A stretch of 64,000 bases of DNA, taken from an uncultured Pseudobdellovibrionaceae bacterium (lineage in GTDB: Bacteria; Pseudomonadota; Alphaproteobacteria; Micavibrionales; Micavibrionaceae). Positions 1 through 64,000 of the stretch are shown in pieces. The DNA is taken from positions 43,675-107,674 of the forward strand of contig CAZOVG010000006.1 of NCBI GenBank assembly GCA_964583335.1. The letters are read 5' to 3'. A model generated the notes under the pieces. It was not told where the DNA came from. It saw only the letters and a program-made list of their open reading frames with translations, and did no database searches. A program made the translations under genes and the position numbers. Each line of letters begins with the position of its first letter. Within the stretch, counting starts at the first letter, position 1.

Positions 1-126
1 GCGCTCGGCATTACGGCCTGCCTGCCGCGCACCGAACAGCACCGCTGTCACCGACAATGCCGCCACGCCCCAGCCGATAAGGCGCAGAGCGTTGCCGGAA
101 AGCCAGGCTTTAACAACCGCCCACAT
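1..126 (-). CDS. Small membrane protein, N-terminal 42 codons only (possible spanin/holin-class lysis component); continues beyond window
   Basis: ATG at 126-124 overlaps the TGA of the upstream gene (TGATG). My translation is MWAVVKAWLSGNALRLIGWGVAALSVTAVLFGARQAGRNAER, which contains a hydrophobic helix. It sits in the lysis cassette. Confidence 0.4.
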   Translation of the reverse strand, partial: MWAVVKAWLSGNALRLIGWGVAALSVTAVLFGARQAGRNAER

Positions 127-797
127 CAGCGCAGCCCTTTGCGGTGATCGTCGATCCGCGCCCAGAGCATGACGCCGATGCTAACAAGGGTAACGGCCAG
201 CAGCAGCCATTTGGCGACTTCCAGGTAAGGCGCAAGGCCCACCAGCGCGTCGCGGGCGGGGTCAATGGTTTGCTGGACGGCCTCCACAACGCCCAGGCCC
301 GCGGTGGCCGCCGTGGCAGCCTGTCCGCCCTTTACGGTGCGGCTGGCCTGCAAATTGGCTTTCTCAGGCTCTACGCCCGCCAACACCAGCCCCTTGGTCA
401 ACTCGACGTCGGTATAGGGTTGCTGGCCGTTCTCATGCCGGATGATTGCCTTGGCCAGCGGCAGGAGATGATCGAAACGGTGCATGTCGAGGATCTGGTC
501 GGCATCCTGTCCCGTGTCCGCCGCCACAGCCCTTATATACGCATTCGTGTTGTTTTCGTTCGGGGGTGCCCAGCGAGAAATTATCTGGCGGATGGTGCGT
601 AGGCCATGCTTGTCCTGATACGCAATCAAGGTGCGTGCCAGCGCACGGATGCCGTAAATGGCCGATTTAAACGTGAAGAATTCCACGTCACCTTGGCGCT
701 CCGCCAAACCTTGCCATGGATCGCCATTGCGGCGAAGATTGCCAGGGTTGTTGTTGCGGATGCCACGCGGCGTGCGTTCGGAAGCTGATACCGTCAT
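126..797 (-). CDS. Lysozyme-like phage peptidoglycan hydrolase (P5-like structural/lytic protein family) with C-terminal membrane anchor
   Basis: ORF 126..896 trimmed to the ATG at 797 (MTVSASERTP...). The RGIRNNNPGNLR...PWQG N-terminal signature resembles this family (from memory). The C-terminus has a hydrophobic stretch, WLLLAVTLVSIGVMLWA. Confidence 0.6.
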   Translation of the reverse strand: MTVSASERTPRGIRNNNPGNLRRNGDPWQGLAERQGDVEFFTFKSAIYGIRALARTLIAYQDKHGLRTIRQIISRWAPPNENNTNAYIRAVAADTGQDADQILDMHRFDHLLPLAKAIIRHENGQQPYTDVELTKGLVLAGVEPEKANLQASRTVKGGQAATAATAGLGVVEAVQQTIDPARDALVGLAPYLEVAKWLLLAVTLVSIGVMLWARIDDHRKGLR

Positions 798-813
798 TAT
801 TTTCTCCTGTCTG

Positions 814-1101
814 TCAGCGGTTAAAAAAAGGTTTGATAATCTGTTCGAGCAGCGCGCCCGCGATGGCACCCAGCGCAAGCACAACGGCAAAACCACCTTT
901 CCAGCGGTTGGCCATGCGATCGAGGTCGGCCAGCTTGGTATCCATGCCCTCGACCTTGGTTTTCAGTTCTGTAATGGCCGTGGTCAGGGTCTGGACTTGG
1001 GCTTCCAGCCTGCCGATGGCACGGAAGTATTCCGGTTCCGTCATGGGCGTGTTCTCCTGTTCCCGCCCGTTATGGGCAGGGTTTTGGTTCTGGTTTTTCA
1101 T
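814..1101 (-). CDS. Small coiled-coil protein with C-terminal TM helix (holin/spanin-like lysis accessory)
   Basis: 95 aa with GGAG 7 nt upstream of the ATG. A coiled-coil segment (LEAQVQTLTTAITELKTKVEGMDTKLADLD) is followed by GGFAVVLALGAIAGALL. It lies directly upstream of the hydrolase gene. Confidence 0.5.
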   Translation of the reverse strand: MKNQNQNPAHNGREQENTPMTEPEYFRAIGRLEAQVQTLTTAITELKTKVEGMDTKLADLDRMANRWKGGFAVVLALGAIAGALLEQIIKPFFNR

Positions 1102-1113
1102 GGGTGGCTCCGT

Positions 1114-1941
1114 TTATCCGGCGACGACGATCAGCATGCCGCCTTGTCCTGTGGACGGGGGTGACCCGTTCCGGCGCACAACTTCAACAGCAAGCTGGCT
1201 CAGACGAAGATTGCCGCTTGTAGCGCGACGTACAGTTTCAACAGCAAGCTGGCTAACTTGCAGGCGTGCCTCTGTCGGGCGGCGCAATGTTTCAACTGCG
1301 ACCTGGCTGACGCGCAGAACGGGGTTATCAACCAGCGTGAAGGTATCGGAAAAATCAAAATATCCGACACCGCCATCTGCCGCACCGCCGCTGCTCAGGT
1401 CGGAACCACTGCCGCCATACCAGATCGTTCCCGTACGGCTGGTGGTGACCGTGTTTCGAGAACGGTAACCGATCTCGACAACGATGCGGTCGCCCGTCAG
1501 CGCAGCAACGGCAGTTAAGGTCGCGGCTGCCGACAGAGCCTTGCCCAGCGCCGTCGTTCCCCATTCATTGGTGTCAGGATCGGCATAGTTGGCGAGCAAT
1601 GTGCCGCGCAGATTGTCGGTGTCGCCCTGCGTGACAAAAATGTGAAGGTAATACGCCATATCGGCGGCAGCGTTGGATTCCTGCACGCCCATCATAAGGT
1701 TCAGCGTGCCGGAAAAATTATGATCCGCCGCCAGCGGTGCAGATACGCAGCGCAGAAGCAGAACATCGTAATCGGCTGAGGAGACGGTTTCCGCGCTGCC
1801 GATAGACAACGGCCCTCCCAAACCGGACAAATCCTTGGCACCCATGCCGCAAATGGCATGGCCTGTGGTTTTCTCCCACGCGCCACGGATCGTCGCCGGA
1901 GTGTATGCAACTCCGACGGCGGATGGATAGAGCTTGGTCAT
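1114..1941 (-). CDS. Tail fibre/baseplate-associated protein with three C-terminal 18-aa repeats
   Basis: 275 aa ORF lying between the fibre-like genes and the lysis cassette. The C-terminus carries the repeat SQ[VL]AVE[TV][LV]RR three times. Confidence 0.5.
   Translation of the reverse strand: MTKLYPSAVGVAYTPATIRGAWEKTTGHAICGMGAKDLSGLGGPLSIGSAETVSSADYDVLLLRCVSAPLAADHNFSGTLNLMMGVQESNAAADMAYYLHIFVTQGDTDNLRGTLLANYADPDTNEWGTTALGKALSAAATLTAVAALTGDRIVVEIGYRSRNTVTTSRTGTIWYGGSGSDLSSGGAADGGVGYFDFSDTFTLVDNPVLRVSQVAVETLRRPTEARLQVSQLAVETVRRATSGNLRLSQLAVEVVRRNGSPPSTGQGGMLIVVAG
1170..1335 (-). repeat. 3 x 54-bp in-frame tandem repeat inside CDS 1114..1941
   Basis: ttcaac[at]gc[ag]a[gc]ctggct recurs at 1183, 1237 and 1291, an exact period of 54 nt (18 aa). 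Confidence 0.85.
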
Positions 1942-1943
1942 TA

Positions 1944-2969
1944 TTATGCCTGTACCTTGTAGCCGAATTCAGCCGTGTTGATTTCGCTTTCCGTCCATGC
2001 GGTGGTGGTATCGGGGTTTTTCTCGATGATCTGGCGATAAACCCGATAATCGGTGCCGACGTTCTGGGAATCGCCCTCGTAATCGTTGCCGGATACCCGC
2101 GTCAGGGAACGGAGCGTGCGCCCACCCGCATCGTCCTTGCGCGCGGCCATGTTGACCTGGACACCGAAGATGGTTCCCGTGATCGCCGGAAGATTCCCGC
2201 AATCGAGCGTGTCACGCTGTCCAACCGTGTTGCTGTGGTTGTAGGTGGAATCGCTATCCAGCGTCGTGTCGTCAAGGTTGTCCCAGTTGCTGGCGCTTCC
2301 AACTTTGCTGAATTCTGAATAGTTTCCAGCACCGATGGGTCGCACCGTATCAACGCGCACATCACCGAGGAAGGTGTTGTTGGCGCTGCCTGTGCTATCG
2401 CAGACATACAGATCGTCGATGGCGTTGTCAGAGCCGCGGCCCCAGACCTGGATGCGGGCAACGGTCGAGAGCGTGGAGGATTGCTTGGTATCACCCGTGA
2501 AGTTGATCCAGGTGCTTTCGTTGACGCGCACCTCCCAATTCCCGCCGCTATCCGCGACCGTGAGCTTCACCTCGATATAGTTCCAGGTCAGGATCGGCAG
2601 CGCGTTGGTAGATGTCGCCAGCAAGGTGCCGCTTGTCACGGAGTTGCGGTAAACACGGATCGTGCCATCGTTTCCGATGGAAAGCGCGCCTTGGATGGTG
2701 CCAGCTTCATCGGTAAAACGCAGCAGTTCTGTCGTTTCCGTGGAGAGCAAATAAAGGCCAAAACCGATGATCCACGTCGATTGCGGATCAAAGGTCAGGC
2801 CGATGAAATCAGCCGAGGTACGGAACAGTAAAGCCGTGCTGCCGGAGCGGCGACCCGTTGTGGTCGTGATGCCGCTCGACCCGCCGCTGTCATTATAAGA
2901 GGTATATTTAAGCGGGAGCTGGCTGGGGATCGCATAATGATCAAAGCCGTCGATGAAGCGCAATGCCAT
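1944..2969 (-). CDS. Phage tail/fibre-associated protein, unknown function
   Basis: 341 aa ORF tightly packed between fibre-like genes. Composition is beta-rich and Thr/Ser/Gly-rich. I recognise no motif. Confidence 0.5.
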   Translation of the reverse strand: MALRFIDGFDHYAIPSQLPLKYTSYNDSGGSSGITTTTGRRSGSTALLFRTSADFIGLTFDPQSTWIIGFGLYLLSTETTELLRFTDEAGTIQGALSIGNDGTIRVYRNSVTSGTLLATSTNALPILTWNYIEVKLTVADSGGNWEVRVNESTWINFTGDTKQSSTLSTVARIQVWGRGSDNAIDDLYVCDSTGSANNTFLGDVRVDTVRPIGAGNYSEFSKVGSASNWDNLDDTTLDSDSTYNHSNTVGQRDTLDCGNLPAITGTIFGVQVNMAARKDDAGGRTLRSLTRVSGNDYEGDSQNVGTDYRVYRQIIEKNPDTTTAWTESEINTAEFGYKVQA

Positions 2970-2980
2970 GTGTTTTCTCC

Positions 2981-3712
2981 TTAAAGTCGAATGCCTGCCA
3001 GCGCGAAACCGATATCGGCCAGCGTGCTGTCTGCTGGGCTGGGCGCGATGATGGTCAGTACGTCGCCTGCTGCAAAATCTGTGAGCGTGGCCGCCGTGAA
3101 TGTCGGCGTGCTGACACCCGCCGCGAATTGCATCGTGGCGAATTGCGTACCGTTCTTGCGAATTGAAAACGTCGCCGTCGCGCCAGATGCCGTTCCGGCC
3201 ACACCACGGCTGTTGGCCATGCCTGCCGGAAAACGCACCGCGCGCGGTATGGGATAGCGCAACACGACCGCGCCGCCCGTAGGAATGCCCGCCAGCGTCC
3301 CGCCAATATCATAAGGGATGGTTGCTCCCACGGAGGTTTCGGCCACGATCTGAAAGGTCGTGCCATCACAATAAAGCAGCTTTCGTTCGCCAACCCCTAC
3401 GGAAATGGGCGTGCCGGACGGTGTTTTCACCGAAAGCGTGAAGCCGCCCGTGGTGGCGTTTTCCACCATCAGCAGTTTTGTTTTAGCCGGAATGGTGATC
3501 GTCCGACCCACCGTCAACGTACCTGTGAATCTCATCGACAACGTGCCGAGCATTTGCGCATCGGTGAGCGTGGTGTCCACATCGGCGATGGCAATGCTGG
3601 CAAGCTGACATAGCGCCTTGTCCAGCGCGTCGAAGGCGGCATTGGCCGTAACTTCTTTCTGTGCTTGGTTTGCGGCGATATGGTCGATCAATAAGTTGGG
3701 TGTTGTTGGCAT
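2981..3712 (-). CDS. DUF2793-like phage tail fibre protein
   Basis: The N-terminus MPTTPNLLIDHIAANQAQKEVTANAAFDALD matches the conserved start of DUF2793 proteins that follow GTA g15-type genes (from memory). Confidence 0.6.
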   Translation of the reverse strand: MPTTPNLLIDHIAANQAQKEVTANAAFDALDKALCQLASIAIADVDTTLTDAQMLGTLSMRFTGTLTVGRTITIPAKTKLLMVENATTGGFTLSVKTPSGTPISVGVGERKLLYCDGTTFQIVAETSVGATIPYDIGGTLAGIPTGGAVVLRYPIPRAVRFPAGMANSRGVAGTASGATATFSIRKNGTQFATMQFAAGVSTPTFTAATLTDFAAGDVLTIIAPSPADSTLADIGFALAGIRL

Positions 3713-3723
3713 GGTTTTTTCCC

Positions 3724-6700
3724 TTAGAGAGTGACTTGCGCAGCCTGACCACGCCCGACTACGGCGTTGAGCTGGTAAACAGCGATGGTGACGGCGCTTT
3801 GGGCAACGCCGAAATCAGTCACCTGATCGGCGGCGCTATAAACAAGGCTTGGCGTCATGGCCGTGATCGTGCGCTTCACCGTGGTGCCGGACAGGATGTC
3901 GATGGCGTAGTTTTCGTTGGCTTCGAAAAGCGGAACGTCGGTTCCGTCCTGCCATTCGCCATACCAGCGTGTGCGCCGTTTCCAGGTCACGGTCAGGTTA
4001 CCGCTGCCATCGCGCGCGCCTTTGACTTGGACAGGTGAAAAGCAGCGCAGGCTATTGGCATTGAATATGAAAGGCGTGGACGGCGCGTCATCCCAATTTC
4101 CACCATCCGGAATACCCTTGTAATAGGATGTCCGGCTGATCTCGGTCATCGGCAATGGCGCGCGATAGACGCCGTCATTCACCAGCAACAGAAAACGCTC
4201 TCCCATTGTGTGGGAGGCCATGGCCCATTCCGTGCCGCGCCGACCGCGCAGCAGGCCGGACAGCTCGTAAAGGCCGCTGGCCAGTACCGTGGCATTGCGC
4301 CATTGAATAACCTCGTTGCCCAGCAACGCCACGTTCGCCCAATTCAAGACCTCCAGCGCCGTCTTGCTGTCGAGCGTTCCTTGCGTCAGCGCAATCTGCA
4401 CCTTGCTGGTTTCGTCCCATGTCCACGGGCTTTCGACATTGGGCAGAACGGTGGCCGCCCAGCCGAAGGTGGGGCCATCATTGCCCGTGCCGAGAACCTC
4501 CCAGGACAATTCGTCCGGAGAGCGATACATCGATGCGCCCGTAACAGTGTTGTCGCGGAAGCCGAAAGCGTAATACATGCCGAGCGTGTCATCCTCATAG
4601 CGTAGCATGGGCAAATCCATGAGGAATAACGGCGTCGGCCCCGCCAGGCCAATCGGCACGGAAGGAAGTCCGCCACCGGAACCCGTGGAATTTGAGATAT
4701 AAACGATCTCGTCTTCCGCCACAGCTTCGCAGGACACGACGTTGTTGCCGCCAAAATCCACTTTGTTCAGGCGAAGTTTCAGCGACACATCGTCGATATT
4801 GACGGTCACAACATCGGCAGGATCAAGCCGCAGCCATTTTGGCAGCACGCTGAACTTATACTGATTGCGTTCCACCCAGGCATTGTAAAGCGTGCGCTCG
4901 GCGATCTGTTTGGCTTCGTCCGGCGTGAGCGAGATCGAGATTTCCCTGGTCTGCTTTTCCCGCGTGATAATGGCGTCGTTGATGCGGGAAGCATGTTGCG
5001 TGTTCGGCTGGTGATCGCGCGTTGGATCGACATGCACAATGTCGAGGCGCTGCGGCAATTCCACATCCTGCACACGGGTTTCCGAAAGTCGGGTTGGTTC
5101 ATCCGACCCGCTGTCATCGGCCCCCAAATCGTCTTTGCCAATGGTGGCCACGGACGCGCCGCCACGCGGTACAAAACGCAGGATGCCGTCTGTTTCCACG
5201 GCATCGATAAAGAACGACCCCAGAAGCGGCTCCAAAGCCTCCCGTGCGGCCATGCGGCGGCTCACGACATACCCACGCAGGGACTGACTGACGGCGCTGG
5301 AAATGACGCTCGTGGGGGCCATGCCAGCCTTGAGGCAGATATCCGTTAAAACGCCGGACAAGGTGACGGAGTTATTCCCATAACGCTCCAAGGGGTATTT
5401 GAATTCGCCGTCATAGGTCATGATGATGGCGGAATGCGTGAATTTTTCGTATGTCCCGCCGAGATGGGCGGGAAATGTGGTGGCAAAATCGGTCAAATCA
5501 ATCCGGCGTTCGACTTTCATCGTGACGAGATTGACCAGCGTTACGTCGTAATCAGCCGCCGCCCAATATTTCCCGTTGATCGGATAATTGAAGTCAGACT
5601 GGATTCCCCATCCAGCGGGGATGGCGACATCATCGCAATGCCCAGCATAGCCGCTGTCCGGATGCCATTTAACAATTCTTCCGCCCAGACCCAGCGTGAA
5701 ATAAATATGGCCCGTAAAATCATCCCACCACACGGTGCGCGGCAACTCGCCATCCGTCCAGGCGGTGCTGCTCCATTCGGTCAGCTCACCCGTGCCAAAA
5801 CCATTCGGCACGAATTTTCGCACGTAGCCGCCCGTGACTTGCCAGTAACGACCATACGGATCATCGCACATCGGCCCGCCGAACATGACAGAGGGAAAGT
5901 AATCCGACAGGTCAATGATCAGCTTGAGGTTCGTATCGTAAATCTCGCGCGTACCGTAGCAGAAGATTTTATCACGTCGCACGCAGCCATTGACGCTGAA
6001 GCTGATCTTCGGACTGCTGATCGCCACGATGCCCAGCGTTTCTGGGTGGCGCTTCACAAGACGCATAGTCACGCCGTAAGCATCCGTCGCGTGGTAATAA
6101 TAACCCTGGCTGTCGATGCCGCAGACATCGCCGTAAACTTCGTCCGAGTCCGGATAAATAGGAATCCAGTTGGGGTCGGCAAGGCTGCGCTGCAATACAA
6201 ACCGATTGCTCACGCAATCGTATTTCCAAACGTGATCCGAACCCGTTCCGATCATTGTGCCGCGCGATTGATCGAGAATACCACCTTCCTTGGTCATCGT
6301 CGTTGCAGGCGGGAACATATAAATATCGCTTTGCATTGCGCCTTGAGCGACGACTTCCGCGCTGATATTCGGAATGCGGTTAGCAAAATCCTTGAGTTGT
6401 AGATCGTCGAATACCAGGTAGCACATGCCCCGAAACGCAGGCACATTACCAGCGCCGAGGTGCATTTCTAATGTTGCATCCGGTTCCTCATCTTCGCCGC
6501 CGCGATGAATGCGCACGACGCCTGGATATTTTTCCGTGGACTGCGTGTTACTGGCGGTCGCATCGTAAATGACCTTCGTGTCCGCCCAGATACGGCGCAC
6601 GGTTGCCACAGGGCCGACGCACAGGCCAACTGCAAAGGATGCGGAATAGCTATAGGTGGTTTGCGATGACTTCTTGCCACCGCCTTTACCGCCGCTGGAA

Positions 6701-6969
6701 CGGGTGACGGTGCGGGTTTCCTTGAGCGGCGTTGACCAGATCACGTTACCAGACAGGCGCATTGTGCCGTACACAAGCGGGATCGGCGCGCCGTAGGTCG
6801 AGGTTTGCACCGACAAATCATCGATGCGCGGGCCTTCGATATTCTGGCCTTTGCCACCGCCGAACAGCAGATTTCCGAGCAGCACACCACCCAGCCATCC
6901 TGCGGACGCACCAATCCCAATGGCGGAACCCAGCGCGGATCCGACCACACCTAAAGCGAGAACAGCCAT
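3724..6969 (-). CDS. Host-specificity/central tail fibre protein (GTA g15-like, gpJ-class)
   Basis: 1081 aa. The N-terminus has a Gly-rich hydrophobic segment followed by GPRIDDLSVQTSTYGAPIPLVYGTMRLSGNVIW, typical of g15/phage-tail_3 proteins. It follows the NlpC/P60 gene, as in GTA clusters. Confidence 0.8.
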   Translation of the reverse strand: MAVLALGVVGSALGSAIGIGASAGWLGGVLLGNLLFGGGKGQNIEGPRIDDLSVQTSTYGAPIPLVYGTMRLSGNVIWSTPLKETRTVTRSSGGKGGGKKSSQTTYSYSASFAVGLCVGPVATVRRIWADTKVIYDATASNTQSTEKYPGVVRIHRGGEDEEPDATLEMHLGAGNVPAFRGMCYLVFDDLQLKDFANRIPNISAEVVAQGAMQSDIYMFPPATTMTKEGGILDQSRGTMIGTGSDHVWKYDCVSNRFVLQRSLADPNWIPIYPDSDEVYGDVCGIDSQGYYYHATDAYGVTMRLVKRHPETLGIVAISSPKISFSVNGCVRRDKIFCYGTREIYDTNLKLIIDLSDYFPSVMFGGPMCDDPYGRYWQVTGGYVRKFVPNGFGTGELTEWSSTAWTDGELPRTVWWDDFTGHIYFTLGLGGRIVKWHPDSGYAGHCDDVAIPAGWGIQSDFNYPINGKYWAAADYDVTLVNLVTMKVERRIDLTDFATTFPAHLGGTYEKFTHSAIIMTYDGEFKYPLERYGNNSVTLSGVLTDICLKAGMAPTSVISSAVSQSLRGYVVSRRMAAREALEPLLGSFFIDAVETDGILRFVPRGGASVATIGKDDLGADDSGSDEPTRLSETRVQDVELPQRLDIVHVDPTRDHQPNTQHASRINDAIITREKQTREISISLTPDEAKQIAERTLYNAWVERNQYKFSVLPKWLRLDPADVVTVNIDDVSLKLRLNKVDFGGNNVVSCEAVAEDEIVYISNSTGSGGGLPSVPIGLAGPTPLFLMDLPMLRYEDDTLGMYYAFGFRDNTVTGASMYRSPDELSWEVLGTGNDGPTFGWAATVLPNVESPWTWDETSKVQIALTQGTLDSKTALEVLNWANVALLGNEVIQWRNATVLASGLYELSGLLRGRRGTEWAMASHTMGERFLLLVNDGVYRAPLPMTEISRTSYYKGIPDGGNWDDAPSTPFIFNANSLRCFSPVQVKGARDGSGNLTVTWKRRTRWYGEWQDGTDVPLFEANENYAIDILSGTTVKRTITAMTPSLVYSAADQVTDFGVAQSAVTIAVYQLNAVVGRGQAAQVTL

Positions 6970-7418
6970 TACATACCTTTGAAATACGGAAAGCGATAAG
7001 CCGCCGAGATGCGTTGCTGCCAGCGTTCGTCAAGCCCATGCTCGACGACTTTGCCGACACCGGAATAGCTATGGATGATTCCGTGATCGGTGATTAAAGC
7101 GACGTGCTGCGGCTCACGGCCCCAGGCCATAAAATAGAAATCAGCAATCTGGGCTTCCTCCACCGGAATGGGGATAAACCAGCGGCTCAAGGCTTCGCGC
7201 ATACGGCGGCTGTCCGGCATCATCGAATAATTGGCGTAAGACAGAGCCTCTGGTGAATTCGGGTCATAGTCCATCAGCTTATGCTGCATTCCAATGGCTT
7301 TGATCAGGCCGATGCAATCGCAAGCGACACCTTTGAGGTGGCCTTGGTGCTTGAAAGGCGTGTCAATCCATTCGCGTGCTTCGCGCACGATGTCCATGCG
7401 GGTGAGTTTATTTGCCAT
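6969..7418 (-). CDS. NlpC/P60 family tail-associated cell-wall peptidase (GTA g14-like)
   Basis: ORF trimmed to the ATG at 7418 (MANKLTRMDIVREAREWIDTPFKHQG...). It has the catalytic Cys context GVACDCIGL and the downstream His context QHVALI. It overlaps both neighbours. Confidence 0.8.
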   Translation of the reverse strand: MANKLTRMDIVREAREWIDTPFKHQGHLKGVACDCIGLIKAIGMQHKLMDYDPNSPEALSYANYSMMPDSRRMREALSRWFIPIPVEEAQIADFYFMAWGREPQHVALITDHGIIHSYSGVGKVVEHGLDERWQQRISAAYRFPYFKGM

Positions 7419-8253
7419 CGGGATAAGCCAGAACCTGATCGTTGCCAGGGACATTCGGTTCGCCCCTGAAGTTTTTGACGTTGTTGTACCTGTCTTTACA
7501 GGTCGAGAATTTCTTATCGCAGCCTGGGCGCAGGCTGTAATTATCGCCGACCGCCACGATGCTGGGCATGGGTAGGAACAGCGTGAACGCGCCGCCGCTG
7601 GCAAAGGCTTTGACTTCCATTTTGCGGCCTACGTTTGCACCGCTCGTCCACGTCAGCAGGCCGCCGTTCCAGTAATTTATGGACTCACCGCGCGCGGAAT
7701 CGGCAAAACTGCGCCTATCGGTGACGGCGGTGATCGCTCCGGTGACGGTGAGTGCGGCCAGGTTTACCTTGCAGCGGGTGTCGCCCAGATCGGCGCGGCA
7801 ATCCGGCGTGTAAAGCTCGACGATTTGCTGCGAAAGTGCCTGTGACAAGCCGCGCAGCTCGGCGCGGAAGGTCGTATCCTTCAATTCCACTTCGCCGATG
7901 GTGCCGCGCTTCAGAATAACCTTACCGTTAGCAAGGTTACTCCAATTGACGAGGAAAATCTCCACCGTTGCGCCGTCCCATACGCCCGCACGCAGATCAG
8001 CGGCGCTTAAAGTTTCGCTATCGATGGCGCTTTCAATATCGAGGTTATCGACCGCCAGGTTGGCGATGGTATGAATGGCCGAGCGCGTGTAGCCGGAGCG
8101 TGCTTGGTAAACCAGACTGTCTACCGTCAAATCTTTGTCGAAGTCGGTAAAGCCGAAGATGGAACCGTCGCGGCGTGTGACCTTCCAGCAAGTCGCAAGC
8201 GTCGTTGTTTCGCCACCGATATGGGTGGCAAGGGGTGAACCAGCAGTTTTCAT
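7408..8253 (-). CDS. DUF2163/BR0599-family tail hub protein (GTA g13-like)
   Basis: The start MKTAGSPLATHIGGETTTLATCWKVTRRDG and the C-terminal CDKKFSTCKDRYNNVKNFRGEPNVPG (BR0599 motif) are both characteristic. Confidence 0.8.
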   Translation of the reverse strand: MKTAGSPLATHIGGETTTLATCWKVTRRDGSIFGFTDFDKDLTVDSLVYQARSGYTRSAIHTIANLAVDNLDIESAIDSETLSAADLRAGVWDGATVEIFLVNWSNLANGKVILKRGTIGEVELKDTTFRAELRGLSQALSQQIVELYTPDCRADLGDTRCKVNLAALTVTGAITAVTDRRSFADSARGESINYWNGGLLTWTSGANVGRKMEVKAFASGGAFTLFLPMPSIVAVGDNYSLRPGCDKKFSTCKDRYNNVKNFRGEPNVPGNDQVLAYPDGK

Positions 8254-8261
8254 GTGTTTCT

Positions 8262-8828
8262 CTATTTCGTTCGGTGACGGTAATTCCAGGGCTTCTCAAA
8301 GGAGCCAGCCCAGATGCCGCGTTTTGCGGCTTTGGCATTCATTTCGTCGGCAACATAGCGATCTGAATAATGGCGATACGCCAAGGCATGGCCATTGGCG
8401 ACCATCCAGCGATTTATCTCAATCTTGCCCGCATAGCAGATGGCGACGATCCGGTGGTAAGCATCCATGTCCTGTTTTTCACAGGTCACAGTTTTTCGCT
8501 CGATCATGTCGGCCAGCGCAAAAGCAGCTTCTTTGCCGCAGCGATAGTTTTCGCCATTGCGTTTGCAAAGTTGCTGACCTTCCGGTGCATCGATGCCGAA
8601 CAGCCGGAAATGCTGTCCTTGAATTTCGAGCGTATCGCCATCGATCACCGATGCCGTTCCGACATAAGGATCGGCCAGAACAGGAAGTTTTTCCAGACCC
8701 AGAAAAATCAAGACAAGCGCCATGATAATTGTAGCGGGCTTCTTTAAGCGCCCGCGCCAGAAAAACAATCTTTTAATATCGACCCTTGGCATGGAAAATT
8801 CGAGGTAAGGAATTGCGTACAGTTCCAT
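8262..8828 (-). CDS. Secreted/membrane-anchored thermonuclease (staphylococcal nuclease family)
   Basis: SNase motifs are present: VIDGDTLEI and FRLFGIDAPE. The N-terminal hydrophobic segment is PATIIMALVLIFLGL. The ATG at 8828 lies 1 nt after the g12-like stop; an alternative ATG is at 8792. Confidence 0.8.
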   Translation of the reverse strand: MELYAIPYLEFSMPRVDIKRLFFWRGRLKKPATIIMALVLIFLGLEKLPVLADPYVGTASVIDGDTLEIQGQHFRLFGIDAPEGQQLCKRNGENYRCGKEAAFALADMIERKTVTCEKQDMDAYHRIVAICYAGKIEINRWMVANGHALAYRHYSDRYVADEMNAKAAKRGIWAGSFEKPWNYRHRTK

Positions 8829-8829
8829 C

Positions 8830-9429
8830 TTACACACGAATCTCAATAATCGGAATGCCTGACCATTGGTGAAGGTTGATTTGTTCGATGGTGACAGCCA
8901 TGCGGTCTGTATCGAAGCGCACAGGCACGTCAAATTCATAATCAGCCGAAACGGCCACGCCATTTGCTGGCGGGGTAGAAAAGGTAATAATTCCCGTGGT
9001 GGTATTGACTGACCAGCCGGACATTTGCTGTACGCCTGCCAGATAGACTTTGACCGTGCCGGCCACGGGCTTGGTAATCGTGCGGACATCCGTTGCGCCA
9101 CCTGACGAATAGGTGCGGATCAACTGGAATGTCGTGATCGTGCCGTTGCCCGTGCCAAGCGCCTGTGCGGTTGCTTTGAAATCCGTCCAGTCCTTAAACC
9201 GGAAGCCATGCGCACGGCCCTTGCGCGCGCGGAAGAAGGCAACCAACGTATCGAGCTGCGTTTGTTTTTTAAGACCAGAAGCGACATCCCAGCGTCCGCG
9301 CGCTGCTGACCAGTTTATATTGCGCTGTTCGAAACCGGATGCCGTGGCAACGACGGACGTGGCAAATTCCGGCCCGCCCGTCGCGCCATAGGCAATATCA
9401 TTCGGGAATTGGACTTCATGAAACGCCAT
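8830..9429 (-). CDS. DUF2460-family distal tail protein (GTA g12-like)
   Basis: MAFHEVQFPNDIAYGATGGPEFATSVV is the conserved DUF2460/TIGR02217 start. It lies directly after the tape measure gene. Confidence 0.8.
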   Translation of the reverse strand: MAFHEVQFPNDIAYGATGGPEFATSVVATASGFEQRNINWSAARGRWDVASGLKKQTQLDTLVAFFRARKGRAHGFRFKDWTDFKATAQALGTGNGTITTFQLIRTYSSGGATDVRTITKPVAGTVKVYLAGVQQMSGWSVNTTTGIITFSTPPANGVAVSADYEFDVPVRFDTDRMAVTIEQINLHQWSGIPIIEIRV

Positions 9430-11973
9430 TTACAGGTTCCTCTTGGCGCGTTGAATGCCGCGCGCCGCTTCAGCCGTGATTTGCGATTGGCTCATGCGGA
9501 AACTGCTGGCATCCGGCGTGGTGATGTTCATGACGACATTGACGGGCGATCCCATGCGGGTGCCGTCTTTCGGCAACACGACTTCACCGCGTTCCAGAAT
9601 GGCAGGAATTTCCCCAGGCTTTAGCCCCGCAACGCCGCCCGTGTGATAGCGCGGCGCGCTGGCGAACACATAGGCAGGCACACGGCGCTGCGGCACGGAT
9701 CCACCAACTTCGCCACCTTCGTGGAAGATGCTGCTGAAAATGCTGTCCAGGAAACCGCCGCCGCCCATGCTGCTGCCCAGCATGTTGAAGAGCGGCCCCG
9801 TGATCGACTTCTGCACGGCCATGCGCGTGATGTCGGCCACGATGGAATTCGCCATGTCGCCCAGGCTTTGCAGACTTTTGCCGCCAGAGGTGACGAAATC
9901 CACAATCGCATCCTCGGTCGCCTTCATGCCTTCGGTGAAGGCTTTTTCGACCGCCGACGCTGCATCCTCGGCTTGTTCACGGTAATTGCGGAAGGCCCGC
10001 AACGCTCCGGCCTCGGCATCCTTGCGCGCGTCGAGCTGCTGTTTTTCAGCATTGGCGACGGCGCGGTTGTAAGTTTCCTGGCTGATTGCGCCAGCGTCGA
10101 GCATGTTTTTAAGACGCTCCAACTCTGCCGCATAGGCTTCCGTCGCCGTGCGCGTGGCGTTGGTGACTTGTTCGCCTTCCTGCTTCAGCTTGTTCAGCTT
10201 CTGCTGGGCTTCGCCTTGATCGTAAAGGGCCGCAGCCAGCTTTTCGACTTCGGCGCGCTGTGCCGACGTTGCATTATCCGACAAACGGCCAACGGCATCC
10301 TGAATGAACGCTGCGCGTTTATCGGTCAGGCGTTCAAGCTGCTTGTTCAGATCCTCGACGACTTTTTGCGCTTCGGAATATGCCTGACTGTCGAAAAGCT
10401 GCGCCGCCAGCTTACGCGTTTGTTCACGCTGCGCGTTGCTGGAGTCTTTTGACAGACGACCAACAGCTTGATCGATGAAGGCTTGACGTTTGTCGGCCAT
10501 GCCTAGCATCTGGCGCTGTAGGTCTTCCACGACCTTGGTATTTGCCTCCATCACACGGGTAGCAGCCTCGCGGGCGGGCTTCTCGATCGCGTCGATTTGA
10601 CGACGGGCGATTTCTTCCGCCTGTTTCAGCGCTGCACTCACCGCGTCGGAATTGCTACCGTCCTTTTCGCGTAGAGCTTCCAGCTTGGTGCGCGTAACAT
10701 CCAGCTCTTTATTGACCTTGGCGATGCGGTCGGCAGGATCGGTCGCCAATTTGTCAACGGCTTCGTCCAGCTTGCTGCGCTGTTCGCTCAAAAGATCAGC
10801 ACGTCGATCGCGCGCAGCCTGTTCCTGGGCGGCCTGCAGCTTTTGCTGCTCGGCTTCGTACTCCTGTGCTTCTTTGCGGGCTTGCGTCAGAAGGTTATTG
10901 ACCTCTGCGCGGAGCTTTTCCACACGGCTTTCCTGCCGTTCGATCATCGGACTCATGTCCGTAAACGGCAGAACGGGTTTGTAATTCTGCAGGCGCTTGA
11001 GGCGTTCTTCCTCTTCGGCCAAATCTTGACGTGCATCCATCAACTGCTTGCCGATGGGATCGTCTTTCATAAGGTTGCGCAAACCTTCGACGACATACGA
11101 CAGGCCGCTCAATGCACCTTCGGCGGCACCCGCGACTACGCGCGTTTGCCCGATATCCTCCAGCAAATTGCCCCAGGCATCGGACAGGCGGTTGGTAGCG
11201 CCCACCAGACCCGTCGCTTCCGCAGCGCCCGCACCGCCGACCTTGGATTCCAGAGCGTCTAGAATAACTTTTTGGGCTTCGGCCTGTTTGCCCGTGTCAA
11301 CGAGGGACTGGATCAGCTCTTTCTGGCTGTCGGTAAACAGGATGCCGATCCGGCGCAATGCCGTCAGACCCTGAGCCGGATTTTCCAGAGCTTTGCCGAG
11401 CTGGGTAACGCTGCCACGCAAGTCCGTACCGAACACGGCAGACATATCCTGCGCCAGCGTCATCGCACGGGTGAAAGTTTCGCCCGTGACAGAGCGGAAC
11501 GTCGCCATAACGCCTGCCGCATCCTGCACCTGTTCAGCGGTGGCCAGCGTTGAGGCTTCGATTTCGTCGGCAAAAGCCGCAATCTGCTTGCCGGACAGAC
11601 CCGTGGTATTGCCCGTCGCTTTCAATACAGCCTGCAGGCGATTGAAAGACTGCTCGGCCTCGGACGCATGTTCCAGGGCGGCCTTCAAGCCTACCGTGAC
11701 GACGGCCAAGGCTGCACCGACCGCCAAACCAACGGGGCCAATGGCACCCAGCGCCGATCCTAACGGGCCAAGGTTGCCCGTCAGGCCGACGACGGAGCCT
11801 TTCACGTCATTGGCGGCGGCATTCAGCGCCAGCAGCGATTTCGAGGCGGGTTGTCCGGCCAGCTCGATTTTCTTGAGGGACTTTTCACCCGTTTCGCCGA
11901 CCTCGCGCAGTTCCGCCTTGACCTTGCCGCCATCAAGAACGGTCAGGCGAATGGCAAGATTGCGTTCGGTCAT
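9430..11973 (-). CDS. Tail tape measure protein
   Basis: 847 aa, Ala/Gln/Glu-rich and helical with internal repeats. It sits between the frameshifted chaperone and the distal tail genes. Confidence 0.9.
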   Translation of the reverse strand: MTERNLAIRLTVLDGGKVKAELREVGETGEKSLKKIELAGQPASKSLLALNAAANDVKGSVVGLTGNLGPLGSALGAIGPVGLAVGAALAVVTVGLKAALEHASEAEQSFNRLQAVLKATGNTTGLSGKQIAAFADEIEASTLATAEQVQDAAGVMATFRSVTGETFTRAMTLAQDMSAVFGTDLRGSVTQLGKALENPAQGLTALRRIGILFTDSQKELIQSLVDTGKQAEAQKVILDALESKVGGAGAAEATGLVGATNRLSDAWGNLLEDIGQTRVVAGAAEGALSGLSYVVEGLRNLMKDDPIGKQLMDARQDLAEEEERLKRLQNYKPVLPFTDMSPMIERQESRVEKLRAEVNNLLTQARKEAQEYEAEQQKLQAAQEQAARDRRADLLSEQRSKLDEAVDKLATDPADRIAKVNKELDVTRTKLEALREKDGSNSDAVSAALKQAEEIARRQIDAIEKPAREAATRVMEANTKVVEDLQRQMLGMADKRQAFIDQAVGRLSKDSSNAQREQTRKLAAQLFDSQAYSEAQKVVEDLNKQLERLTDKRAAFIQDAVGRLSDNATSAQRAEVEKLAAALYDQGEAQQKLNKLKQEGEQVTNATRTATEAYAAELERLKNMLDAGAISQETYNRAVANAEKQQLDARKDAEAGALRAFRNYREQAEDAASAVEKAFTEGMKATEDAIVDFVTSGGKSLQSLGDMANSIVADITRMAVQKSITGPLFNMLGSSMGGGGFLDSIFSSIFHEGGEVGGSVPQRRVPAYVFASAPRYHTGGVAGLKPGEIPAILERGEVVLPKDGTRMGSPVNVVMNITTPDASSFRMSQSQITAEAARGIQRAKRNL
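10190..10500 (-). repeat. Internal ~165-nt (55-aa) duplication within tape measure gene
   Basis: ADKRQAFIDQAVGRLSKDSSNAQREQTRKLAAQLFD and TDKRAAFIQDAVGRLSDNATSAQRAEVEKLAAALYD are adjacent copies. Confidence 0.7.
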
Positions 11974-12338
11974 CGGTTTTTCATCTCGCTACTGAGTTTT
12001 TCGTTAAATGCACTGGTCATCCCAGCTTCCACGGCGGGCAGGAATTCCGCCGTGGCGTTTGCGTCATGGCCGAGTGATGCCGCAACTTGCAGCGCCGCCG
12101 AAAAATCCATGCCGATGGCGACCATTTGACTCAGGCGCAATTGCCCGCCGCAACGGAGCGCCAGATCCCAGGCTTGCCAGCCTTCCATGCTGTGCGGTTC
12201 ATGCTGCCGATACGGGCAGAGTTCGCCTTCCGCGTTTGCTTCGCCGCGTGCGCAAGGCAAATCCGCGTCCTGGCAAGAAGCGCAGTAATCCGGCCCGCCG
12301 CCAAAGTGCCAGCGGCAACGAGCCGTTAGGCGTTTTTT
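11970..12338 (-). CDS. -1 frame extension of tail assembly chaperone (gpT-like part of a G-T fusion)
   Basis: ORF 11970..12401 is in the -1 frame relative to 12326..12664. After the slip it reads KKRLTARCRWHFGGG..., and its stop overlaps the tape measure ATG (ATGA). Confidence 0.65.
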   Translation of the reverse strand, partial: KKRLTARCRWHFGGGPDYCASCQDADLPCARGEANAEGELCPYRQHEPHSMEGWQAWDLALRCGGQLRLSQMVAIGMDFSAALQVAASLGHDANATAEFLPAVEAGMTSAFNEKLSSEMKNR

Positions 12339-12664
12339 TCCTGCTCCAGCAACAATGCGGGGCCGAGATAAAGACGCTCGAAGGCTTCGGCGATGGGCCA
12401 CAAATCCATAAGGGCGAATACACCCTCCGGCGTGACGGGCAACGCTTCGCCGTCCTCACCGCCGACACCGTCCCATTCGACGATGGCCAGTTGCGCCAAT
12501 CGTTTGATCAGCGCCGTGCTGCGCAAAGCGGGTTCGGCTTCAGCTTTCAAGGCTTCGACGCGCGCCGCCATCACAAGAGCGGTGGATGCCGGACGCACAT
12601 GCACGCGCACGCCGGAAATCAGATCAAGCCAGTAGTTTTCACGTTTCAGGTTCAAGGTAATCAT
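12326..12664 (-). CDS. Tail assembly chaperone (gpG-like, zero-frame product)
   Basis: ORF trimmed to the ATG at 12664 (ATGA overlap with the major tail gene stop). 112 aa and acidic. It lies immediately upstream of the tape measure gene. Confidence 0.75.
   Translation of the reverse strand: MITLNLKRENYWLDLISGVRVHVRPASTALVMAARVEALKAEAEPALRSTALIKRLAQLAIVEWDGVGGEDGEALPVTPEGVFALMDLWPIAEAFERLYLGPALLLEQEKNA
12332..12338 (-). promoter_or_regulatory. Slippery heptamer A_AAA_AAC for programmed -1 ribosomal frameshift
   Basis: The minus strand reads CAG GAA AAA AAC GCC TAA. This gives X_XXY_YYZ = A_AAA_AAC in the zero frame, 2 codons before the chaperone stop. Confidence 0.65.
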
Positions 12665-13602
12665 GCGTAGCTCGCTACATCGTTTTTGAGGACAACAGTC
12701 AGCATGCGCGCGGGGCTGGTCGCCTTCGCCGCTTGCCAATCAAAGGTGGCCTGGACACCGCCAGGGCCGGAGATCGCCAGTTTCGGTTTCGGCAAATACA
12801 CTTCGTGCGCCGTAAACGTTAGCGATTTATCGGCATCGATGGTGTAAGCGAACGCCAATTCCAGCGGCGTATTGTCGGTTGCCGCATCGATCAGCGTGGT
12901 GTCGGCAAACCGCACTTCGATGTTTCCGGTCAGCGCCGCGATAGTCGGATCTGCACCGTCGATCTTGCCGTCCGAACGGATGGTTTCGATACGTTCCAGG
13001 TTATTGGTGTAGGTCAACTGCGCACCCGTCACGTTGCCAAGCTGCACACCGTCCTTTTTGATCGACCCCTGGAATTGGTTGAAGCGCGTGAGCGATGCTA
13101 CGGTCGGTGTACCACCACCCGTAACTGCCGCGTCGGTTTCACCCTGAGCGATGCAATTGAGTGTGGCATTGGCAGCCCCCGAACGAGAGAAGCTCAATTG
13201 TGCTGAATTGACACGCACACCGGATTCCATGAAAAAGATAGGCACCTCCGGCATGCCAACTTCCAGCGCAATGCTGGGCAGGCTGGATAATCCAGAGGCA
13301 AAGGTATGGGTGTAAGGCCCGCTACCAGTCGTGGTCGGCGCACCGAGGAGCGCCTTCAGCCAATGGCCGAAGTTGCGTAAGTCCACGGGGACGACGACGT
13401 TGCCTTCCACGCGGATAACGTCGCGGATCGGCTGGGATGGATCGCGGCCTTGACCCAACAGATCGGATGCGATCAAACCCTGTTCGGAACCGAGATCGGA
13501 CGAGACGAACGGGAATTTGATATAGTTTCCGGTCGGCGGGGTGCCGTAAACCGTTTCGAATTTACCCAATAGCTGGGCATTGGCACCGTATGCACGAGCC
13601 AT
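12661..13602 (-). CDS. Major tail (tube) protein
   Basis: 313 aa, in the position between the tail terminator-like gene and the chaperones. It is preceded by a good spacer and is beta-rich. Confidence 0.7.
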   Translation of the reverse strand: MARAYGANAQLLGKFETVYGTPPTGNYIKFPFVSSDLGSEQGLIASDLLGQGRDPSQPIRDVIRVEGNVVVPVDLRNFGHWLKALLGAPTTTGSGPYTHTFASGLSSLPSIALEVGMPEVPIFFMESGVRVNSAQLSFSRSGAANATLNCIAQGETDAAVTGGGTPTVASLTRFNQFQGSIKKDGVQLGNVTGAQLTYTNNLERIETIRSDGKIDGADPTIAALTGNIEVRFADTTLIDAATDNTPLELAFAYTIDADKSLTFTAHEVYLPKPKLAISGPGGVQATFDWQAAKATSPARMLTVVLKNDVASYA

Positions 13603-13632
13603 GGTTACCTCCTATGTTGGCGTTGAAAAAAA

Positions 13633-14061
13633 TCAGCCGAGCGGATCGGCGGTGACGTAGATAAGTTCGATGGGGATGACCGCGCCCTTGATCTGCGGCG
13701 ATCCTTCGACCGCCAGCACGTTGCTGTCTGGCGCTTGCGGCGTGACGCGGTCGCACAACCCACCCAGCGTGCGGTCGCCTGCGATGGCGAGAGCGATTTT
13801 CCGGTAAAGACCGTCGAGCGCGAGATCTCGCGCGGCCTGGTCGCCTTTTTGAACGACAGCTTCCACCAGCGCGCGGTGCTGCCAGTAATAAGACACGGGC
13901 GAAAGCAGCGTTTCCGGATCACCAGGATCGCCGTCGCGCAGAATAATCAGGCCGCCGTCCGGAATGCGTTCGGGCAAAACCTCGTTGCGCAAAACAGTAG
14001 CATCGGCGATGGTTTGCAGACGCACGAACAATGCCTGCAGGATGGCTTCTCTATCGGTCAT
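13633..14061 (-). CDS. Tail terminator/tail completion-like protein
   Basis: ORF trimmed to the ATG at 14061 (ATGA overlap). 142 aa, in the conserved neck position upstream of the tube gene. Confidence 0.55.
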   Translation of the reverse strand: MTDREAILQALFVRLQTIADATVLRNEVLPERIPDGGLIILRDGDPGDPETLLSPVSYYWQHRALVEAVVQKGDQAARDLALDGLYRKIALAIAGDRTLGGLCDRVTPQAPDSNVLAVEGSPQIKGAVIPIELIYVTADPLG

Positions 14062-14705
14062 TTTTCTTCCTTTTCGTCGGGCCAGCTTGCCGTGACGAGT
14101 GACGGCAAACGCTCGATCCATTTTTTGGCAACGCTGTCGATGTCGAAGCGCTTCTTGAGTTGCGCCTGCGGGACGAGAATGAACATGACGACGGTGGTTA
14201 AACCGCGTCCGGTTTTTTTCGCGCGGTCGCTGGCAACCCGCGCACGCCCTTTGCTGGTGATGCGAAAATCGTCAGCGACCAGCAATCCAACACGCCGCGC
14301 GCCCTGGGGCGGGACATAGCGGAGCGGAATGCCTGCCTCGGCAAAATCGGCAGGCGTGATTTTCTTGTTCTGGCGGCGGGTAACGTATTGAGTCGGGATT
14401 GCCAGAAAGCGACCCTGTTTGCTGCGAATGCTTGCGCCATACGCAAAAGCGCCGATGATGTGTGGCGCTTTGGTGTAGACAAAGCCAGCAGCGTTGATGC
14501 TCATGCCGCCCTTGGGGTAAAGATCGCCGCGCCAGCTTTTGGCAAGGCGTTCCCCAAGGCCAGCACCTGTCACCTGGCCGCGCAATTCGTTCTTCAAACC
14601 ATCCGTCGCTTGACGCACGCCGCCGCTGACAGCTTTTTCAGCAGCTTTAACTTCGGCGGCCATCATGGCTTTCAAATTGCCTTGAATGGCGGCTTGCAGT
14701 CTCAT
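14058..14705 (-). CDS. Conserved neck/head-completion protein (DUF6441-like, tentative)
   Basis: 215 aa with ATGA overlaps on both sides. It sits between the head-tail adaptor and the terminator-like gene. Confidence 0.5.
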   Translation of the reverse strand: MRLQAAIQGNLKAMMAAEVKAAEKAVSGGVRQATDGLKNELRGQVTGAGLGERLAKSWRGDLYPKGGMSINAAGFVYTKAPHIIGAFAYGASIRSKQGRFLAIPTQYVTRRQNKKITPADFAEAGIPLRYVPPQGARRVGLLVADDFRITSKGRARVASDRAKKTGRGLTTVVMFILVPQAQLKKRFDIDSVAKKWIERLPSLVTASWPDEKEEK

Positions 14706-15013
14706 GCGGGCCTCACATCGAGCGTCCAGACAAGGCGCTCACGGTCTGCTTTGGGTTCGGATTGCACGACGTAGGTGATGCCGTCGTAAGTGATTTGATC
14801 GCCGATGGCGGGTTCTGGAATCTCCAGGCTGCGCACATCGAACAGGGTTGTGGAGACATGCAATTGCCCATCCCCGAATCCCACCACCGTATCCGGCTGC
14901 TTTGGGATCACCCGCACCGGATACGGTGTGGATGTGCCAAATGCCAGATAGGTGGCGGGCTTGCTCAATACGGGATCCGTAAAGAGCTGGTCGATCATGC
15001 CGGAGAAAGCCAT
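14702..15013 (-). CDS. Head-tail joining/adaptor protein
   Basis: 103 aa, immediately downstream of the major capsid gene. Size and position are typical for this role. Confidence 0.55.
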   Translation of the reverse strand: MAFSGMIDQLFTDPVLSKPATYLAFGTSTPYPVRVIPKQPDTVVGFGDGQLHVSTTLFDVRSLEIPEPAIGDQITYDGITYVVQSEPKADRERLVWTLDVRPA

Positions 15014-15018
15014 GGGCT

Positions 15019-16035
15019 TTACGTCCGTTTGCCTTTGATCAACACTTTCGGGCGGGTGCAGATCGGCAGAGGGTTGGACTGCGTGTGCAGCTTGACCCAG
15101 CGACCGAACTCCTGATCCACGGCCTGTTTGGCGTAACGCGGCAGACCGAGGGTGTTCACCGTTTCGACGAAGTCGGCAGGCGCGTTGTATTGACGGAACA
15201 GCCCAGGCACGCCCACGGGGAAGAAGTGTGCCTTGTTGCTGTCGGCGTAATCCACCGTGCCAACCTTGCCGCGATATTCCTCGAATACGATGCCAGCATA
15301 TTCGAAGGAACCGCGGGCCTGACCTTGGCGCAGGAACAGGCCGTCCATATAGCGGTCATAGGCTTCCTTGACCTCCTTATGGGTGATCAGGTCATCGAAG
15401 AAGGCCGAGCCGCAGAACGCATGAATGTGATCATACGGTTGTGCGCCAAGCTCATCTTCGATTTTGCGCCGGACGTCATGGCATTTCTTCTTGACCGCAC
15501 CATCGACGGGCGAAGCATTGTCGAGATCGAAGTCGATCTCGGTGTATTGCGTCACGCCGAATTCGTTGAACAGGTCGTAAAGAACGGTGCTGCCGTCCGC
15601 GTCGAGGATTTGTCCCTTGATGGCACCGACGCGCAAATGCTCCAGCGTGGCATCGTGCTTGCGGGACATTTCCGCCAGGCGGAATTGCACCGTTTGCTGG
15701 ATGCCTTCGAGCTGGCTTTCGGAGCCGAAAGCGCGAAGGTTCTGGATTTCATCCGCGAGGATGGTGTCTTCAAGAGCCACATGCGGCACGATGAACGAAC
15801 GGGCTTTACGCTTGTTCGTCGTGTTTTGCGCCGCAGGGGAACCGCGCGAGGTTGTCTCAATCAGATTGAGACTGCCTTCGCGTTCCTCGATCATGACCGA
15901 GGTGGTAACGATGCCCGTCTCGTCGAACAGGCCGAGTTGGCCGATCCGACCAGGTACAAAAGGCACCTTGTTGATGGCGTCCGTCAGGGAAATGACGGAA
16001 AACGCCGAGTTGCTGAAAATATCGAGAGCAGGCAT
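15019..16035 (-). CDS. Major capsid protein, lambda gpE family
   Basis: 338 aa. The start MPALDIFSNSAFSVISLTDAINKVPFVPGRIGQLGLF is typical of the Phage_cap_E family. It follows a gpD-like gene. Confidence 0.85.
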   Translation of the reverse strand: MPALDIFSNSAFSVISLTDAINKVPFVPGRIGQLGLFDETGIVTTSVMIEEREGSLNLIETTSRGSPAAQNTTNKRKARSFIVPHVALEDTILADEIQNLRAFGSESQLEGIQQTVQFRLAEMSRKHDATLEHLRVGAIKGQILDADGSTVLYDLFNEFGVTQYTEIDFDLDNASPVDGAVKKKCHDVRRKIEDELGAQPYDHIHAFCGSAFFDDLITHKEVKEAYDRYMDGLFLRQGQARGSFEYAGIVFEEYRGKVGTVDYADSNKAHFFPVGVPGLFRQYNAPADFVETVNTLGLPRYAKQAVDQEFGRWVKLHTQSNPLPICTRPKVLIKGKRT

Positions 16036-16065
16036 GGATGTTGTCCTTTCAAGGTTAAAGAGCGC

Positions 16066-16099
16066 AAAGAAAAACCCCCGCCTGGAGATCAGGCGGGGG
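16066..16099 (-). terminator. Rho-independent terminator between decoration and capsid genes
   Basis: 10-bp GC stem (cccccgcctg / caggcggggg) with a 5-nt loop, followed on the minus strand by tttttctttg. Confidence 0.75.
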
Positions 16100-16125
16100 T
16101 TGGTTTTCTTCGAGCCGTGGTGGGT

Positions 16126-16767
16126 TTACCGCGCGATGATGTCGTGGGTTTTCAGTTGTGCGAGGCCAGCAGATTTCTGGTTCGCGTCCGCGCCGGAGAA
16201 CCAAATCAGCTCTTCGGCATTGACTTCGGCATGACGGGCAATAACCACGCCTTCCGTATCGCCGCCCGTGGCATCCACGGAGGCATACAGAATGGCCACG
16301 GCGGTTTGCGAACCATCCGTGTTGGCGGGGTTATATTCCTTGTATTTGCCGGAGCCAGCCGCCACCGTGATCGCAAAGCGGTCGCCCGCCACGAAATCGG
16401 TTGCGCCATCCGCGATGGTGAAGTTGACAGGCCCCGCGAAAGGGGTGCCAACCACAGCCGTGCCGACATTCACGCCATCGGGGTCTTCGACCGAGAACGT
16501 ACCGCCGTTGGCAGCAGGCTCGATCAAGTTTGCCGTATAGACGCCAGCTTTGGCGGTTGCGCCCGCAGAGACCGCGCTGATCGCGCCGTTTCCGGTATTG
16601 CCGGAGACGGCTGCGCCCGTTGCGGTGCCGACGGCAACCTTGCCCAGCACATGACCCGCTTTGAGGTTCTGGCCGGACAGGACGGTCGCAGATTCACGCG
16701 ACAGGCTGCCATTGGCTTCCGTCACGATAAATTCGCCCGCGTGTTGTTCTTCGGTAAGTTCAGTCAT
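16126..16767 (-). CDS. Head decoration protein (gpD-like), enlarged
   Basis: EFIVTEANGSLSRESATVLSGQNLKAGHVLGKV is typical of decoration proteins. At 213 aa it is about twice the usual length. Confidence 0.7.
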   Translation of the reverse strand: MTELTEEQHAGEFIVTEANGSLSRESATVLSGQNLKAGHVLGKVAVGTATGAAVSGNTGNGAISAVSAGATAKAGVYTANLIEPAANGGTFSVEDPDGVNVGTAVVGTPFAGPVNFTIADGATDFVAGDRFAITVAAGSGKYKEYNPANTDGSQTAVAILYASVDATGGDTEGVVIARHAEVNAEELIWFSGADANQKSAGLAQLKTHDIIAR

Positions 16768-16769
16768 GG

Positions 16770-17990
16770 TTATTTTCCTTTCTTGTTGCGGGCCGCATAG
16801 ATCGCTGCCGTGTCGATCTTCGGTTCCGCGTTGGTGGTGGGATTGGCGTTGGCGGGGATTTGACCAGCGATGGCCGTCGCATCCGCTTGTGCGGCGCGGG
16901 TTTCAAGCAGCGCCTTGCGCACCTCGGCAGCGGGAACCGCCTTGGTGATGAAAGCCGCAGCTTTGTCCGGTACGCCCGCGAGCTGGCACAGCTCGGTGAC
17001 TTCTGCGACATAGGCCATGGCTTCGGCTTTCGCTTCTTCCTTGAGATCGGCTTTCAAAGCCGCGAGGTCGGGAATGGACTCCATGTCGGGATCCATGTCC
17101 TCTGCAGGTTGTGTGTTTTCCGTCATTGGTGTTTCCTTTCTTTTCAGGGTTCTGGTGGTTAGACTTGATGGGCGGGCGATCTTCTTCGTGAGATCGGACA
17201 AGGCGTCGCCCATCGTCCCGATCCGGTCTGCAAGCCCTGCGGCCACCGACTGCTCTCCGAAATACAGCGCCGCTTCGGTTTCCTTGATGGCGGCAAGATC
17301 AAGCCCGCGCATGCGCGCGACTGTTTCCGTGAAGAGCGCGTAGACGCGATCCACCTCCGTCTGTAACTGCGCGCGGGCGGGATCGCTCAAGGGTTCATGT
17401 GGCGAGAGATCGTTCTTATGTTCGCCCGCATAGATTGCGGTGTATTTCAAGCCCGCGTCGGCTTCGGCCACGCTCTGGTCGAGATGCACGGCGATAACGC
17501 CGATGGAACCGACACCGCCCGTGCGCGAGAGATAGATACGATCCGCAGCCGCTGCGATGGCATAGGCAGCGGAAAATGCTTCGTCGTTTGCAACAGCCCA
17601 GATCGGTTTGACCTTGCGCGCGGCAAAAATCTTGTCCGCCAGATCGAACACGCCGCCAGCTTCACCGCCAGGGCTGTCGATATCGAGCAGAATGGCTTTG
17701 ACGGCGTTGTCCTGTAGCGCGGCATCCAGCCGTTCCGCAATCAGGCCGTAACTCATCAGGCCGCTCTGCGCTTCCAGTCCGATTGTCCGGCGCACTAGGG
17801 TGCCGACCACGGGAATGATGGCAATGCCGTTTTCAACTTCATAATCGCGGGTGACAGGTTTTGCGCCAAACGGCAGGCTTTCACCGCGCAGGCGAGGAAC
17901 AAGCACCCCAAGGATGGTGTCCAGCTTGGCACGGGCAATCAAAAGGGGCGCATCAAACACGCGCCCCGCAATGTGTGGCAGGAGGGTCAT
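16770..17990 (-). CDS. S49-family head maturation protease with C-terminal scaffold-like region (lambda gpC-like)
   Basis: ILLDIDSPGGEAGG and the SAAYAIAAAADRIY Ser context are present. The C-terminal region is helical and Ala/Glu-rich. It follows the portal gene. Confidence 0.85.
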   Translation of the reverse strand: MTLLPHIAGRVFDAPLLIARAKLDTILGVLVPRLRGESLPFGAKPVTRDYEVENGIAIIPVVGTLVRRTIGLEAQSGLMSYGLIAERLDAALQDNAVKAILLDIDSPGGEAGGVFDLADKIFAARKVKPIWAVANDEAFSAAYAIAAAADRIYLSRTGGVGSIGVIAVHLDQSVAEADAGLKYTAIYAGEHKNDLSPHEPLSDPARAQLQTEVDRVYALFTETVARMRGLDLAAIKETEAALYFGEQSVAAGLADRIGTMGDALSDLTKKIARPSSLTTRTLKRKETPMTENTQPAEDMDPDMESIPDLAALKADLKEEAKAEAMAYVAEVTELCQLAGVPDKAAAFITKAVPAAEVRKALLETRAAQADATAIAGQIPANANPTTNAEPKIDTAAIYAARNKKGK

Positions 17991-19495
17991 GGATTTTCTT
18001 CTTCCAGTTTTTCAGGTTGCGGTTTCTCTTCGTCGTCCTGGGACAATGGCTCCGGTGTCGGCGCAGGCTGCGCTTCAGGCTTTCCAAGACGAATACCCAG
18101 CGCCTCCGCGCGTTTTTGATCAGCGGCAATGCGGCGATAGGTTTCGTCCACGTCGTAGCCTTCGGCTTCGATGATGTCGCTTGGCGCTTTCCAGCCGCAT
18201 TCCTGTGCGATCTTCTCGGCTTGGCGGTCTTTGAGCGGATCGACCCATTCCCATTTCGGCGTGATCCATTTAACTGCTGCGTATTTTACGGGATCGCTGG
18301 CAAAGCCAGGGAAGTTGAGCGCGCCGGATAGCACGGCGGTTTCCAGCCAGCGTTTCCAGACAGGACGGCAAAGTTGGTAAATCAGCGTCGCGTGCTGGAA
18401 TTGATCCATGCGACGGCGGAATTCCACCGTGCCAGCGCGGATGCTGGAATAATTGGCGGCCTTTAAATCGCCCGTGACATTCGTGTACGGCACGCCAAGC
18501 GCGGCAGCGATGGCCAGCAGCGTGCGGTACTGAAACATTTCATAGGAGCCACCCACATCGGCTGGGGAGGAAAACTTCACATCCTCGCCAGGCAATAGCA
18601 CCTGCATTGTGCCTGGGGACAATCCGGCAATGGCGGCACCAGCCGCATCAGGCGCACCTTCGCCCAGCAAATTGTCTTCCGGCGCGTTCTTGGTAATGAA
18701 ACCTGCGAACAAGGCTGCAACTTTTTTCCGATCCAGCTCGGCGTCATCGTATTGATCGAGAAGATAGAGCTTCACCAGCGCAGGTGAAATCCACGGCACG
18801 CCACGGATTTGTCCAGGGCGTTGCGGGCGGTAAATGTGCAAGACCTCGCTGGCCGGAACCCGAACGATCTCGCCTTTGCTGCTCTGATCGGTCGCATCGC
18901 CTGGATGCTTGCGATAAAAATGGTAAGCCACGCGCCGACCGATCTTGTCGAATTCGACGCCGCAGCGAATTTGGTTTCCATTGGTGCCGATTTCGTTTTT
19001 CTCGAACGGTAGATGTTCGGATTCCAGTAATTGAAGCTGGAGCGGTACCGTTAAACCGTCTTCCGGACGACGGGGGCGGAAGCGCACGAAGCATTCACCC
19101 GCTTCGAACATGGCGCGCGCAGCCATTGCTTGCAGGCCGTAGAAATCGGTCAGATCATCGGCATCAGCCTCGTCCGTCCATGCCAGCCACACGCGCTGCA
19201 ATTCATCTTTCAACGCTGCGTCGGTCAGTAGGCTTGACGGTACAATCCCAGCGCCCACCGCATTGGCGACAAAACTATCAGCAGCGTTTGAGGCATAAGG
19301 ATTTGACCGCACGATTTGCCGCGCCCGCGCGCGCAGAAGGTCGCCGCCCGACGCCAGCAGAGAATTGATATTTTCCTGCGTGGCCTTCCAGGCGATCAGG
19401 CGGCGGTTTTGCATTGCGCCTTCAAAGGCGGATGCGGACAGCCGTCCGGTCGCGGCGAATTTCATCGCGGCGCTGATGCGGGAGAGCAATTTCAC
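17987..19495 (-). CDS. Portal protein, lambda family
   Basis: 502 aa, located between the gpW-like gene and the protease. The C-terminal tail is acidic. Confidence 0.85.
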   Translation of the reverse strand: MKLLSRISAAMKFAATGRLSASAFEGAMQNRRLIAWKATQENINSLLASGGDLLRARARQIVRSNPYASNAADSFVANAVGAGIVPSSLLTDAALKDELQRVWLAWTDEADADDLTDFYGLQAMAARAMFEAGECFVRFRPRRPEDGLTVPLQLQLLESEHLPFEKNEIGTNGNQIRCGVEFDKIGRRVAYHFYRKHPGDATDQSSKGEIVRVPASEVLHIYRPQRPGQIRGVPWISPALVKLYLLDQYDDAELDRKKVAALFAGFITKNAPEDNLLGEGAPDAAGAAIAGLSPGTMQVLLPGEDVKFSSPADVGGSYEMFQYRTLLAIAAALGVPYTNVTGDLKAANYSSIRAGTVEFRRRMDQFQHATLIYQLCRPVWKRWLETAVLSGALNFPGFASDPVKYAAVKWITPKWEWVDPLKDRQAEKIAQECGWKAPSDIIEAEGYDVDETYRRIAADQKRAEALGIRLGKPEAQPAPTPEPLSQDDEEKPQPEKLEEENP

Positions 19496-19702
19496 TTATA
19501 AATCCTTGTCGGCGTAGATTTTGATTTGACGGGTCTGGGGCTTTCCGCTGTCACGCGCCAGCGAGGCTTCCACCTCGTTAAGGGCAGCTTTCAGCTCGGC
19601 CATCGAACGGTATTCGACGTTCTTGCCGTCATAGGACAGGCGCAAAACGCCGCTCACAATCGCCTGTCGCAAGGCGTCGCGCTGTGCGATGGTATAGGTC
19701 AT
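19496..19702 (-). CDS. Head-to-tail joining protein gpW-like
   Basis: 68 aa (MTYTIAQRDALRQAIVSGVLRLSYDGKNVEYRSMAELKAAL), sitting between terminase and portal as in lambda. Confidence 0.75.
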   Translation of the reverse strand: MTYTIAQRDALRQAIVSGVLRLSYDGKNVEYRSMAELKAALNEVEASLARDSGKPQTRQIKIYADKDL

Positions 19703-21594
19703 AGATAATCACTCCTGATAACGCGCCGCGCGGCGGGGGTGGTTGGTGTTGGTTTCTGTGTGTCGGACGCATCTGCCGGAATTTGGATACTGCGTCCCAG
19801 CGCGCGCTCCAGCTTTTGCCAAGTGGCATCGTTGAAACGGTCAATCCCCAACGCAGATGCAGCCGCGCGGGCATAAATCCTGCAATCCAGCGCCTCGTTG
19901 CGTTCCCGCAGCTTGCGCCATTCACGGTGTGGAAAGCCGCGCTTGTCCTTCACAGTCACCAGTCGTTCGGCGGTCAACTGTTTGAAATATTCCTCTCCAT
20001 ATTTCGGGAAATGGCAAAAGCCAGCAGGATATTTTTCGCCGTCTGCCATCTGTTCATCGGTCGGCTTGTCCTTGCGTAACGCGCCGTAAAGCTCCGACTT
20101 GCAAAACGACGATCCGACAGGCCAGACCAGCAGACCACGGCGCTTGCGCTTGCCATTGGCTGTAACATCAATATGGCTTGGCGTGCCGATAGCCGCGCCA
20201 AGGCGCTCGATACCTTTGACAGCGATGACCCGATCCGATGGCTGCTTGCGTACCCAATCGTAAACTTCTTGCGTGGCATAGCCCGTGTCGATGGCTAGCC
20301 GCAGGATCGAAAGTTCCGTGTTGCCTGCGTGCGTGAAGGTTTCTGCCAGCACGCCATCAAGCTGCCGCCAGACATCCGGTTTGACCGGATCGCCTTGCAG
20401 CACGCGATAATCCACCGACCAGCTTTCACGGTCGCGGCCCCAAGCCACGATCTCCAGCTCGATACGGTCTTTCTGTACGTCAACGCCAGCGGTGAGGAAC
20501 AAACCTCCCTCCGGCACTTCGCCGATACGATAATCCTCGCGTCGGTCGTAAAGCCTCTGCCATTCCGGCGCTTCACCGGATTCCGTCCATGTCCGAGCTT
20601 CGATGGTATTGACGTAAACTTTCATGGCCGCATCGTCCTTGGCGGCAATCTTGCGTTCTGCAATCTGCGTCCATGACAGCCACGGGCTGTTCAGGCCAGA
20701 GAGATGAAATCCCGCCGCTTTGCCAGGGCCAGGCGCATCCGCGCGCCATTCACCGCGTGCATTCATCCACGCTTTACGGTGGGCGGGGACGACCACACCG
20801 CAATGCGCGCAGAAATAAGCGGCTTCCTCCGGTTTGTCCTTTGGCCATTGCAGGCGCTTTTCTTCCAGTACCTGATATTCCTGACATTCCGGACACGGCA
20901 CCCACCAGCGACGGCGGTCGGAGGCTTCGTATTCCAGCTCGATCCGGCTCAAGCCCTGGATGGTGGGCGTGGAAACCAGAAAGATTTTCCGGTTGGCAAA
21001 CGTGATCGTGCGCTGGCTGGCCAAAGAAACCGGATCACCTTCGCCGTCTACGTCAAAATCGTATGCGTCCACCTCGTCGAGAAAGAGGTAGCGCACGGGC
21101 ATTGAGCGCAAGCCGACGGCGCTGTTCGCGCCCGTCATGACCAGGATGCCGCCCGTAAATTCTTTGCTCTGCACCGTGTTTCCGCTATCGCGGGAACGGG
21201 CTTCCTTGACGCGCTCCCGCAGGACAGGGGTGCTGTCGATCAGCGAAGCCACGCGCTGTTTCGACCAGCGTTTGGCCATTTCCACGGTCGGCTGCACCGC
21301 CAGCATTGGGCCTGGCGAGTGATGGATGACGTAACCGATCCAGTTGTTGCCTGCCTCGGTGCCGCCAATTTGCGCACCCTTCATGAACACGACTTTCTCG
21401 GCGGGATTGCTGGGGGACAGGCAATCCATGATCTCACGCAAGTAAGGCGTGCGGTCGGTGCGCCACGGCCCAGGCTCGCCAGAGGCGGTCTGGGACAGGT
21501 AACGGTGTGCATCCGCCCATTCCGACACCGACAAACGCGGATCCGGTCGCAGCGCCAGCGCGGCGTGCGTCAAACATTCCTGCAAGGATTCCAT
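19699..21594 (-). CDS. Terminase large subunit (GpA family)
   Basis: 631 aa with a Walker A-like KGAQIGGTE and Walker B LFLDEVDAY. A zinc-ribbon-like CPECQ...CAHCG is also present. Confidence 0.9.
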   Translation of the reverse strand: MESLQECLTHAALALRPDPRLSVSEWADAHRYLSQTASGEPGPWRTDRTPYLREIMDCLSPSNPAEKVVFMKGAQIGGTEAGNNWIGYVIHHSPGPMLAVQPTVEMAKRWSKQRVASLIDSTPVLRERVKEARSRDSGNTVQSKEFTGGILVMTGANSAVGLRSMPVRYLFLDEVDAYDFDVDGEGDPVSLASQRTITFANRKIFLVSTPTIQGLSRIELEYEASDRRRWWVPCPECQEYQVLEEKRLQWPKDKPEEAAYFCAHCGVVVPAHRKAWMNARGEWRADAPGPGKAAGFHLSGLNSPWLSWTQIAERKIAAKDDAAMKVYVNTIEARTWTESGEAPEWQRLYDRREDYRIGEVPEGGLFLTAGVDVQKDRIELEIVAWGRDRESWSVDYRVLQGDPVKPDVWRQLDGVLAETFTHAGNTELSILRLAIDTGYATQEVYDWVRKQPSDRVIAVKGIERLGAAIGTPSHIDVTANGKRKRRGLLVWPVGSSFCKSELYGALRKDKPTDEQMADGEKYPAGFCHFPKYGEEYFKQLTAERLVTVKDKRGFPHREWRKLRERNEALDCRIYARAAASALGIDRFNDATWQKLERALGRSIQIPADASDTQKPTPTTPAARRVIRSDYL

Positions 21595-21596
21595 GA

Positions 21597-22136
21597 TCAG
21601 CCGATCTGTAAATTCGCTATGGCGTCGGCGGCGTCATTCAGGATGATGCGTAATTCCTCTTCAAGAAGGTCGCGGACGATTTTAGGGTCGCTTTCCGTTG
21701 CCAGCAGTGGCGCAAGGCGATCCGGCAAATTCAAGGCACGGTCGCGCACGACGCGCAGCGTGTTAAACCAGGCCACCTTGACGCTGTCGGTTTTGACTAG
21801 CGCGCCAGATTTTTCTTCATAGGCCAGCTTGGCCAGCCGTGCGTTGTAGGCTTCCTTGATCGCGCGGCTTTGCGCAAAGCTGGGGCCGGAGTTGACGATG
21901 GGCGGGCCAACGGGTGCGTCGGCGTTACCGTCGTGGCGCGGCGGGGCGCTCGGCTTCGTCGCCTTGCGCTTTTGCGCCTGATTGGTATTGCGCTCCCATG
22001 CGGCGTCGGCTTTCGCGGGATCGATGGTGCCGTCCGGCTCCTTTTCGATGCGTCCCACCTTGATGGCCTTTAATACAGCGACGTGACTCACGCCGCGATG
22101 CCGCGCGTATGCGGTAATCGATAAACCTTTGCTCAA
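21597..22136 (-). CDS. Terminase small subunit (Nu1-like HTH)
   Basis: TTG start. The N-terminal HTH is SITAYARHRGVSHVAVLKAIKVGRI. It is adjacent to TerL. Confidence 0.7.
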   Translation of the reverse strand: MSKGLSITAYARHRGVSHVAVLKAIKVGRIEKEPDGTIDPAKADAAWERNTNQAQKRKATKPSAPPRHDGNADAPVGPPIVNSGPSFAQSRAIKEAYNARLAKLAYEEKSGALVKTDSVKVAWFNTLRVVRDRALNLPDRLAPLLATESDPKIVRDLLEEELRIILNDAADAIANLQIG

Positions 22137-22211
22137 AGTGCATCATTCCATGATCCGTTAAGGCCGAAGAAAGCCATCAGATTGCTCGATAATTGACTGG
22201 ATAAGTGGCCG

Positions 22212-22228
22212 GAATGAAGCGTTCATGG
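22212..22228 (+). promoter_or_regulatory. 17-bp motif GAATGAAGCGTTCATGG (copy 1) with internal ATGAA-N3-TTCAT inverted repeat
   Basis: Exact duplicate of 23034..23050. It ends 19 nt upstream of the ATG at 22248. Confidence 0.6.
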
Positions 22229-22247
22229 GGAAGAAAGGAGAACGCTT

Positions 22248-22607
22248 ATGCCTACCAAATCCAAAGCCAAAAAAGCCAAGCCCGCCAAAGCGGCCAAGGC
22301 CAAAACCGCTCCCAAAAAGAGCAATCCTAAAAAACTGTCCACGCCGATGAAGAAGGCGCTGGATGCCGTCGCCAACATGCCCGTCCGCAAGGACACTAAG
22401 TTGGAAGCGGTCATTCAACTGCTTTCGCGTCCCGAAGGTGCCACCATTGAAGACATGGTGACCGCGACGGGCTGGCAAAAACATACGATCCGCAGCGCGC
22501 TGTCCCATGCGCTTGCCAAGAAGCGCGGCTACGAGATCGTGTCCGACAAACCCAAGGACGGCTTGCGCATTTACAAAATCGCATCCGCCCCGAAAGACAA
22601 GGAGTAA
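22248..22607 (+). CDS. DUF3489-like protein with Lys/Ala/Pro-rich histone-H1-like N-terminal tail
   Basis: RBS aaaggag. The tail PTKSKAKKAKPAKAAKAKTAPKKSNPKK is followed by KLEAVIQLLSRPEGATIEDMVTATGWQKHTIRSALS, which is the DUF3489 signature from memory. Confidence 0.65.
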   Translation: MPTKSKAKKAKPAKAAKAKTAPKKSNPKKLSTPMKKALDAVANMPVRKDTKLEAVIQLLSRPEGATIEDMVTATGWQKHTIRSALSHALAKKRGYEIVSDKPKDGLRIYKIASAPKDKE

Positions 22608-22612
22608 ACCCA

Positions 22613-22942
22613 ATGCAAAAGAACAGCGGGTACCACGTCCATCATCTGGAGAGCCTGAGAGGGCAACTCCTGATACGCCGCAATCAACTCAACGTCGACG
22701 ACATCAAAAAGGCCGTCGAGCTTTGGCATCAGGATTCCAAATCAACCATCCGCACCGTCATCGGCGTCGGCGAAGACGGGCTGATCGGTTCGGAGCGCGA
22801 TGGCTGGCACCCTGATTTGCCGGATGCTTTTTCTAGCGGTCTTGTGATGATCCCGTGGGTGCAGATTTTAGAGCTGCTAAAGCGGGTGCCAGAAGGCGCA
22901 ACGGGCATATTCCTCAGCAATCCATCCTCCACAAAGCAATAA
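22613..22942 (+). CDS. Hypothetical protein
   Basis: 109 aa with AAGGAG 8 nt upstream. It starts 5 nt after the previous stop. Confidence 0.55.
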   Translation: MQKNSGYHVHHLESLRGQLLIRRNQLNVDDIKKAVELWHQDSKSTIRTVIGVGEDGLIGSERDGWHPDLPDAFSSGLVMIPWVQILELLKRVPEGATGIFLSNPSSTKQ

Positions 22943-22954
22943 AATGATCGTGAT

Positions 22955-22995
22955 GCGCCGGTTGATTATCAAACAATCAATCGGCGCGTTTCTTC
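22955..22995 (+). terminator. Putative rho-independent terminator
   Basis: 13-bp stem (gcgccggttgatt / aatcaatcggcgc, 1 mismatch) with a 7-nt loop, then gtttcttc. Confidence 0.5.
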
Positions 22996-23033
22996 GCAAT
23001 CATTCCGGCCCGATTAGAGTTGATAATCCCGAC

Positions 23034-23050
23034 GAATGAAGCGTTCATGG
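23034..23050 (+). promoter_or_regulatory. 17-bp motif GAATGAAGCGTTCATGG (copy 2)
   Basis: Exact duplicate of 22212..22228. It ends 26 nt upstream of the ATG at 23077. Confidence 0.6.
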
Positions 23051-23076
23051 ACATGTAAGCATTGAAGGAGATTGCC

Positions 23077-23595
23077 ATGAAAAACTTCCAACCATTACCG
23101 ACCGCAAACCAAGAGTGGGGCTTCTGGGGTACCAGCGTCCGCAACGGCTACGATGCCGAATTGACGTGGGACGCCGCCAGCCGCTTCCTCGCAAAAGAAT
23201 TTGACCTGACCGCCGAGCAAGCCCGCGACGTGCTGGACGCGCGTTTTGGCAGACACCTTGCCGACGATTTAAGTTTCATCGACAACGGCGCGGGCAACGC
23301 CAAAGGGCCGATCAGCGCCGCCGCAATTGCCAAGCATCTGACGGCGCGCGTGGCCGACCAAGGCTGGCGCGACAGCTTTGAAAACGCCATCTGCGAAACC
23401 ACAGGAAAAACATTCCCGTGCAAGGCACCAATGACCAAGGACGCGCTTTTCACGCAGATCGCGCAACAGCACCTTGGCATCGAAACGCTGGTCACCCGCA
23501 AATCCGACGGCCTCGACTTCCACGACGTTGCAGTCTGGAGCGTCAAGGACGCGCTTGAAGCCGCCTTTGAGGCTGGCCGCAAGGCTCGGAAATAA
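23077..23595 (+). CDS. Hypothetical protein (172 aa)
   Basis: ATG at 23077 preceded by GAAGGAG; the ORF track starts at an upstream TTG. The C-terminal segment LDFHDVAVWSVKDALEAAFEAG resembles a domain common on alphaproteobacterial plasmids and phages (from memory). Confidence 0.6.
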   Translation: MKNFQPLPTANQEWGFWGTSVRNGYDAELTWDAASRFLAKEFDLTAEQARDVLDARFGRHLADDLSFIDNGAGNAKGPISAAAIAKHLTARVADQGWRDSFENAICETTGKTFPCKAPMTKDALFTQIAQQHLGIETLVTRKSDGLDFHDVAVWSVKDALEAAFEAGRKARK

Positions 23596-23606
23596 GGGAG
23601 ATCATC

Positions 23607-24092
23607 ATGAGCAAGAACACCAGCCACGCTTACAACGAAACCAGCGAAAAAATCGTTTATCTCCTGTCGCAACTGTCGGAACATTTTTACGAGCCGTTGC
23701 GCTTTGGCACGGGCGAAAAAAGAAAATCCGTCACCAAGACCGATCTTGAAAAACTTGAACGCACTTACAAAAAGCTAAACGGGCTTGCCACGGCTTGCGG
23801 GCTGGATGTCGAAAAAATCCATGCGACATTCCTTGGCATTGTCACTGCCAGCTACAAAGAACTGGTTGAAACTTTTGGCCAGCCCAAAGCTGGGGATGGA
23901 TACAAAACCGAAGTCGAATGGGAAGTCGAACTGATCCCTAGAAAATTTGTCACCATCTACAATTACAAAAACAGCAAGTCCTACGACAGCAAAAACCCCA
24001 CCATCAAGCGCGTCCGCGAATGGAGCGTGAACGGCACGGATTCCGATGCCATCGAATGGGTCAAAGGAATGCTTGGTCAAGAAACCAAATAG
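23607..24092 (+). CDS. Hypothetical protein (161 aa)
   Basis: RBS GGGAG and lower GC. I recognise no catalytic motif. Confidence 0.55.
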   Translation: MSKNTSHAYNETSEKIVYLLSQLSEHFYEPLRFGTGEKRKSVTKTDLEKLERTYKKLNGLATACGLDVEKIHATFLGIVTASYKELVETFGQPKAGDGYKTEVEWEVELIPRKFVTIYNYKNSKSYDSKNPTIKRVREWSVNGTDSDAIEWVKGMLGQETK

Positions 24093-24104
24093 GAGGAACC
24101 CATC

Positions 24105-24620
24105 ATGGCTGACACCATCCACGTCATTTACGCCCGCAAACCCTGCGACTGGCATGAAATCGAAAGTGGGTCGCGCCGCGATTGCGGCACGGCCTATCCA
24201 ACCGAAATCATCGAAACCAAAGAAATGACCGCCGCCGAGTACGATGCCTTCATCGCCAAGCCTCTGGCCAGCCGCGAATGGCTGGCGGGCAAAGGCGGCT
24301 GGAAGAACAACAACGTGCGTTACGCCGTTGCGGTCACCGCGCCGGAGCGCGAAACCATCTACGTCGATCCGTCAGGCTCCGACTATGGCCGTTATGTTGG
24401 GCGGCGGGTTGACGACGCTGGCGTCGTCAAATTCCCCGACATCCGTGTCCGCCTGACGGGCAAGGACGGCAACGCCTTCAACATTATCGGCCTGTGCAAG
24501 CGCGCGGCGCAAAAGGGCGGGCTTTCCGACGGCGAAGTCAAAGCCTTCCTCGACGAAGCCACGGCGGGCGATTACAACCATCTGCTGGCAACGTGCCAAC
24601 GATGGTTCGATTGCTATTAA
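24105..24620 (+). CDS. Hypothetical protein (171 aa)
   Basis: RBS AGGAGG. The C-terminal about 55 aa (VRLTGKDGNAFNIIGLCKRAAQKGGLSDGEVKAFLDEATAGDYNHLLATCQRWF) resemble a small stand-alone phage domain. Confidence 0.55.
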   Translation: MADTIHVIYARKPCDWHEIESGSRRDCGTAYPTEIIETKEMTAAEYDAFIAKPLASREWLAGKGGWKNNNVRYAVAVTAPERETIYVDPSGSDYGRYVGRRVDDAGVVKFPDIRVRLTGKDGNAFNIIGLCKRAAQKGGLSDGEVKAFLDEATAGDYNHLLATCQRWFDCY

Positions 24621-25840
24621 GCAGCGACCAGCTCGGCCTTCTTGCCCGTAAATTCTTCCCAGCGTTTAACGATCACGTCGACGTATTTTGGGTCAAGCTC
24701 GATCATCCGGCATTGGCGGTTCAATTTTTCGCAAGCGATCAATGTGGTGCCGGAGCCGCCAAAGCAATCCAGCACGATGTCGCGGCTCTTGCTGCTGTTG
24801 TTGACAGCGCGTTCCACCAGCTCCACGGGCTTCATGGTGGGGTGCAGCTCGTTGCGCACAGGTTTGTTCACAAACCACACATCGCCTTGATCGCGCGCAC
24901 CGCACCAGTAATGATCGTTGCCTTGTTTCCAGCCGTAAAGGATCGGCTCGTATTGGCGCTGATAATCCGCGCGGCCAAGGGTGAAGGTATTTTTCGCCCA
25001 GATGACAAACGTCGACCATTTGCCGCCCGCCTCGATGAAGGCTTTTTGCAGCGTATGTAATTCGCTCGATGACATGCAGACGTAAAGCGCGCCTTTGCAA
25101 ACGGTCAGCATATTGACGCAAGCGTCGTAAAGGAACCGCTCGAAGCCGTCGCCGAGATTGTCATTCATGATGGTGCGGTTCGTGCCGCGCAGTTTGTCCT
25201 TGGCGGTGTTGCCGTAATCCACGTTGTAAGGCGGATCCGTGAACACCATATCCGCCAGCGCGCCGTCCAGCACCCGCTCGACGTTGGCCAGCACGGTGCT
25301 GTCGCCGCAGAGCAAAAGGTGGTTGCCCAGCCGCCAGAGGTCGCCAGGCTTGCTAACGGGCGTTTCCGGCGCTTCCGGCACGGCATCCTCGTCGGTCTGG
25401 CCTTCCGCCGTATTCGGCTCGGCCAGCAGGGCTGCCAGCTCGTCGTCGGAAAAACCGATGACGGGCAAGTCAAAATCTTCCGCTGCCAGCGCCGTCATTT
25501 CAGCGCGCAGCAAATCCTCATCCCATCCGGCATTGAGCGCCAGCTTGTTGTCGGCGATGACGTAGGCGCGCTTTTGCGCCTCGGTCAGATGATCCAGCAC
25601 GACGACGGGGACTTGCGCAAGGCCGAGTTGTTTTGCCGCCTGGAGGCGACCGTGGCCCGCGATAATGCCCGCCGCCGTGTCGACAAGGATCGGATTGAGA
25701 AAACCAAATTCGGCAATACTGGCCGCGATCTGGTTGACCTGTTCCGGCGAATGGGTGCGCGGGTTCTTGTCGTAAGGGACGAGCTTATCCGTTGGCCAGA
25801 CCTCGATGCGGTCGGCCATGCGTTTGTTTAAATCAGACAT
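24617..25840 (-). CDS. ParB-like nuclease domain fused to N6-adenine/N4-cytosine DNA methyltransferase
   Basis: The N-terminus has the ParB/Srx motif (PYDKNPRTHSPEQVNQIAASIAEFGFLNPILVD). The DPPY motif is FTDPPYNVDYG, and the C-terminal FGGSGTT is the AdoMet motif. Confidence 0.9.
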   Translation of the reverse strand: MSDLNKRMADRIEVWPTDKLVPYDKNPRTHSPEQVNQIAASIAEFGFLNPILVDTAAGIIAGHGRLQAAKQLGLAQVPVVVLDHLTEAQKRAYVIADNKLALNAGWDEDLLRAEMTALAAEDFDLPVIGFSDDELAALLAEPNTAEGQTDEDAVPEAPETPVSKPGDLWRLGNHLLLCGDSTVLANVERVLDGALADMVFTDPPYNVDYGNTAKDKLRGTNRTIMNDNLGDGFERFLYDACVNMLTVCKGALYVCMSSSELHTLQKAFIEAGGKWSTFVIWAKNTFTLGRADYQRQYEPILYGWKQGNDHYWCGARDQGDVWFVNKPVRNELHPTMKPVELVERAVNNSSKSRDIVLDCFGGSGTTLIACEKLNRQCRMIELDPKYVDVIVKRWEEFTGKKAELVAA

Positions 25841-27048
25841 GGTTGTTCAGTTTCCGTTGAATTCGATATTTGCAGCAGCCGCGAGAGTTCGGAACGCATA
25901 AGCCGCAACCAGGGGGACAACGCCGTTTCCGCAGAGCCGCAATCTGTCCACCCGATAGGCCAGCCCATCAGCGCCTCCACGAACAGCGGGTTCAAGGTCA
26001 GGCCGTGCGCGCAAGAACCTTTCCCATCCACATCTGTCCGAGGGGCCTGGCGGGAAAGCAGACCGTTCGTCGGCACATTCGTTTCCTTGAGTGTTCCATC
26101 CTTCCAGTCTCGCGCCGTGGGCGTTGCCCATTGGCGCATGATCTCCGTGCGGTTGAGGCCGCTCGATCTCTCGCCGCTGCAGGCCCGCGGTGTCGTCCAT
26201 TGAATTTTCGCTGGGCGGTATGGCTGGCTGTCTTGCGCCAGCATCAAATCCTGCTTCGTATAGGGAAAATCTTTCGGCTGCATCACCGTTTCCGCCAGCG
26301 AGGGCGTGCGCAGCACGTTTCGGCCATCCTTGCGGATCATCTTCTCCGGCGACCGTGCGCGCGTGACATGAGCATCCGTCGCTGTCGCGGTAGGCCAGGA
26401 TGAAAAGCCGTTCGCGCTTATGGGGCGCGCCGATTTCTTCCGCTGTAAACAAGCCCGCCTTAACGCGGTAACCCATTGATCGAAGGTCATCGTGGACTTG
26501 TTCGAAGCCCAATCGTAAATGACCGCCGACGTTTTCAAAGAAACAAACGGTGGGTTCAACCTCGCGCACGATGCGGGCGATGTGTGGCCAGAGATGGCGC
26601 GGGTCTTTATCGCCGAGCTTTCGTCCGGCGATGGAAAATGGCTGGCACGGATAGCCGCCATGGATGATATCCACGAGGCCGCGCCACGGTCTGCCGTCGA
26701 AGGTGGCAACGTCGTCCCAGACAGGCGCGCTATCCAAGGCCGCGTTTTCCATCCGCGCCACGAGCGTCGCTGCCGCGTAGGCTTCCCGCTCGACGTAACC
26801 CACAGTTCGATATCCTGGGACGGCGATATGGAGTCCGAGGTCAAGACCTCCGGCTCCGGCGCAGAGGGATAATCCGAACAGGCTTCGTTCGTCTCCGCCG
26901 TCAATCGGCCATGCGTGATCGCATCCGGCGGCAGATAGAGCCAAACCATCCAAATAAAAACTCCGTTTTTTCTTAATCGTGGTCGAGGATAAAGCAGGCG
27001 ATATGTCGGCCTGTGCCTTTGCCTTGCGATCCGTCCTCGGTTGCGCAC
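25828..27048 (-). CDS. Alternative +1-frame ORF overprinted on the C5-methyltransferase gene (status unresolved; plausible functional part 25828..26490)
   Basis: A 406-codon open frame on the same strand. Its distal half contains WPTATATD, WTTPRACSGE, WATPTARDWKDG and LNPLFVEALMGWPIGWTD, which are motifs of another phage C5-MTase C-terminal class (from memory). Confidence 0.3.
   Translation of the reverse strand: MRNRGRIARQRHRPTYRLLYPRPRLRKNGVFIWMVWLYLPPDAITHGRLTAETNEACSDYPSAPEPEVLTSDSISPSQDIELWVTSSGKPTRQRRSWRGWKTRPWIARLSGTTLPPSTADRGAASWISSMAAIRASHFPSPDESSAIKTRAISGHTSPASCARLNPPFVSLKTSAVIYDWASNKSTMTFDQWVTALRRACLQRKKSARPISANGFSSWPTATATDAHVTRARSPEKMIRKDGRNVLRTPSLAETVMQPKDFPYTKQDLMLAQDSQPYRPAKIQWTTPRACSGERSSGLNRTEIMRQWATPTARDWKDGTLKETNVPTNGLLSRQAPRTDVDGKGSCAHGLTLNPLFVEALMGWPIGWTDCGSAETALSPWLRLMRSELSRLLQISNSTETEQPCLI
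25847..26953 (-). CDS. DNA (cytosine-5)-methyltransferase
   Basis: Motifs LCAGAGG (I), GGYPCQPFS (IV), ENV (V), RERLFILA (VIII) and RLRLCGNGVVP (X) are all present. The start is uncertain. A TTG at 26953 with GGAG 7 nt upstream avoids overlap with the upstream gene; the only in-frame ATG is at 27064. Confidence 0.85.
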   Translation of the reverse strand: MDGLALSAAGCDHAWPIDGGDERSLFGLSLCAGAGGLDLGLHIAVPGYRTVGYVEREAYAAATLVARMENAALDSAPVWDDVATFDGRPWRGLVDIIHGGYPCQPFSIAGRKLGDKDPRHLWPHIARIVREVEPTVCFFENVGGHLRLGFEQVHDDLRSMGYRVKAGLFTAEEIGAPHKRERLFILAYRDSDGCSCHARTVAGEDDPQGWPKRAAHALAGGNGDAAERFSLYEAGFDAGARQPAIPPSENSMDDTAGLQRREIERPQPHGDHAPMGNAHGARLEGWNTQGNECADERSAFPPGPSDRCGWERFLRARPDLEPAVRGGADGLAYRVDRLRLCGNGVVPLVAAYAFRTLAAAANIEFNGN

Positions 27049-27401
27049 CAGCGCACGTCACCAAGGTTTCTGACTTTCGCGCCCGCCGCCAGCAGCATCA
27101 AAACCCACTTGTCGATGGGGTAAACCATCACGACGCGCTTTCCTTTTTGAAACTCCGCGATGGATTTTCTTGCCCAGGCGGTCGGGCCTTTCTTTTTTCC
27201 GTCGTGCATGACGGAGCCGAAGGGCGGGTTCACATAGTTTGACTCGCCCCATTCCGCATCCAGCCCGTCAAAACCATCGGGGCGCGGAAACGGACACGGG
27301 TCGAAAGTGAATTTGAATTCCGCGTTGAGCTTTTCCATCAGGGCTGGCGGCGTCAGCCAGTAATGTTTTCCGTCGCCGCCGTTGCCTTGTTCAAAACCCA
27401 T
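26973..27401 (-). CDS. Phage Dam-type N6-adenine DNA methyltransferase (Dam_N6_MTase family)
   Basis: ORF trimmed to the ATG at 27401. HYWLTPPALMEKLNAEFKFTFDPCP and the NPPF motif (YVNPPFG) are present. Confidence 0.8.
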   Translation of the reverse strand: MGFEQGNGGDGKHYWLTPPALMEKLNAEFKFTFDPCPFPRPDGFDGLDAEWGESNYVNPPFGSVMHDGKKKGPTAWARKSIAEFQKGKRVVMVYPIDKWVLMLLAAGAKVRNLGDVRWCATEDGSQGKGTGRHIACFILDHD

Positions 27402-27652
27402 GCCTGTCAATCGTTCGCGTGTTGTAACTTGTAACCGCCCTGTAACCCGTTTCGCGGGGCAGACGCTAGAAAAGCAAAACGCCTCGCCCTCCCGCATTGG
27501 CTTTCGGCCAGGAAGGACCCAAGATTTCAAATGGTTAGAGGGGGCATCGCTTTGTGCAGCGGTTTTGTACCCGCACGTCCCGCGATGATAGGTTACATCC
27601 TGCCAGAAAATGTTGCGTCTGTCTCATGCATAAGTGTTGCAACAACTTTCCG

Positions 27653-28033
27653 TCAATTCTTCTTGCTGTTAAGGCGCACGCTGATCTTGGTCAACGCGAT
27701 CACCCATTTGCGCCACGCGGTGGTGCGGTCGCAGCCCAGCTCCCAGCACAACGTCTTCCAGCGCACGCGCGCGGCACGCTTCCACACCAGCTTGCGTTCC
27801 TCAACCTCCAGCCACGTCATCCATCCCAGCGTCTCCTCCATGCGGTCGATGGCGTCCGGCAGCGCGCGCAGACGCATCGGCAGCTTCTCCATCTGCAGGA
27901 CTTCCATGTCGGTGTATTTGATGGCAGGCCACAGGTTGAAATATCCCTGCACCTTGACGGGCGGGAGGCGGCGCAGCGTCCTGATGGATTCTTCCAGGCG
28001 GTCGGCGACCATCTTTGCTGTCCATTTTTCCAT
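27653..28033 (-). CDS. Conserved phage protein (DUF6362-like, tentative)
   Basis: ATG at 28033 overlaps the RuvC-like stop (TAATG). 126 aa and Trp/Arg-rich. Confidence 0.55.
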   Translation of the reverse strand: MEKWTAKMVADRLEESIRTLRRLPPVKVQGYFNLWPAIKYTDMEVLQMEKLPMRLRALPDAIDRMEETLGWMTWLEVEERKLVWKRAARVRWKTLCWELGCDRTTAWRKWVIALTKISVRLNSKKN

Positions 28034-28533
28034 TACGCGCCTCGCTGTTCCGTGTGCTGTTGCTTGGCCCAATAGAGGATGGCCAGGGCGTCGGCCTCGT
28101 TGTCATCCTCCGGCGTGTGGCCGCGCGCTTTGATCGCAGCGATCACGGCATCCTTGTCGGCATTGCCTTTGCCCGCGATGAAGCGTTTGATCGTGCCGAC
28201 CGGAACGCCCTCGTAGGGGATGGCATGGTGTTCGCACCAGGCCGTGAGGTGGGCGAGAAAACCGCCATAAGCATGGGCGGCGTCAACGCCGACGTGGCGG
28301 CGGACTTCCTCGAAATAGATGGCGTCGATCTGGCCGGACACGTTTTTGGTTTCCGTGAGCCAGCGTTTGAAGCGGAGGTAACGCATGCCGCCGCCCTCGA
28401 AGCGGCGCGGTTTGAATTGCGCTGTCCCGCTGGCGATCGAGCCATATTCGTTGAGCAGCGCCCATCCGGTCGAGGTTCCGAGGTCGAGGCAAAGCAAGGT
28501 GGGATTTGTGGCGGCGTGGGTCATGGGCGGCAT
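28033..28533 (-). CDS. RuvC-like Holliday junction resolvase
   Basis: LCLDLGTSTGWAL (catalytic Asp), IYFEEV and NEADALAILYWA motifs are present. Start is at 28533 or 28524. Confidence 0.8.
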   Translation of the reverse strand: MPPMTHAATNPTLLCLDLGTSTGWALLNEYGSIASGTAQFKPRRFEGGGMRYLRFKRWLTETKNVSGQIDAIYFEEVRRHVGVDAAHAYGGFLAHLTAWCEHHAIPYEGVPVGTIKRFIAGKGNADKDAVIAAIKARGHTPEDDNEADALAILYWAKQQHTEQRGA

Positions 28534-28631
28534 CCTCCGGTTCGGGGTTGGGAAATCGGGGCCGGAGAAAACGCATCCACATGCGGGCGAAACGCTTGCG
28601 GTTTCACCCACATGTAATGTGGGGAGTTTCT

Positions 28632-28811
28632 CCAGAATCTGGGGCGGCGCGTAATGCGTGAAAAAACAAAGACTTCCGTCAGATTTCTAGATTGACGACC
28701 AGATTGCGCGTCAATCTGGGAATGCGCCGCAAAGCCTTGCGAACAAAGGCTTTCAGGGCGATTGCAGATTGCGGCAGATTTCAGATTGAGGAAATCTGGG
28801 CCAGATTGACG
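28632..28811. repeat. Iteron-like array: 10 copies of [CT]AGATT[GT] (7 direct, 3 inverted), including the 11-mer CCAGATTGACG and its complement
   Basis: Direct copies are at 28680, 28688, 28700, 28765, 28775, 28782 and 28802. Inverted copies are at 28636, 28712 and 28792. CCAGATTGACG is at 28801..28811 and CGTCAATCTGG at 28709..28719. Confidence 0.8.
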
Positions 28812-28819
28812 GTGCAAAA

Positions 28820-30955
28820 TCATGCCGCTTCCTCCTCTGGATAAACCCAGATGGAGGGGTTTTCGACGGGCAGGATTGCGCCATTGCCAGGCTGCTTGAA
28901 ATGCGTTGGCAAGAGCGGACGCATATCGTTGGAAATCTCGCCCGTGTCCGGATCGACGGTTTCCTCGCCCGTGGGGACTTCCATGCCCTCGACGCACATC
29001 ACGCCGTATTTGCTCTTGGCGGCGTTATCTTTGTTGAATTTGACGTAGCCTTTCGTGGCCAGCACATCGATGCGGTCGCGGATGGAATGGTTGCCGCCCA
29101 GACCAGCCTTGTTTTCGAATGCCTGACAGAACTGGCTCGGCGTATAGAGCGCGCCCCTGCGGCCTTCATCGAACAGCAATTGCAGGATGACGTCGTGACG
29201 GCGACGGCGCTCGTTATCGAGCCGCTGCCCGTAATCCTTGTTCACAAGACGCTCGGAATGGTGATCCATCTCGCGCCAGCGCCCGTCGATTTTATCGACC
29301 CATTTGGGCGGAATGGCCTCGCCATTGCGCAGCTCGAACATGAGCTGGCGCAGGCTTTGCTGTTCATCGGGGCGGAACAGGATCATGCCCGTGGAATAGA
29401 AGCTGCGCAGGGAGCCAGCGCCGCTCAATCCCTGGAACGGATCATCCTCCAGCATTTTCTTGCTGATCTTCTTGGTATGGTGGGCAAGGATGATGCCGAG
29501 GTCAGGATTTACCAGAAAACGCAGGCGTTCCACGCGATCCTGCAAAAAAGTCAGCATGGCGGTGTTGTCGTTTTCACCTTCGCCATCATAGACGTTGCGC
29601 AAAGGGTCGATGGCGATGATGTCGAGCAGCCGTGGATCGAAATGGCGCAGGATGGCATCGCGCACCATCTCAACGCCTTTTTCATCCAGCAGCATCCGCA
29701 CCTGGGGCGTGATGATCAGGTTTTGCCGGACAAGTGGCAGGAATCTGGGATCGAAATTGATCTGCTGGAGGCGTTCGCGCAGATAGTGGTAGCCGATTTC
29801 CGCCTGAAAGAAGAAAATTTTGAGCGGCTTTGCGGGGCGCATGCCGAGAAAGGGCAGTCCTGCGGCCATATGCGCCAGCAAGGACAGCATGAAATCGGTT
29901 TTGCCGACCTTTGGCGCGCCACCCAACACCAGCAAGCCACTAGGCGTCAGCACGCGTGGGGCAATGATGTCGTCCGGCATGGGGCTGCCGTCATCGAGCA
30001 GATGCCCGACGCTGAAAGCAGGTAGCGCGGACGCTGGCGGGATGGTCATGCGCGGCGCGGAGGCCAGAAACGCAGGAACATCCATGCCATCACGCACGGC
30101 ATCGGCCACGTCCCAGCCTTCGGGCTTATCTTCGGGCGGGATCAGAATGGAGATCGATGCTACGCCGAGCGTGCGCAGCTTTCCAACAACGGCGTCGGCA
30201 TAATGCTTTCCGGCTTCGTCGTGATCAGGCCAGATCATCACATGCTTGCCGTAAAGCGGTGACCAGTCGGTTTTGTCCACGGGCGCGTTCGCACCGTTCA
30301 TGGCCGTGGTAGCGCAGATGCCGAGCGCAATCATCGCGTCGGCGCATTTTTCACCCTCGACGAGAACGATGCTGTTGGCGCTGGCAATGCCTGGCTGATT
30401 GTAAAGCGGTCTTGGCTCCGGCGCGCGGCGCTTGCGCGCTTTCACGTCCCACGGACGGAATTCTTTTCCTGACGGCGTGTCGTAGCGGTACACGCAGGCG
30501 ATCAGGTCGCCTTGTGCGTTGAGATAGTCCCATTTCGCGCTGTGCGGCCCTAAATCCTCGCTTTCCTCGGCCTTACCTTTCGGCAAGGGGCGGGCCGCAG
30601 TGCCAAGCCATTCATGGACCGCGCTGACGATGTCGGGAAAGCGATGGCGGACATCAAGGCCGTGAACAGCTCCCCAGAGCGAAAGAATGTCGCCGCCATC
30701 GCCCGTGGCGAAGTCGTGCCACATGCCGATCTTTACGCCGGACAGCTCAATGGACAGACTGTCACCCTTGTTGCCATGGACATCCCCGACGACGAATTTG
30801 CCGTTGCGGATTTTGCCATTCGGCAAAAGATGGAAAAGCACCTCGCGCAAGCGCCCATGCAGGCGCTCTTTCAGATCATCCGAGGTCAGTCGTTCTTCCG
30901 GCTTCGGGCGGGTCTGGTCGGGCGCGTCGTTGAAATCATTCCACGCTCCCGTCAT
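28820..30955 (-). CDS. Bifunctional Toprim primase / RepA-DnaB-like replicative helicase ATPase
   Basis: The start at 30955 has an ATGA overlap. WHDFATGDGGDILSL, Toprim VLVEGEKCADA and PDHDEAG, and Walker A GGAPKVGKT are present. Confidence 0.8.
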   Translation of the reverse strand: MTGAWNDFNDAPDQTRPKPEERLTSDDLKERLHGRLREVLFHLLPNGKIRNGKFVVGDVHGNKGDSLSIELSGVKIGMWHDFATGDGGDILSLWGAVHGLDVRHRFPDIVSAVHEWLGTAARPLPKGKAEESEDLGPHSAKWDYLNAQGDLIACVYRYDTPSGKEFRPWDVKARKRRAPEPRPLYNQPGIASANSIVLVEGEKCADAMIALGICATTAMNGANAPVDKTDWSPLYGKHVMIWPDHDEAGKHYADAVVGKLRTLGVASISILIPPEDKPEGWDVADAVRDGMDVPAFLASAPRMTIPPASALPAFSVGHLLDDGSPMPDDIIAPRVLTPSGLLVLGGAPKVGKTDFMLSLLAHMAAGLPFLGMRPAKPLKIFFFQAEIGYHYLRERLQQINFDPRFLPLVRQNLIITPQVRMLLDEKGVEMVRDAILRHFDPRLLDIIAIDPLRNVYDGEGENDNTAMLTFLQDRVERLRFLVNPDLGIILAHHTKKISKKMLEDDPFQGLSGAGSLRSFYSTGMILFRPDEQQSLRQLMFELRNGEAIPPKWVDKIDGRWREMDHHSERLVNKDYGQRLDNERRRRHDVILQLLFDEGRRGALYTPSQFCQAFENKAGLGGNHSIRDRIDVLATKGYVKFNKDNAAKSKYGVMCVEGMEVPTGEETVDPDTGEISNDMRPLLPTHFKQPGNGAILPVENPSIWVYPEEEAA

Positions 30956-31704
30956 GCCGTCACCTGCCAACACCGCCCGCGATAAGGGCAGAAAACGCAT
31001 TCAAAATGGTCATCGCTCATGGCGACGCGCGGTAATACTTCTCCGGCTTCTGTGGCGCGGATCAGATTGACGGCACGGTCGCTGGCTTCCTGCGCCAGAG
31101 CAGCATCGAATGGCACAAGCTCGTGATAAATCTCCGCCGTGTCCTTATTGACAGCGGTGAACAATGCTGGGTTTTTGGAAATGCCAGGGACGCTGTCTTC
31201 CATGTATGCCTGATAGGTGGCGACCTGAACGGCATAGATCGGCTTTGATTTTTTCAGGCCGTTTTTGACGGTATCGCGCCAGGATTTGGCGTTGAGCGAT
31301 TTGCATTCCCAGATGGCGGGAAAACGCATGTCAAGATCAGGCGGCGCGGCGTCGATGATGCCGTCCACATGCCCGCGAATTCTGCCGCCCGCGACGGAAA
31401 AGCCGAAAGCCTCGCCATTGGGCTTCTTCGTGAACACGGTAAATCCGGCATGTTGCAGCCATGCCAGCGCCAATGCCTCGAAGGCGTGGCCGATCTCGAA
31501 AATGCGCAGGGTTTGCCCTTTGAATTCCTCGTCTTTGGGCGTTTTCGTGTATTCGTATTGCAGAGCGCGGGCGCAGGATACGCCCAGGCGCGACGCGCCC
31601 AGATATTCTCGCTCTGGCGCTTTCGCGCGCACGGATTGGATCGCGGCATCGATATGCGCGTTGATCTGATCGGCGACCGATGGACGATGATTGAAATCGA
31701 GCAT
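30952..31704 (-). CDS. PD-(D/E)XK nuclease, Cas4/RecB-like with C-terminal Cys cluster
   Basis: GHVDGII...WECKS core, an N-terminal Cys (SCARAL) and a C-terminal CVFCPYRGRC are present. Confidence 0.7.
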   Translation of the reverse strand: MLDFNHRPSVADQINAHIDAAIQSVRAKAPEREYLGASRLGVSCARALQYEYTKTPKDEEFKGQTLRIFEIGHAFEALALAWLQHAGFTVFTKKPNGEAFGFSVAGGRIRGHVDGIIDAAPPDLDMRFPAIWECKSLNAKSWRDTVKNGLKKSKPIYAVQVATYQAYMEDSVPGISKNPALFTAVNKDTAEIYHELVPFDAALAQEASDRAVNLIRATEAGEVLPRVAMSDDHFECVFCPYRGRCWQVTA

Positions 31705-31914
31705 TTAAAATGGAATCCCTGTATCTTCATGGCGTGGCTGGCTTAACGCGAGGAACGTCTGGTAATTGCCGACGACGACTTCAATCAGCGTCATGACTTC
31801 GGCGCGGGTGTATTCGGCCAAGGGTTTGTGCATCCCGATCTCGGCCACAACCTCGCCAAGCGGCTGGAGCGTGCGTTCCATACATTGTTTTTCGATGTCG
31901 GTTGCGTCGATCAT
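31705..31914 (-). CDS. Small hypothetical protein (69 aa)
   Basis: Tightly coupled to both neighbours: ATGA with the helicase stop, and its stop abuts the nuclease ATG. Confidence 0.5.
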   Translation of the reverse strand: MIDATDIEKQCMERTLQPLGEVVAEIGMHKPLAEYTRAEVMTLIEVVVGNYQTFLALSQPRHEDTGIPF

Positions 31915-33572
31915 GAAGCACCTCGCGCGGATTGAATGGCGCGGTGGATGCCATCGCGGTTGAAACGCATGGTCATCAACGCCGACGCCTTGTAACGGGT
32001 CATGCCGAAGTCGTTGCGATGGTCGGGCAGATACTGAAGCTGTTTGTCCGTGGCAGGCTGATGCACCCAGGAGCGCGTTTTGTGTGCCGTTTCATCTGTT
32101 TCGTTGACGTTGAGCCAGTCATCGGCAGCGGCAAAGCAGACGATACGTTCCCCGACCGCCAGCAATTTGGGCGCATGGTTTTTCTTGCCGCCCACGGCGT
32201 GCCATTCGCCATCCTTGAAGAACACGCCGCCCCAGGCATTGAAGCCCGTTGCCAGGAAGTAGCGGTCGTTCTGCTGCAAATCGACCCACAGGAAGCTGGA
32301 TCGCTTGAGCAGATCGATCTCGGCCATGACGAAACCGTTTTCCGCCAGTTCTTTCGCGGCGGCCTGCGCCTTCCATTCGTAGCCGCACAAGGGGCATTCT
32401 TTGACGGCGGCAGGAACCTCCGCGCCGCATTCCGGACATTCCTTGGTGGGTGCATCGCCGACGCCGATCTGGTCGTCGAGATTGACATCCTGCTCCAACG
32501 ATCCGTGCAACAGCGTGGACGTGCCGAAATCGAGGACGATGCAGTCTTTTTTGATGATGTCGGGATATTCAGCCGGATCAATGGTGCGCAGACCGCGACC
32601 GATCATCTGGATCATTGTGGATTTATAAGAGCTGGGGCGCAACAACACGACGCAAGAGGTCGGCGGGTGATCCCAGCCTTCCGTCAACACAGCGACGTTG
32701 ACGATAACTTGGGCTTCGCCATCCGTGTATTCCGATAAAACAGCGTTACGCTCGGCATCCGTCATCTGGCCGTGGACAAATACGGTGGGGATGCCCGCGC
32801 CATTGAAGCTCTTCGCCACATCCTCGGCGTGCTGGACAGTTGAGCAGAACACGACGGTTTTACGGTCTCCGGCCTTTTGATGCCAATGCTTGACCACGGC
32901 GTCGTTGATGGGGCGCGTATTCATGATCGCCGACACGGCACCCATGTCGAAATCGCTGGCGGTCTTTTTCACCTGGCGCAGTTCGTCCTGCACGCCTACG
33001 TCCATGACAAAGGTGCGCGGCGGCACAAGGTGGCCGGAGGCGATCAACTCCCTGACCGTGATCTGGTCGGAGACGTTCGAGAAAACCGGACGCAAGCCTT
33101 TCTTGTCGCCGCGATTGGGCGTGGCGGTCATACCCAGCAATTTCACGCCAGCGTTGGCTTGTTTAACGCGCTCAATCACGCGCATGTAACTGTCCGCGCG
33201 GGCATGGTGCGCCTCGTCGATCACCAGAATGTCCATCGGCGGCATGGCCGACAGGTTGTTCTCGCGCGAGAGCGTCTGCACCATGGCGAACGTGACTTCG
33301 CCGTTCCACGATTTGAACGAGGCGTCGAATACGCTGGTCGAGAGATCGGGGTTGACGCGCTTGAACTTATCCTCGTTCTGGAACGTCAGCTCATCGCGGT
33401 GCGCCAGCACGCAGGCTTTGCCTGGCTTGTGCTTGAACATTTCGCCGATGATCGCGGACAGCATGATCGTCTTGCCCGCTCCGGTGGGCGCGACGGCCAG
33501 CGTATTGCCGTGCTTGTTCAGCGCGTCGACGGTGCGCGTGACCAGCTCTTTTTGTCTTGGCCTCAGCAACAT
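31911..33572 (-). CDS. DEAD/DEAH-box superfamily-2 helicase with zinc ribbon
   Basis: Motif I APTGAGKT, motif II VIDEAHH and motif VI QMIGRGLR are present. The zinc ribbon is CPECG...CPLCG. Confidence 0.85.
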   Translation of the reverse strand: MLLRPRQKELVTRTVDALNKHGNTLAVAPTGAGKTIMLSAIIGEMFKHKPGKACVLAHRDELTFQNEDKFKRVNPDLSTSVFDASFKSWNGEVTFAMVQTLSRENNLSAMPPMDILVIDEAHHARADSYMRVIERVKQANAGVKLLGMTATPNRGDKKGLRPVFSNVSDQITVRELIASGHLVPPRTFVMDVGVQDELRQVKKTASDFDMGAVSAIMNTRPINDAVVKHWHQKAGDRKTVVFCSTVQHAEDVAKSFNGAGIPTVFVHGQMTDAERNAVLSEYTDGEAQVIVNVAVLTEGWDHPPTSCVVLLRPSSYKSTMIQMIGRGLRTIDPAEYPDIIKKDCIVLDFGTSTLLHGSLEQDVNLDDQIGVGDAPTKECPECGAEVPAAVKECPLCGYEWKAQAAAKELAENGFVMAEIDLLKRSSFLWVDLQQNDRYFLATGFNAWGGVFFKDGEWHAVGGKKNHAPKLLAVGERIVCFAAADDWLNVNETDETAHKTRSWVHQPATDKQLQYLPDHRNDFGMTRYKASALMTMRFNRDGIHRAIQSARGAS

Positions 33573-33580
33573 GCTTCACC

Positions 33581-34159
33581 TCATCGCGCCCAGGAAGGAA
33601 GATTGGCGGCAGGAGCCGATGCCGTGGCGGGCGGGGTTTGCGCCGCAGGCGGTGTGGAACCGCCGCCGCCTTTGCCAGCGTCCTTGGAATCCTTGGTGAC
33701 CGCCGTCTTGATGACGTTCTTGTCCTCGCCGTGTTGGTTTTTCTCGACGTCGATGCGGGCGGTAAATTCGATACCGTCCAGATCGCCGATACCGTTGATG
33801 CGGCGGGCTTGCATGGCCTGCGGGCTATCATCCTTGGCGGAAAACCCACGGGCAGAGTTGAGGATGCCCTTGATGAAGGAGCGTCCCATGTTGGCGTAGG
33901 TCGGGCCTTTCGGGCTGTGCAGGCCGATCAGGCTCCAAACCTTGCGCCGTGCAAACGGCCCTTCGGTGACGACGAATTCGCAGTTGAGATAAACTGCGCC
34001 GCTATCGCCGAGCGTGGCGTAGCCGCCCGTCCAACCTTGATCGGGATCATTGTAGCCGCCAGGCTTGATCGACATGCGCACGCGGGCGATAGTGCCTTTG
34101 GGAATGACGTCGAAAGACTGTTGATCTTCGGCGCTGCTGAAATCTTTCCATACGGACAT
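33581..34159 (-). CDS. DUF669-like phage protein (ssDNA-binding partner of Sak4-type ATPases)
   Basis: FDVIPKGTIARVRMSIK at the N-terminus and a Gly/Pro/Ala-rich acidic tail. It lies downstream of the AAA_24-type ATPase. Confidence 0.6.
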   Translation of the reverse strand: MSVWKDFSSAEDQQSFDVIPKGTIARVRMSIKPGGYNDPDQGWTGGYATLGDSGAVYLNCEFVVTEGPFARRKVWSLIGLHSPKGPTYANMGRSFIKGILNSARGFSAKDDSPQAMQARRINGIGDLDGIEFTARIDVEKNQHGEDKNVIKTAVTKDSKDAGKGGGGSTPPAAQTPPATASAPAANLPSWAR

Positions 34160-34161
34160 GG

Positions 34162-35028
34162 TTATTCTCCTTGGTTTTGCTGGGTGTCAGGTTGCTGGGG
34201 GCGGACGTAGGTCAGGCGCTCGGCGGCGGGTTTGGCCGCTCCGGCGATCTTTTCCATCAGGCGTCCGAGGTGCGGTTCTTCGACCATGTCGAGCCGACCG
34301 CTGCGATCCTTGGCGGGGAAGCCGTAAGGATTGAGCGTGTGGCAGACGAAGGCGCGATACGGCGTTTCGTCATCGGCCTTCAATTCGGCCATGGTGATGA
34401 CCTGATCGACGATGCCAGGAAGTTCCAACCCCGTTTTTGAGCCTTCGATCTGCGGCTGGAAGAAGCGACGGTTGAAATCATCCAGCTTCTCGTCGAGGAT
34501 GCCGACGAACCAGATATTCTTGCCGCGCGCGTGTTGAAGGTGTGTGAGCCAGCCGATCATTTCCTGGCCGTGCAGGCCGTAAGCGCCGCGCGTGTCGGGT
34601 TTCCCCGTCTTGTCGCTGAAGGCTTGCGGCTGTCCCTTGCACCATTGGAAGCACAGGCGTCCGGCGACGGTGATGGAATCCACGAACACCGTGTCGTATT
34701 TTGCGATGGCGGCAGGATCGCCGAAGCGTTCCTTGACGGCATCGAAATGCGCCTGGCTGTAAGGCTGTTCGTCGCGCAGCGCCGGATTGGGGCCGCCGAT
34801 GAACACCGCGAAGTCACGGCATTCTTGCCAGGTGCGCGGACGAATGGCATCGCCCGCCCAGCCTTCGATGGCAAGGTCTCCGGCCTCAAGGTCGAAGAAC
34901 AGCGTTTTTTCCGGTGGCAGCGTCCAGAGCAACGACGTTTTGCCGATGCCGGACTTACCGAAGATGCAGCCTTTGATGCCACGTTTTTCGGCAAGCCGCT
35001 CGTCGGCGGAGATGATGGGGAGCGTCAT
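34162..35028 (-). CDS. Sak4-like RecA-fold ATPase (AAA_24)
   Basis: Walker A CIFGKSGIGKTSL and Walker B-like TVFVDSIT are present. Confidence 0.75.
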   Translation of the reverse strand: MTLPIISADERLAEKRGIKGCIFGKSGIGKTSLLWTLPPEKTLFFDLEAGDLAIEGWAGDAIRPRTWQECRDFAVFIGGPNPALRDEQPYSQAHFDAVKERFGDPAAIAKYDTVFVDSITVAGRLCFQWCKGQPQAFSDKTGKPDTRGAYGLHGQEMIGWLTHLQHARGKNIWFVGILDEKLDDFNRRFFQPQIEGSKTGLELPGIVDQVITMAELKADDETPYRAFVCHTLNPYGFPAKDRSGRLDMVEEPHLGRLMEKIAGAAKPAAERLTYVRPQQPDTQQNQGE

Positions 35029-35318
35029 TGCGCACCCCCGTTCTTGGCCGTGATGGCTTCGACGATGTTGTCTTTGCCAAGCGCACCTTTCGCACGCGCT
35101 TCTTTGTAGAGGCGCTGCAAGGCGTAAAGCTCATCACGCAACGCATCGGCTTTTTTGTCGAGGGCTTGCGCGGCGAAGGCGATGTCATCCAGCGTCGCTT
35201 GTTCGATGGGCTTGACGATATCCGTGCGGTTTGTGCCGAGCGGCGGGATATGGACGCTCTCCGGCACGTTGCGCGCCAGATAAGTGTCGCCGAAAAGTTT
35301 TTCGAGTTTCTTGCTCAT
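35025..35318 (-). CDS. Small hypothetical protein (97 aa)
   Basis: ORF trimmed to the ATG at 35318 (TAATG overlap with the upstream stop; ATGA overlap downstream). Confidence 0.5.
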   Translation of the reverse strand: MSKKLEKLFGDTYLARNVPESVHIPPLGTNRTDIVKPIEQATLDDIAFAAQALDKKADALRDELYALQRLYKEARAKGALGKDNIVEAITAKNGGAQ

Positions 35319-35482
35319 TATTTGCCTCCTTTTTGGGTTTTCAGTCGCAGCGCACCGCGCAGCCAGCGGCAGACCAGTTCGGCCTTTGCCAGCAATCGGC
35401 GCAGTTCGGTTTCGTCCATCTCCAGCAGTTGCCCGACGGGCGTGCTGTAGACGGCGTCGAGTGATGGCGGTGTATCGCTCAT
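35318..35482 (-). CDS. Small hypothetical protein (54 aa)
   Basis: ATG at 35482 preceded by AAGGAG. It is the first gene after a 185-bp gap. Confidence 0.45.
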   Translation of the reverse strand: MSDTPPSLDAVYSTPVGQLLEMDETELRRLLAKAELVCRWLRGALRLKTQKGGK

Positions 35483-35666
35483 TCGATGCTCCTTGGTTTC
35501 GTGTTGCTCCTGATTGCCGTTTGCATTGCTGCTGTCGGGCCTTGGCGCCGCCAAAGAGCGAGAGCGGTCGCGGTATTTCCCCGAAGGGTTTTGCGTTCCC
35601 GCGAAGGCCCGACATGAATTCCGTGAGGGATTACATACCGAGCGATCGCGGGAACTGTCGGGGCGG

Positions 35667-36236
35667 TCAGTGCAGATATTTCTGGAGGTCGCGTGCGCCG
35701 AAATCGCGCCGGATCCGACCCATGGTTTCGTAAACCGTGGACGGATGACGGTCGTGGATTTTGCAGAGCGTTCGGATCGGCAAATCCTGCATCAGCATCA
35801 CGCAATAAAAGCGTGCGGCTTCCGGCAGGGCGCGGATCGCGTCGCTCACATCAATGACCAGCTCGGTTTGCCGCGCGTGGCCGTTCTGCCCGCCCCAGAT
35901 GCCCATGGATTCCGGAACGTCCTCGCGTTCGCCGTCCTCCAGCCAGGAATCCAGCGACGTGGCCTGGAAGCCGTTGTTGCGCTTCTCGGCTTTCGCGGCT
36001 TTGATCATCGCCGCGCATTTATGGCGCAGGATGCGGTCGACGAAGGTGTTGCGGCAGGATTTTTCGGGATCGAAGGCTTGGATCCGCGAGAGATAGTCGA
36101 GCATCAATTCCTGCTCGATGTCCTCGATCTCCATTCCGGCCATGGTATGGTGCCGGAGCATTTGACGGGAGTGATAACGGACTTGGGAAACGACATACGG
36201 ATCGATGCCGTTGTAACGGTTTTGGCTTTTGCTCAT
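35667..36236 (-). CDS. Phage-encoded sigma-70 family (ECF-like) sigma factor
   Basis: 189 aa from the ATG at 36236. The region-4 HTH is LPEAARFYCVMLMQDLPIRTLCKIHDRHPSTVYETMGRIRRDF, and a region-2-like segment is upstream. Confidence 0.7.
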   Translation of the reverse strand: MSKSQNRYNGIDPYVVSQVRYHSRQMLRHHTMAGMEIEDIEQELMLDYLSRIQAFDPEKSCRNTFVDRILRHKCAAMIKAAKAEKRNNGFQATSLDSWLEDGEREDVPESMGIWGGQNGHARQTELVIDVSDAIRALPEAARFYCVMLMQDLPIRTLCKIHDRHPSTVYETMGRIRRDFGARDLQKYLH

Positions 36237-36340
36237 TGTTTTCGCCTTTGTTTCGCATTGGCGGCCACGCACGGGCCGGACAAAGGGACTGGCGAAAACT
36301 CACTGGCAGGCTGGGTCTGCGGGCTTTTTCAGCCCGCCTG

Positions 36341-36370
36341 AAAAGCAAAAAGCCGCCTGTAAGGGCGGCT
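36341..36370 (-). terminator. Rho-independent terminator after the recombinase operon
   Basis: Stem agccgcc/ggcggct with a 6-nt loop, followed on the minus strand by ttttgctttt. A second hairpin (gcgggct/agcccgc) is at 36319..36337. Confidence 0.55.
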
Positions 36371-36443
36371 TTGGGGATGAAAAATTTTTTGATTTTTTTT
36401 CAGGGTATCCGGTGAAAATTCACCGAACGGAACAGCCGATCCG

Positions 36444-36857
36444 TCAGGCAGTCAGGCCGAAATAGCGACGCTGTGCCTGCCAGTCATCCGGAAAGGGCTT
36501 GAGCATCTCGGATAGCTTCAAGGTCTTGGGCTGCCTGCCGTCTAAAATCATTTCCTTAATGTCAGGTGCCAGCAAGTTGAGCCGGATGATGCGGGAAACG
36601 TAGGACGGGTTGATCTCATTATCGGCGGCAAGCTGGTCGATATTCTTGACCTTGCCCGTTTCCAGCCATTGCCGCCATTTGTGGGCGCGCGCCAGGGCTT
36701 TGAGCAGCGTGTCATCCTTGCGCGACGGTGCGTTGAACGGCGCGTCACCCTCGGTGGGCGGGACGATCATATAGCGTCGCCCGAATTTGCGGGTGAAATT
36801 CACCGGAACGCTGATAACGATGGCGGTGCCGTCGAGAGAAATCATGGCCTTGTTCAT
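36444..36857 (-). CDS. Recombinase-associated small DNA-binding protein
   Basis: 137 aa with an ATGA overlap with the recombinase stop. NPSYVSRIIRLNLLAPDIKEMILDGRQP is a motif seen beside large serine recombinases (from memory). Confidence 0.6.
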   Translation of the reverse strand: MNKAMISLDGTAIVISVPVNFTRKFGRRYMIVPPTEGDAPFNAPSRKDDTLLKALARAHKWRQWLETGKVKNIDQLAADNEINPSYVSRIIRLNLLAPDIKEMILDGRQPKTLKLSEMLKPFPDDWQAQRRYFGLTA

Positions 36858-38200
36858 GCTGCCTCCTTGATTTTATGGACGTTTTCAATGTCGCGGATCA
36901 GGCTGTTCAAGCCCTCGGCATGGACGTGGATGTCGATGCGGTCGGCGTTGACGATGATCTTTTCGATCAGCAGCCTCAAAAGCCGCGCCTGTTCCAGCGG
37001 GAACAATTCGTCCCAGATCAAATGCATGTTCTGCAGCGCGTCGCGCACCTGTTGTTCGGTGATGGTGTGATCTTCCTTGATGACCTCGCGCCAGACCCGC
37101 ACCATCATTTCCGGCGTACAGATCGCAAAGCGGATTTGATTGAGGACGATGTTCTCCAGCTCTCCGGCGGGGACAGAGCCGATGGGGCAGCCCTCGCATT
37201 CGTTCTTCAAATGTGCGCTGGGTTTGTAATAGCGATAAAGCCTGCCGTTGGGTTTTTTGGAATGGGTCGGCGTCATGGTGGACTGGCAACCGCCGCACAC
37301 GCACAATCCCTGCAACAATGCTGTTGACATGCCGCGCGTCCGGATTTGGCGCTTGCGCGGATTTTCCTTCGTGACCGCGCGCACCTTTTCCCAGAGGGCG
37401 TGAGAGATAATAGGCTTGTGCTGGCCTGGATAGTTGTTACCGAGGTGGGTAATCTCGCCAAGGTAGGTGCGGTTGTTCAGCACCTTGTAAAGAAAACCCT
37501 TGGTGATTGTGTTGCCGCCGCGTGGCTTGCCATTCTGGCTGATCCAGCTTTTTGTGCGGTATCCCTGATCGCGTAATTCCTTCGCCAGCAGCGTCATCGA
37601 TTGAAGGATCGTGAAACGCTCGAAAATCAGCCGGACAAGTTCGGATTCTTTTTCGTTGATTACCAGCTTCTTGTCTTTCGTGTCGTAGCCTAGCGGCGTG
37701 ATGCCGCCCATCCACATACCCTTGCGCTTCGTCGCGGCAACCTTGTCGCGGATGCGCTCACCAATAACTTCGCGCTCGAATTGGGCGAAGGACAAAAGGA
37801 TGTTGAGCGTCAGCCGCCCCATGGACGTTGTTGTATTGAATTGCTGGGTGACGGAAACGAAGCTGACGTTGTGCTTGTCGAAAAGCTCGATCATCTTGGC
37901 AAAGTCGGACAGCGACCGCGACAGGCGGTCGACTTTGTAAACGACAACCACATCGATCAGACCTTTTTCAACATCCTGCATGAGTTTTTTGAGCGCGGGG
38001 CGTTCCATGCTGCCGCCGGAAAAACCGCCATCATCATAATAGTCCGGCACCAGCGTCCAGCCTTCATGCCGTTGCGACGTGATATAGGATTCTCCGGCCT
38101 CGCGCTGGGCGTCGAGGCTGTTGAATTCCATGTCGAGACCTTCTTCTGTGGACTTGCGTGTGTAAATCGCGCAGCGAGTTCTTTTCTTTGGCTCCGTCAT
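36854..38200 (-). CDS. Large serine recombinase (integrase)
   Basis: ATG at 38200. The resolvase catalytic domain has CAIYTRKSTEEG (Ser), VVVYKVDRLSRS and the LSFAQFERE motif. The recombinase and zinc-ribbon regions include CGGCQ. Confidence 0.9.
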   Translation of the reverse strand: MTEPKKRTRCAIYTRKSTEEGLDMEFNSLDAQREAGESYITSQRHEGWTLVPDYYDDGGFSGGSMERPALKKLMQDVEKGLIDVVVVYKVDRLSRSLSDFAKMIELFDKHNVSFVSVTQQFNTTTSMGRLTLNILLSFAQFEREVIGERIRDKVAATKRKGMWMGGITPLGYDTKDKKLVINEKESELVRLIFERFTILQSMTLLAKELRDQGYRTKSWISQNGKPRGGNTITKGFLYKVLNNRTYLGEITHLGNNYPGQHKPIISHALWEKVRAVTKENPRKRQIRTRGMSTALLQGLCVCGGCQSTMTPTHSKKPNGRLYRYYKPSAHLKNECEGCPIGSVPAGELENIVLNQIRFAICTPEMMVRVWREVIKEDHTITEQQVRDALQNMHLIWDELFPLEQARLLRLLIEKIIVNADRIDIHVHAEGLNSLIRDIENVHKIKEAA

Positions 38201-38649
38201 TCCTTGCCCTCCTTGTTTCTGCGTACCAGGCCGAAGAAAGTGGGGCCTGACCAATTCGTGCCTGTGATTTCACGCGCGATGTGCGACAAGCTCCTGTAAT
38301 GCGCGCCGTTATATTCAAAGCCGTTGTCGAGGACGGTGACGCGGTGTTCGATGCCGTTGTGGATGCGCACGAGCTTCGTTCCTGCAACGGGCATGTGGAT
38401 GCCTTTGCCGCGCGGCTTGCGCAGATTTTCCGAAAGGCTTTCCTTCGCGTATTGCTCAAGGCGTTTTTCGATAATTCCGCTATCGATGCCGTGCGCGATT
38501 TCCTGCAGGCGGTAGGCCAGGCGTTTGACCAGATAGGGTTTGTTATATTTCGGGGCTTTGGCCTGAAAAACCTCCTCCCACATTGCCACCAGCTCTGCCA
38601 TGGGCATCTGCGGCAGGGCGGCGACCCTTACTAAGACATTGTTTTGCAT
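38197..38649 (-). CDS. DUF2924-family protein
   Basis: LPQMPMAELVAMWEEVFQAKAPKYNKPYLVKRLAYRLQE is typical of DUF2924. It has an ATGA overlap with the recombinase start. Confidence 0.7.
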   Translation of the reverse strand: MQNNVLVRVAALPQMPMAELVAMWEEVFQAKAPKYNKPYLVKRLAYRLQEIAHGIDSGIIEKRLEQYAKESLSENLRKPRGKGIHMPVAGTKLVRIHNGIEHRVTVLDNGFEYNGAHYRSLSHIAREITGTNWSGPTFFGLVRRNKEGKE

Positions 38650-38834
38650 TAGTTATTTTGCTCCTTTCGCTTTTGCCCATGAATGCTTCCTGCCGCCTCT
38701 AAGTCCAGCGAATAGTCTCTCATGTCCTTGGTTTTCAGCTTTTGATGGCGACGAACGACGCCACGGGCGAGGATCAGCGCCATTTCCGCCATACGCTCGT
38801 GTGCAGACATCGCATTAGGGTCTAGTCCATTCAT
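38649..38834 (-). CDS. Small hypothetical protein (61 aa), first gene of recombinase operon
   Basis: Its stop overlaps the DUF2924 ATG by 1 nt. Confidence 0.45.
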   Translation of the reverse strand: MNGLDPNAMSAHERMAEMALILARGVVRRHQKLKTKDMRDYSLDLEAAGSIHGQKRKEQNN

Positions 38835-38904
38835 CGCAACCTCCGTACTGTTGGTGGGGGTTACATACGGCAGGCATAGGGGAAGTGTCGGGATAAGTAC
38901 GGGA

Positions 38905-38936
38905 TTGACAGCGATTATCCTTGAAATAAGATAATC
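38905..38936 (+). promoter_or_regulatory. Candidate sigma-70 promoter (TTGACA-N16-TAAGAT) overlapped by inverted repeat GATTATC-N10-GATAATC
   Basis: TTGACA is at 38905..38910. The inverted-repeat arms are at 38913..38919 and 38930..38936. It lies in the divergent region between the recombinase operon and the repressor gene. Confidence 0.3.
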
Positions 38937-39024
38937 GAGCCTAATAAAAATAAGGGAACAACTAAGGGAGATTCGCGCAGGCGAAAATCCCCGACACGAT
39001 GATCAAAGCAAAGAGAATGGAAGA

Positions 39025-39711
39025 ATGAAAAGCGCCACTAAAAAACTTCCCAGCACCGGAAACCTCACGCCCGCCCAAGAGACGGCGTTGCGCGCCATCA
39101 CCGTGTTCATGGATCGTCGTGGTGTTGCACCGACGGTGCAGGAGTTGGCGGATGCTCTTTCGATCCAGCCGCCCAGCGCGCACGAGCTTGTGCGCCGTCT
39201 GGAGGACAAGGGATACATTCAGCGTGAGGCTCGCAAAGCACGCACGATGATGGTGGTGAAAGACTTCACACCGCGCGTGCGTCAAATGATCGGCGTTCCT
39301 GTTCTTGGCAGGGTTGCCGCAGGCACGCCGATTCTCGCCATCGAAAACAAGGTCGGTGAAATCATGGTCGATGCCATGATCGCGCGCGGCAACTGCTTCG
39401 CCCTGGAAGTCAGCGGCGACAGCATGATCGATGTGGATATCAACGACGGCGACTACGTCGTCGTTCGACAACAGAAACTTGCGGAATCGGGGGACATCGT
39501 CGTGGCCATGCGCGACGGCGAAGCCACGGTGAAGCGGTTGTTCATCGCGGATCACCGCATAGAATTGAGGCCCGAAAACAAGAGACTGAAGCCTATCGTC
39601 ATCAGCCACGATGATGACTTTGCCATTCTTGGGAAAGTCGTCACCGTTTGTTCCAGAGCCGATCCCATCAATCAAACAGAGGAGGCTCAGGATGGCGACT
39701 TACAGTCTTAG
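39025..39711 (+). CDS. LexA-family repressor (LexA winged-helix N-domain + S24 autopeptidase)
   Basis: LTPAQETALRAITVFMDRRGVAPTVQELADAL (LexA DNA-binding domain), the cleavage-site-like VAAG, catalytic Ser GDSM and Lys ATVKRL are all present. Confidence 0.85.
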   Translation: MKSATKKLPSTGNLTPAQETALRAITVFMDRRGVAPTVQELADALSIQPPSAHELVRRLEDKGYIQREARKARTMMVVKDFTPRVRQMIGVPVLGRVAAGTPILAIENKVGEIMVDAMIARGNCFALEVSGDSMIDVDINDGDYVVVRQQKLAESGDIVVAMRDGEATVKRLFIADHRIELRPENKRLKPIVISHDDDFAILGKVVTVCSRADPINQTEEAQDGDLQS

Positions 39712-40906
39712 AAAATTTGCGCAACCGGATGTTTTGAAAAACATCCACGAGGATAACCTTTTGCGGTTCCTTTCCCCGTACACCGACTATTTGACGGGCC
39801 GCGGGTTCAAGCTGCAAAAAAACGGCAGCGGTCAGCTTGATTACGGGCTGCTCTGCCAGATTCTGATGCAGCCGACCGAGGGCATCCCGCCAGCGATGGT
39901 GGATGCCCTTTATTTTGTGCAGGAAGTTTCTGACGACGATATGTTTGACGAGCTGCTGGAAATGGCCAACGCGGGCAATGTTGACGTGCCTGCCGATTCC
40001 ACGCCTGCCGATCTTGCCGTGCTGCTGTGGCTCAAGGATCCGGAGCTGATCAAAAAGCCGCATGCCGAAGCGCTGATGATGAAGCCCAAGAGCTTCAACA
40101 GCTTCCAGTCCAAGGAAAACAAAGGCAAGAAGCTCGACCTTTCCGAAGGCAACGTCGATGCGCTGGAACGCGACATGGATGAATGGTTCGAGCAGAACAA
40201 GCGCGGCAACGGCTGCGAGGTCACGCCGTTTGAAATGGCGGGCGAGAATAAAATCTACTTTCTCGTGCGCCACGGCATGCCGTTCAAGCGTGAAGGCAAG
40301 ATCGAAGCTGGCGAAACGGGCAGCGTGTTCTACCGTCCTGAATTTCATGACGTCATCGTTTATGACCGCGACGCCAACGAGCTTCAGATTTACAACAAGT
40401 CCGGCGGCAAAAAGGAACGCCAGATGTATCTGGCCGCCTTCGGCCTGCGCTTCTTCGGTGATGCAGAATATTTCCCCGAAGAAGATAAATACACCCTGCA
40501 GCCGCTTCTCAATGACGGGCCGGATTCCCTCAGTTGCCACGATATCGCTGGCCTTGAAGAAATCCGGCTGACGGAGGTGCAGTTGCAGTTCAGGGGGCCG
40601 TATAACGACCGTTCGATCTTCCGCTCGAAAGACCTGTTTTCGTCGTTGCAGGATCGCAGCAAGGATTTGCCAAGGTTCGGCAACCTGGTCGCGGCCAGTT
40701 TCCAGGTAAAATTCGAGAACAGCTCCAAGCCGCGCACGATCAAAATCAAAACACCGAACGTCGCCAGCTTCGATCGCAAGGAAGATGCCCATGTCATCGA
40801 ACAATGGATGAAGGCACGCGGCTTTATTAAACGGCAGGAACCGCCTGCACTTGAAGAAAGACCCTCTGATCATGTTGTTGAGCAGGCCGCCGTGGCATAC
40901 GCTTAG
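39692..40906 (+). CDS. Orphan protein A (404 aa), translationally coupled to repressor
   Basis: ATG at 39692 preceded by GAGGAGG; it overlaps the repressor gene by 20 nt. No P-loop or nuclease motif is seen. Confidence 0.65.
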   Translation: MATYSLRKFAQPDVLKNIHEDNLLRFLSPYTDYLTGRGFKLQKNGSGQLDYGLLCQILMQPTEGIPPAMVDALYFVQEVSDDDMFDELLEMANAGNVDVPADSTPADLAVLLWLKDPELIKKPHAEALMMKPKSFNSFQSKENKGKKLDLSEGNVDALERDMDEWFEQNKRGNGCEVTPFEMAGENKIYFLVRHGMPFKREGKIEAGETGSVFYRPEFHDVIVYDRDANELQIYNKSGGKKERQMYLAAFGLRFFGDAEYFPEEDKYTLQPLLNDGPDSLSCHDIAGLEEIRLTEVQLQFRGPYNDRSIFRSKDLFSSLQDRSKDLPRFGNLVAASFQVKFENSSKPRTIKIKTPNVASFDRKEDAHVIEQWMKARGFIKRQEPPALEERPSDHVVEQAAVAYA

Positions 40907-41930
40907 TCAGTTTTCCGGCGCGCGCGGCGTTAAGGCGGACTGGTCTGGATTCCCCGAATATCTGCTGAAACCAACTCAGCAGCTTGCGGAAACATATCCG
41001 TGCGCAGGAAAATGCGGCGGATACATGGATGTTGTCCGGCATGGCGATGGTCAATATGTCGGCGTCTGTTCCTGCGGCTGTGGCAAGCGCGTGTTGCAGA
41101 AAACCGATCTCATCATTTATCGCCCAGATTTTACGACCATCTTTTCCGGCCTTGCGCAGGCGTTTGGTATCAGCGGCGCGGCTCATGCCGAGATCGACGG
41201 CCTTCCGGCCTGCTGGCAGATCGGCGAATATAACCCCGCCGCCAGTTATCGCTTTCCTGTGGTGACGTTGATCGAGGCGCAGGCCAGCAAGATCGAGCGC
41301 GTTCTCGGCCAGCTTGTGGCCAGATTCCAAAAACCCTTCTTTCTTTTGTTGCCCTCGGCATCCGCCGTGACGCAGTCGGTGCAGGACGTAGCGCTGCGGA
41401 ACGCAGCCAAGGTGTTCGCCTATGAAGATTTGATCGAATTGACCAACAACGCCATCCAGGTCAGGGGCAATGCGGCCAGCCTGCTGTCCGATCTTTCCGC
41501 TGGCTGGATCAAGCACATTGACGGTGCGCCTGGAGAGACGCGCTACCCGACACCCGCAGGCGCGAAGTGGGAAGATTTTGTTCTAGAATTCACCGCCGAC
41601 GAGATGATCACCGTTTCCTGCAAGGGCCAAGGCCACAAGCAGTTCAGCGCGGAAGACCTTCAAATGCGCGACAAGCGCACGAAGAAGCCGAAGCAGGCGT
41701 GGACGTTCCTGCAGGCCATGGCGGCGGCGAACGGCAATATGTCGGTCAGTGATATCGACAAGGTCAAAAAGACCAAGCAGGAAGTTTCAGCCAATCTCCA
41801 GCGCGTGTTCCAGCTTCCCGACGACGACCCGATTGAGTGGTCAGGAGAGGACACGGCCTACAAAGCTAAATTCCTCATGCGTGGCGGAGAGAAATTGACC
41901 CTGTCGAGCGCGCGCAAACGGACGGCTTAG
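40872..41930 (+). CDS. Orphan protein B (~352 aa) with Cys-rich zinc-finger-like segment
   Basis: It overlaps gene A by 35 nt (56 nt if the TTG at 40851 is used). The Cys cluster is CAGKCGG...VCSCGCG, and the C-terminal region is Lys-rich. Confidence 0.6.
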   Translation: MLLSRPPWHTLSQFSGARGVKADWSGFPEYLLKPTQQLAETYPCAGKCGGYMDVVRHGDGQYVGVCSCGCGKRVLQKTDLIIYRPDFTTIFSGLAQAFGISGAAHAEIDGLPACWQIGEYNPAASYRFPVVTLIEAQASKIERVLGQLVARFQKPFFLLLPSASAVTQSVQDVALRNAAKVFAYEDLIELTNNAIQVRGNAASLLSDLSAGWIKHIDGAPGETRYPTPAGAKWEDFVLEFTADEMITVSCKGQGHKQFSAEDLQMRDKRTKKPKQAWTFLQAMAAANGNMSVSDIDKVKKTKQEVSANLQRVFQLPDDDPIEWSGEDTAYKAKFLMRGGEKLTLSSARKRTA

Positions 41931-42700
41931 GCCGCTTTGTCAGCCTGCACGGCCAAGCCGATCACATGGTGAACCAGGAATGCGTCGATCAATGACAGGG
42001 CATAGTCCTTGCTGATCGGCAGCATATCTTCCGTCAGCATGGTATCGACGTAATCCTTCGCGTCCCAAAGTTTGCGGGTCTGCTCCGGATTGTTCGGCTC
42101 GATCCGCTCCATGACAGATTCAAAAACGCTGTTCGCTGTTTTTACGAATTCCGCATGATCCGCCTTGCTCAACGGCAGCGACGTGATCTGCGGCCCTGGA
42201 TCGGCCTTTGGCGCTGGCCGAGGGGCTTCGCTTCTCGTTGCATGAGGCGTGTTTTTGTCTATGCGGTAATCTCCGAAGGGGCTGTGATGCCCGTCCACAT
42301 TCACGAAGACCTGTTTAAATATTTCTATTCTGGCTTCGGCATCAAAGGTGGTGTTGTTATCGAATTCCGCGCCGGAGATATACATGTCCCAATCTTCCAG
42401 GTGGATTTTATGCTGGTTATCCCACAGCAGTTTTGTAAGCTCCAATTCTGCATCGGAGGCTTTTAATATATCTGCCCATTTTTCAAAGCCGAGCATCAGC
42501 GCAAAAAGATGCTGCGCCTTCATCAAGCTGAAATCTTCTTCGTCCCAATCGTACTCTAGGAAAATGCGTTCGATATCGAAGTATTTGGGAGCGTATGTAT
42601 AGTAGGAATTACCATCCACTTTATCGATGTAGGACGTTTGGGTTTTGTAATCCCTGAACAGGTTTTTGGCTTGGAGTTTGAAATAGTCTACGGGCGTCAT
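41927..42700 (-). CDS. Hypothetical protein (257 aa), AT-rich cargo
   Basis: ATG at 42700 with AAGGA upstream. Its stop codon overlaps the stop of the convergent gene B. Confidence 0.55.
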   Translation of the reverse strand: MTPVDYFKLQAKNLFRDYKTQTSYIDKVDGNSYYTYAPKYFDIERIFLEYDWDEEDFSLMKAQHLFALMLGFEKWADILKASDAELELTKLLWDNQHKIHLEDWDMYISGAEFDNNTTFDAEARIEIFKQVFVNVDGHHSPFGDYRIDKNTPHATRSEAPRPAPKADPGPQITSLPLSKADHAEFVKTANSVFESVMERIEPNNPEQTRKLWDAKDYVDTMLTEDMLPISKDYALSLIDAFLVHHVIGLAVQADKAA

Positions 42701-42892
42701 GATACAATCCTTATGTTGCCCAAATTTATTATCTAGATAGTCGCGTTCGTAATCTGAGGTCAGATAATAAACTTGGATAAGGTTGTATTATCGATCTGTT
42801 GGCCGATGAAATCTTTGCACGAACGAGCAGGCTCACCAACAAGCACGCCCAAATCATAGCCAAGGTGCCATCTGAAAACAAGGCACAACGGG

Positions 42893-43228
42893 CTATTTTT
42901 CCCCGACCAGTTTGATCTCCAAGCCGTCGCAACGGACGATCAGGTTGTTGGTTTTCGGATCCAGCGCCAGCTCGGCGAATTCGGCCTTGGGCAGTTTTTG
43001 CAGCGTGACATAAAGATGCTGGCTGCCGATTTTGAAAGTCTCGCGGCATCCGCATTTGACCTGGATGACATTGCTCTGGGTCGGGGCGTCGACCACGAGG
43101 AAATTCGGGTGGAATTCTAAGATTGTGTGCTTTTCGATATGGCCTTTGACACCCTTGGGCATGCGCTTCATTTTCGGCGCGGCGGTGGTTTTAAGAAATT
43201 CTGCCAAGGGGACTTTAATAAACTGCAT
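42893..43228 (-). CDS. Hypothetical protein (111 aa), AT-rich cargo
   Basis: ATG at 43228; the ORF track begins one codon earlier at a TTG. Confidence 0.45.
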   Translation of the reverse strand: MQFIKVPLAEFLKTTAAPKMKRMPKGVKGHIEKHTILEFHPNFLVVDAPTQSNVIQVKCGCRETFKIGSQHLYVTLQKLPKAEFAELALDPKTNNLIVRCDGLEIKLVGEK

Positions 43229-43542
43229 CAATGCTACCGCTTAAATTTTTTACCATGATACATGATTTCTCTTTCATTCTGGAGGGGCTTCTTAAAACCG
43301 CGCTAGGCAAAATGCAAAAAACCGCCGTCGCGTAAACCCTTGAAACCTATTGACCGAAACCTGTGAACATGACGGCAATCGGTACGGAGGTTTCTGAGAG
43401 AAAAGGCCCGTAGAGAGAGAAACAGGCCGAATTTTCGCCGCCACGGCTAAAACCATGTCAGGAGCTTTTCGCGGAACACGTTGCGGGAGTTGGGGTTTTT
43501 CCGGCGGCCCTCAAAAAGATAGAGGGTCGGTTTTTAAGATAA

Positions 43543-43632
<90 letters not shown>

Positions 43633-43882
43633 TTGCGCGGCGGTCCGTTTATCACGGACGGACGTCTGTTCGATTTAAAAGCCCCCAATTTCTAACGATT
43701 TTTATGCGGCCCTGTCCAGTGGTAAACGACAGAGTGGGCCGGGGGCGGCGGATTTTGTCTCAAGGCCTGTGGGTTCATTGCGGAAGGCGGCGGATTTCGC
43801 TTGTCCGGGCCGGGCGGCCTCATTATCTTTGCCCTATGTCGCTTTGTCCGAATCTTATAGGCTTTAGGGGTCCTGCATCCGT

Positions 43883-44863
43883 ATGATCCGCTTTTCATGG
43901 TTTGCCGTTGTTTTGACCGTTCTGTTTTTGATTCCGGGGCCCGTCATGGCCGATAAGGACGGTTTCAAGGACTGGGTTGTATCGTTCAAGAAGGAGGCCC
44001 TCAAGAAGGGGATTTCCCAGAAGACGCTCGACGCGGCGTTCGCGGGGGTGAAGCCGTTGCCGCGCGTGATTGAGCTGGACCGCAAACAGCCCGAAGGGAA
44101 GATGAGCTTCGTTCAGTACAAGGCGAAGGTCATCAATGCGGACCGGATCAAGAAGGGGCGGGCGCTTTACCGCGAGCACCGCGAGCTTCTGGACGGGATC
44201 GGCGCGAAATACGGCGTTCCGGCGCAATATATCGTCGCGCTGTGGGGGATCGAGACCAGTTACGGCACCAATACGGGCGGTTTCGGGGTCATTCCTGCGC
44301 TGGCGACGCTGGCGCATGACGGGCGGCGCAGCAGCTTTTTCCGGGGCGAGTTGATCTCCGCGCTCAAAATTCTGGATCAGGGGCATATCCCGCTCAAGGA
44401 TATGAAAGGCTCGTGGGCGGGCGCGATGGGGCAGAACCAGTTCATGCCTTCCAGCTTCCATGCCTATGCCGTTGACGAGGACGGGGACGGGCGCCGGGAT
44501 ATCTGGACCACGCGGGCCGACGTTTTCGCCTCCACGGCCAATTACCTGTCGAAAAGCGGATGGCGCGGGGACGAGCGCTGGGGCCGGCCGGTCCAGCTGC
44601 CTGAAAAATTTTCGGCGAAGCTTGTCGGGCTCGACGTGCGCAAGAGCCTCAAGGAATGGGACAAGATCGGCGTGCGTCTACCGGGCGGCGAAGCCCTTCC
44701 GGTGGTTGACGGGATCAACGCCTCGGTCGTCGCGCCGGACGGAGTCAAAGGCCCGGCCTTTTTGGCCTATCACAATTTCGGCGTGATTATGAAATGGAAC
44801 AAGTCGCAGTATTTCGCGGTCAGCGTCGGCACGCTCGCGGACGCCATCGCGCAGGCCGAATAG
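43883..44863 (+). CDS. Lytic murein transglycosylase (MltB family)
   Basis: It has a signal peptide, plus WGIETSYG and GAMGQNQFMPSSF motifs. Confidence 0.85.
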   Translation: MIRFSWFAVVLTVLFLIPGPVMADKDGFKDWVVSFKKEALKKGISQKTLDAAFAGVKPLPRVIELDRKQPEGKMSFVQYKAKVINADRIKKGRALYREHRELLDGIGAKYGVPAQYIVALWGIETSYGTNTGGFGVIPALATLAHDGRRSSFFRGELISALKILDQGHIPLKDMKGSWAGAMGQNQFMPSSFHAYAVDEDGDGRRDIWTTRADVFASTANYLSKSGWRGDERWGRPVQLPEKFSAKLVGLDVRKSLKEWDKIGVRLPGGEALPVVDGINASVVAPDGVKGPAFLAYHNFGVIMKWNKSQYFAVSVGTLADAIAQAE

Positions 44864-44887
44864 TTATATGTTCAGGGGATTCATGAA

Positions 44888-45853
44888 ATGAACCGGTTTT
44901 CAGAACGTCTCAGGTTGGCCTTTGTGCTATGCGGTTTTTTCTTGGTTACCGGGTGTTCCAGTATGCCGTTTTTCGGTGATGACGGAAGCAACGGCAATAA
45001 GGGCAAGCCGGGGAAAAGCGCCGGGCAGTATAAGGTCGGCTCGCCCTATAAAATCAACGGCGTGACCTATAAGCCGCAAGAGTTCGACACGTTCACCGAG
45101 ACGGGCATCGCCTCCTGGTACGGGCCGGGGTTTCATGGCAAGAGCACGGCGAACGGGGAACGGTTCGATACGAACGAGTTGACGGCCGCGCACCGGGTTC
45201 TGCCGATGCCGAGCCTTGTGCGGGTTACCAATCTTGAAAATGGCCGTTCGGTTGTTTTGCGTGTGAATGACCGTGGGCCGTTTGCGCATAACCGGGTGAT
45301 CGACGTTTCGCAAAAGGGTGCAGAGCTTCTTGGCTTCAAGAACAAAGGTACGGCGCGGGTCCGCGTTCAGCTTATGGAGCGCGAGAGCGCGCGGCTGGCG
45401 GATCTAGCGAAAAAGGGGATCAGTACGCGTGGGCAGGAACTCGCCCATAACCGCGCTTCGGGGGCGCATGCGCCGGGGTTGCCTCCGGTTCCGCCCGCAC
45501 CGCCCATCGTGCGTCAGGCTTCGGTTCAAGCGCCGATGACTCTGGACGACGGATCGAGTCTACCGGGGCACGTCAAGGGCGGGGTGTTCTATCCTGATCC
45601 GGTCGTGCGGCAGGAAGCCGTCAACCCGACCACGCTGTTCGTTCAGGCGGGATCGTTCACGCAGGAGGCGGCTGCGAAGAGTTTGTCCACGGAACTGCAA
45701 GCCTTCGGCGCAGCGCGCGTGTATGCTGCCGATGTGCGCGGAACACGTTATTTCCGCGTCAGGATTTCCGCCAAGAGCGTCCCGGAGGCGGACAGGATCA
45801 TCGCCGCTTTGAAACGCAGCGGGTATAAAGACAGTATCATCGTGGTTGAATGA
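44888..45853 (+). CDS. rlpA: Septal ring lytic transglycosylase RlpA (DPBB + SPOR domains)
   Basis: Lipobox LVTGCS, the DPBB motif [22 protein letters not shown]...VNDRGP, and a C-terminal SPOR-like region are present. Confidence 0.85.
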
Positions 45854-45904
45854 CCGTCATTTGCTTTATTTGTGCCAACCAGAAACTTCGAGGAAAACAT
45901 AATT

Positions 45905-47074
45905 ATGTCCTATAACCTCCGCCTTCAAATCCTAGCGGCCTTCATTCTTGCCGCGCTGGTCTTGATCGTGTCCGGCGCCGTTCATGCGCAGGAGGCCGCT
46001 CCTTCGTCCGCCGGGGACCAGCAGACAACAGCCTTGCAGGCCATTGCCATCGACTTCGACACGGGCGCGGTTCTGTATGAAAAAGATGCGGACAAGCGGA
46101 TGCCAACGGCGTCAATGAGCAAGGTTCTTACGATGTACATGGTCTTTGATGCGCTCAAGGCCGAACGTCTCAAGCTGGATCAGGAACTGCTGGTCAGCGA
46201 AAAGGCCTGGCGCACGCAAGGCTCCAAGATGTGGGTGCCGATCCACGGCAACGTCAAGGTCGAGGATCTGATCCGGGGCGTGATCGTCCAATCCGGTAAC
46301 GACGCCACCGTCGTTTTTGCCGAGGCTCTGGCCGGTTCGGAGGAGGCCTTTGCGATCGCGATGACCAAGAAGGCGCACGAGTTGGGCATGAAGAACAGCA
46401 ATTTCAAGAACGCCAGCGGTTGGCCGGACCCGGAGCATTATTCCACGCCCCGCGACATGGCGATCATGGCGCAGGCCTTGATCCGCGATTTTCCGGAATA
46501 TTACCATTATTATGCGGAAAAGGATTTCACCTATAACAACATCAAGCAGGGGAACCGCAATCCGCTGCTTTACCGGGGGATCGGCGCAGACGGCGTGAAG
46601 ACCGGGCATACGGAAGAGGCGGGCTACGGGCTGGTCGCTTCGGGGATGCAGGACGGGCGGCGCGCGGTGGCCGTTCTGACGGGCATGAAGAGTATGCAGG
46701 AGCGGGCAGACGAGTCCGCGAAGCTTTTGCAATGGGCTTTAGGCAGTTTTAAAAACGTAACGGTTTTCAAGGAACAGCGTGAAATCGAGAGGATTCCCGT
46801 CGTCTGGGGTGTCGCTGAAACGGTCGGTGTCCGCGCCGAAAAATCCATGGCTGTGACGCTGCCGAAAATGGACGCGGGTAACGTCTCGGTCGATATTTCC
46901 TATAAAACGCCCTTGATCGCTCCCCTGAAAGAGGGCGACAATGTGGGCACGGTGACCGTCAAGATCGCGGGGCGGGAGGATGTATCCATCCCCCTTGTTA
47001 CTATGGCGGAGGTTCCGCAGGCCGGGTTTTTTGCTCGGTTGATGCAGAAGCTTCATCTTCTTGTAAACGGCTAA
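45905..47074 (+). CDS. D-alanyl-D-alanine carboxypeptidase (PBP5/6 class)
   Basis: SxxK (ASMSKV), SxN (QSGND) and KTG (VKTGHT) motifs are present. ATG at 45905 has GAGGAAA upstream. Confidence 0.9.
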   Translation: MSYNLRLQILAAFILAALVLIVSGAVHAQEAAPSSAGDQQTTALQAIAIDFDTGAVLYEKDADKRMPTASMSKVLTMYMVFDALKAERLKLDQELLVSEKAWRTQGSKMWVPIHGNVKVEDLIRGVIVQSGNDATVVFAEALAGSEEAFAIAMTKKAHELGMKNSNFKNASGWPDPEHYSTPRDMAIMAQALIRDFPEYYHYYAEKDFTYNNIKQGNRNPLLYRGIGADGVKTGHTEEAGYGLVASGMQDGRRAVAVLTGMKSMQERADESAKLLQWALGSFKNVTVFKEQREIERIPVVWGVAETVGVRAEKSMAVTLPKMDAGNVSVDISYKTPLIAPLKEGDNVGTVTVKIAGREDVSIPLVTMAEVPQAGFFARLMQKLHLLVNG

Positions 47075-47096
47075 TGCCTATGATTGAGCGTACGCT

Positions 47097-47759
47097 ATGA
47101 CGATTGAACATAAAAAGCAGTCTCTGTTTATCACGCTTGAGGGCGGAGAGGGCGCAGGGAAAACCACGCAGATCAACCGTCTTGCGGAGTCTCTGACCCG
47201 CGAAAACTACAAGGTTATTACGACGCGTGAGCCGGGCGGGACTCCTGAGGGCGAGAAAATCCGTTCGCTATTCGTGCGGGACGGCGGGGCGCAGTGGAGC
47301 CCGCTTGCCGAGGTTCTGCTTGTTCTGGCGGCAAGGGCGATGCATGTGGAGCGGGTCGTCCGCCCGGCGCTGGAGGCCGGGAAGATCGTTCTCTGCGACC
47401 GTTTTTCCGACTCGACCCTGGCTTATCAGGGTTACGGGCGCGGGCTTGAGGCACAAACCATCGAGCGTCTCTCGCAGGACGTACTGGGCGATTTGAGGCC
47501 TGATCTCACGTTCATTCTCGATCTTCCGCCCGAGTTGGGGCTCAGCCGATCGACCAAGAGGCTGGCGCGCGAGGGTTTGAACGGCTTCGAGGGCGAGGAC
47601 CGTTTTGAGAAGCTGGAGATGGATTTTCATCACAAAGTGCGTGAGGGCTTTCTCACGATCGCCAAGAACGAGCCCGAGCGCTGCGTGGTGATCGACGCGA
47701 CGGCTTCGGTGGATGCGATGGCGGCCGCGATATGGGACGCCGTGCGTAAGAGTTTATAA
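47097..47759 (+). CDS. tmk: dTMP kinase
   Basis: P-loop EGGEGAGKTTQ and the DRFSDSTLAYQG motif are present. Confidence 0.9.
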   Translation: MTIEHKKQSLFITLEGGEGAGKTTQINRLAESLTRENYKVITTREPGGTPEGEKIRSLFVRDGGAQWSPLAEVLLVLAARAMHVERVVRPALEAGKIVLCDRFSDSTLAYQGYGRGLEAQTIERLSQDVLGDLRPDLTFILDLPPELGLSRSTKRLAREGLNGFEGEDRFEKLEMDFHHKVREGFLTIAKNEPERCVVIDATASVDAMAAAIWDAVRKSL

Positions 47760-47777
47760 ATCTAAAGGTTAGATACC

Positions 47778-48965
47778 ATGGATCTGTTCGGGGACAGTCT
47801 GGCCGACCCGGAGGCCGAGTCCTTGCTTGAAGAGGATGAAGGGTTTTCCGCGGCCGAAGTTTCTCCAGCGCCTTCGGGCGAGCGTGAGCTTTTGTCCGCG
47901 CCGCAATCCATGACCTTCTGTTTCGGCCATGAAGAGCCGGAGCGGCTTCTGCTTGAGGCCTTCGCGGCGGGCCGTCTTCCCCATGCCCTTATTTTCTCGG
48001 GACCGCAAGGGATCGGAAAGTGCACGTTCGCCTTCCGGTTCGCGCGGTTCCTTTTGAAGCACGGCAACCTTCCCGAGCCGGGGGAAAGCCTGTTCGGCGG
48101 CAGCGAGGTGACGTTGCCCGAGACCATGGATGTAGCACATGGCGATCCGGTTTTTTCGCGCGTTGCGTCCGGCGGGCATGGTGACCTGCTTTATATCGAG
48201 AGGGGGATGGATGCCGCCAAGGGCAAGGAGAAAGCCATTCTGAATGTCGAGACCGTTCGCAAGATTGCGCCCTTCTTACGTAAAACTTCGGCGGAGGGCG
48301 GCTGGCGCGTGGTGATCGTGGACGATGCCGACCTTATGAATACGGCCGCGCAGAACGCGATCCTTAAAATTCTTGAAGAGCCGCCTAAGAAGGTCGCCAT
48401 CATTCTCATTACGCACCGCGCCGGGGCCCTTATCCCGACGATCCGTTCACGCAGCCGGGTTGTGCCGTTCGCGCCTCTTGAGGACCGGATTGTGAAGGAT
48501 CTGCTGGCGCGGCAGGGGTTCGTCTATTCGCCCGCCGACGGCGAGCTTATCTGCGATTTTGCGGGGGGCAGCATCGGCGCGGCCCTGCGGTTTGCCGAGG
48601 AGGAGGGGCCGGAGGTTTTCAGGAGCGTCTGGGCATTGCTCAGCGTCGCGCCGGACTGGAACTGGCCGGATATCCATAAATTCGCCGATAGTTTCGGGGG
48701 CGTGGGCGTTGAAAAGCGCTATGCTCTGACCGCCCGGCTTACGGCTTGGATTTTCCGAAGGCTTGTGAGCCTGAAGGCTCGGGAGAGCAAGAGTTTTCCG
48801 GCTTATCTGGCGGGGAGCGGCAAAAGCGCCTTTCTTCTCAGCCTACCGCAGGCGCGGCTTCTGGAGATCGCCGACGGGCTCGAGGCGCATTTCGCGCGCT
48901 CGGATTTTTCCAATCTCGATAAGCGGGAAACTGTACGCAGCGCGTTTCTTGTGATAAACCCATAA
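47778..48965 (+). CDS. holB: DNA polymerase III subunit delta'
   Basis: GPQGIGKCTFAFRFARFLL, VVIVDDADLMN and SRSR sensor motifs are present. The tmk-holB-metG synteny supports the call. Confidence 0.8.
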   Translation: MDLFGDSLADPEAESLLEEDEGFSAAEVSPAPSGERELLSAPQSMTFCFGHEEPERLLLEAFAAGRLPHALIFSGPQGIGKCTFAFRFARFLLKHGNLPEPGESLFGGSEVTLPETMDVAHGDPVFSRVASGGHGDLLYIERGMDAAKGKEKAILNVETVRKIAPFLRKTSAEGGWRVVIVDDADLMNTAAQNAILKILEEPPKKVAIILITHRAGALIPTIRSRSRVVPFAPLEDRIVKDLLARQGFVYSPADGELICDFAGGSIGAALRFAEEEGPEVFRSVWALLSVAPDWNWPDIHKFADSFGGVGVEKRYALTARLTAWIFRRLVSLKARESKSFPAYLAGSGKSAFLLSLPQARLLEIADGLEAHFARSDFSNLDKRETVRSAFLVINP

Positions 48966-49013
48966 AAAACTTCATTATTTCAAGTTTTGAGCAGAGATTT
49001 CAGGGGTACCGCT

Positions 49014-50594
49014 TTGAGCAAAAACACGCCTTTCTTTATTACGACCGCCATTTCCTATGTCAACGGAAAGCCGCACCTTGGGCATGCGTATGAGGTGATC
49101 CTGACCGACGTGATGGCGCGCTTCAAGCGGCTGGACGGCTATGACGTGATGTTCCTGACCGGGACGGACGAGCACGGCGAGAAGGTCGCCAAGACCGCCG
49201 AGAAGAACGGGATGACGCCCAAGGCGTTCGCGGACATGAATGCCGCGTACTTCCAGCAGATGGCCAAGACGCTCGGCATTTCCAATGACGATTTTATCCG
49301 TACGACCGAGCCCCGGCATTACGAGGCCTCGCAGGCGATCTGGAACAAGCTGAAGGATAAGGGCGATATCTATCTCGGAAAATACGAGGGCTGGTATTCG
49401 GTGCGCGAGGAAGGCTATTTCGGCGAAGATGAGCTGACGACCGACCCGGCGACGGGCAAGAAGCTTACCCCCAACGGCACGGAAGTGGAGTGGGTGGAGG
49501 AGCCCAGCTATTTCTTCAAGCTTTCAAAATACACCGATTTCCTGCTGGATTATTATAAAGCCCATCCTGAGTTTATCCAGCCGAACGCGCGGACGAACGA
49601 GATTGTCAGTTTCGTGAAGCAGGAGGGCGGGCTCAAGGACCTATCCGTCTCCCGGCACAAGAGCCGCCTGACGTGGGGTATTCCGGTTCCCGGCGAGCCG
49701 GACCATGTGATGTATGTCTGGCTGGACGCGCTCACCAACTATATTACCGCTATCGGTTACCCCGAAGAGCAGTCTGAGACGTTCAAAAAATTCTGGCCGG
49801 TTGATTATCATGTGATCGGGAAAGACATTACGCGGTTTCACGCAATTTACTGGCCCGCTTTCCTCAAGGCCGCCGACCTCCCGCTACCCAAGCAGATTTT
49901 TGCGCACGGGTTCATCAATGTGCAGGGCGCGAAGATGTCAAAGTCGGTGGGCAATGTTCTTTCTCCTGATGGACTTGTCGAGACTTATGGTCTGGATGCC
50001 ACGCGCTATTTCCTGATGCGGGAGATTCCGCACGGGCAGGACGGGAATTTCGGCCATGAACAGGCCGTGCAGCGCATCAACGCCGATCTTGCGAACGGGC
50101 TGGGCAACCTCGCGCAGCGCACGCTTTCGATGATCCATAAGAATTGCGGAGAGCAGATTCCTGCGCCCGGAGAACTTACGATAGAAGACAAGGTTCTGTT
50201 AGAGCATGCCTATGAGCGTTTGATCGACGATCAGGCCCGCAAGCAAGCTGAAGCGTTCGGGTTTCATAATGTTCTGGGGTCGATCTGGAAGGTGATTTCG
50301 GCGTGCGACGTTTATATCGACCAGCAGGCGCCGTGGAAGCTCAAGAAAGAGAACCCGCAGCGCATGGAAACGGTCTTGTATGTGATTGCCGAGGCGGTGC
50401 GGTGTATCGCGGTCGCCGTGCAGCCGGTCACGCCGGGATCGGCGGGCAAGCTGCTTGATCAATTGGCTGTCCCTCAGGACAAGCGTATGTTTGCCCATAT
50501 TACCAAGGATTATGCCCTTAAACCCGGCACCAAGATCGATAAGCCCGAGGGCGTCTTCCCCCGGATCGTCGAGAGCGAAGAGGCGGCGGAGTAG
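49014..50594 (+). CDS. metG: Methionine--tRNA ligase
   Basis: HLGH (HIGH-class) and KMSKS motifs are present. The start is probably the TTG at 49014; an alternative TTG is at 48987. Confidence 0.9.
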   Translation: MSKNTPFFITTAISYVNGKPHLGHAYEVILTDVMARFKRLDGYDVMFLTGTDEHGEKVAKTAEKNGMTPKAFADMNAAYFQQMAKTLGISNDDFIRTTEPRHYEASQAIWNKLKDKGDIYLGKYEGWYSVREEGYFGEDELTTDPATGKKLTPNGTEVEWVEEPSYFFKLSKYTDFLLDYYKAHPEFIQPNARTNEIVSFVKQEGGLKDLSVSRHKSRLTWGIPVPGEPDHVMYVWLDALTNYITAIGYPEEQSETFKKFWPVDYHVIGKDITRFHAIYWPAFLKAADLPLPKQIFAHGFINVQGAKMSKSVGNVLSPDGLVETYGLDATRYFLMREIPHGQDGNFGHEQAVQRINADLANGLGNLAQRTLSMIHKNCGEQIPAPGELTIEDKVLLEHAYERLIDDQARKQAEAFGFHNVLGSIWKVISACDVYIDQQAPWKLKKENPQRMETVLYVIAEAVRCIAVAVQPVTPGSAGKLLDQLAVPQDKRMFAHITKDYALKPGTKIDKPEGVFPRIVESEEAAE

Positions 50595-50603
50595 GGCGTT
50601 TTC

Positions 50604-51401
50604 ATGTGGATCGACTCGCATTGCCATCTTAACCATGAGCGCGTGACGCCGGAGGACACTCCGGCGATGCTGGCTGAGCGGGCGCGGGAGGCCGGGGTAT
50701 CGGGAATGATCTCCATTTGCTGTCAGATCGCCAAGGAGTTCGACGGACTTCTTGAGATGGTCCGTCCTCTGGAGAATGTCTGGTGCAGCGTCGGGACGCA
50801 TCCGCACGATGCCGGGCTTGAGACCGAAAAAGCCGTGACGCTCGAGGAGCTTTGCGCGAAGGCTTTGTCCGACCCCAAGGTCGTCGGCATCGGGGAGTCG
50901 GGGCTGGATTACTATTACGACAACTCGCCACGCGAGGACCAGCGGGAGTCGTTCCGCAAGCATATCCGCGCCTGCGTCCAGACCGGGTTGCCCTTGATCG
51001 TGCACAGCCGGGAGGCCGAGGCCGATACCGCGCACATCCTGCGCGAAGAAGGCGGCGGCAAAGGGCTGCGCGGGGTCATGCATTGTTTCAGCTCGGGGCC
51101 GCAGCTGGCCAAAGATGCGCTTGATTTAGGTTTCTATATTTCGTTTTCGGGCATGATCACCTTCCAGAAGGCGGACGAGTTGAGGTATATCGCTAAGACC
51201 GTCCCGCTGGAACGGATACTGGTTGAGACGGACGCGCCGTTTTTGGCACCCGTTCCGCACCGGGGCAAGACGAACGAGCCGGCGTATGTCGCGCATACCG
51301 GGAATTTCCTTGCCGATTTTCTGAACATCGATCGGGAGGATTTCGCGGCGCAGACGACCGAGAATTTCTTTACGCTGTTCAACCGGGCGAAAAGCACATG
51401 A
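50604..51401 (+). CDS. TatD-family metal-dependent hydrolase
   Basis: WIDSHCHLN start, plus IGESGLDYY and VETDAPFL motifs. Confidence 0.9.
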   Translation: MWIDSHCHLNHERVTPEDTPAMLAERAREAGVSGMISICCQIAKEFDGLLEMVRPLENVWCSVGTHPHDAGLETEKAVTLEELCAKALSDPKVVGIGESGLDYYYDNSPREDQRESFRKHIRACVQTGLPLIVHSREAEADTAHILREEGGGKGLRGVMHCFSSGPQLAKDALDLGFYISFSGMITFQKADELRYIAKTVPLERILVETDAPFLAPVPHRGKTNEPAYVAHTGNFLADFLNIDREDFAAQTTENFFTLFNRAKST

Positions 51402-52198
51402 GCGTGCAGGCGATTATTCTGGGGTGCGGCAATTCATCAGGCGTGCCGGGGATGGGCAATTACTGGGGGCATTGCGACCCGAGTGAGCCTAAGAACCGGC
51501 GCGGGCGGAGTTCCTTGGCCGTTGTCAGCGAACGCACGACCCTTGTGATCGACACCGGGCCGGATTTCCGCGAGCAGTTTAACCGGGAAAATCTCAAGAC
51601 GCCGGACGCCGTGTTTTATACACACTCCCACAGCGATCACTGCCACGGGATTGACGATCTGCGCAGCTTTTACTTTCGGGGGCATCAGAAGCCCATGCCC
51701 GTCTATTTTAACGCGGACACGCATGCGGACCTTTATCACCGCTTTAAATATCTTTTCGACGGCGGTAATAACGAATTTTTTTATCCGCCCCTTTTGGCCG
51801 CGAATATTTTTTTCGATGAGGATTATGGGCGAGCGCATACGATTGGCGACATTTCATTCATTCCCTTTATCGTCGATCACGGCTCCTGTACCTGTACGGG
51901 GTTCCGGTTCGGCGATCTGGCCTATACGGTCGATATGAAATCGCTGGATGACACGGCGCTTGGCATTCTGAAGGGCGTCAAGACGTGGATCGTGGATGCG
52001 GCGGCCTATCAGATCAAGCACAACGCCGTTCACGCCAATATCGAGGACATCATCGCTTATAATAAGGTCGTGCAGGCCGAAACCGTCTATCTTTCGAGTC
52101 TGACGACCCAGATGGACTACCACACTCTGCTTGGGGAGCTGCCCAAAGGTTTCGCCCCGGCGTTCGATGGACTGCGGCTTGCTATCGCCTCTACATAA
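51398..52198 (+). CDS. MBL-fold metallo-hydrolase
   Basis: HSHSDHCHG (HxHxDH) motif. ATGA overlap with the TatD gene. Confidence 0.85.
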   Translation: MSVQAIILGCGNSSGVPGMGNYWGHCDPSEPKNRRGRSSLAVVSERTTLVIDTGPDFREQFNRENLKTPDAVFYTHSHSDHCHGIDDLRSFYFRGHQKPMPVYFNADTHADLYHRFKYLFDGGNNEFFYPPLLAANIFFDEDYGRAHTIGDISFIPFIVDHGSCTCTGFRFGDLAYTVDMKSLDDTALGILKGVKTWIVDAAAYQIKHNAVHANIEDIIAYNKVVQAETVYLSSLTTQMDYHTLLGELPKGFAPAFDGLRLAIAST

Positions 52199-52294
52199 GT
52201 GATTGTTATAAAATCAATAATTTCTAAAATTGCCCTTTACCGCTTCGCGCTCTATAATATTTGAAAAAATTTAATGATTATTTGGTGATAAGGC

Positions 52295-53665
52295 GTGACT
52301 GAGGGTCGGATTTACATCAGCGACAAGACGGCAGAGTCATTCGGCGGGCGTGAGCGCGTCGAGGAAATGTTCCGGCGCGTGGGCAACGGCGGGCATATCG
52401 TCGTGTTCGGCGAACAGGATACGCCGCAAGAGGTTGCCCGGCTTTTACGTGAAGCCAAAGATAACTCCATGGGATTTTTCAACTGGATCGGTCAGGACAA
52501 ACTCGACCGCGCTCTGGCGGCGGCCAATTCGCCCATAGTCCCGGCGCTTATGTCGTATGATTTTAACGGGGACGGGCGCAAGGACATATTTAGCTTCAGG
52601 AATACGGAACGGCTCTTCGAACTCGGGGTTCCTACTCTGCCGGGGGATCCCGCCGCCGTTCGCGAGTTTCTTTTTTCCCATGAAATCGGGCATGTCGACA
52701 GCCACAATCTCAGCTCGTTCTGGGACCGCTGGCGTAACGAGGTGGACGCCGATCAGGACGGTTTCCGGGGCATGGGGCCGCGCGCCACGCGTGAATTCCA
52801 GGAGGGTATTCTTGCGGCCCGCGCCGGAAACACGCTGGGCGATATGATCATCATGCAGGAGCTGAAGATCGACAGCCGCTCCACATTCAACATACTGGTG
52901 GACAACCCCGAGTTCATCCATGCCAGCGTGCTTGGAACCTTTCTGCCCGGGGAGCAGCCGCTGGAATTTAACGCTCAACGCCTCAATCTTTCGCTGGATA
53001 ATTTCCGCGATGCGGTTCTGGGGCGCCTTTACGACAACCATCTCGCTAGAAACCCCAATTTCAGGCTGGATATTTCCAGTGTTTCCGCCAACGATGCGAA
53101 TTATACCTATGTTAACAGCTTCAGGTCGTTCATAGAATCTAAGGGCGGGCCGGTGGCCGAGCGTTATCAACCCTTTATTGACAACATGCAGGAGCTGAGC
53201 GACCGTCAGGGGCAGCTTTGGGAGCGCTACCGTTTGCTGGGCGACGATCAGCAAGCGCAAAAAGATGCGATTTTTGAGCAGATCGAACAAACACAGGGGC
53301 AGGTCAAGGTTGAGTTGCAGCAGGCGCTCGATTTCATGCGCGAGACCAATCCCACGCTTTACCGTGAGCATATCGTGGGTGAGTATTTCGGACTTTTCAA
53401 CCGACAGGCCGGGATTATCGATGTCGAACTGGGACAGCGCACGCCGCAGCAATTCATCGCCGGAGTCCAGAAACCCATGCTGGATGTCGTCATTCAGCTG
53501 CGCCGTGAAGGCGCGTTCGCCGACGACCCGATCCAAAGGCGACTGACTGACTATATCGCCCGGGATGCGGAAATTAGACCGAGTTACTACGGCCTTGAAG
53601 CTTCTCAGGGTGCGGGCCAAGGGCCCCGGGCGGAGCCGCCCGCCAGCGCCCCCTTGAGGCCTTGA
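52295..53665 (+). CDS. Orphan protein with HExxH motif (possible zinc metallopeptidase-like)
   Basis: GTG start. The motif is FSHEIGHVDSH. 456 aa with an AT-rich upstream region. Confidence 0.55.
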   Translation: MTEGRIYISDKTAESFGGRERVEEMFRRVGNGGHIVVFGEQDTPQEVARLLREAKDNSMGFFNWIGQDKLDRALAAANSPIVPALMSYDFNGDGRKDIFSFRNTERLFELGVPTLPGDPAAVREFLFSHEIGHVDSHNLSSFWDRWRNEVDADQDGFRGMGPRATREFQEGILAARAGNTLGDMIIMQELKIDSRSTFNILVDNPEFIHASVLGTFLPGEQPLEFNAQRLNLSLDNFRDAVLGRLYDNHLARNPNFRLDISSVSANDANYTYVNSFRSFIESKGGPVAERYQPFIDNMQELSDRQGQLWERYRLLGDDQQAQKDAIFEQIEQTQGQVKVELQQALDFMRETNPTLYREHIVGEYFGLFNRQAGIIDVELGQRTPQQFIAGVQKPMLDVVIQLRREGAFADDPIQRRLTDYIARDAEIRPSYYGLEASQGAGQGPRAEPPASAPLRP

Positions 53666-53708
53666 TTTGTTATTTGTCAGAAACATTTTAGAGCATTAAA
53701 GTAAGACC

Positions 53709-54254
53709 ATGGCGACATCAGACCCGACCGCACCGATTGAGACCAACCCGCCCACGGGGCAGGGCAACAGCATCTGGGACCGTTCGATCACGATCCCCGT
53801 TGAGGATTGCGTGAACGGTTTCCCCGAAGGGTATGGACCGGAGTCGGCGGATATTCCCGACACGACCTTCCGTTACGATCTGGTTGTTGTTTTCGATAGC
53901 GTTGAAAAGCTCAGGGAATATCAGGCGCGCCCGGCGATGGAGCGCCTTGAGATTGAGAACACCATGGCGCAGTTCATGCGCGAGGCGGGGAACACCCCTT
54001 TAAACTGGGAGGTTCTGGGCGACGACAACCCCAACAGGCTCAGCGAGCAGACGATCCAGCAGCTGAACGGTTACGTCGCGCCGGAGATGGCGCGGATTAT
54101 GAACGCTTCCTATCCCGGCATTGGGATCGCGCAGGCGGGCGTCTGGCCGGAAGTCGAGGAAGAGCCCGGGTGCGCCTATCCGAAGGATAAGGTTGAGATG
54201 GACTCGCCTCTCGGTACCACGGCTACGGCTTCCTATTCGGCTTTTAAGCCCTGA
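53709..54254 (+). CDS. Hypothetical acidic protein (181 aa)
   Basis: Follows the HExxH protein gene after a 43-nt gap. I recognise no motif. Confidence 0.5.
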   Translation: MATSDPTAPIETNPPTGQGNSIWDRSITIPVEDCVNGFPEGYGPESADIPDTTFRYDLVVVFDSVEKLREYQARPAMERLEIENTMAQFMREAGNTPLNWEVLGDDNPNRLSEQTIQQLNGYVAPEMARIMNASYPGIGIAQAGVWPEVEEEPGCAYPKDKVEMDSPLGTTATASYSAFKP

Positions 54255-54262
54255 TTATTCTC

Positions 54263-54535
54263 TTAATGACAGACCATTTCGCTGCCGTGGAAATGGCAGA
54301 AGCTGCCCGCCGCGCCTTCGGTTGCCGCTTCGCCCAAGGCATGTGCGCCGGCCTCGGATGCGAAATCCAACCCTAAACCAGTCCACATTGACTCGAAGAA
54401 GCCGCTCAGCATGGGGCCGAGCGGGGTGGAGTGGAGAATGCCGAATTCGATGGGAATAATCAAAAGCGCGTGCAGCCAGAAATCATCCCAGTTGAAGCTG
54501 GATGTCGTGTTGAAATCACTTGTGACGTCGGCCAT
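54263..54535 (-). CDS. Small membrane protein with C-terminal Cys/His cluster (CHFHGSEMVCH)
   Basis: 90 aa with a hydrophobic helix (FWLHALLIIPIEFGIL). It is divergent from the ABC operon across a Zur-box-like palindrome. Confidence 0.5.
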   Translation of the reverse strand: MADVTSDFNTTSSFNWDDFWLHALLIIPIEFGILHSTPLGPMLSGFFESMWTGLGLDFASEAGAHALGEAATEGAAGSFCHFHGSEMVCH

Positions 54536-54572
54536 GCCTTTATACTCCTATGAATTTTTGGCACCTCATAAG

Positions 54573-54592
54573 TGTTATGTTATAACGTTATG
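54573..54592. promoter_or_regulatory. Zur-box-like palindrome TGTTATGTTATAACGTTATG
   Basis: The core ATGTTATAACGT (54577..54588) is 10/12 self-complementary and AT-rich. It lies in the divergent promoter region of a cluster that ends with a Fur-family gene. Confidence 0.55.
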
Positions 54593-54659
54593 TTTGCGGT
54601 TGTGTCAAAGGGATTTTTGAAGTATTTCTGAAGAGGTCGCTGCATAGGCAAAACGTGAT

Positions 54660-55310
54660 ATGTCAGAACTATTGTTAAAAGCGCAAAACCTTAAGCTTGA
54701 CCGGAATGGGCGAGATTTGTTTTCCGGTCTCGGAGAAGTGTGCATCTTTTCCGGGAAAAACCTTCTGGTTCTTGGCCCTAGTGGCTGTGGGAAGACCTCG
54801 CTTTTGCATATACTTACCGGATTACTGCCTTTTGATGGCGGGATCGTTGAGTTTCTTGGCAAAAATTATTCCCATATCCCCCCCTCTGCGCTGAACCGCC
54901 TGCGCGGCCAGCGGTATGGCGTTATCCATCAAAAGCTTCATTTAATCAGCCACCTCAGCGTTTACCAGAATATCTCACTGGCCTTTAGCGGGGCACGCAA
55001 GCCTGTCAATAAGTCGATGATCCTGAATGTTCTTGATGAGCTTGGGCTTAGCGACAAGGCTTTTCACTGCGCCCGCACGTTGAGCCATGGAGAAGCGCAG
55101 AGGGTTGCAATCGCCCGCGCTGTGGTTCACAAGCCGGATATTATATTTGCAGATGAGCCAACATCATCGTTAGACGACCGCCATACTGATGCAGTTTGCG
55201 GGCTTCTTATGTCGTTATCGGAGCGGGGGGGAGCCAGTCTGGTTATTTCCACGCACGACCAACGCGTACGTGATGTCTTCAAAGGGCAAGTTCTGGAGAT
55301 GCAGACATGA
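54660..55310 (+). CDS. ABC transporter ATP-binding protein (MacB/LolD-like)
   Basis: Walker A GPSGCGKTS, signature LSHGEAQRV and Walker B IIFADEPTSSLD are present. Confidence 0.9.
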   Translation: MSELLLKAQNLKLDRNGRDLFSGLGEVCIFSGKNLLVLGPSGCGKTSLLHILTGLLPFDGGIVEFLGKNYSHIPPSALNRLRGQRYGVIHQKLHLISHLSVYQNISLAFSGARKPVNKSMILNVLDELGLSDKAFHCARTLSHGEAQRVAIARAVVHKPDIIFADEPTSSLDDRHTDAVCGLLMSLSERGGASLVISTHDQRVRDVFKGQVLEMQT

Positions 55311-56572
55311 GTGATCTTGCGCTTATTCTCTCCTCTCTGCGAAGCCGCTGGCTGGGTAATTTTCTTTCGGTTGCCTTGACCGGCTTTGGCTTCATGCTTG
55401 CGCTTATGATTTTGCTGTTTGGACACCATATCCATAAGCGGCTTAGCGCTGACGGGCAGGGCATTGATGTTGTCATCGGCGCGAAGGGCAGCCCTTTGCA
55501 ACTCATCCTGTCCTCTGTCTATCATCTGGATATCCCTACGGGCAACATTCCCTATGAACAAGCGAAGCTCTGGATGAATCATTCGCAGGTCAAGCGCGCC
55601 ATACCCTTAGCGCTGGGCGATCAATGGAAAGGTAAGAGAATTGCCGGTACGACGCACGACTATCTTGACCTTTATAGTTCCCGTATTCGTGAAGGCCGAG
55701 TTTGGAACCAGGATTTTGAGGTGGTTGCCGGGGCTGCAACGGGGCTTGCTGTAGGGGATGAATTCGCTGGCTCGCATGGATTTGCGCCGGACGGCCATTC
55801 TCATGATGCTCATCCTTACCGGGTTGTTGGTGTACTCGCTCCAAACGGTACAGTTATTGATCGGCTTATACTCACCTCCGTCAACAGTGTGATGGCGCTT
55901 CATGGCCAAAGTGTTGTTGAGGACGATCGCGAAGATCATGAGCATCACGAGCATCATGAGCATCATGAACATGAAGGTGAGCATGAGCATGAAGATGAGC
56001 ACGGACACTCGGGAGAAAATGAGCATTCTGCGGAAATCACCGCTTTGCTGATCCAAACCAAAGGGCCTTTGGCCCAGATGAACTTGCCGCGCATGATCAA
56101 CAAAGACAGCGCCCTCCAAGCCGCTAACCCGGCGTACGAGATCGCTCGGCTCACGGGAATTCTGGGTGTAGGCTCACAAATTTTCGGAGGTCTTTCGTGG
56201 TTAATGATCGGGCTTGCCGTACTGAGTGTTTTCGCCGGTCTGGCGGGCAATCTGGCTAATCGCTCAGGAGATATGGCCATCCTCAGAACTCTTGGTTATG
56301 GGCGCTTCCGTCTTGCTTTTATGCTGGCTTGCGAGGGCGCGCTGATCGCTCTTGCAGGGCTAGCAGTCGGAACGGCGATTGCCCGGGCGGGCTATGCTTG
56401 GGCTTTGTCGGTATCTCCCGTGCTCAAAGAAAGCGGCTTTGCCTTCGACCTCTCAGCCCCCGGAGTTTTGTCTGTTGCTTGTTTTATTTTCATGGCGGGG
56501 CTTTGTTCTGCTATTATTCCTGCTTGGAAAGCAGCGGGGGCAGATGTCTCAAAACAACTTTCAAGGTTTTAA
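55307..56572 (+). CDS. FtsX/MacB-like ABC permease with His/Glu-rich extracytoplasmic insert
   Basis: 421 aa with TM segments at both ends. The insert is EDHEHHEHHEHHEHEGEHEHEDEHGHSGENEHS. Confidence 0.8.
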   Translation: MSDLALILSSLRSRWLGNFLSVALTGFGFMLALMILLFGHHIHKRLSADGQGIDVVIGAKGSPLQLILSSVYHLDIPTGNIPYEQAKLWMNHSQVKRAIPLALGDQWKGKRIAGTTHDYLDLYSSRIREGRVWNQDFEVVAGAATGLAVGDEFAGSHGFAPDGHSHDAHPYRVVGVLAPNGTVIDRLILTSVNSVMALHGQSVVEDDREDHEHHEHHEHHEHEGEHEHEDEHGHSGENEHSAEITALLIQTKGPLAQMNLPRMINKDSALQAANPAYEIARLTGILGVGSQIFGGLSWLMIGLAVLSVFAGLAGNLANRSGDMAILRTLGYGRFRLAFMLACEGALIALAGLAVGTAIARAGYAWALSVSPVLKESGFAFDLSAPGVLSVACFIFMAGLCSAIIPAWKAAGADVSKQLSRF

Positions 56573-57131
56573 AACTTCACGGCCCGGTATGCGTGCTTGT
56601 CTTGGTGCGCTTCTTTTTTGCGCGTGTGCACTTTTTTGTTCATCGTCGGTTGCCCTTGAGGAATGGGACAACGTTCCCGTTGATGCCGAGGTTTCCCTTG
56701 AAACCATGATCGAGTCCATTCCGAAATTCGTAACAACTCCGGAAGGCGGTGTGGCTTGGGAGGTGTTGGCGAAGACGGAAAGCAAGGAAGTGATTACCGG
56801 ACAGTTCGAAGACAACGATGTCATCTCCTTGCGGCCGGTCTTTTCTGACGAGGTCAAGAAACTCGATGGGCAGACCGTCTTAATGCAAGGGTATATGTTC
56901 CCCCTTGAGCAGGCAGAAAAGCAGGGGCGATTTTTATTTGGGCCTTTTCCTGCAAGTTGCCCTTATCACTATCATGTTGGCCCAAATATGGTTATCGAAA
57001 TACAGGCAAAGGATCCGATCGTGTTTTCCTTTGACCCGATGACGCTCAGCGGGCGTCTGGAATTGGTTCCCGCTGACGATGAGTTTAATGTTTTTTACCG
57101 TATGAAGGATGCTGTGGTTCATAAGCCGTAG
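56544..57131 (+). CDS. DUF3299-family periplasmic protein
   Basis: It has a signal peptide. GQTVLMQGYMFPLE...FLFGPFPASCPYHYHVGPNMVIEI is typical of DUF3299. Start is at 56544 or 56589. Confidence 0.7.
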   Translation: MSQNNFQGFKTSRPGMRACLGALLFCACALFCSSSVALEEWDNVPVDAEVSLETMIESIPKFVTTPEGGVAWEVLAKTESKEVITGQFEDNDVISLRPVFSDEVKKLDGQTVLMQGYMFPLEQAEKQGRFLFGPFPASCPYHYHVGPNMVIEIQAKDPIVFSFDPMTLSGRLELVPADDEFNVFYRMKDAVVHKP

Positions 57132-57146
57132 GCAGAACGTGGCGCG

Positions 57147-57593
57147 ATGAAAAAAGGCGAAATACTTAAGCTTGTTAAAGCTGTTGAGGCATACTGCGCT
57201 GAGCGGGGTTTACGCTTTACTGAGCCGCGCCGTCTTGTGCTTGAGATTATTGCGGGCAGCAAGACGCCCATAGGCGCGTATGACGTGCTTGCCGAGCTGG
57301 GCAAGGCGCTTGATCAGCCTAAGCCGCCGACCGCTTACCGCGCCATAGAATTTCTTCAGGAAAACGGCTTTATTCATCGGATTGAAAGCCTCAATGCCTA
57401 TGTCGTCTGCCATGCCGGGCATAAGCATCAGGGCTCTCAGTTTCTGGTTTGCGATAGTTGCGGGCAGGTCACTGAGGCTCATTTATGCTCGCTGCCCAAG
57501 GATCTTGAGCGCAAGACTCAAGAGGCCGGGTTTGCGCTGTCCTCTTGGAGTGCGGAGCTCCACGGGCAATGCCGTCAGTGCTCAGGAGTATAA
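57147..57593 (+). CDS. zur: Fur-family transcriptional regulator, probably Zur
   Basis: Winged helix (FTEPRRLVLEII) plus CDSCG and CRQC metal sites. The genomic context is metal-uptake genes. Confidence 0.7.
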   Translation: MKKGEILKLVKAVEAYCAERGLRFTEPRRLVLEIIAGSKTPIGAYDVLAELGKALDQPKPPTAYRAIEFLQENGFIHRIESLNAYVVCHAGHKHQGSQFLVCDSCGQVTEAHLCSLPKDLERKTQEAGFALSSWSAELHGQCRQCSGV

Positions 57594-57764
57594 TAATTTA
57601 AGGTCCGCCTGCTTGCCAGATGGCCAGGGACCCTCTATTTTCAGGGGGAATATTCACGAAAAATAAGGGACTTAGACCCCTTTTTTCATAATATTTCTTG
57701 CGATTTGTTTCTAACTTTGATTATTCTGCGTCTGGATTTGACCTATTTTCAAGGAGACACCCTT

Positions 57765-58040
57765 ATGTATAAAACGACCTTACTCGCCGGATTCAGCGCT
57801 TTGGCGCTTGTTTTCACGTTTTCCCCCGCTCATGCGGAAGAAGGCGGAACCTCTGTTTCCTATGCCAAGAAGAAGCAGGGTGGCGTTCACTTTGTGAACA
57901 AAGACGAGATTCAAGATGAGGCCGCAAATGCTGCCGATCCTGCCAACCCGCAGGATGTGGAGCCGGCTGCGGGTACTGAAGAGGAGCCTGAAGCCGAAGA
58001 AAACAGAGCGGCCGATATGATCAAACTGCCGCGCAAGTAA
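57765..58040 (+). CDS. Small secreted acidic protein (91 aa)
   Basis: ATG at 57765 with AAGGAG upstream. The signal peptide ends in AHA-EE. Confidence 0.5.
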   Translation: MYKTTLLAGFSALALVFTFSPAHAEEGGTSVSYAKKKQGGVHFVNKDEIQDEAANAADPANPQDVEPAAGTEEEPEAEENRAADMIKLPRK

Positions 58041-58050
58041 CGCGTAGGCT

Positions 58051-59490
58051 TTATGATTCAGATTCTACGGCTTCAGACAGCTTACGGTAAAATGTCGATT
58101 TGGCCATGTTCAGGGCCTTTGCCGATGCCGTAACGTTCTGGCCGTGGTAGTCGAGAACCTTTAAAAGCGCCTCCCGCTCTATGTCGGAGGCGCTTTTTAT
58201 TTTGCCTTCCGCATCAAACAGCCCGATAAACATTCCCTCCCAATCGGACTTCGCCGATCGATCCGAAGGTTGGGTGTTTTCATCCCTTTCTTGGACTTTT
58301 TCCGCAGCGCTTTGATTTAAAATGAGATCTCCGGCCTCAAGACTTGGCCCGTCGGAAAGAACAAGCGCCCGGTTCATCATATTTTCGAGCTGCCGGACGT
58401 TGCCGGGCCAATCATGCTCTTTAAGGATTTTTATGGCGCCCTCTGAAAGCGGTTTTGGGGGCCATGCCTGTCTGGCACAGAAGCGAGCTATGAAATGCTC
58501 GGCAAGTCTCGGGATGTCCTCTTTTCTTTCCCGCAGGGGCGGCATCTCGATCTGGAGCACGTTAAGGCGGAAAAAGAGGTCTTCGCGGAAACGCCCCTCT
58601 GCCACCTCCCGGGTTAGGTTGCGGTTTGTCGCTGAGATGATCCGCACGTTTACGGCTACCGGGCGTGCTGCGCCGACAGGTTCGACCTCTTTTTGTTGTA
58701 TTGCCCGAAGAAGTTTGACCTGCGTTTCCAGAGGCAATTCGCCTACCTCGTCGAGGAAGATGGTTCCGCCCTCGGCTTCCCTGAATTTTCCAGAAGTCTT
58801 TTCAATTGCGCCCGTGAACGCGCCTTTTTCATGTCCGAAGAGAACACTTTCAACCAGTTGGGCAGGTATGGCGCCGCAGTTAACAGCCACAAAACTTGAT
58901 CCTGCCCGTTTGCTCTCGCCATGGATGGCGCGAGCCATGACTTCTTTGCCTGTTCCGGTTTCCCCTGTGATTAGCACGGGTATGTCTGCTGCGCTTGCTT
59001 TTCTTGCAACGCCAAGGGTTTGCATCAGTCCCGCTTCATGGCCAATCAGGCTCTCGAAGGTTACCGTGCCTTCGCGGCTCTGGTTTAGTCTACGAACTTC
59101 CCGCGCCAGCGACGACATATTCAGAGCGTTCCGGACCGTTACGGCCAGCCGTTCGCCTTCATAAGGTTTGTTGATGAAGTCCGTAGCGCCCAGCTTTATC
59201 GCCTGAACGGCCTGCGCCATATCCTGATTACCGGTTAACATGATCACGGGCATGTCCGGGTACCTCTGGCGGATGATTTCTAACGTTTCCATACCCCCCA
59301 TGACGGGCATGTTTATATCTAGGACGACCAGGGGTGTTCGTTGGGCTGCGTTCTCTTGCGAGAGGTATTCCAGAGCCTCTTTCCCGTTTTGCCTAATCAC
59401 AGCTTCGTAGCCGGTTTTTCGATGCAAAAGCGTCGTCAGCATCAGGCTGTGATTCTTATCGTCATCGACTATCAGGATTTTTTGGTTCAT
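58051..59490 (-). CDS. Sigma-54-dependent response regulator (NtrC family)
   Basis: Receiver domain ILIVDDD, AAA+ motifs GETGTGKEV and GAFTGA, and a C-terminal Fis-type HTH are present. An alternative ATG is at 59502. Confidence 0.9.
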   Translation of the reverse strand: MNQKILIVDDDKNHSLMLTTLLHRKTGYEAVIRQNGKEALEYLSQENAAQRTPLVVLDINMPVMGGMETLEIIRQRYPDMPVIMLTGNQDMAQAVQAIKLGATDFINKPYEGERLAVTVRNALNMSSLAREVRRLNQSREGTVTFESLIGHEAGLMQTLGVARKASAADIPVLITGETGTGKEVMARAIHGESKRAGSSFVAVNCGAIPAQLVESVLFGHEKGAFTGAIEKTSGKFREAEGGTIFLDEVGELPLETQVKLLRAIQQKEVEPVGAARPVAVNVRIISATNRNLTREVAEGRFREDLFFRLNVLQIEMPPLRERKEDIPRLAEHFIARFCARQAWPPKPLSEGAIKILKEHDWPGNVRQLENMMNRALVLSDGPSLEAGDLILNQSAAEKVQERDENTQPSDRSAKSDWEGMFIGLFDAEGKIKSASDIEREALLKVLDYHGQNVTASAKALNMAKSTFYRKLSEAVESES

Positions 59491-59650
59491 TCGCACTTCC
59501 ATCTTTTCTTATATTAATTTAGGCCTGAGAGGTGAATAAACCGTTTCAAAATGAGACTTTTAATCTGACTTTCTCATAATCGAACGTTTTATTTTGGGAC
59601 AGGAGAACTTAGAAACCAATTAAGCTATTGATTTTAAATAACCAACAATC

Positions 59651-59665
59651 TGGCACGACACTTGC
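59651..59665 (+). promoter_or_regulatory. Sigma-54 promoter TGGCAC-N5-TTGC
   Basis: tggcacgacacttgc is an exact match to the -24 GG and -12 GC elements with correct spacing. It lies 41 nt upstream of the ATG at 59706. Confidence 0.75.
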
Positions 59666-59705
59666 TTTACATAACATCAAAAGATGTGTGAATGCAGGTG
59701 CGACT

Positions 59706-60146
59706 ATGGACATAATTACTCAGAATGCTGAAGAGCTATTATACGAGGATTTAAGCGCGGCTTCCGGGTTCATGCCTGACCTGCGTTGCATCCATTTCAA
59801 GCGGGCACCGCAGGACCGCTCCAGCACCAACGCGCAGAATGCTATGGCCGACGGCGCATCTTCTGCGTTCATAAACGAATTGAAGGGCTATCTTGGGCAG
59901 ATTGATGCCCGCATTTTTCTTTGTCATGACGGCGACGTTTTTGTCGTAGCGCCTGATCTGACTCAGCACAATTTGAACGGTTTTTTGCACCACCTTGAAG
60001 CGAAACTTGGGCCGGCCTCATTTATGGGGCTGGCCTATCTTTTCGAGGTCGGAGTCGATTGGTCCAAGCTTCGGGTGCTCTGCGAGCGAAAATTCCAGTC
60101 ATTAAGGCGGGCAGGGGCGATTGAGGTTAATTATCTTACCGCCTGA
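59706..60146 (+). CDS. Hypothetical protein (146 aa), predicted sigma-54-dependent
   Basis: First ATG after the sigma-54 promoter. The ORF track begins further upstream, within the promoter. Confidence 0.5.
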   Translation: MDIITQNAEELLYEDLSAASGFMPDLRCIHFKRAPQDRSSTNAQNAMADGASSAFINELKGYLGQIDARIFLCHDGDVFVVAPDLTQHNLNGFLHHLEAKLGPASFMGLAYLFEVGVDWSKLRVLCERKFQSLRRAGAIEVNYLTA

Positions 60147-60159
60147 TGATGCACATAAC

Positions 60160-62442
60160 CTACTCGCCTTTTTCCTTGAGAACCGTATCAATAAGATCTT
60201 GATTTTCTTTGTTTGCATCCTTGGCTCTTCTTAGAAGGTGCGCGGCTTTGCCGTATGACAAAATCTGATTATCGTCTGTGATTAATTCGCCCAAGGCGCT
60301 GTAATCTATCATTTTGGTTCGGTCCAGCACGACCGCCTTGCGGATCGCTTCTTCCGTCAGATCGCGTTTTATGTCTGTACGGGCGAAGCCGGGCCATAAT
60401 TTTCCTAAATCCCCGTTGTCATTGGCTGAACCGATCAGAATTCCCGTGCCTGAAGTCGGGTCATTCCAAAGAACAGAGTTTGGAAAGACTGTATGAAACG
60501 TCTTTGTGATTGAGGCGCTATAATAGGCGGGAACGAGATGATACGGCAACCATTGCGCGATCACGCCGTCCTTGGTTAGCTTGCTTCGAGCCAGTTGGTA
60601 GAATTCGAGAGAGTACAAAGCGTTAACGCCTGCAAAAGTCGGGGGCATGGGCTCAAGTGTGATGACGTCGTATTTTTCGGGCGTTCTGCGCATGTAAGCG
60701 CGTCCGTCCATGATTACACTGTTGACTCTTGGATCTTCAAGAACCTTTTCGTTAGCCGTGAAATGATCGGCCAGCTTGAAGACATTCGGGTTGATATCGA
60801 CAATTCTCAGCGATTGTGGGTTCTCTTTGCGTACGGCGTTTGCGGTCTGGCCCGTGCCGAAACAAATCACGAGGGCGGCTTGAGGATTGGGGTGAAGCAG
60901 CATTGGCAAATGCCCCATCCACGCCATGTACTGGCCTGTAAAAGGCATGTCGCTGTTTAGTACAGAGCCGGACTGCTCGGTCGTCGAAAACCCGTCAATA
61001 AACAAAATCCGGCGTCCGCCTTTGTATTCGACGGCTGAAATTGTTGAGTCCGGTCCTTCGTAAAACTCTAAAATTTTCGTCGGCACTCGGGTTTTGAAGT
61101 CAGAGGCCCCTTGGATTCTGACTCTACCGAGGCCGGATTCGAAAAAGACCGCGATGACAAGCGCTATCGCCGTTAGTGCTGAAAGACGTGTGCGCGTTTG
61201 CTTTTGCGCCGCTAAAATCCCGGTTGCGCCGACCAGAAGTCCGGCTAGCCAAGCGGTGCGGGCCAACCCGATGGTCGGGAGTAAAAGCCATCCGGAAAGG
61301 AGCGCTCCTAAAATGGCTGCGAAGGCGTTCACTCCATAAAGCACACCCCATTTCCAAGGCCGATTCTGGGTATCCAAAATCCACGGAAGGGCTAAGCCGA
61401 GAAGAAAGATCGGTATCCCAATGACATAGAGCGTCAGGAAAAACCATTGAACGAAGATAATCATTTCATAATGAGCAACAAGCTTAACGAATATGTCGAA
61501 GCGCTCAATTATTGGCGTTGCCAATAAAATTGTGATGCCTGACCACGCCAATAAGACTCCGAGCGAGGCATTTTTTTGTGTTCGCAGGTAGGGAACCAAT
61601 CTTGCGCCAAGACCTAAGGAGATCAGCACACATGAAAGCATGATCGCAAAAGCGTCCGTAGTGCTCATGAATGCTGCGGTCAGAGCTCGGAACCAAGCGA
61701 CTTCGAGCATGAAGGTGGCGCAGCCCGTTGCAAAAACGATGAGAAGCGCCATAAAAAATTTGAATGGAGGCTCGGCTGTCTTTGAGTCTGCGGATAATCT
61801 GTCTGCAAGAAAAACTTCACGTCCCAGCGTTATGGCCGTTATACCAACAAGCAGATTTATTGACGAGTTCAGCCAAATTGTATTTTGAACCCCTAACATC
61901 GGAATAAACAGAAAGGCCGATAGTAATGCGCCTAAGGCTGCGCCCAGCGTATTGAGACCGTATAGTGTCGCTATGGGCACCTGCGATTGTCTGGCCATCA
62001 GTCCGATCACGGGAACCGTTGCCCCTAGGAAAATGGCCTGTATTCCGAACGATGAAGCGATTCCCAAAAGATAAACTGTCCCAGCCAGCTCGGGGCTGGC
62101 TTGATAGAATTCGGTATCCACTCTCTCTACGATTTGAAAGGCGCTGTTTAAGAATAAGCCGGATATTCCGATTATGCATTCCATAACCCCGTACAACCGC
62201 AACGGTCTGGTGTTATTGACACGTTCAAGGATGCGGCCTGTAATCAAGGCGCCGACGCACATGCCGCCCATGGTCACGGCCAGCGTTACGGCCGTTCCCC
62301 ATGCCGAGACTCCCAAGGCCAAAGAGGCTTTGAGCTGCCACAACACCTGCCATGACAGGGCCGCCAAGCCAGACAGCGCGACCAGCAAGGTGATGATTTT
62401 AGCGTTTTTTTCAACGCTGCCGGACGTTACAGATGCGATCAT
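60160..62442 (-). CDS. Fused polytopic membrane domain + spermidine synthase-like methyltransferase-fold protein
   Basis: 760 aa. The N-terminal ~450 aa are highly hydrophobic with many TM helices. The C-terminal part carries ALVICFGTGQTA and DVITLEP motifs. Confidence 0.75.
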   Translation of the reverse strand: MIASVTSGSVEKNAKIITLLVALSGLAALSWQVLWQLKASLALGVSAWGTAVTLAVTMGGMCVGALITGRILERVNNTRPLRLYGVMECIIGISGLFLNSAFQIVERVDTEFYQASPELAGTVYLLGIASSFGIQAIFLGATVPVIGLMARQSQVPIATLYGLNTLGAALGALLSAFLFIPMLGVQNTIWLNSSINLLVGITAITLGREVFLADRLSADSKTAEPPFKFFMALLIVFATGCATFMLEVAWFRALTAAFMSTTDAFAIMLSCVLISLGLGARLVPYLRTQKNASLGVLLAWSGITILLATPIIERFDIFVKLVAHYEMIIFVQWFFLTLYVIGIPIFLLGLALPWILDTQNRPWKWGVLYGVNAFAAILGALLSGWLLLPTIGLARTAWLAGLLVGATGILAAQKQTRTRLSALTAIALVIAVFFESGLGRVRIQGASDFKTRVPTKILEFYEGPDSTISAVEYKGGRRILFIDGFSTTEQSGSVLNSDMPFTGQYMAWMGHLPMLLHPNPQAALVICFGTGQTANAVRKENPQSLRIVDINPNVFKLADHFTANEKVLEDPRVNSVIMDGRAYMRRTPEKYDVITLEPMPPTFAGVNALYSLEFYQLARSKLTKDGVIAQWLPYHLVPAYYSASITKTFHTVFPNSVLWNDPTSGTGILIGSANDNGDLGKLWPGFARTDIKRDLTEEAIRKAVVLDRTKMIDYSALGELITDDNQILSYGKAAHLLRRAKDANKENQDLIDTVLKEKGE

Positions 62443-62570
62443 GGCACTTTACAATCTATCCTGTTCATTTTTTGACCTTATTTCGGCCTAACATATAACA
62501 CGTTCGCCTTTTCGGGGAAAAAGATTTAAAGGGGACTAAACTCAATGAATTTTCAAAAAAGCTTGCATCT

Positions 62571-62647
62571 TGGCGTCCCCGGCGGGATTTGAACCCACGA
62601 CCTCAGGATTAGGAATCCTGCGCTCTATCCTGCTGAGCTACGGGGAC
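62571..62647 (-). tRNA. tRNA-Arg (anticodon CCU), CCA encoded
   Basis: 77 nt. Acceptor stem is GTCCCCG/CGGGGAC, the anticodon loop is TTCCTAA, and the T-arm is GTGGGTTCAAATCCCGC. Confidence 0.95.
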
Positions 62648-62752
62648 AGGCCTGTTCTGTTTTAACAGGATAATCCTTTCAGGAAAACAGCTTAATCCCC
62701 TCAGATAAAAAGCTTCTTTGCAAGTTTGGGGCGTTTATGGTTATGTACGGCC

Positions 62753-64000
62753 ATGAAGATAAACCAAAAGACAGCCGCCAAGCGCCCCGAACGCTCTGAA
62801 CTCCTGATGCCCGCCGGATCTCTGGAGAAGCTTAAAGTTGCCGTTCTGTACGGAGCCGATGCGATTTACATGGGCACGCCGGATATGTCCTTGCGGACTA
62901 AGTCCAGTTTTACACTGGACGAGGTGGTGGAGGGGATCGAGTTCGCCCACGCGCACGGCAAGCGGGTTTACCTGACGCTGAACCTGTTTACGCACAATAA
63001 GGATATCGCCAAGCTGCCGGAATATATCGAGACGGTGCGGAAAGTGAAGCCGGACGGGCTGATCATCGCCGACCCCGGTGTGTTTCAGTTTGTAAAAGAA
63101 CAGGCGCCGGAGCTGGAGTTACATATCTCCACGCAGGCGAATATCTGTTCATGGCTGTCGGTCAAGTTCTGGCAGGATGCGGGGGCGAGCCTTTGCGTGC
63201 TGGGCCGTGAAGTGACGTTTGAAGAATTATCGGAAATCCGAGAGCATTGCGCGGACATCAAGCTGGAGGCCTTCGTGCACGGCGCGATGTGCATGACGTA
63301 TTCGGGGCGGTGCCTGCTGTCTAACTTTATGTCCGAGCGCGGGGCCAATCAGGGGAATTGCGCGAATAGCTGCCGCTGGAGCTATAAAGTCCATATCCGC
63401 ATGAAGGACGGGACGATCAAGGATCTGGAGATCAACGAGACAAACCGCGAGATGTTCGAGTTCTTCCTTGAGGAAGGGCATAGACCGGGCGAGATGATGC
63501 AGCTCGAAGAGGACGATCGGGGGTCGTATATTCTGAATTCTCGCGATCTGTGCCTCATGCCAAAGCTCGACGATTACTTAAGGATCGGGGTGGACTCGCT
63601 TAAGGTCGAGGGGCGCAACAAGAGCGCGTTTTATGTCGGTGTCGTGGCGCGGGCCTATCGCATGGCGATCGATTCCTATTACCGCGATCCGGCCAACTGG
63701 GACCCCAAGCCGTTTATGGCGGAGCTTGAGACGGTTCCGAACCGGGGCTATACGCTGGCGTTCCATGAAGGTCGGTTGACCAATCTCTCGCACGGGTACG
63801 ACAACACGGGTACTTTTGCCACGTATGAATTCGCGGGCATGATTACGGCGGTCACGGACGATGCGTTCCATATGCACGTCAAGAACAAGCTTGTCGCCGG
63901 GGACGTTCTGGAGTTCGTCCCGCCTAACGCAAACGATCCTATCCTGCTGCGGATCTATTCGTTTGAGAATGCGGAGAACGGCAAGGTCACCGAGGTCGTG
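62753..64000 (+). CDS. Peptidase U32 family protein (YegQ/TrhP-like), 3' end outside window
   Basis: My translation from the ATG at 62753 is MKINQKTAAKRPERSELLMPAGSLEKLKVAVLYGADAIYMG... It includes the conserved FVHGAMCMTYSGRCLLS motif and stays open to the window end. Confidence 0.8.
   Translation, partial: MKINQKTAAKRPERSELLMPAGSLEKLKVAVLYGADAIYMGTPDMSLRTKSSFTLDEVVEGIEFAHAHGKRVYLTLNLFTHNKDIAKLPEYIETVRKVKPDGLIIADPGVFQFVKEQAPELELHISTQANICSWLSVKFWQDAGASLCVLGREVTFEELSEIREHCADIKLEAFVHGAMCMTYSGRCLLSNFMSERGANQGNCANSCRWSYKVHIRMKDGTIKDLEINETNREMFEFFLEEGHRPGEMMQLEEDDRGSYILNSRDLCLMPKLDDYLRIGVDSLKVEGRNKSAFYVGVVARAYRMAIDSYYRDPANWDPKPFMAELETVPNRGYTLAFHEGRLTNLSHGYDNTGTFATYEFAGMITAVTDDAFHMHVKNKLVAGDVLEFVPPNANDPILLRIYSFENAENGKVTEVV

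What the first reader, a model, noticed from the sequence alone, without database searches (positions are those of the whole stretch)
25828..27064. Two ~405-codon ORFs overlap in different frames on the same strand across the C5-cytosine methyltransferase locus
Minus-strand ORFs 25847..27064 (405 codons, frame A) and 25828..27048 (406 codons, frame B, +1 relative to A) overlap for ~1.2 kb. Frame A carries a complete C5-MTase motif set: LCAGAGG, GGYPCQPFS, ENV, RERLFILA, FPPGP...RPDLEPA...DGLAYRVDRLRLCGNGVVP. Frame B looks like noise for its first ~185 codons. From about 26490 downward it reads like genuine protein. It has three W-x-T-[PA]-x-A units (WPTATATD, WTTPRACSGE, WATPTARDWKDG), then LNPLFVEALMGWPIGWTD and SPWLRLMRSELSRLL. 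From memory (not searched), I recognise these as the repeat and terminal signatures of the C-terminal half of another widespread class of phage C5-methyltransferases. The next-longest same-strand alternative-frame ORF inside any confident gene here is 193 codons (32000..32581), so this one is an outlier. GC3 over a sample stretch is similar in both frames (about 77% vs 73%). Possible explanations: an overprinted second gene (internal ATG at 26490 gives 220 aa); a +1 frameshift isoform that swaps the target-recognition half after motif VIII (26390..26416); a fossil of an evolutionary frame switch; or indel errors in the sequence.
Basis: partly seen in the sequence, partly recalled or inferred. 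Interest (0 to 1): 0.78.

Follow-up and report, generated by a model that had tools for sequence, protein, structure and literature searches.

The report
Two-frame, two-subunit phage cytosine methyltransferase gene
One stretch of phage DNA is read in two reading frames from start codons four bases apart, probably giving the catalytic half and the DNA-recognition half of a cytosine methyltransferase as separate proteins; one enzyme of this kind was described in 1995, but the layout turns out to be very widespread and mostly unannotated.

Summary
On the minus strand, ORF alpha (26953..25847, TTG start, 368 aa) and ORF beta (26949..25828, ATG start, 373 aa, +1 frame) overlap almost completely.

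In 79 of 79 homologous loci from other species, both frames stay open and an alpha-frame start codon is followed, one base later, by a beta-frame ATG. Codon-phase variability shows interleaved selection:
- Frame B is selected for the first 8 codons (MxWLYLPP).
- Frame A is selected across motifs I-VIII.
- Frame B is selected across the W-x-T-P target-recognition region and the motif-IX-like LNPLFVEALMGWPIGWT.
- Frame A is selected across a small FPPGP..W island and motif X (RLRLCGNGVVP).

Each frame avoids stop codons even where it is not under selection. This fits two full-length polypeptides and argues against ribosomal frameshifting.

The closest precedent is M.EcoHK31I, whose beta subunit (motif IX) is nested in another frame of alpha. 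The differences here are co-initiation, near-total overlap, and the recognition region lying in beta. The same +1 layout occurs in Paenibacillus, Synechococcus, Klebsiella, Komagataeibacter and E. coli (pro)phages. A beta profile finds 19,573 protein clusters at E<=1e-10.

Heterodimer formation and enzyme activity are inferred, not shown.

The parts
25847..26953 (-). ORF alpha (frame A), 368 aa: TTG start at 26953, TGA stop at 25849..25847. It carries C5-methyltransferase motifs I-VIII, then an unconstrained spacer, then motif X.
   Evidence: ORF; start codon. Pfam PF00145 scores 116 bits over aa 28-192. PHROG 363 matches full length at E=6e-60. In the AlphaFold2 model aa 20-190 are folded, aa 193-295 have pLDDT ~30, and helix 345-360 has pLDDT 93. 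Foldseek matches M.HaeIII and M.HhaI at E~1e-12.
25828..26949 (-). ORF beta (frame B, +1 relative to alpha), 373 aa: ATG start at 26949, TAA stop at 25830..25828. Its last 13 nt overlap the next gene.
   Evidence: the frame-B ATG is invariant in 79/79 loci. P0122 and P0123 are called as 373 aa from this ATG. PHROG 1008 (annotated 'DNA methyltransferase') matches at E=4e-18. There are 510 homologues,573 clusters at E<=1e-10.
26961..26964 (-). Shine-Dalgarno-like GGAG, 7 nt before the alpha TTG and 11 nt before the beta ATG.
   Evidence: Sequence. The same motif is present in the window's clade, L001, L002 and L004.
26926..26949 (-). Conserved N-terminal octapeptide of beta, MVWLYLPP.
   Evidence: across 79 loci, entropy is 0.7-1.2 bits at most frame-B third positions (0 at the single-codon Met and Trp, 0.17 at codon 8), about 0 at first and second positions from the Trp codon to the first Pro, and up to 0.7 bits at codons 2, 6 and 8. 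The alpha residues over the same bases vary.
26393..26878 (-). Catalytic core selected in frame A: motif I (FGLSLCAGAGG), IV (GYPCQPFS), VI (ENV) and VIII (RERLFILA). Frame B here is mostly an unconstrained shadow.
   Evidence: frame-A third positions are the most variable; differences between the window and L001 at A-codon positions 1/2/3 are 11/4/25; mean amino-acid entropy is 0.32 in frame A and 0.71 in frame B.
26075..26397 (-). Region selected in frame B, with W-x-T-P units (TGG at 26397, 26199 and 26130). By position this is the target-recognition region. In frame A it is a variable-length, low-complexity spacer.
   Evidence: A position 1 (= B position 3) is the most variable; differences between the window and L001 are 42/11/9; the alpha alignment is poorly conserved and gap-rich here; alpha is predicted disordered here; frame A has no stops in 77/77 loci, against 1.88 expected per locus.
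26024..26056 (-). Alpha island FPPGPSDRCGW, overlapping beta LLSRQAP. Both frames are constrained.
   Evidence: at codons -42..-38 and at W(-32) all three positions are nearly invariant, and the little variation present is at frame-A third positions. P338, P339 and W347 are invariant in the alpha alignment.
25946..26002 (-). Motif-IX-like element of beta, LTLNPLFVEALMGWPIGWT.
   Evidence: variation is almost only at B third positions. L319, N320, F323 and G329 are invariant in 76 beta homologues. Joined to alpha's motif X, it aligns to positions 442-492 of the PHROG 116 methyltransferase profile at E=1.5e-4, which beta alone does not.
25880..25954 (-). Motif X of alpha, RVDRLRLCGNGVVPLVAAYAFRTLA. 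The beta tail here is a shadow.
   Evidence: from codon -5 onward, variation is at frame-A third positions apart from a few synonymous-type first-position changes (e.g. CTG/TTG). RVDRLRLCGNGVVP is invariant in 16 homologues. pLDDT is 93.
26973..27530 (-). Upstream neighbour: a small N6-adenine-methyltransferase-like gene in the third frame, ending 19 nt before the alpha start.
   Evidence: PHROG 111 (annotated 'DNA methyltransferase') matches at E=2e-12.
24617..25840 (-). Downstream neighbour: a ParB-domain/N6-adenine methyltransferase fusion. Its ATG at 25840 lies 6 nt after the alpha stop and inside the end of beta.

Best explanation
This is a two-subunit, phage-encoded DNA cytosine-5 methyltransferase whose subunits are encoded by two almost completely overlapping ORFs on the same strand.

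Ribosomes start either at TTG 26953 (frame A) or at ATG 26949 (frame B). In the window one GGAG serves both. In most relatives the starts sit just after the stop codon of the upstream gene, so ribosomes could re-initiate there.

Alpha supplies the large catalytic domain: motifs I-VIII, plus the motif X helix that packs back onto it. These two parts are joined by a spacer whose sequence is free to vary.

Beta has a conserved 8-residue N-terminus, then about 180 largely unconstrained residues, then the small domain: the W-x-T-P recognition modules and motif IX.

The two chains would assemble into an active enzyme, as in M.EcoHK31I. Its likely role is to protect the phage genome from host restriction, alongside the two neighbouring methyltransferases.

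Shown here: both ORFs are conserved, selection is interleaved between the frames, each frame is kept open where it is not selected, and the paired start codons are conserved. Inferred: both proteins are made, they form a heterodimer, the W-x-T-P region is the recognition domain, and the biological role.
For: 1. In 79/79 homologous loci from different species, the +1 frame is open over the whole gene and carries LNP.F.E.LMG.P plus 2-5 W.TP units.
2. The phase of nucleotide variability switches along the gene: A, then B, then both, then A. At single-codon resolution the B-to-A switch falls between GWT and RLRLCGNGVVP, with an A-selected island (FPPGP..W) inside the B-selected region. The window compared with its nearest relative shows the same pattern: 11/4/25 in the core and 42/11/9 in the spacer.
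3. The frame not under selection is still kept free of stops.
   - Frame A in the spacer has 0 stops in 77/77 loci against 1.88 expected, while the third frame is at expectation, 4.13 against 3.89.
   - In independent phages the expected number of frame-A stops is 9.0, 7.7, 3.0, 2.7 and 3.8, and the observed number is 0 in each.
   - Frame B in the core has 0 stops in 77/77 loci. In phage C75C1 (48% GC) there are 2 stops against 13.3 expected.
4. The start arrangement [ATG/GTG/TTG]-N-ATG is present in 79/79 loci. Beta codons 1-8 vary mainly at B third positions.
5. The alpha model has a folded catalytic domain, a disordered spacer and a confident motif X helix. Foldseek matches M.HaeIII and M.HhaI.
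6. An artificial A-B-A composite aligns to Pfam PF00145 positions 4-315 rather than 4-165. It also gains 15.6 bits on the PHROG 116 methyltransferase profile, with beta's motif IX and alpha's motif X aligning as one continuous stretch.
7. There is a biochemical precedent. [quoted passage not shown]
Against: There is no direct evidence that either protein is made or that they associate.

AlphaFold2 gave a poor model of beta alone: mean pLDDT 52, with only aa ~190-250 confident. Foldseek on that model and a sequence search of PDB chains found nothing. Calling beta the 'small domain' therefore rests on its position in the gene and on modest profile matches (E=1.5e-4).

It is odd that beta would carry about 180 residues with almost no selection on their sequence. 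An internal start, such as ATG 26490 here or the internal start with its own ribosome-binding site in Paenibacillus phages, could also be used.

The 79 loci collapse to about 3 groups at <80% nucleotide identity in the conserved core, so they are not independent. Independence comes mainly from the five distant phage and prophage examples.

Confidence: 0.75

Rival explanations
1. Programmed ribosomal frameshifting. One ribosome shifts +1 after motif VIII and back (-1 or +2) before motif X, producing a single canonical methyltransferase with the order I-VIII, recognition region, IX, X.
For: The selected segments lie in the canonical order and are nearly contiguous. B selection ends at GWT and A selection starts at RLRLCGNGVVP. 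The artificial A-B-A composite aligns to single-chain methyltransferase profiles over its full length.
Against: No slippery site is conserved: the Leu codon in RERLF is CTC/CTG/TTG/CTT/CTA, and there is no heptamer at the second junction. Frame A is kept open through the spacer and frame B through the core, which frameshifting does not require. The A-selected FPPGP..W island inside the B-selected region would need four shifts. The conserved frame-B ATG and N-terminal peptide would be unexplained. M.EcoHK31I works as two polypeptides.
Confidence: 0.06
2. There are two subunits, but beta is made only from an internal start (ATG 26490, 220 aa, or nearby). The 5' frame-B ATG and the open N-terminal half of beta would be incidental or regulatory.
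For: In Paenibacillus phage Shelly, beta is internal: 234 aa, with a GGGAGG 12 nt upstream and frame-B stops before it. M.EcoHK31I beta is also internal. The ATG at the position of 26490 is shared by the window's clade. Frame B shows little selection over the core.
Against: The frame-B ATG next to the alpha start is invariant in 79/79 loci, and the following 7 codons are conserved in frame B. With no frame-B stop downstream, any initiation there yields full-length beta. Frame B is open over the whole core even in low-GC relatives. No ribosome-binding motif precedes ATG 26490. Most of the top hits begin at profile position 1.
Confidence: 0.13
3. Only alpha is functional. Frame B is an accidental open frame of a GC-rich gene, a sequencing or assembly artefact, or a decaying remnant.
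For: In the ~65-70% GC relatives, synonymous shuffles leave the +1 frame stop-free in 20-60% of trials. Long ORFs also occur in the +2 frame there.
Against: Purifying selection acts in frame B over about 450 nt. Beta homologues reach down to 35% identity at >90% coverage, including low-GC lineages. Stop avoidance is significant at 47-48% GC. The layout is identical in complete isolate genomes.
Confidence: 0.02

Closest known systems
M.EcoHK31I (E. coli HK31, target YGGCCR), a two-polypeptide C5-methyltransferase (Lee, Kam & Shaw 1995, as described in PMC2836561 and PMC3404938)
   Same: Alpha carries motifs I-VIII and X. Beta carries motif IX and is encoded on the same strand in a different reading frame inside the alpha gene. 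Both chains are needed for activity. Silent removal of the beta start codons abolishes activity.
   Different: In M.EcoHK31I, beta is described as a short internal ORF and the recognition domain is assigned to alpha. Here beta starts 4 nt after alpha, is as long as alpha (373 vs 368 aa), and carries the region selected as the recognition domain. The start pair is conserved. Sequence homology to M.EcoHK31I was not tested, and no biochemistry exists for this family.
M.AquI (Agmenellum quadruplicatum), a two-subunit C5-methyltransferase (PMC3404938)
   Same: It is a natural C5-methyltransferase split into two polypeptides that must associate.
   Different: M.AquI is split linearly: alpha has motifs I-VIII plus part of the variable region, and beta has the rest plus IX-X. 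Here motif X stays with the catalytic chain, and the small domain is lifted out into another reading frame.
Paenibacillus larvae phage methyltransferase with an annotated 'g55 internal gene' (phage Shelly gp55/gp56, NC_041909)
   Same: The same +1-frame nested ORF, with W-x-T-P units and LNPEWVECLMGFPIGWT, lies inside a C5-methyltransferase gene. tblastn with the window's beta gives E=5e-4.
   Different: Beta there is internal (234 aa) with its own ribosome-binding site, and frame B has stops before and after it. The annotators recorded the ORF, but the phage-genomics paper read here (PMC6070908) does not discuss it.
Single-chain phage C5-methyltransferases (Pfam PF00145; PHROG 116)
   Same: The same catalytic motifs are present, and the order of functional segments along the DNA is the same.
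   Different: In those enzymes all segments are in one frame. Here the recognition region and motif IX are read in the +1 frame as part of a separate chain.

Membership tests
DNA (cytosine-5) methyltransferase, Pfam PF00145 | Profile match above the curated cut-off, with motifs I, IV (PCQ), VI (ENV) and VIII | tested here: met
   Alpha scores 116 bits against a cut-off of 22, over aa 28-192 and profile positions 4-165. The motifs can be read directly in the translation. The predicted fold matches M.HaeIII and M.HhaI.
DNA (cytosine-5) methyltransferase, Pfam PF00145 | Motifs IX and X in the same chain, after the recognition domain | tested here: not met
   In alpha the profile match stops at position 165. 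Only the artificial A-B-A composite reaches position 315. Motif X is in alpha, and the motif-IX-like element is in beta.
M.EcoHK31I-type two-polypeptide C5-methyltransferase | The large chain has motifs I-VIII and X but not IX | tested here: met
M.EcoHK31I-type two-polypeptide C5-methyltransferase | The second chain is encoded on the same strand in another reading frame within the first gene | tested here: met
   The +1 frame is conserved in 79/79 loci and in five distant phages or prophages.
M.EcoHK31I-type two-polypeptide C5-methyltransferase | The second chain carries motif IX | tested here: inconclusive
   Beta's LNPLFVEALMGWPIGWT joined to alpha's motif X aligns continuously to PHROG 116 positions 442-492 (E=1.5e-4) and to PHROG 1008 positions 262-322. 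The structural model of beta was too poor to confirm this.
M.EcoHK31I-type two-polypeptide C5-methyltransferase | Both polypeptides are made and both are required for methylation | not testable with these tools
   This needs expression and methylation assays. Selection and stop avoidance in both frames are only indirect support.
M.EcoHK31I-type two-polypeptide C5-methyltransferase | Sequence homology to M.EcoHK31I alpha and beta | not tested
The 1995 paper (PMC306636) is not held.
Programmed ribosomal frameshift gene | A conserved slippery sequence at the point where the selected frame changes | tested here: not met
   The Leu codon in RERLF varies (CTC 36, CTG 34, TTG 5, CTT 2, CTA 1). No conserved heptamer is present at GWT/RLRL.
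Programmed ribosomal frameshift gene | The zero frame terminates soon after the shift site, with no need for both frames to stay open | tested here: not met
   Both frames are open end to end, and significantly so.
De novo overprinted gene | The second frame encodes a new protein unrelated to the function of the first | tested here: not met
   The conserved part of beta corresponds to the methyltransferase's own recognition region and motif IX.

The most novel reading that the evidence does not exclude
A very large family of phage and prophage cytosine methyltransferases may be obligate heterodimers made from two co-initiated, almost fully overlapping ORFs of about 370 codons. The beta profile finds tens of thousands of protein clusters, in phages of Alphaproteobacteria, Enterobacteria, cyanobacteria and Firmicutes. 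The start codons are 4-10 nt apart, often right after the upstream gene's stop codon. The small domain is read in the +1 frame, and each chain drags along a long unselected 'shadow' segment. This would be one of the longest and most widespread conserved same-strand gene overlaps in prokaryotic viruses. It is invisible to standard annotation, and codon optimisation of the gene would destroy it.
Probability: 0.6. Interest if true: 0.85.

Novelty: new variant of a known kind. Interest (0 to 1): 0.78.

Why it matters
Annotation. RefSeq and most phage records annotate only alpha, as a complete 'DNA cytosine methyltransferase', or call beta a hypothetical protein. The beta profile finds 37,074 clusters at E<=0.001. 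A systematic correction therefore looks possible.

Practice. A codon-optimised or recoded alpha gene would silently destroy beta and should give an inactive enzyme. This matters for methylome engineering, for characterising methyltransferases for REBASE (the restriction-enzyme database), and for phage engineering.

Evolution. The overlap avoids dual-coding conflict by interleaving. Almost every stretch is constrained in only one frame, and each protein tolerates a long unconstrained segment. This suggests an origin by re-framing the small domain of a single-chain ancestor. Such a step would be viable because fragments of C5-methyltransferases can complement each other in trans (PMC3404938).

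Translation. The conserved NTG-N-ATG start pair, usually 4-7 nt after an upstream stop codon and without a ribosome-binding motif, is a natural system for studying how re-initiating ribosomes divide between two frames.

Tried and rejected
- Pfam and NCBIfam scans of frame B found nothing. Only PHROGs recognised it.
- The beta profile against PDB chain sequences gave only spurious capsid hits at E>=0.01.
- AlphaFold2 on beta alone gave mean pLDDT 52. Foldseek on that model gave nothing below E=2, so there is no structural confirmation of the small-domain assignment.
- tblastn of beta against plasmids gave a single hit with no annotated gene.
- blastn of the locus against phages matched only short stretches of the gene and its flanks.
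- The original M.EcoHK31I paper (PMC306636) is not held, so homology to that enzyme could not be checked.
- Seven literature searches found no description of a widespread two-frame methyltransferase family or of the paired start codons. The reviews and papers opened on frameshifting and frame transitions do not mention it. The library lacks most subscription journals, so earlier reports cannot be excluded.
- A CTT_T +1 slip at RERLF (present in the window as CGG CTT TTC) was considered and rejected, because CTT occurs in only 2 of 78 loci.
- The first Python run timed out and was repeated.
- The stop-avoidance statistic for frame B over the catalytic core is weak in high-GC relatives (P(0) about 0.6), and the shuffle null also over-predicts third-frame stops there (1.13 observed against 2.81 expected). 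I rely on the low-GC loci for that claim.

Full report
**Observation**

One search confirms two minus-strand ORFs, 25847..27064 (frame A, 405 aa) and 25828..27048 (frame B, +1, 406 aa). The window around them is a phage or prophage. Portal, large and small terminase, primase/helicase, a Cas4-like exonuclease, a helicase and a Sak4-like protein flank a row of three methyltransferase genes. Window GC is about 58%.

Frame A matches Pfam PF00145 only over its first half, but matches PHROG 363 over its full length. Frame B matches PHROG 1008, annotated 'DNA methyltransferase', at E=4e-18.

**Both frames have large families of homologues**

Frame A has more than 5,000 relatives, including full-length ones at 55-76% identity from isolate genomes. 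The C-terminal 220 aa of frame B have 510 relatives, down to about 35% identity at more than 90% coverage. Almost none of these has a Pfam domain.

In the frame-A alignment, the part between motif VIII and FPPGP is variable in length and low in complexity, with recurring [MLV]-[AG]-[DN]-[APT] units. Read one base later, those units are the W-x-T-P units of frame B (NTG GCC GAC CC -> TGG CCG ACC). The first base varies while TGG is kept, which points to selection in frame B.

**Test on DNA from other species**

A scan of one genome per species returned 80 loci, mostly Rhodobacterales and other Alphaproteobacteria, including complete genomes. In all 79 loci that could be analysed, the +1 frame is open across essentially the whole gene and contains LNP.F.E.LMG.P and 2-5 W.TP units.

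In a nucleotide alignment, the most variable codon position changes along the gene:
- 26878-26384: frame-A position 3 is most variable, so frame A is selected.
- 26383-26069: frame-A position 1, which is frame-B position 3, is most variable, so frame B is selected.
- 26068-25934: all three positions are low, so both frames are constrained.
- 25933-25847: frame-A position 3 again.

At single-codon resolution:
- LTLNPLFVEALMGWPIGWT (26002-25946) varies almost only at frame-B third positions.
- RLRLCGNGVVPLVAAYAFRTLA (25945-25880) varies at frame-A third positions.
- The three codons RVD/GWT are invariant at every base.
- FPPGP..W (26056-26024) is an island selected in frame A inside the frame-B region.

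The window compared with its closest genomic relative shows the same pattern directly. Differences at A-codon positions 1/2/3 are 11/4/25 in the core and 42/11/9 in the spacer.

**Both frames are kept open where they are not selected**

Shuffling synonymous frame-B codons in the spacer predicts 1.88 frame-A stops per locus, with a mean chance of zero stops of 0.15. Seventy-seven of 77 loci have none, while the third frame is at expectation, 4.13 observed against 3.89 expected.

In independent phages the expected numbers of frame-A stops in the spacer are 9.0 (C75C1), 7.7 (Paenibacillus phage Shelly), 3.0, 2.7 and 3.8. The observed number is 0 in every case, and the third frame is again at expectation.

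Conversely, frame B has no stop over motifs I-VIII in 77/77 loci. That statistic is weak at high GC. It is clear in the window (whole gene: 3.4 stops expected, 0 of 100 shuffles stop-free) and in C75C1 (48% GC, 2 stops against 13.3 expected, open run of 461 codons against a shuffle maximum of 309).

**Start codons**

All 79 loci have an alpha-frame start codon (ATG 65, GTG 8, TTG 5, ATT 1) followed one base later by a frame-B ATG. In the window these are TTG 26953 and ATG 26949, behind GGAG 26964-26961. The next seven beta codons (M-T/V/A-W-L-Y-L/I-P-P) vary mainly at frame-B third positions. Beta is therefore translated from this ATG, and because there is no stop downstream it is full length: 373 aa, as called for P0122 and P0123.

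In 73 of 79 loci a long upstream ORF ends 4-7 nt before the alpha start, and only 5 loci have a ribosome-binding-like motif. In most relatives both starts are therefore probably reached by ribosomes re-initiating after termination. This is an inference.

**What the two products look like**

The AlphaFold2 model of alpha has a confident Rossmann-type domain (aa 20-190), a 100-residue stretch with pLDDT about 30 and no secondary structure (aa 193-295, the spacer), and a confident C-terminal helix at motif X. Foldseek matches M.HaeIII and M.HhaI over about 172 columns.

Beta alone modelled poorly, with mean pLDDT 52. Neither Foldseek nor a PDB sequence search recognised it.

Indirect evidence that beta's conserved part is the enzyme's small domain:
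- It lies where the recognition region and motif IX lie in single-chain enzymes.
- An artificial A-B-A composite aligns to PF00145 positions 4-315 rather than 4-165.
- The composite gains 15.6 bits on PHROG 116, aligning to profile positions 211-492 rather than 211-390.
- The fragment 'beta LNP..GWT + alpha RLRLCGNGVVP' aligns as one continuous stretch to PHROG 116 positions 442-492 at E=1.5e-4, which pure beta does not.

**Mechanism and rivals**

The best reading is two polypeptides. Alpha is the large domain (I-VIII + X) with a free spacer. Beta is a conserved N-terminal peptide, then a largely free segment, then the small domain (recognition region + IX). Together they would form the active enzyme.

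Double ribosomal frameshifting would explain the order of the selected segments. It would not explain the stop avoidance in the unselected frames, the frame-A island inside the frame-B region, the conserved frame-B ATG and N-terminal peptide, or the absence of any conserved slip site (the Leu codon in RERLF varies).

Use of an internal beta start, alone or in addition, cannot be excluded. Paenibacillus phages use one.

Chance, GC artefact and sequencing error are excluded by the conservation data.

**Comparison with what is known**

The literature held here describes only two natural two-polypeptide C5-methyltransferases, M.AquI and M.EcoHK31I. [quoted passage not shown] Both chains are needed, and silent removal of the beta starts abolishes activity (PMC2836561; PMC3404938). 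The window's gene is of that kind.

It differs in three ways: co-initiation 4 nt apart, near-total overlap with beta as long as alpha, and the recognition region lying in beta.

It is also far from unique. The same +1 layout occurs in the following:

| Source | Alpha | Beta | Beta start relative to alpha | Annotation in the record |
|---|---|---|---|---|
| Synechococcus phage Yong-M2-251 | 379 aa | 371 aa | 7 nt downstream | alpha only |
| Phage C75C1 | 480 aa | 459 aa | 7 nt downstream | alpha only |
| Komagataeibacter phage phiKX1 | 548 aa | 374 aa | 10 nt downstream | part of beta only, as hypothetical protein |
| Klebsiella phage YMC16/01/N133 | 356 aa | 323 aa | internal (ATG 913; alpha starts at 828) | alpha only |
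| E. coli O103:H2 12009 prophage | 337 aa | at least 294 aa | internal (ORF from 772; alpha starts at 711) | alpha only |
| Paenibacillus larvae phage Shelly | 345 aa | 234 aa | internal, own ribosome-binding site | both; beta as 'g55 internal gene' |

A beta profile finds 37,074 protein clusters at E<=0.001 and 19,573 at E<=1e-10 among 1.84 billion cluster representatives. Most of the top hits start at the MxWLYLP end.

I found no paper describing this as a family, or describing the paired start. The library is incomplete, so this is not proof of absence.

**Verdict**

It is a new, widespread variant of a rare known kind, the M.EcoHK31I-type split methyltransferase. It has consequences for annotation, for recoding of these genes, and for understanding how long gene overlaps are tolerated. 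Production of both proteins, their association and their activity remain to be shown experimentally.

Noticed in passing
window 24617-27530 (minus strand): Three methyltransferase genes sit in a row between the packaging and replication modules: a small N6-adenine-methyltransferase-like gene (26973-27530), the alpha/beta C5 gene, and a ParB-domain/N6-adenine methyltransferase fusion (24617-25840). The fusion's ATG lies inside the end of beta.
   Followed up: partly
L001-L080, 30 nt upstream of the alpha start: In 73 of 79 loci a long upstream ORF stops 4-7 nt before the alpha start (typically TGAcATGcATG), and only 5 loci have a ribosome-binding-like motif. This suggests both starts are fed by termination and re-initiation. 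The window's clade uses a GGAG instead.
   Followed up: partly
window about 26743-26717 (alpha codons 45-53 from motif I; beta RPWIARLSG): A small island inside the catalytic core is more conserved in frame B than in frame A: amino-acid entropy is 0.38 in B and 0.67 in A, with several beta residues invariant where alpha varies. The N-terminal half of beta may therefore not be entirely free.
   Followed up: partly
L006, L007, L010 and many other high-GC loci, about 2470-3174: The +2 frame also carries a 235-codon open run over the catalytic core. Third-frame stops there are below the synonymous-shuffle expectation (1.13 observed against 2.81 expected). This is unexplained. It may reflect codon-pair bias at high GC, or relatedness among the loci.
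   Followed up: no
P0002, P0186, P0200, P0209 (metagenome proteins): Several called proteins switch between the alpha and beta frames at different points. P0002, for example, is 95-97% identical to the window and runs from frame A into frame B near the C-terminus. These are either natural indel variants or assembly errors, and they were not resolved.
   Followed up: no
L017, beta codon 5: One metagenome-assembled genome (Albidovulum sp.) has TAG at beta codon 5 (MAWL*LPP). It is the only locus where the 5' part of beta is interrupted. It could be a pseudogene, a sequencing error, or a case that uses an internal start.
   Followed up: no
L084 (Komagataeibacter phage phiKX1), 684-2330: The 548-aa alpha ORF is not annotated at all in the record, and only the last 202 aa of beta are annotated, as a hypothetical protein. 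Alpha there also carries a long extra insertion after the end of beta.
   Followed up: no
window 28901-30025 (+): A 374-codon ORF lies antisense to the primase/helicase gene (28820-31000, minus strand). It is probably a compositional artefact of the GC-rich sequence. It was not examined.
   Followed up: no
alpha homologues P0014, P0028, P0030 (435-457 aa): Spacer length and the number of W-x-T-P units vary together, from 2 to 5 units with alpha stop-to-stop ORFs of 322-554 codons. This suggests the recognition region is modular and gains or loses units. Whether that changes or multiplies the target specificity is unknown.
   Followed up: no

What the first reader, a model, noticed from the sequence alone, without database searches (positions are those of the whole stretch)
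39025..41930. LexA-family repressor translationally coupled to two orphan genes: a cI-rexAB-like lysogeny operon of unknown function
A complete LexA-type repressor (winged-helix N-domain, GDSM Ser, VKRL Lys) is followed on the same strand by a 404-aa gene and a ~352-aa gene. Each overlaps the previous gene (by 20 nt and 35 nt), implying co-transcription and coupled translation with the repressor during lysogeny. This matches the architecture of lambda cI-rexA-rexB and other prophage-encoded exclusion or defence modules. Neither protein shows a P-loop, a nuclease triad or any motif I can name. Protein B has a CxxxC...CxCxC cluster and a Lys-rich C-terminal region suggestive of nucleic-acid binding. 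GC content appears lower than in the phage structural genes. This is my best candidate in the window for an undescribed prophage-borne system such as defence or superinfection exclusion.
Basis: partly seen in the sequence, partly recalled or inferred. Interest (0 to 1): 0.72.

Follow-up and report, generated by a model that had tools for sequence, protein, structure and literature searches.

The report
Repressor-linked DNA-binding gene pair in prophage
A prophage LexA-type repressor is co-transcribed with two conserved, uncharacterised genes that recur beside the lysogeny-control genes of temperate phages from many bacterial phyla; the first has the DNA-binding fold reported for lambda RexA and RdgC, so the pair is probably an unrecognised part of the lysis/lysogeny control region, not a one-off defence cargo.

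Summary
R (39025-39711) is a LexA-type self-cleaving repressor. A (39692-40906) and B (40872-41930) follow with 20- and 35-nt overlaps.

A and B are not orphans. A's superfamily has 2,380 clusters at 50% identity, across many phyla. A and B were adjacent in about 160 of 168 loci, their overlap is conserved, and two natural A-B fusions exist.

A's model (pLDDT 85) matches RdgC and CENP-N/CENP-L. This is the same fold class published for lambda RexA. There is no sequence similarity to RexA (DUF4747) or RdgC. B is soluble and basic, with a Cys/His cluster and no significant structural match, so it is not RexB-like.

A's divergence tracks B, R and a phage sigma factor (r = 0.79-0.87) but not the adjacent serine-integrase cassette (r = 0.23). 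The sigma gene lies directly after B in 88 loci. A few relatives carry unrelated pairs with DNA-binding-type domains in the same slot. No known defence family matches.

Best reading (about 0.42): A-B is a DNA-binding complex of the immunity and early-control module, derepressed when R is cleaved. It resembles cI-rexA in position and in A's fold. A defence role is untested and somewhat less likely. The actual function remains unknown.

The parts
38905..38932 (+). Promoter-like site (TTGACA-16-TAAGAT) for the R-A-B operon, in the 190-nt divergent intergenic region
   Evidence: 10 of 12 consensus matches. It is the only promoter-like site in 38600-43700. This is a consensus match only, not evidence of function.
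38912..38937 (.). Perfect palindrome CGATTATC-N10-GATAATCG overlapping the promoter; candidate operator of R
   Evidence: a single copy in the 64-kb window; other loci each carry one clade-specific palindrome 20-160 nt upstream of R. Binding by R is inferred, not shown.
39025..39711 (+). R: LexA-type (winged-helix plus S24) self-cleaving repressor
   Evidence: TIGR00498 177.7 bits against a cut-off of 110.95. AAG, GDSM and VKRL motifs are present. Of 90 R homologues, 85 keep G[DENQ]SM.
39692..40906 (+). A: 404-aa protein with an acidic N-terminal helical domain and an RdgC/CENP-N-like alpha/beta body
   Evidence: AF2 pLDDT 85, pTM 0.77. Foldseek: RdgC 2owl E 3.6e-4, prob 1.0; CENP-N, CENP-L and Chl4 follow. 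2,380 family representatives. RBS GAGGAGG lies inside R.
40872..41930 (+). B: 352-aa basic soluble protein with an N-terminal Cys/His cluster, a central alpha/beta domain and a basic C-terminal domain
   Evidence: AF2 pLDDT 87. No significant fold match in PDB or BFVD. pI 8.6 and no TM segment. Always next to A. Fused to A in P0262 and P0308.
38649..38834 (-). P61: small conserved first gene of the divergent integrase cassette
   Evidence: Found in 184 loci by jackhmmer. No library hit.
38197..38649 (-). DUF2924 protein of the integrase cassette
   Evidence: Pfam PF11149 1.8e-44.
36854..38254 (-). Large serine recombinase (integrase)
   Evidence: Pfam Resolvase, Recombinase and Zn_ribbon_recom.
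36444..36857 (-). P137: conserved last gene of the integrase cassette
   Evidence: phrog_14161 7e-37. Present in 180 loci.
36349..36372 (-). Terminator-like hairpin separating the integrase cassette from the sigma-factor gene
   Evidence: 9-bp stem with 6 G-C pairs, followed by a T-rich tail.
35667..36272 (-). Phage sigma factor heading the early/replication operon; co-evolves with A-B
   Evidence: phrog_1740 1.2e-12. Weak Sigma70_r2 hit. Directly downstream of B in 88 other loci. Distance correlation with A r = 0.79.

Best explanation
R-A-B is the repressor arm of the lysogeny-control region of a temperate prophage. That region consists of R, A-B, a phage sigma factor and a serine-integrase cassette.

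Inferred mechanism:
- R is a LexA-type autocleavable repressor. It binds the single palindrome that overlaps its own promoter in the divergent intergenic region.
- R, A and B are made from one transcript with coupled translation, so A and B are present at a low autoregulated level in the lysogen.
- A and B rise sharply when RecA-stimulated self-cleavage removes R.
- A has an RdgC/RexA-class DNA-binding fold. B is a basic partner with a Cys/His cluster and a possible C-terminal winged helix. Together they form one complex that binds DNA.
- The complex acts at the lysogeny-to-lysis transition, tuning the repressor/sigma-factor switch. Lambda RexA does something comparable when it biases the lambda switch towards lysis.

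Shown here:
- the gene structure and overlaps;
- R's family membership and catalytic motifs;
- A's fold class;
- the A-B linkage and fusions;
- the co-evolution with R and the sigma factor.

Inferred only: operator binding, the expression pattern, complex formation, DNA binding, and the effect on the switch.
For: - A-B linkage: adjacent in 161 of 168 loci.
- Overlap: conserved in 147 of 161 loci.
- Fusions: two independent natural fusions, one confirmed at hhalign probability 100% and sitting in the same genomic context.
- R-A spacing: -40 to +69 nt in 76 of 77 loci. A strong RBS for A lies inside R.
- Operator: one palindrome per locus, always upstream of R.
- A's fold: RdgC, CENP-N and CENP-L. 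These are the relatives reported for RexA, a non-specific DNA binder that biases the lambda switch (PMC11077077).
- B's properties: basic, pI 8.6. A B-superfamily member gives weak winged-helix hits in its C-terminal part.
- Co-evolution: pairwise distances of A correlate with B (0.87), R (0.85) and sigma (0.79), but not with the integrase (0.23).
- Sigma factor: directly downstream of B in 88 loci, and present in 149 of 208 A+ loci against 9 of 40 A- loci.
- Reverse test: nearly all R relatives at 46% identity or more carry A downstream.
- Slot replacements: in rare relatives the R--sigma slot holds unrelated pairs with DNA-binding-type domains, namely a SAP-domain protein plus an Rrf2-like winged helix with a Cys cluster, or a weak HTH.
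- Distant variant: an A2/B2 pair sits beside an XRE-HTH plus M78 protease pair (ImmR/ImmA type), a different repressor system.
Against: - There are no expression data. If the palindrome is not R's operator, or a terminator follows R, the co-regulation argument weakens.
- The fold match is modest (TM 0.33-0.42, RMSD 10-13 A). RexA itself was not among the 50 Foldseek hits shown.
- There is no sequence link to RexA or RdgC.
- A is acidic overall (pI 5.2), which is not what one expects of a DNA binder taken alone.
- One relative (L268) has R followed directly by sigma with no A-B, so the pair is dispensable for the basic layout.
- About half of the closest integrase-cassette relatives lack A.
- The correlation with R and sigma could simply reflect vertical inheritance of neighbouring genes.
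- The Pfam hits on the slot replacements are mostly below the curated cut-offs.
Confidence: 0.42

Rival explanations
1. Rex-like exclusion or defence module. A-B is expressed with the repressor in the lysogen. A senses incoming phage DNA or replication intermediates. B, acting as a soluble effector in place of the membrane protein RexB, aborts or blocks the infection.
For: - Same position and co-transcription with the repressor as rexAB.
- A shares the RexA/RdgC fold class.
- Rex-like pairs in actinophages are lysogen-expressed defences (PMC6426596).
- A-B is dispensable in some relatives.
- The neighbourhood of the integrase cassette in A-less phages carries varied cargo, including a Fic protein and a 1,764-aa HATPase_c/NOV_C protein.
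Against: - No PADLOC hit for A or B.
- B has no TM segment and no conserved catalytic motif.
- In the loci sampled, A-B co-evolves with R and the sigma factor instead of being patchy.
- Alternative cargo in the exact slot carries DNA-binding-type domains, not known defence genes.
- In many loci A-B heads the early operon directly before the sigma factor, with no repressor upstream.
Confidence: 0.25
2. Early DNA-metabolism function. A-B acts on phage or host DNA at induction, for example as an RdgC-like modulator of RecA (setting the induction threshold or protecting phage DNA) or as an origin-binding replication initiator.
For: - RdgC inhibits RecA strand exchange and RecA-dependent LexA cleavage (PMC11077077, section 19), and here the partner gene is a LexA-type repressor.
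- In many loci A-B lies upstream of, and co-directional with, the replication genes.
- A's strongly conserved polar motifs (RHGxPxxRE, YRPExHD) suggest more than non-specific binding.
Against: - In the window, A-B is on the opposite arm from the replication genes and is coupled to the repressor.
- These phages already encode helicase, primase and AAA_24 modules.
- The distant A2/B2 variant accompanies an ImmR/ImmA-type switch, which need not use RecA-mediated cleavage.
- One relative lacks A-B altogether.
Confidence: 0.13
3. Recombination directionality factor (excision helper) for the adjacent large serine integrase.
For: A-B lies next to the P61-DUF2924-integrase-P137 cassette in three different arrangements. 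It would be induced when R is cleaved, which is when excision is needed.
Against: - A's divergence does not track the integrase (Pearson 0.23, Spearman -0.02).
- About half of the closest integrase relatives lack A.
- P61, DUF2924 and P137 are invariably linked to the integrase and are better candidates.
Confidence: 0.04

Closest known systems
Lambda cI-rexA-rexB immunity operon, and the Rex-like pairs of actinophages Sbash, CarolAnn and Toast
   Same: - An S24 self-cleaving repressor is followed on the same strand by two co-transcribed genes.
- The first gene product belongs to the RdgC/Iml3/Chl4 fold class reported for RexA.
- RexA is a DNA-binding dimer that also biases the lysis/lysogeny switch (PMC11077077).
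   Different: - No sequence similarity: hhalign probability 0.4%, and no hit to the DUF4747 domain that RexA and Sbash gp30 carry.
- A is larger and has an extra acidic N-terminal helical domain.
- The second protein is a 352-aa soluble basic protein with a Cys/His cluster, not a four-TM membrane protein.
- The repressor has a LexA winged helix, not a cI HTH.
- The module is tied to a phage sigma factor.
E. coli RdgC (PF04381; PDB 2owl), a ring-shaped DNA-binding protein that restrains RecA
   Same: It is the best structural match to A: Foldseek E 3.6e-4, probability 1.0, over 338 aligned columns. RdgC is functionally linked to LexA cleavage (PMC11077077).
   Different: - TM-score is only 0.33-0.42.
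- No sequence or profile similarity.
- A has an added N-terminal domain and an obligate partner B.
- A is phage-borne.
LexA (TIGR00498) and LexA-controlled operons
   Same: R scores above the LexA equivalog cut-off and has the cleavage site and the Ser/Lys dyad. A palindrome overlaps its own promoter, as in autoregulated lexA.
   Different: - R is encoded in a prophage, next to an integrase.
- The palindrome differs between clades and occurs once per locus.
- The downstream genes are not known SOS genes.
ImmR/ImmA-type switches (XRE repressor plus M78 protease) of ICEBs1 and some phages
   Same: The distant A2/B2 variant sits beside such a pair and an integrase cassette. This suggests A-B-type pairs accompany cleavable-repressor switches of more than one kind.
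   Different: This system is not present in the window. There, A2/B2 are divergent from the repressor rather than downstream of it.

Membership tests
Lambda Rex exclusion system (RexA/RexB) | RexA-family protein (Pfam DUF4747; sequence homology to lambda RexA) | tested here: not met
   No Pfam hit for A or for 45 family members even at E<=5. hhalign of the A profile against lambda RexA gives probability 0.4%. DUF4747 in RexA and Sbash gp30 is taken from PMC6426596.
Lambda Rex exclusion system (RexA/RexB) | RexA two-domain fold related to RdgC and Iml3/Chl4 | tested here: inconclusive
   The A model matches RdgC (E 3.6e-4, prob 1.0, TM 0.33-0.42) and CENP-N, CENP-L and Chl4. RexA itself was not among the 50 hits shown, and no direct superposition was possible.
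Lambda Rex exclusion system (RexA/RexB) | RexB: small partner with four transmembrane helices | tested here: not met
   B is 352 aa. Its maximum 19-residue Kyte-Doolittle hydropathy is 1.09, its pI is 8.6, and it is predicted to be globular.
Lambda Rex exclusion system (RexA/RexB) | Located directly downstream of, and co-transcribed with, the prophage repressor | tested here: met
   Overlaps of 20 and 35 nt, with an RBS for A inside R. R-A distance is -40 to +69 nt in 76 of 77 loci. Co-transcription is inferred from this layout.
Lambda Rex exclusion system (RexA/RexB) | Excludes superinfecting phages | not testable with these tools
   Needs plating and abortive-infection assays.
RdgC family (PF04381) | Sequence membership | tested here: not met
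   No Pfam hit. hhalign against E. coli RdgC gives probability 0.1%.
LexA / S24 self-cleaving repressors (applies to R) | LexA winged-helix domain, S24 domain, Ala-Gly site, Ser/Lys dyad, score above the equivalog cut-off | tested here: met
LexA / S24 self-cleaving repressors (applies to R) | RecA-stimulated autocleavage and binding to its own operator | not testable with these tools
   Only a candidate palindromic operator overlapping a promoter-like site was found.
Known anti-phage defence systems (PADLOC-DB v2.0) | Match to any defence protein model | tested here: not met
   A has no hit. B has one sub-threshold hit, PD_DExK at E 0.0054 over 32 residues.
Serine-integrase recombination directionality factors | Co-inheritance and co-evolution with the cognate integrase | tested here: not met
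   A against integrase distances: r = 0.23, Spearman -0.02. About half of the closest integrase relatives lack A.

The most novel reading that the evidence does not exclude
A-B is a previously unknown core component of a repressor/sigma-factor genetic switch used by a very large, cross-phylum and almost entirely uncultured group of temperate phages. In this reading, an RdgC-like DNA-encircling protein and its winged-helix/Zn partner couple cleavage of a LexA-type repressor to activation or restraint of a phage sigma factor. It could act, for example, as a DNA-loaded co-activator or as a threshold-setting inhibitor. That would be a new class of lysis/lysogeny decision protein, not a defence gene.
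Probability: 0.2. Interest if true: 0.8.

Novelty: new variant of a known kind. Interest (0 to 1): 0.62.

Why it matters
The pair is one of the more widespread uncharacterised gene couples in temperate-phage control regions. A's superfamily has 2,380 clusters at 50% identity, in Alphaproteobacteria, Acidobacteriota, Planctomycetota, Desulfobacterota, Nitrospirota, Armatimonadota, Bacteroidota and others. No cultured phage or plasmid in the collections searched carries it.

It extends the RexA/RdgC fold class to a new family, with a different partner and a link to a phage sigma factor.

If it modulates the switch, it defines a new part of how many environmental prophages decide between lysogeny and lysis, and how they read DNA damage. 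If it is a defence, it is a new soluble Rex-type system.

Either way it provides a sharp marker for the lysogeny modules of these phages, and a tractable two-protein target for experiments.

Tried and rejected
- Known-family assignment. Pfam, PHROGs, NCBIfam and PADLOC gave nothing for A or B. Scanning 45 A and 31 B homologues at E<=5 gave only scattered noise. Profile searches against PDB sequences gave nothing.
- B's fold. Foldseek against PDB and BFVD gave no hit at E<=0.001. The weak hits were retroviral integrase, RPB5, Mrr and MmcB-like proteins. No acidic or lysine residues are conserved in B's central domain, so a nuclease or DDE enzyme was rejected.
- Sequence link of A to lambda RexA or E. 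coli RdgC by hhalign: none.
- Cultured phages and plasmids: no tblastn match for A in phages or plasmids, or for B in phages.
- R regulon. I looked for further copies of the R-promoter palindrome in the window (up to 3 mismatches) and in other loci, including upstream of the sigma gene. None were found, so no wider regulon could be defined.
- att repeats near tRNA-Ser: none of 14 nt or more within the window. The left prophage end is probably outside the window.
- Integrase RDF hypothesis: rejected because A does not co-evolve with the integrase.
- Defence-hotspot argument. Alternative cargo in the R--sigma slot gave no PADLOC hits.
- Literature. Searches on DUF2924, RdgC-like and RexA-like terms found no description of this pair.
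Full report
OBSERVATION.
- R (39025-39711, 228 aa) matches Peptidase_S24 (3.6e-33) and LexA_DNA_bind (6.3e-13). It passes the NCBIfam LexA equivalog cut-off, 177.7 against 110.95 bits. Its sequence carries the Ala-Gly site (VAAG), the catalytic Ser (GDSM) and the catalytic Lys (VKRL).
- A starts at 39692. Its N-terminus MATYSLRKF matches the family consensus. It overlaps R by 20 nt, and a GAGGAGG ribosome-binding site lies 7 nt upstream, inside R.
- B starts at 40872, or at a TTG at 40851, and overlaps A by at least 35 nt.
- B's Cys cluster is real. C44, H57 and C66 are nearly invariant across phyla.
- The GC claim is marginal: 0.561 for R-A-B against 0.581 for the phage body.

SETTING. The window holds a prophage.
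- Terminase gpA, a lambda-type portal and a replication module (AAA_25, helicase, PD-(D/E)XK, AAA_24) lie on the minus strand from about 36.3 kb downwards.
- Next to them sits a four-gene integrase cassette on the minus strand: a 61-aa protein (P61), DUF2924, a large serine recombinase, and a 137-aa protein (P137; phrog_14161).
- A terminator-like hairpin separates this cassette from a phage sigma-factor gene at 35667-36272 (phrog_1740, 1.2e-12).
- R-A-B is transcribed divergently from the cassette.
- The 190-nt intergenic region has one promoter-like site, TTGACA-16-TAAGAT. It is overlapped by a perfect palindrome, CGATTATC-N10-GATAATCG, which is unique in the window.
- Beyond B lie two low-GC ORFs and then tRNA-Ser.

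A AND B ARE A WIDESPREAD, OBLIGATE PAIR.
- A has 301 homologues at 90% clustering. Its profile finds 2,380 representatives at 50% clustering, 767 of them below 1e-30.
- It occurs in 170 GTDB species genomes spanning many phyla and in at least 87 IMG/VR contigs. It matches no cultured phage or plasmid record.
- B diverges faster, at about 25% identity between phyla, but is clearly homologous.
- In 168 loci, jackhmmer found A in all 168 and B next to it in 161.
- In 147 of 161 loci, B's first aligned residue lies before A's stop codon. The usual overlap is 30-40 nt.
- Two representatives, P0262 and P0308, are natural A-B fusions. For P0308, the B profile aligns at probability 100% to residues 383-734. 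That gene sits in the usual context.
- Taken together, these results argue for one complex.

STRUCTURES.
- A models well: pLDDT 85, pTM 0.77. It has an acidic helical N-terminal domain (pI 4.4) and two alpha/beta domains.
- Foldseek against the PDB gives E. coli RdgC first (E 3.6e-4, probability 1.0, TM 0.33-0.42). CENP-N, CENP-L and Chl4 follow.
- This is the same set of relatives that Adams et al. reported for the lambda RexA crystal structure. Their paper also shows that RexA and its actinophage homologues are dimeric, non-specific DNA binders, and it notes that RexA biases the lambda switch towards lysis (PMC11077077).
- The resemblance is at fold level only. hhalign of the A profile gives probability 0.4% against RexA and 0.1% against RdgC. 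A lacks DUF4747, the Pfam domain shared by RexA and Sbash gp30.
- B also models well, at pLDDT 87, but has no significant match in PDB or BFVD.
- B is soluble and basic, and its central domain has no conserved catalytic residues.
- A diverged B-superfamily member gives weak winged-helix hits in its C-terminal part.

WHAT A-B TRAVELS WITH.
- R lies directly upstream in about 45% of loci, at a distance of -40 to +69 nt.
- The integrase cassette is adjacent in most loci, in three different arrangements.
- The sigma factor lies directly downstream of B (57-700 nt) in 88 loci. It is present in 149 of 208 A+ loci against 9 of 40 A- loci.
- Pairwise distances of A correlate with B (r = 0.87), R (0.85) and sigma (0.79), but not with the integrase (0.23; Spearman -0.02).
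- On this evidence A-B belongs to the repressor/sigma regulatory module, and the integrase cassette is exchanged independently.
- About half of the closest integrase relatives lack A.
- In the reverse direction, almost every R relative at 46% identity or more has A downstream. R relatives below 40% identity have none of these genes.
- Exceptions are informative. L268 has R followed directly by sigma. L269, L279 and L280 carry unrelated genes in the same slot.
- Those unrelated genes have no PADLOC hits. They include a SAP-domain protein, an Rrf2-like winged helix with a Cys cluster, and a weak HTH. Most of these Pfam hits are below the curated cut-offs.
- A distant A2/B2 variant exists. B2 aligns to B at hhalign probability 92% and lacks the Cys cluster. 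It sits beside an XRE repressor plus M78 protease pair.

REGULATION (INFERRED).
- Each locus has a single, clade-specific palindrome 20-160 nt upstream of R. None was found before the sigma gene.
- A LexA-type repressor with an operator over its own promoter should autorepress.
- A and B would then be made at a low level in the lysogen and derepressed when R is cleaved.

INTERPRETATION.
- The best-supported reading is that A-B is a DNA-binding complex belonging to the immunity and early-control module. It is analogous to cI-rexA in position and in A's fold, and it acts at the lysogeny-to-lysis transition. Confidence is about 0.42.
- A Rex-like defence remains possible, at about 0.25. It is disfavoured by the non-membrane partner, the absence of defence-model hits, the co-evolution with R and sigma in the loci sampled, and the nature of the slot replacements.
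- A RecA-modulating or replication role is less likely, at about 0.13.
- An excision-factor role is unlikely, at about 0.04.
- The module fails the membership tests for the Rex family: there is no DUF4747 and no RexB-type partner. I therefore file it as a new variant of the repressor-linked accessory-pair theme, not as a Rex member.
- Its actual function remains unknown, and everything beyond anatomy and distribution is inference.

Noticed in passing
window 36444-38834 (- strand); also about 190 other loci: A four-gene integrase cassette (61-aa protein, DUF2924, large serine recombinase, ~137-aa phrog_14161 protein) is conserved almost intact across phyla. It evolves independently of the neighbouring regulatory genes. 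The roles of the three small partners are unknown; one may be the excision factor.
   Followed up: partly
window 35667-36272 (-): A phage-encoded sigma factor (phrog_1740) heads the early/replication operon. In 88 other loci it lies directly downstream of B. This suggests a repressor/sigma-factor switch in this phage group.
   Followed up: partly
window 41927-42700 (-) and 42893-43231 (-): Two low-GC ORFs (0.49) of 257 and 112 aa lie between B and tRNA-Ser and have no family hits. The 257-aa protein occurs in only 3 of the loci examined, which is typical of variable cargo at a prophage end. Its stop codon overlaps B's by 4 nt in convergent orientation.
   Followed up: partly
window 43543-43632 (-): tRNA-Ser(tga) lies at the apparent right end of the prophage. 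No att-type repeat of 14 nt or more was found within the window, so the left end is probably outside it.
   Followed up: partly
L207, L210, L221, L174, L235, L241 (IMG/VR contigs): A distant A2/B2 variant pair (395 aa plus about 315 aa; B2 lacks the Cys cluster) is divergent from an XRE-HTH plus M78 (ImmR/ImmA-like) pair that precedes the same integrase cassette.
   Followed up: partly
P0262, P0308; L252 6001-8211: Natural single-polypeptide A-B fusions of 727 and 736 aa. In L252 the fusion sits between the DUF2924/integrase pair and the sigma factor.
   Followed up: yes
L268, L269, L279, L280: The slot between R and the sigma factor is empty in L268. In the others it holds unrelated genes: 423+393 aa with no hits, a SAP-domain protein plus an Rrf2-like protein, and a 327-aa protein with a weak HTH.
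   Followed up: partly
window 24617-25840 (-): A ParB_N-N6/N4 DNA methyltransferase fusion lies in the phage body. The same fusion recurs in related prophages (L087, L252).
   Followed up: no
L085 11151-13406: In one genome the B gene is truncated by IS elements (rve and IS1595 transposases), leaving an integrase cassette-R-A remnant with no phage genes within 10 kb.
   Followed up: no
P0153 (278 aa): A B fragment 98% identical to the window's B is joined to a PF13191 (AAA_16) region on a 7.4-kb contig. This is possibly a chimeric assembly or a rearrangement.
   Followed up: no
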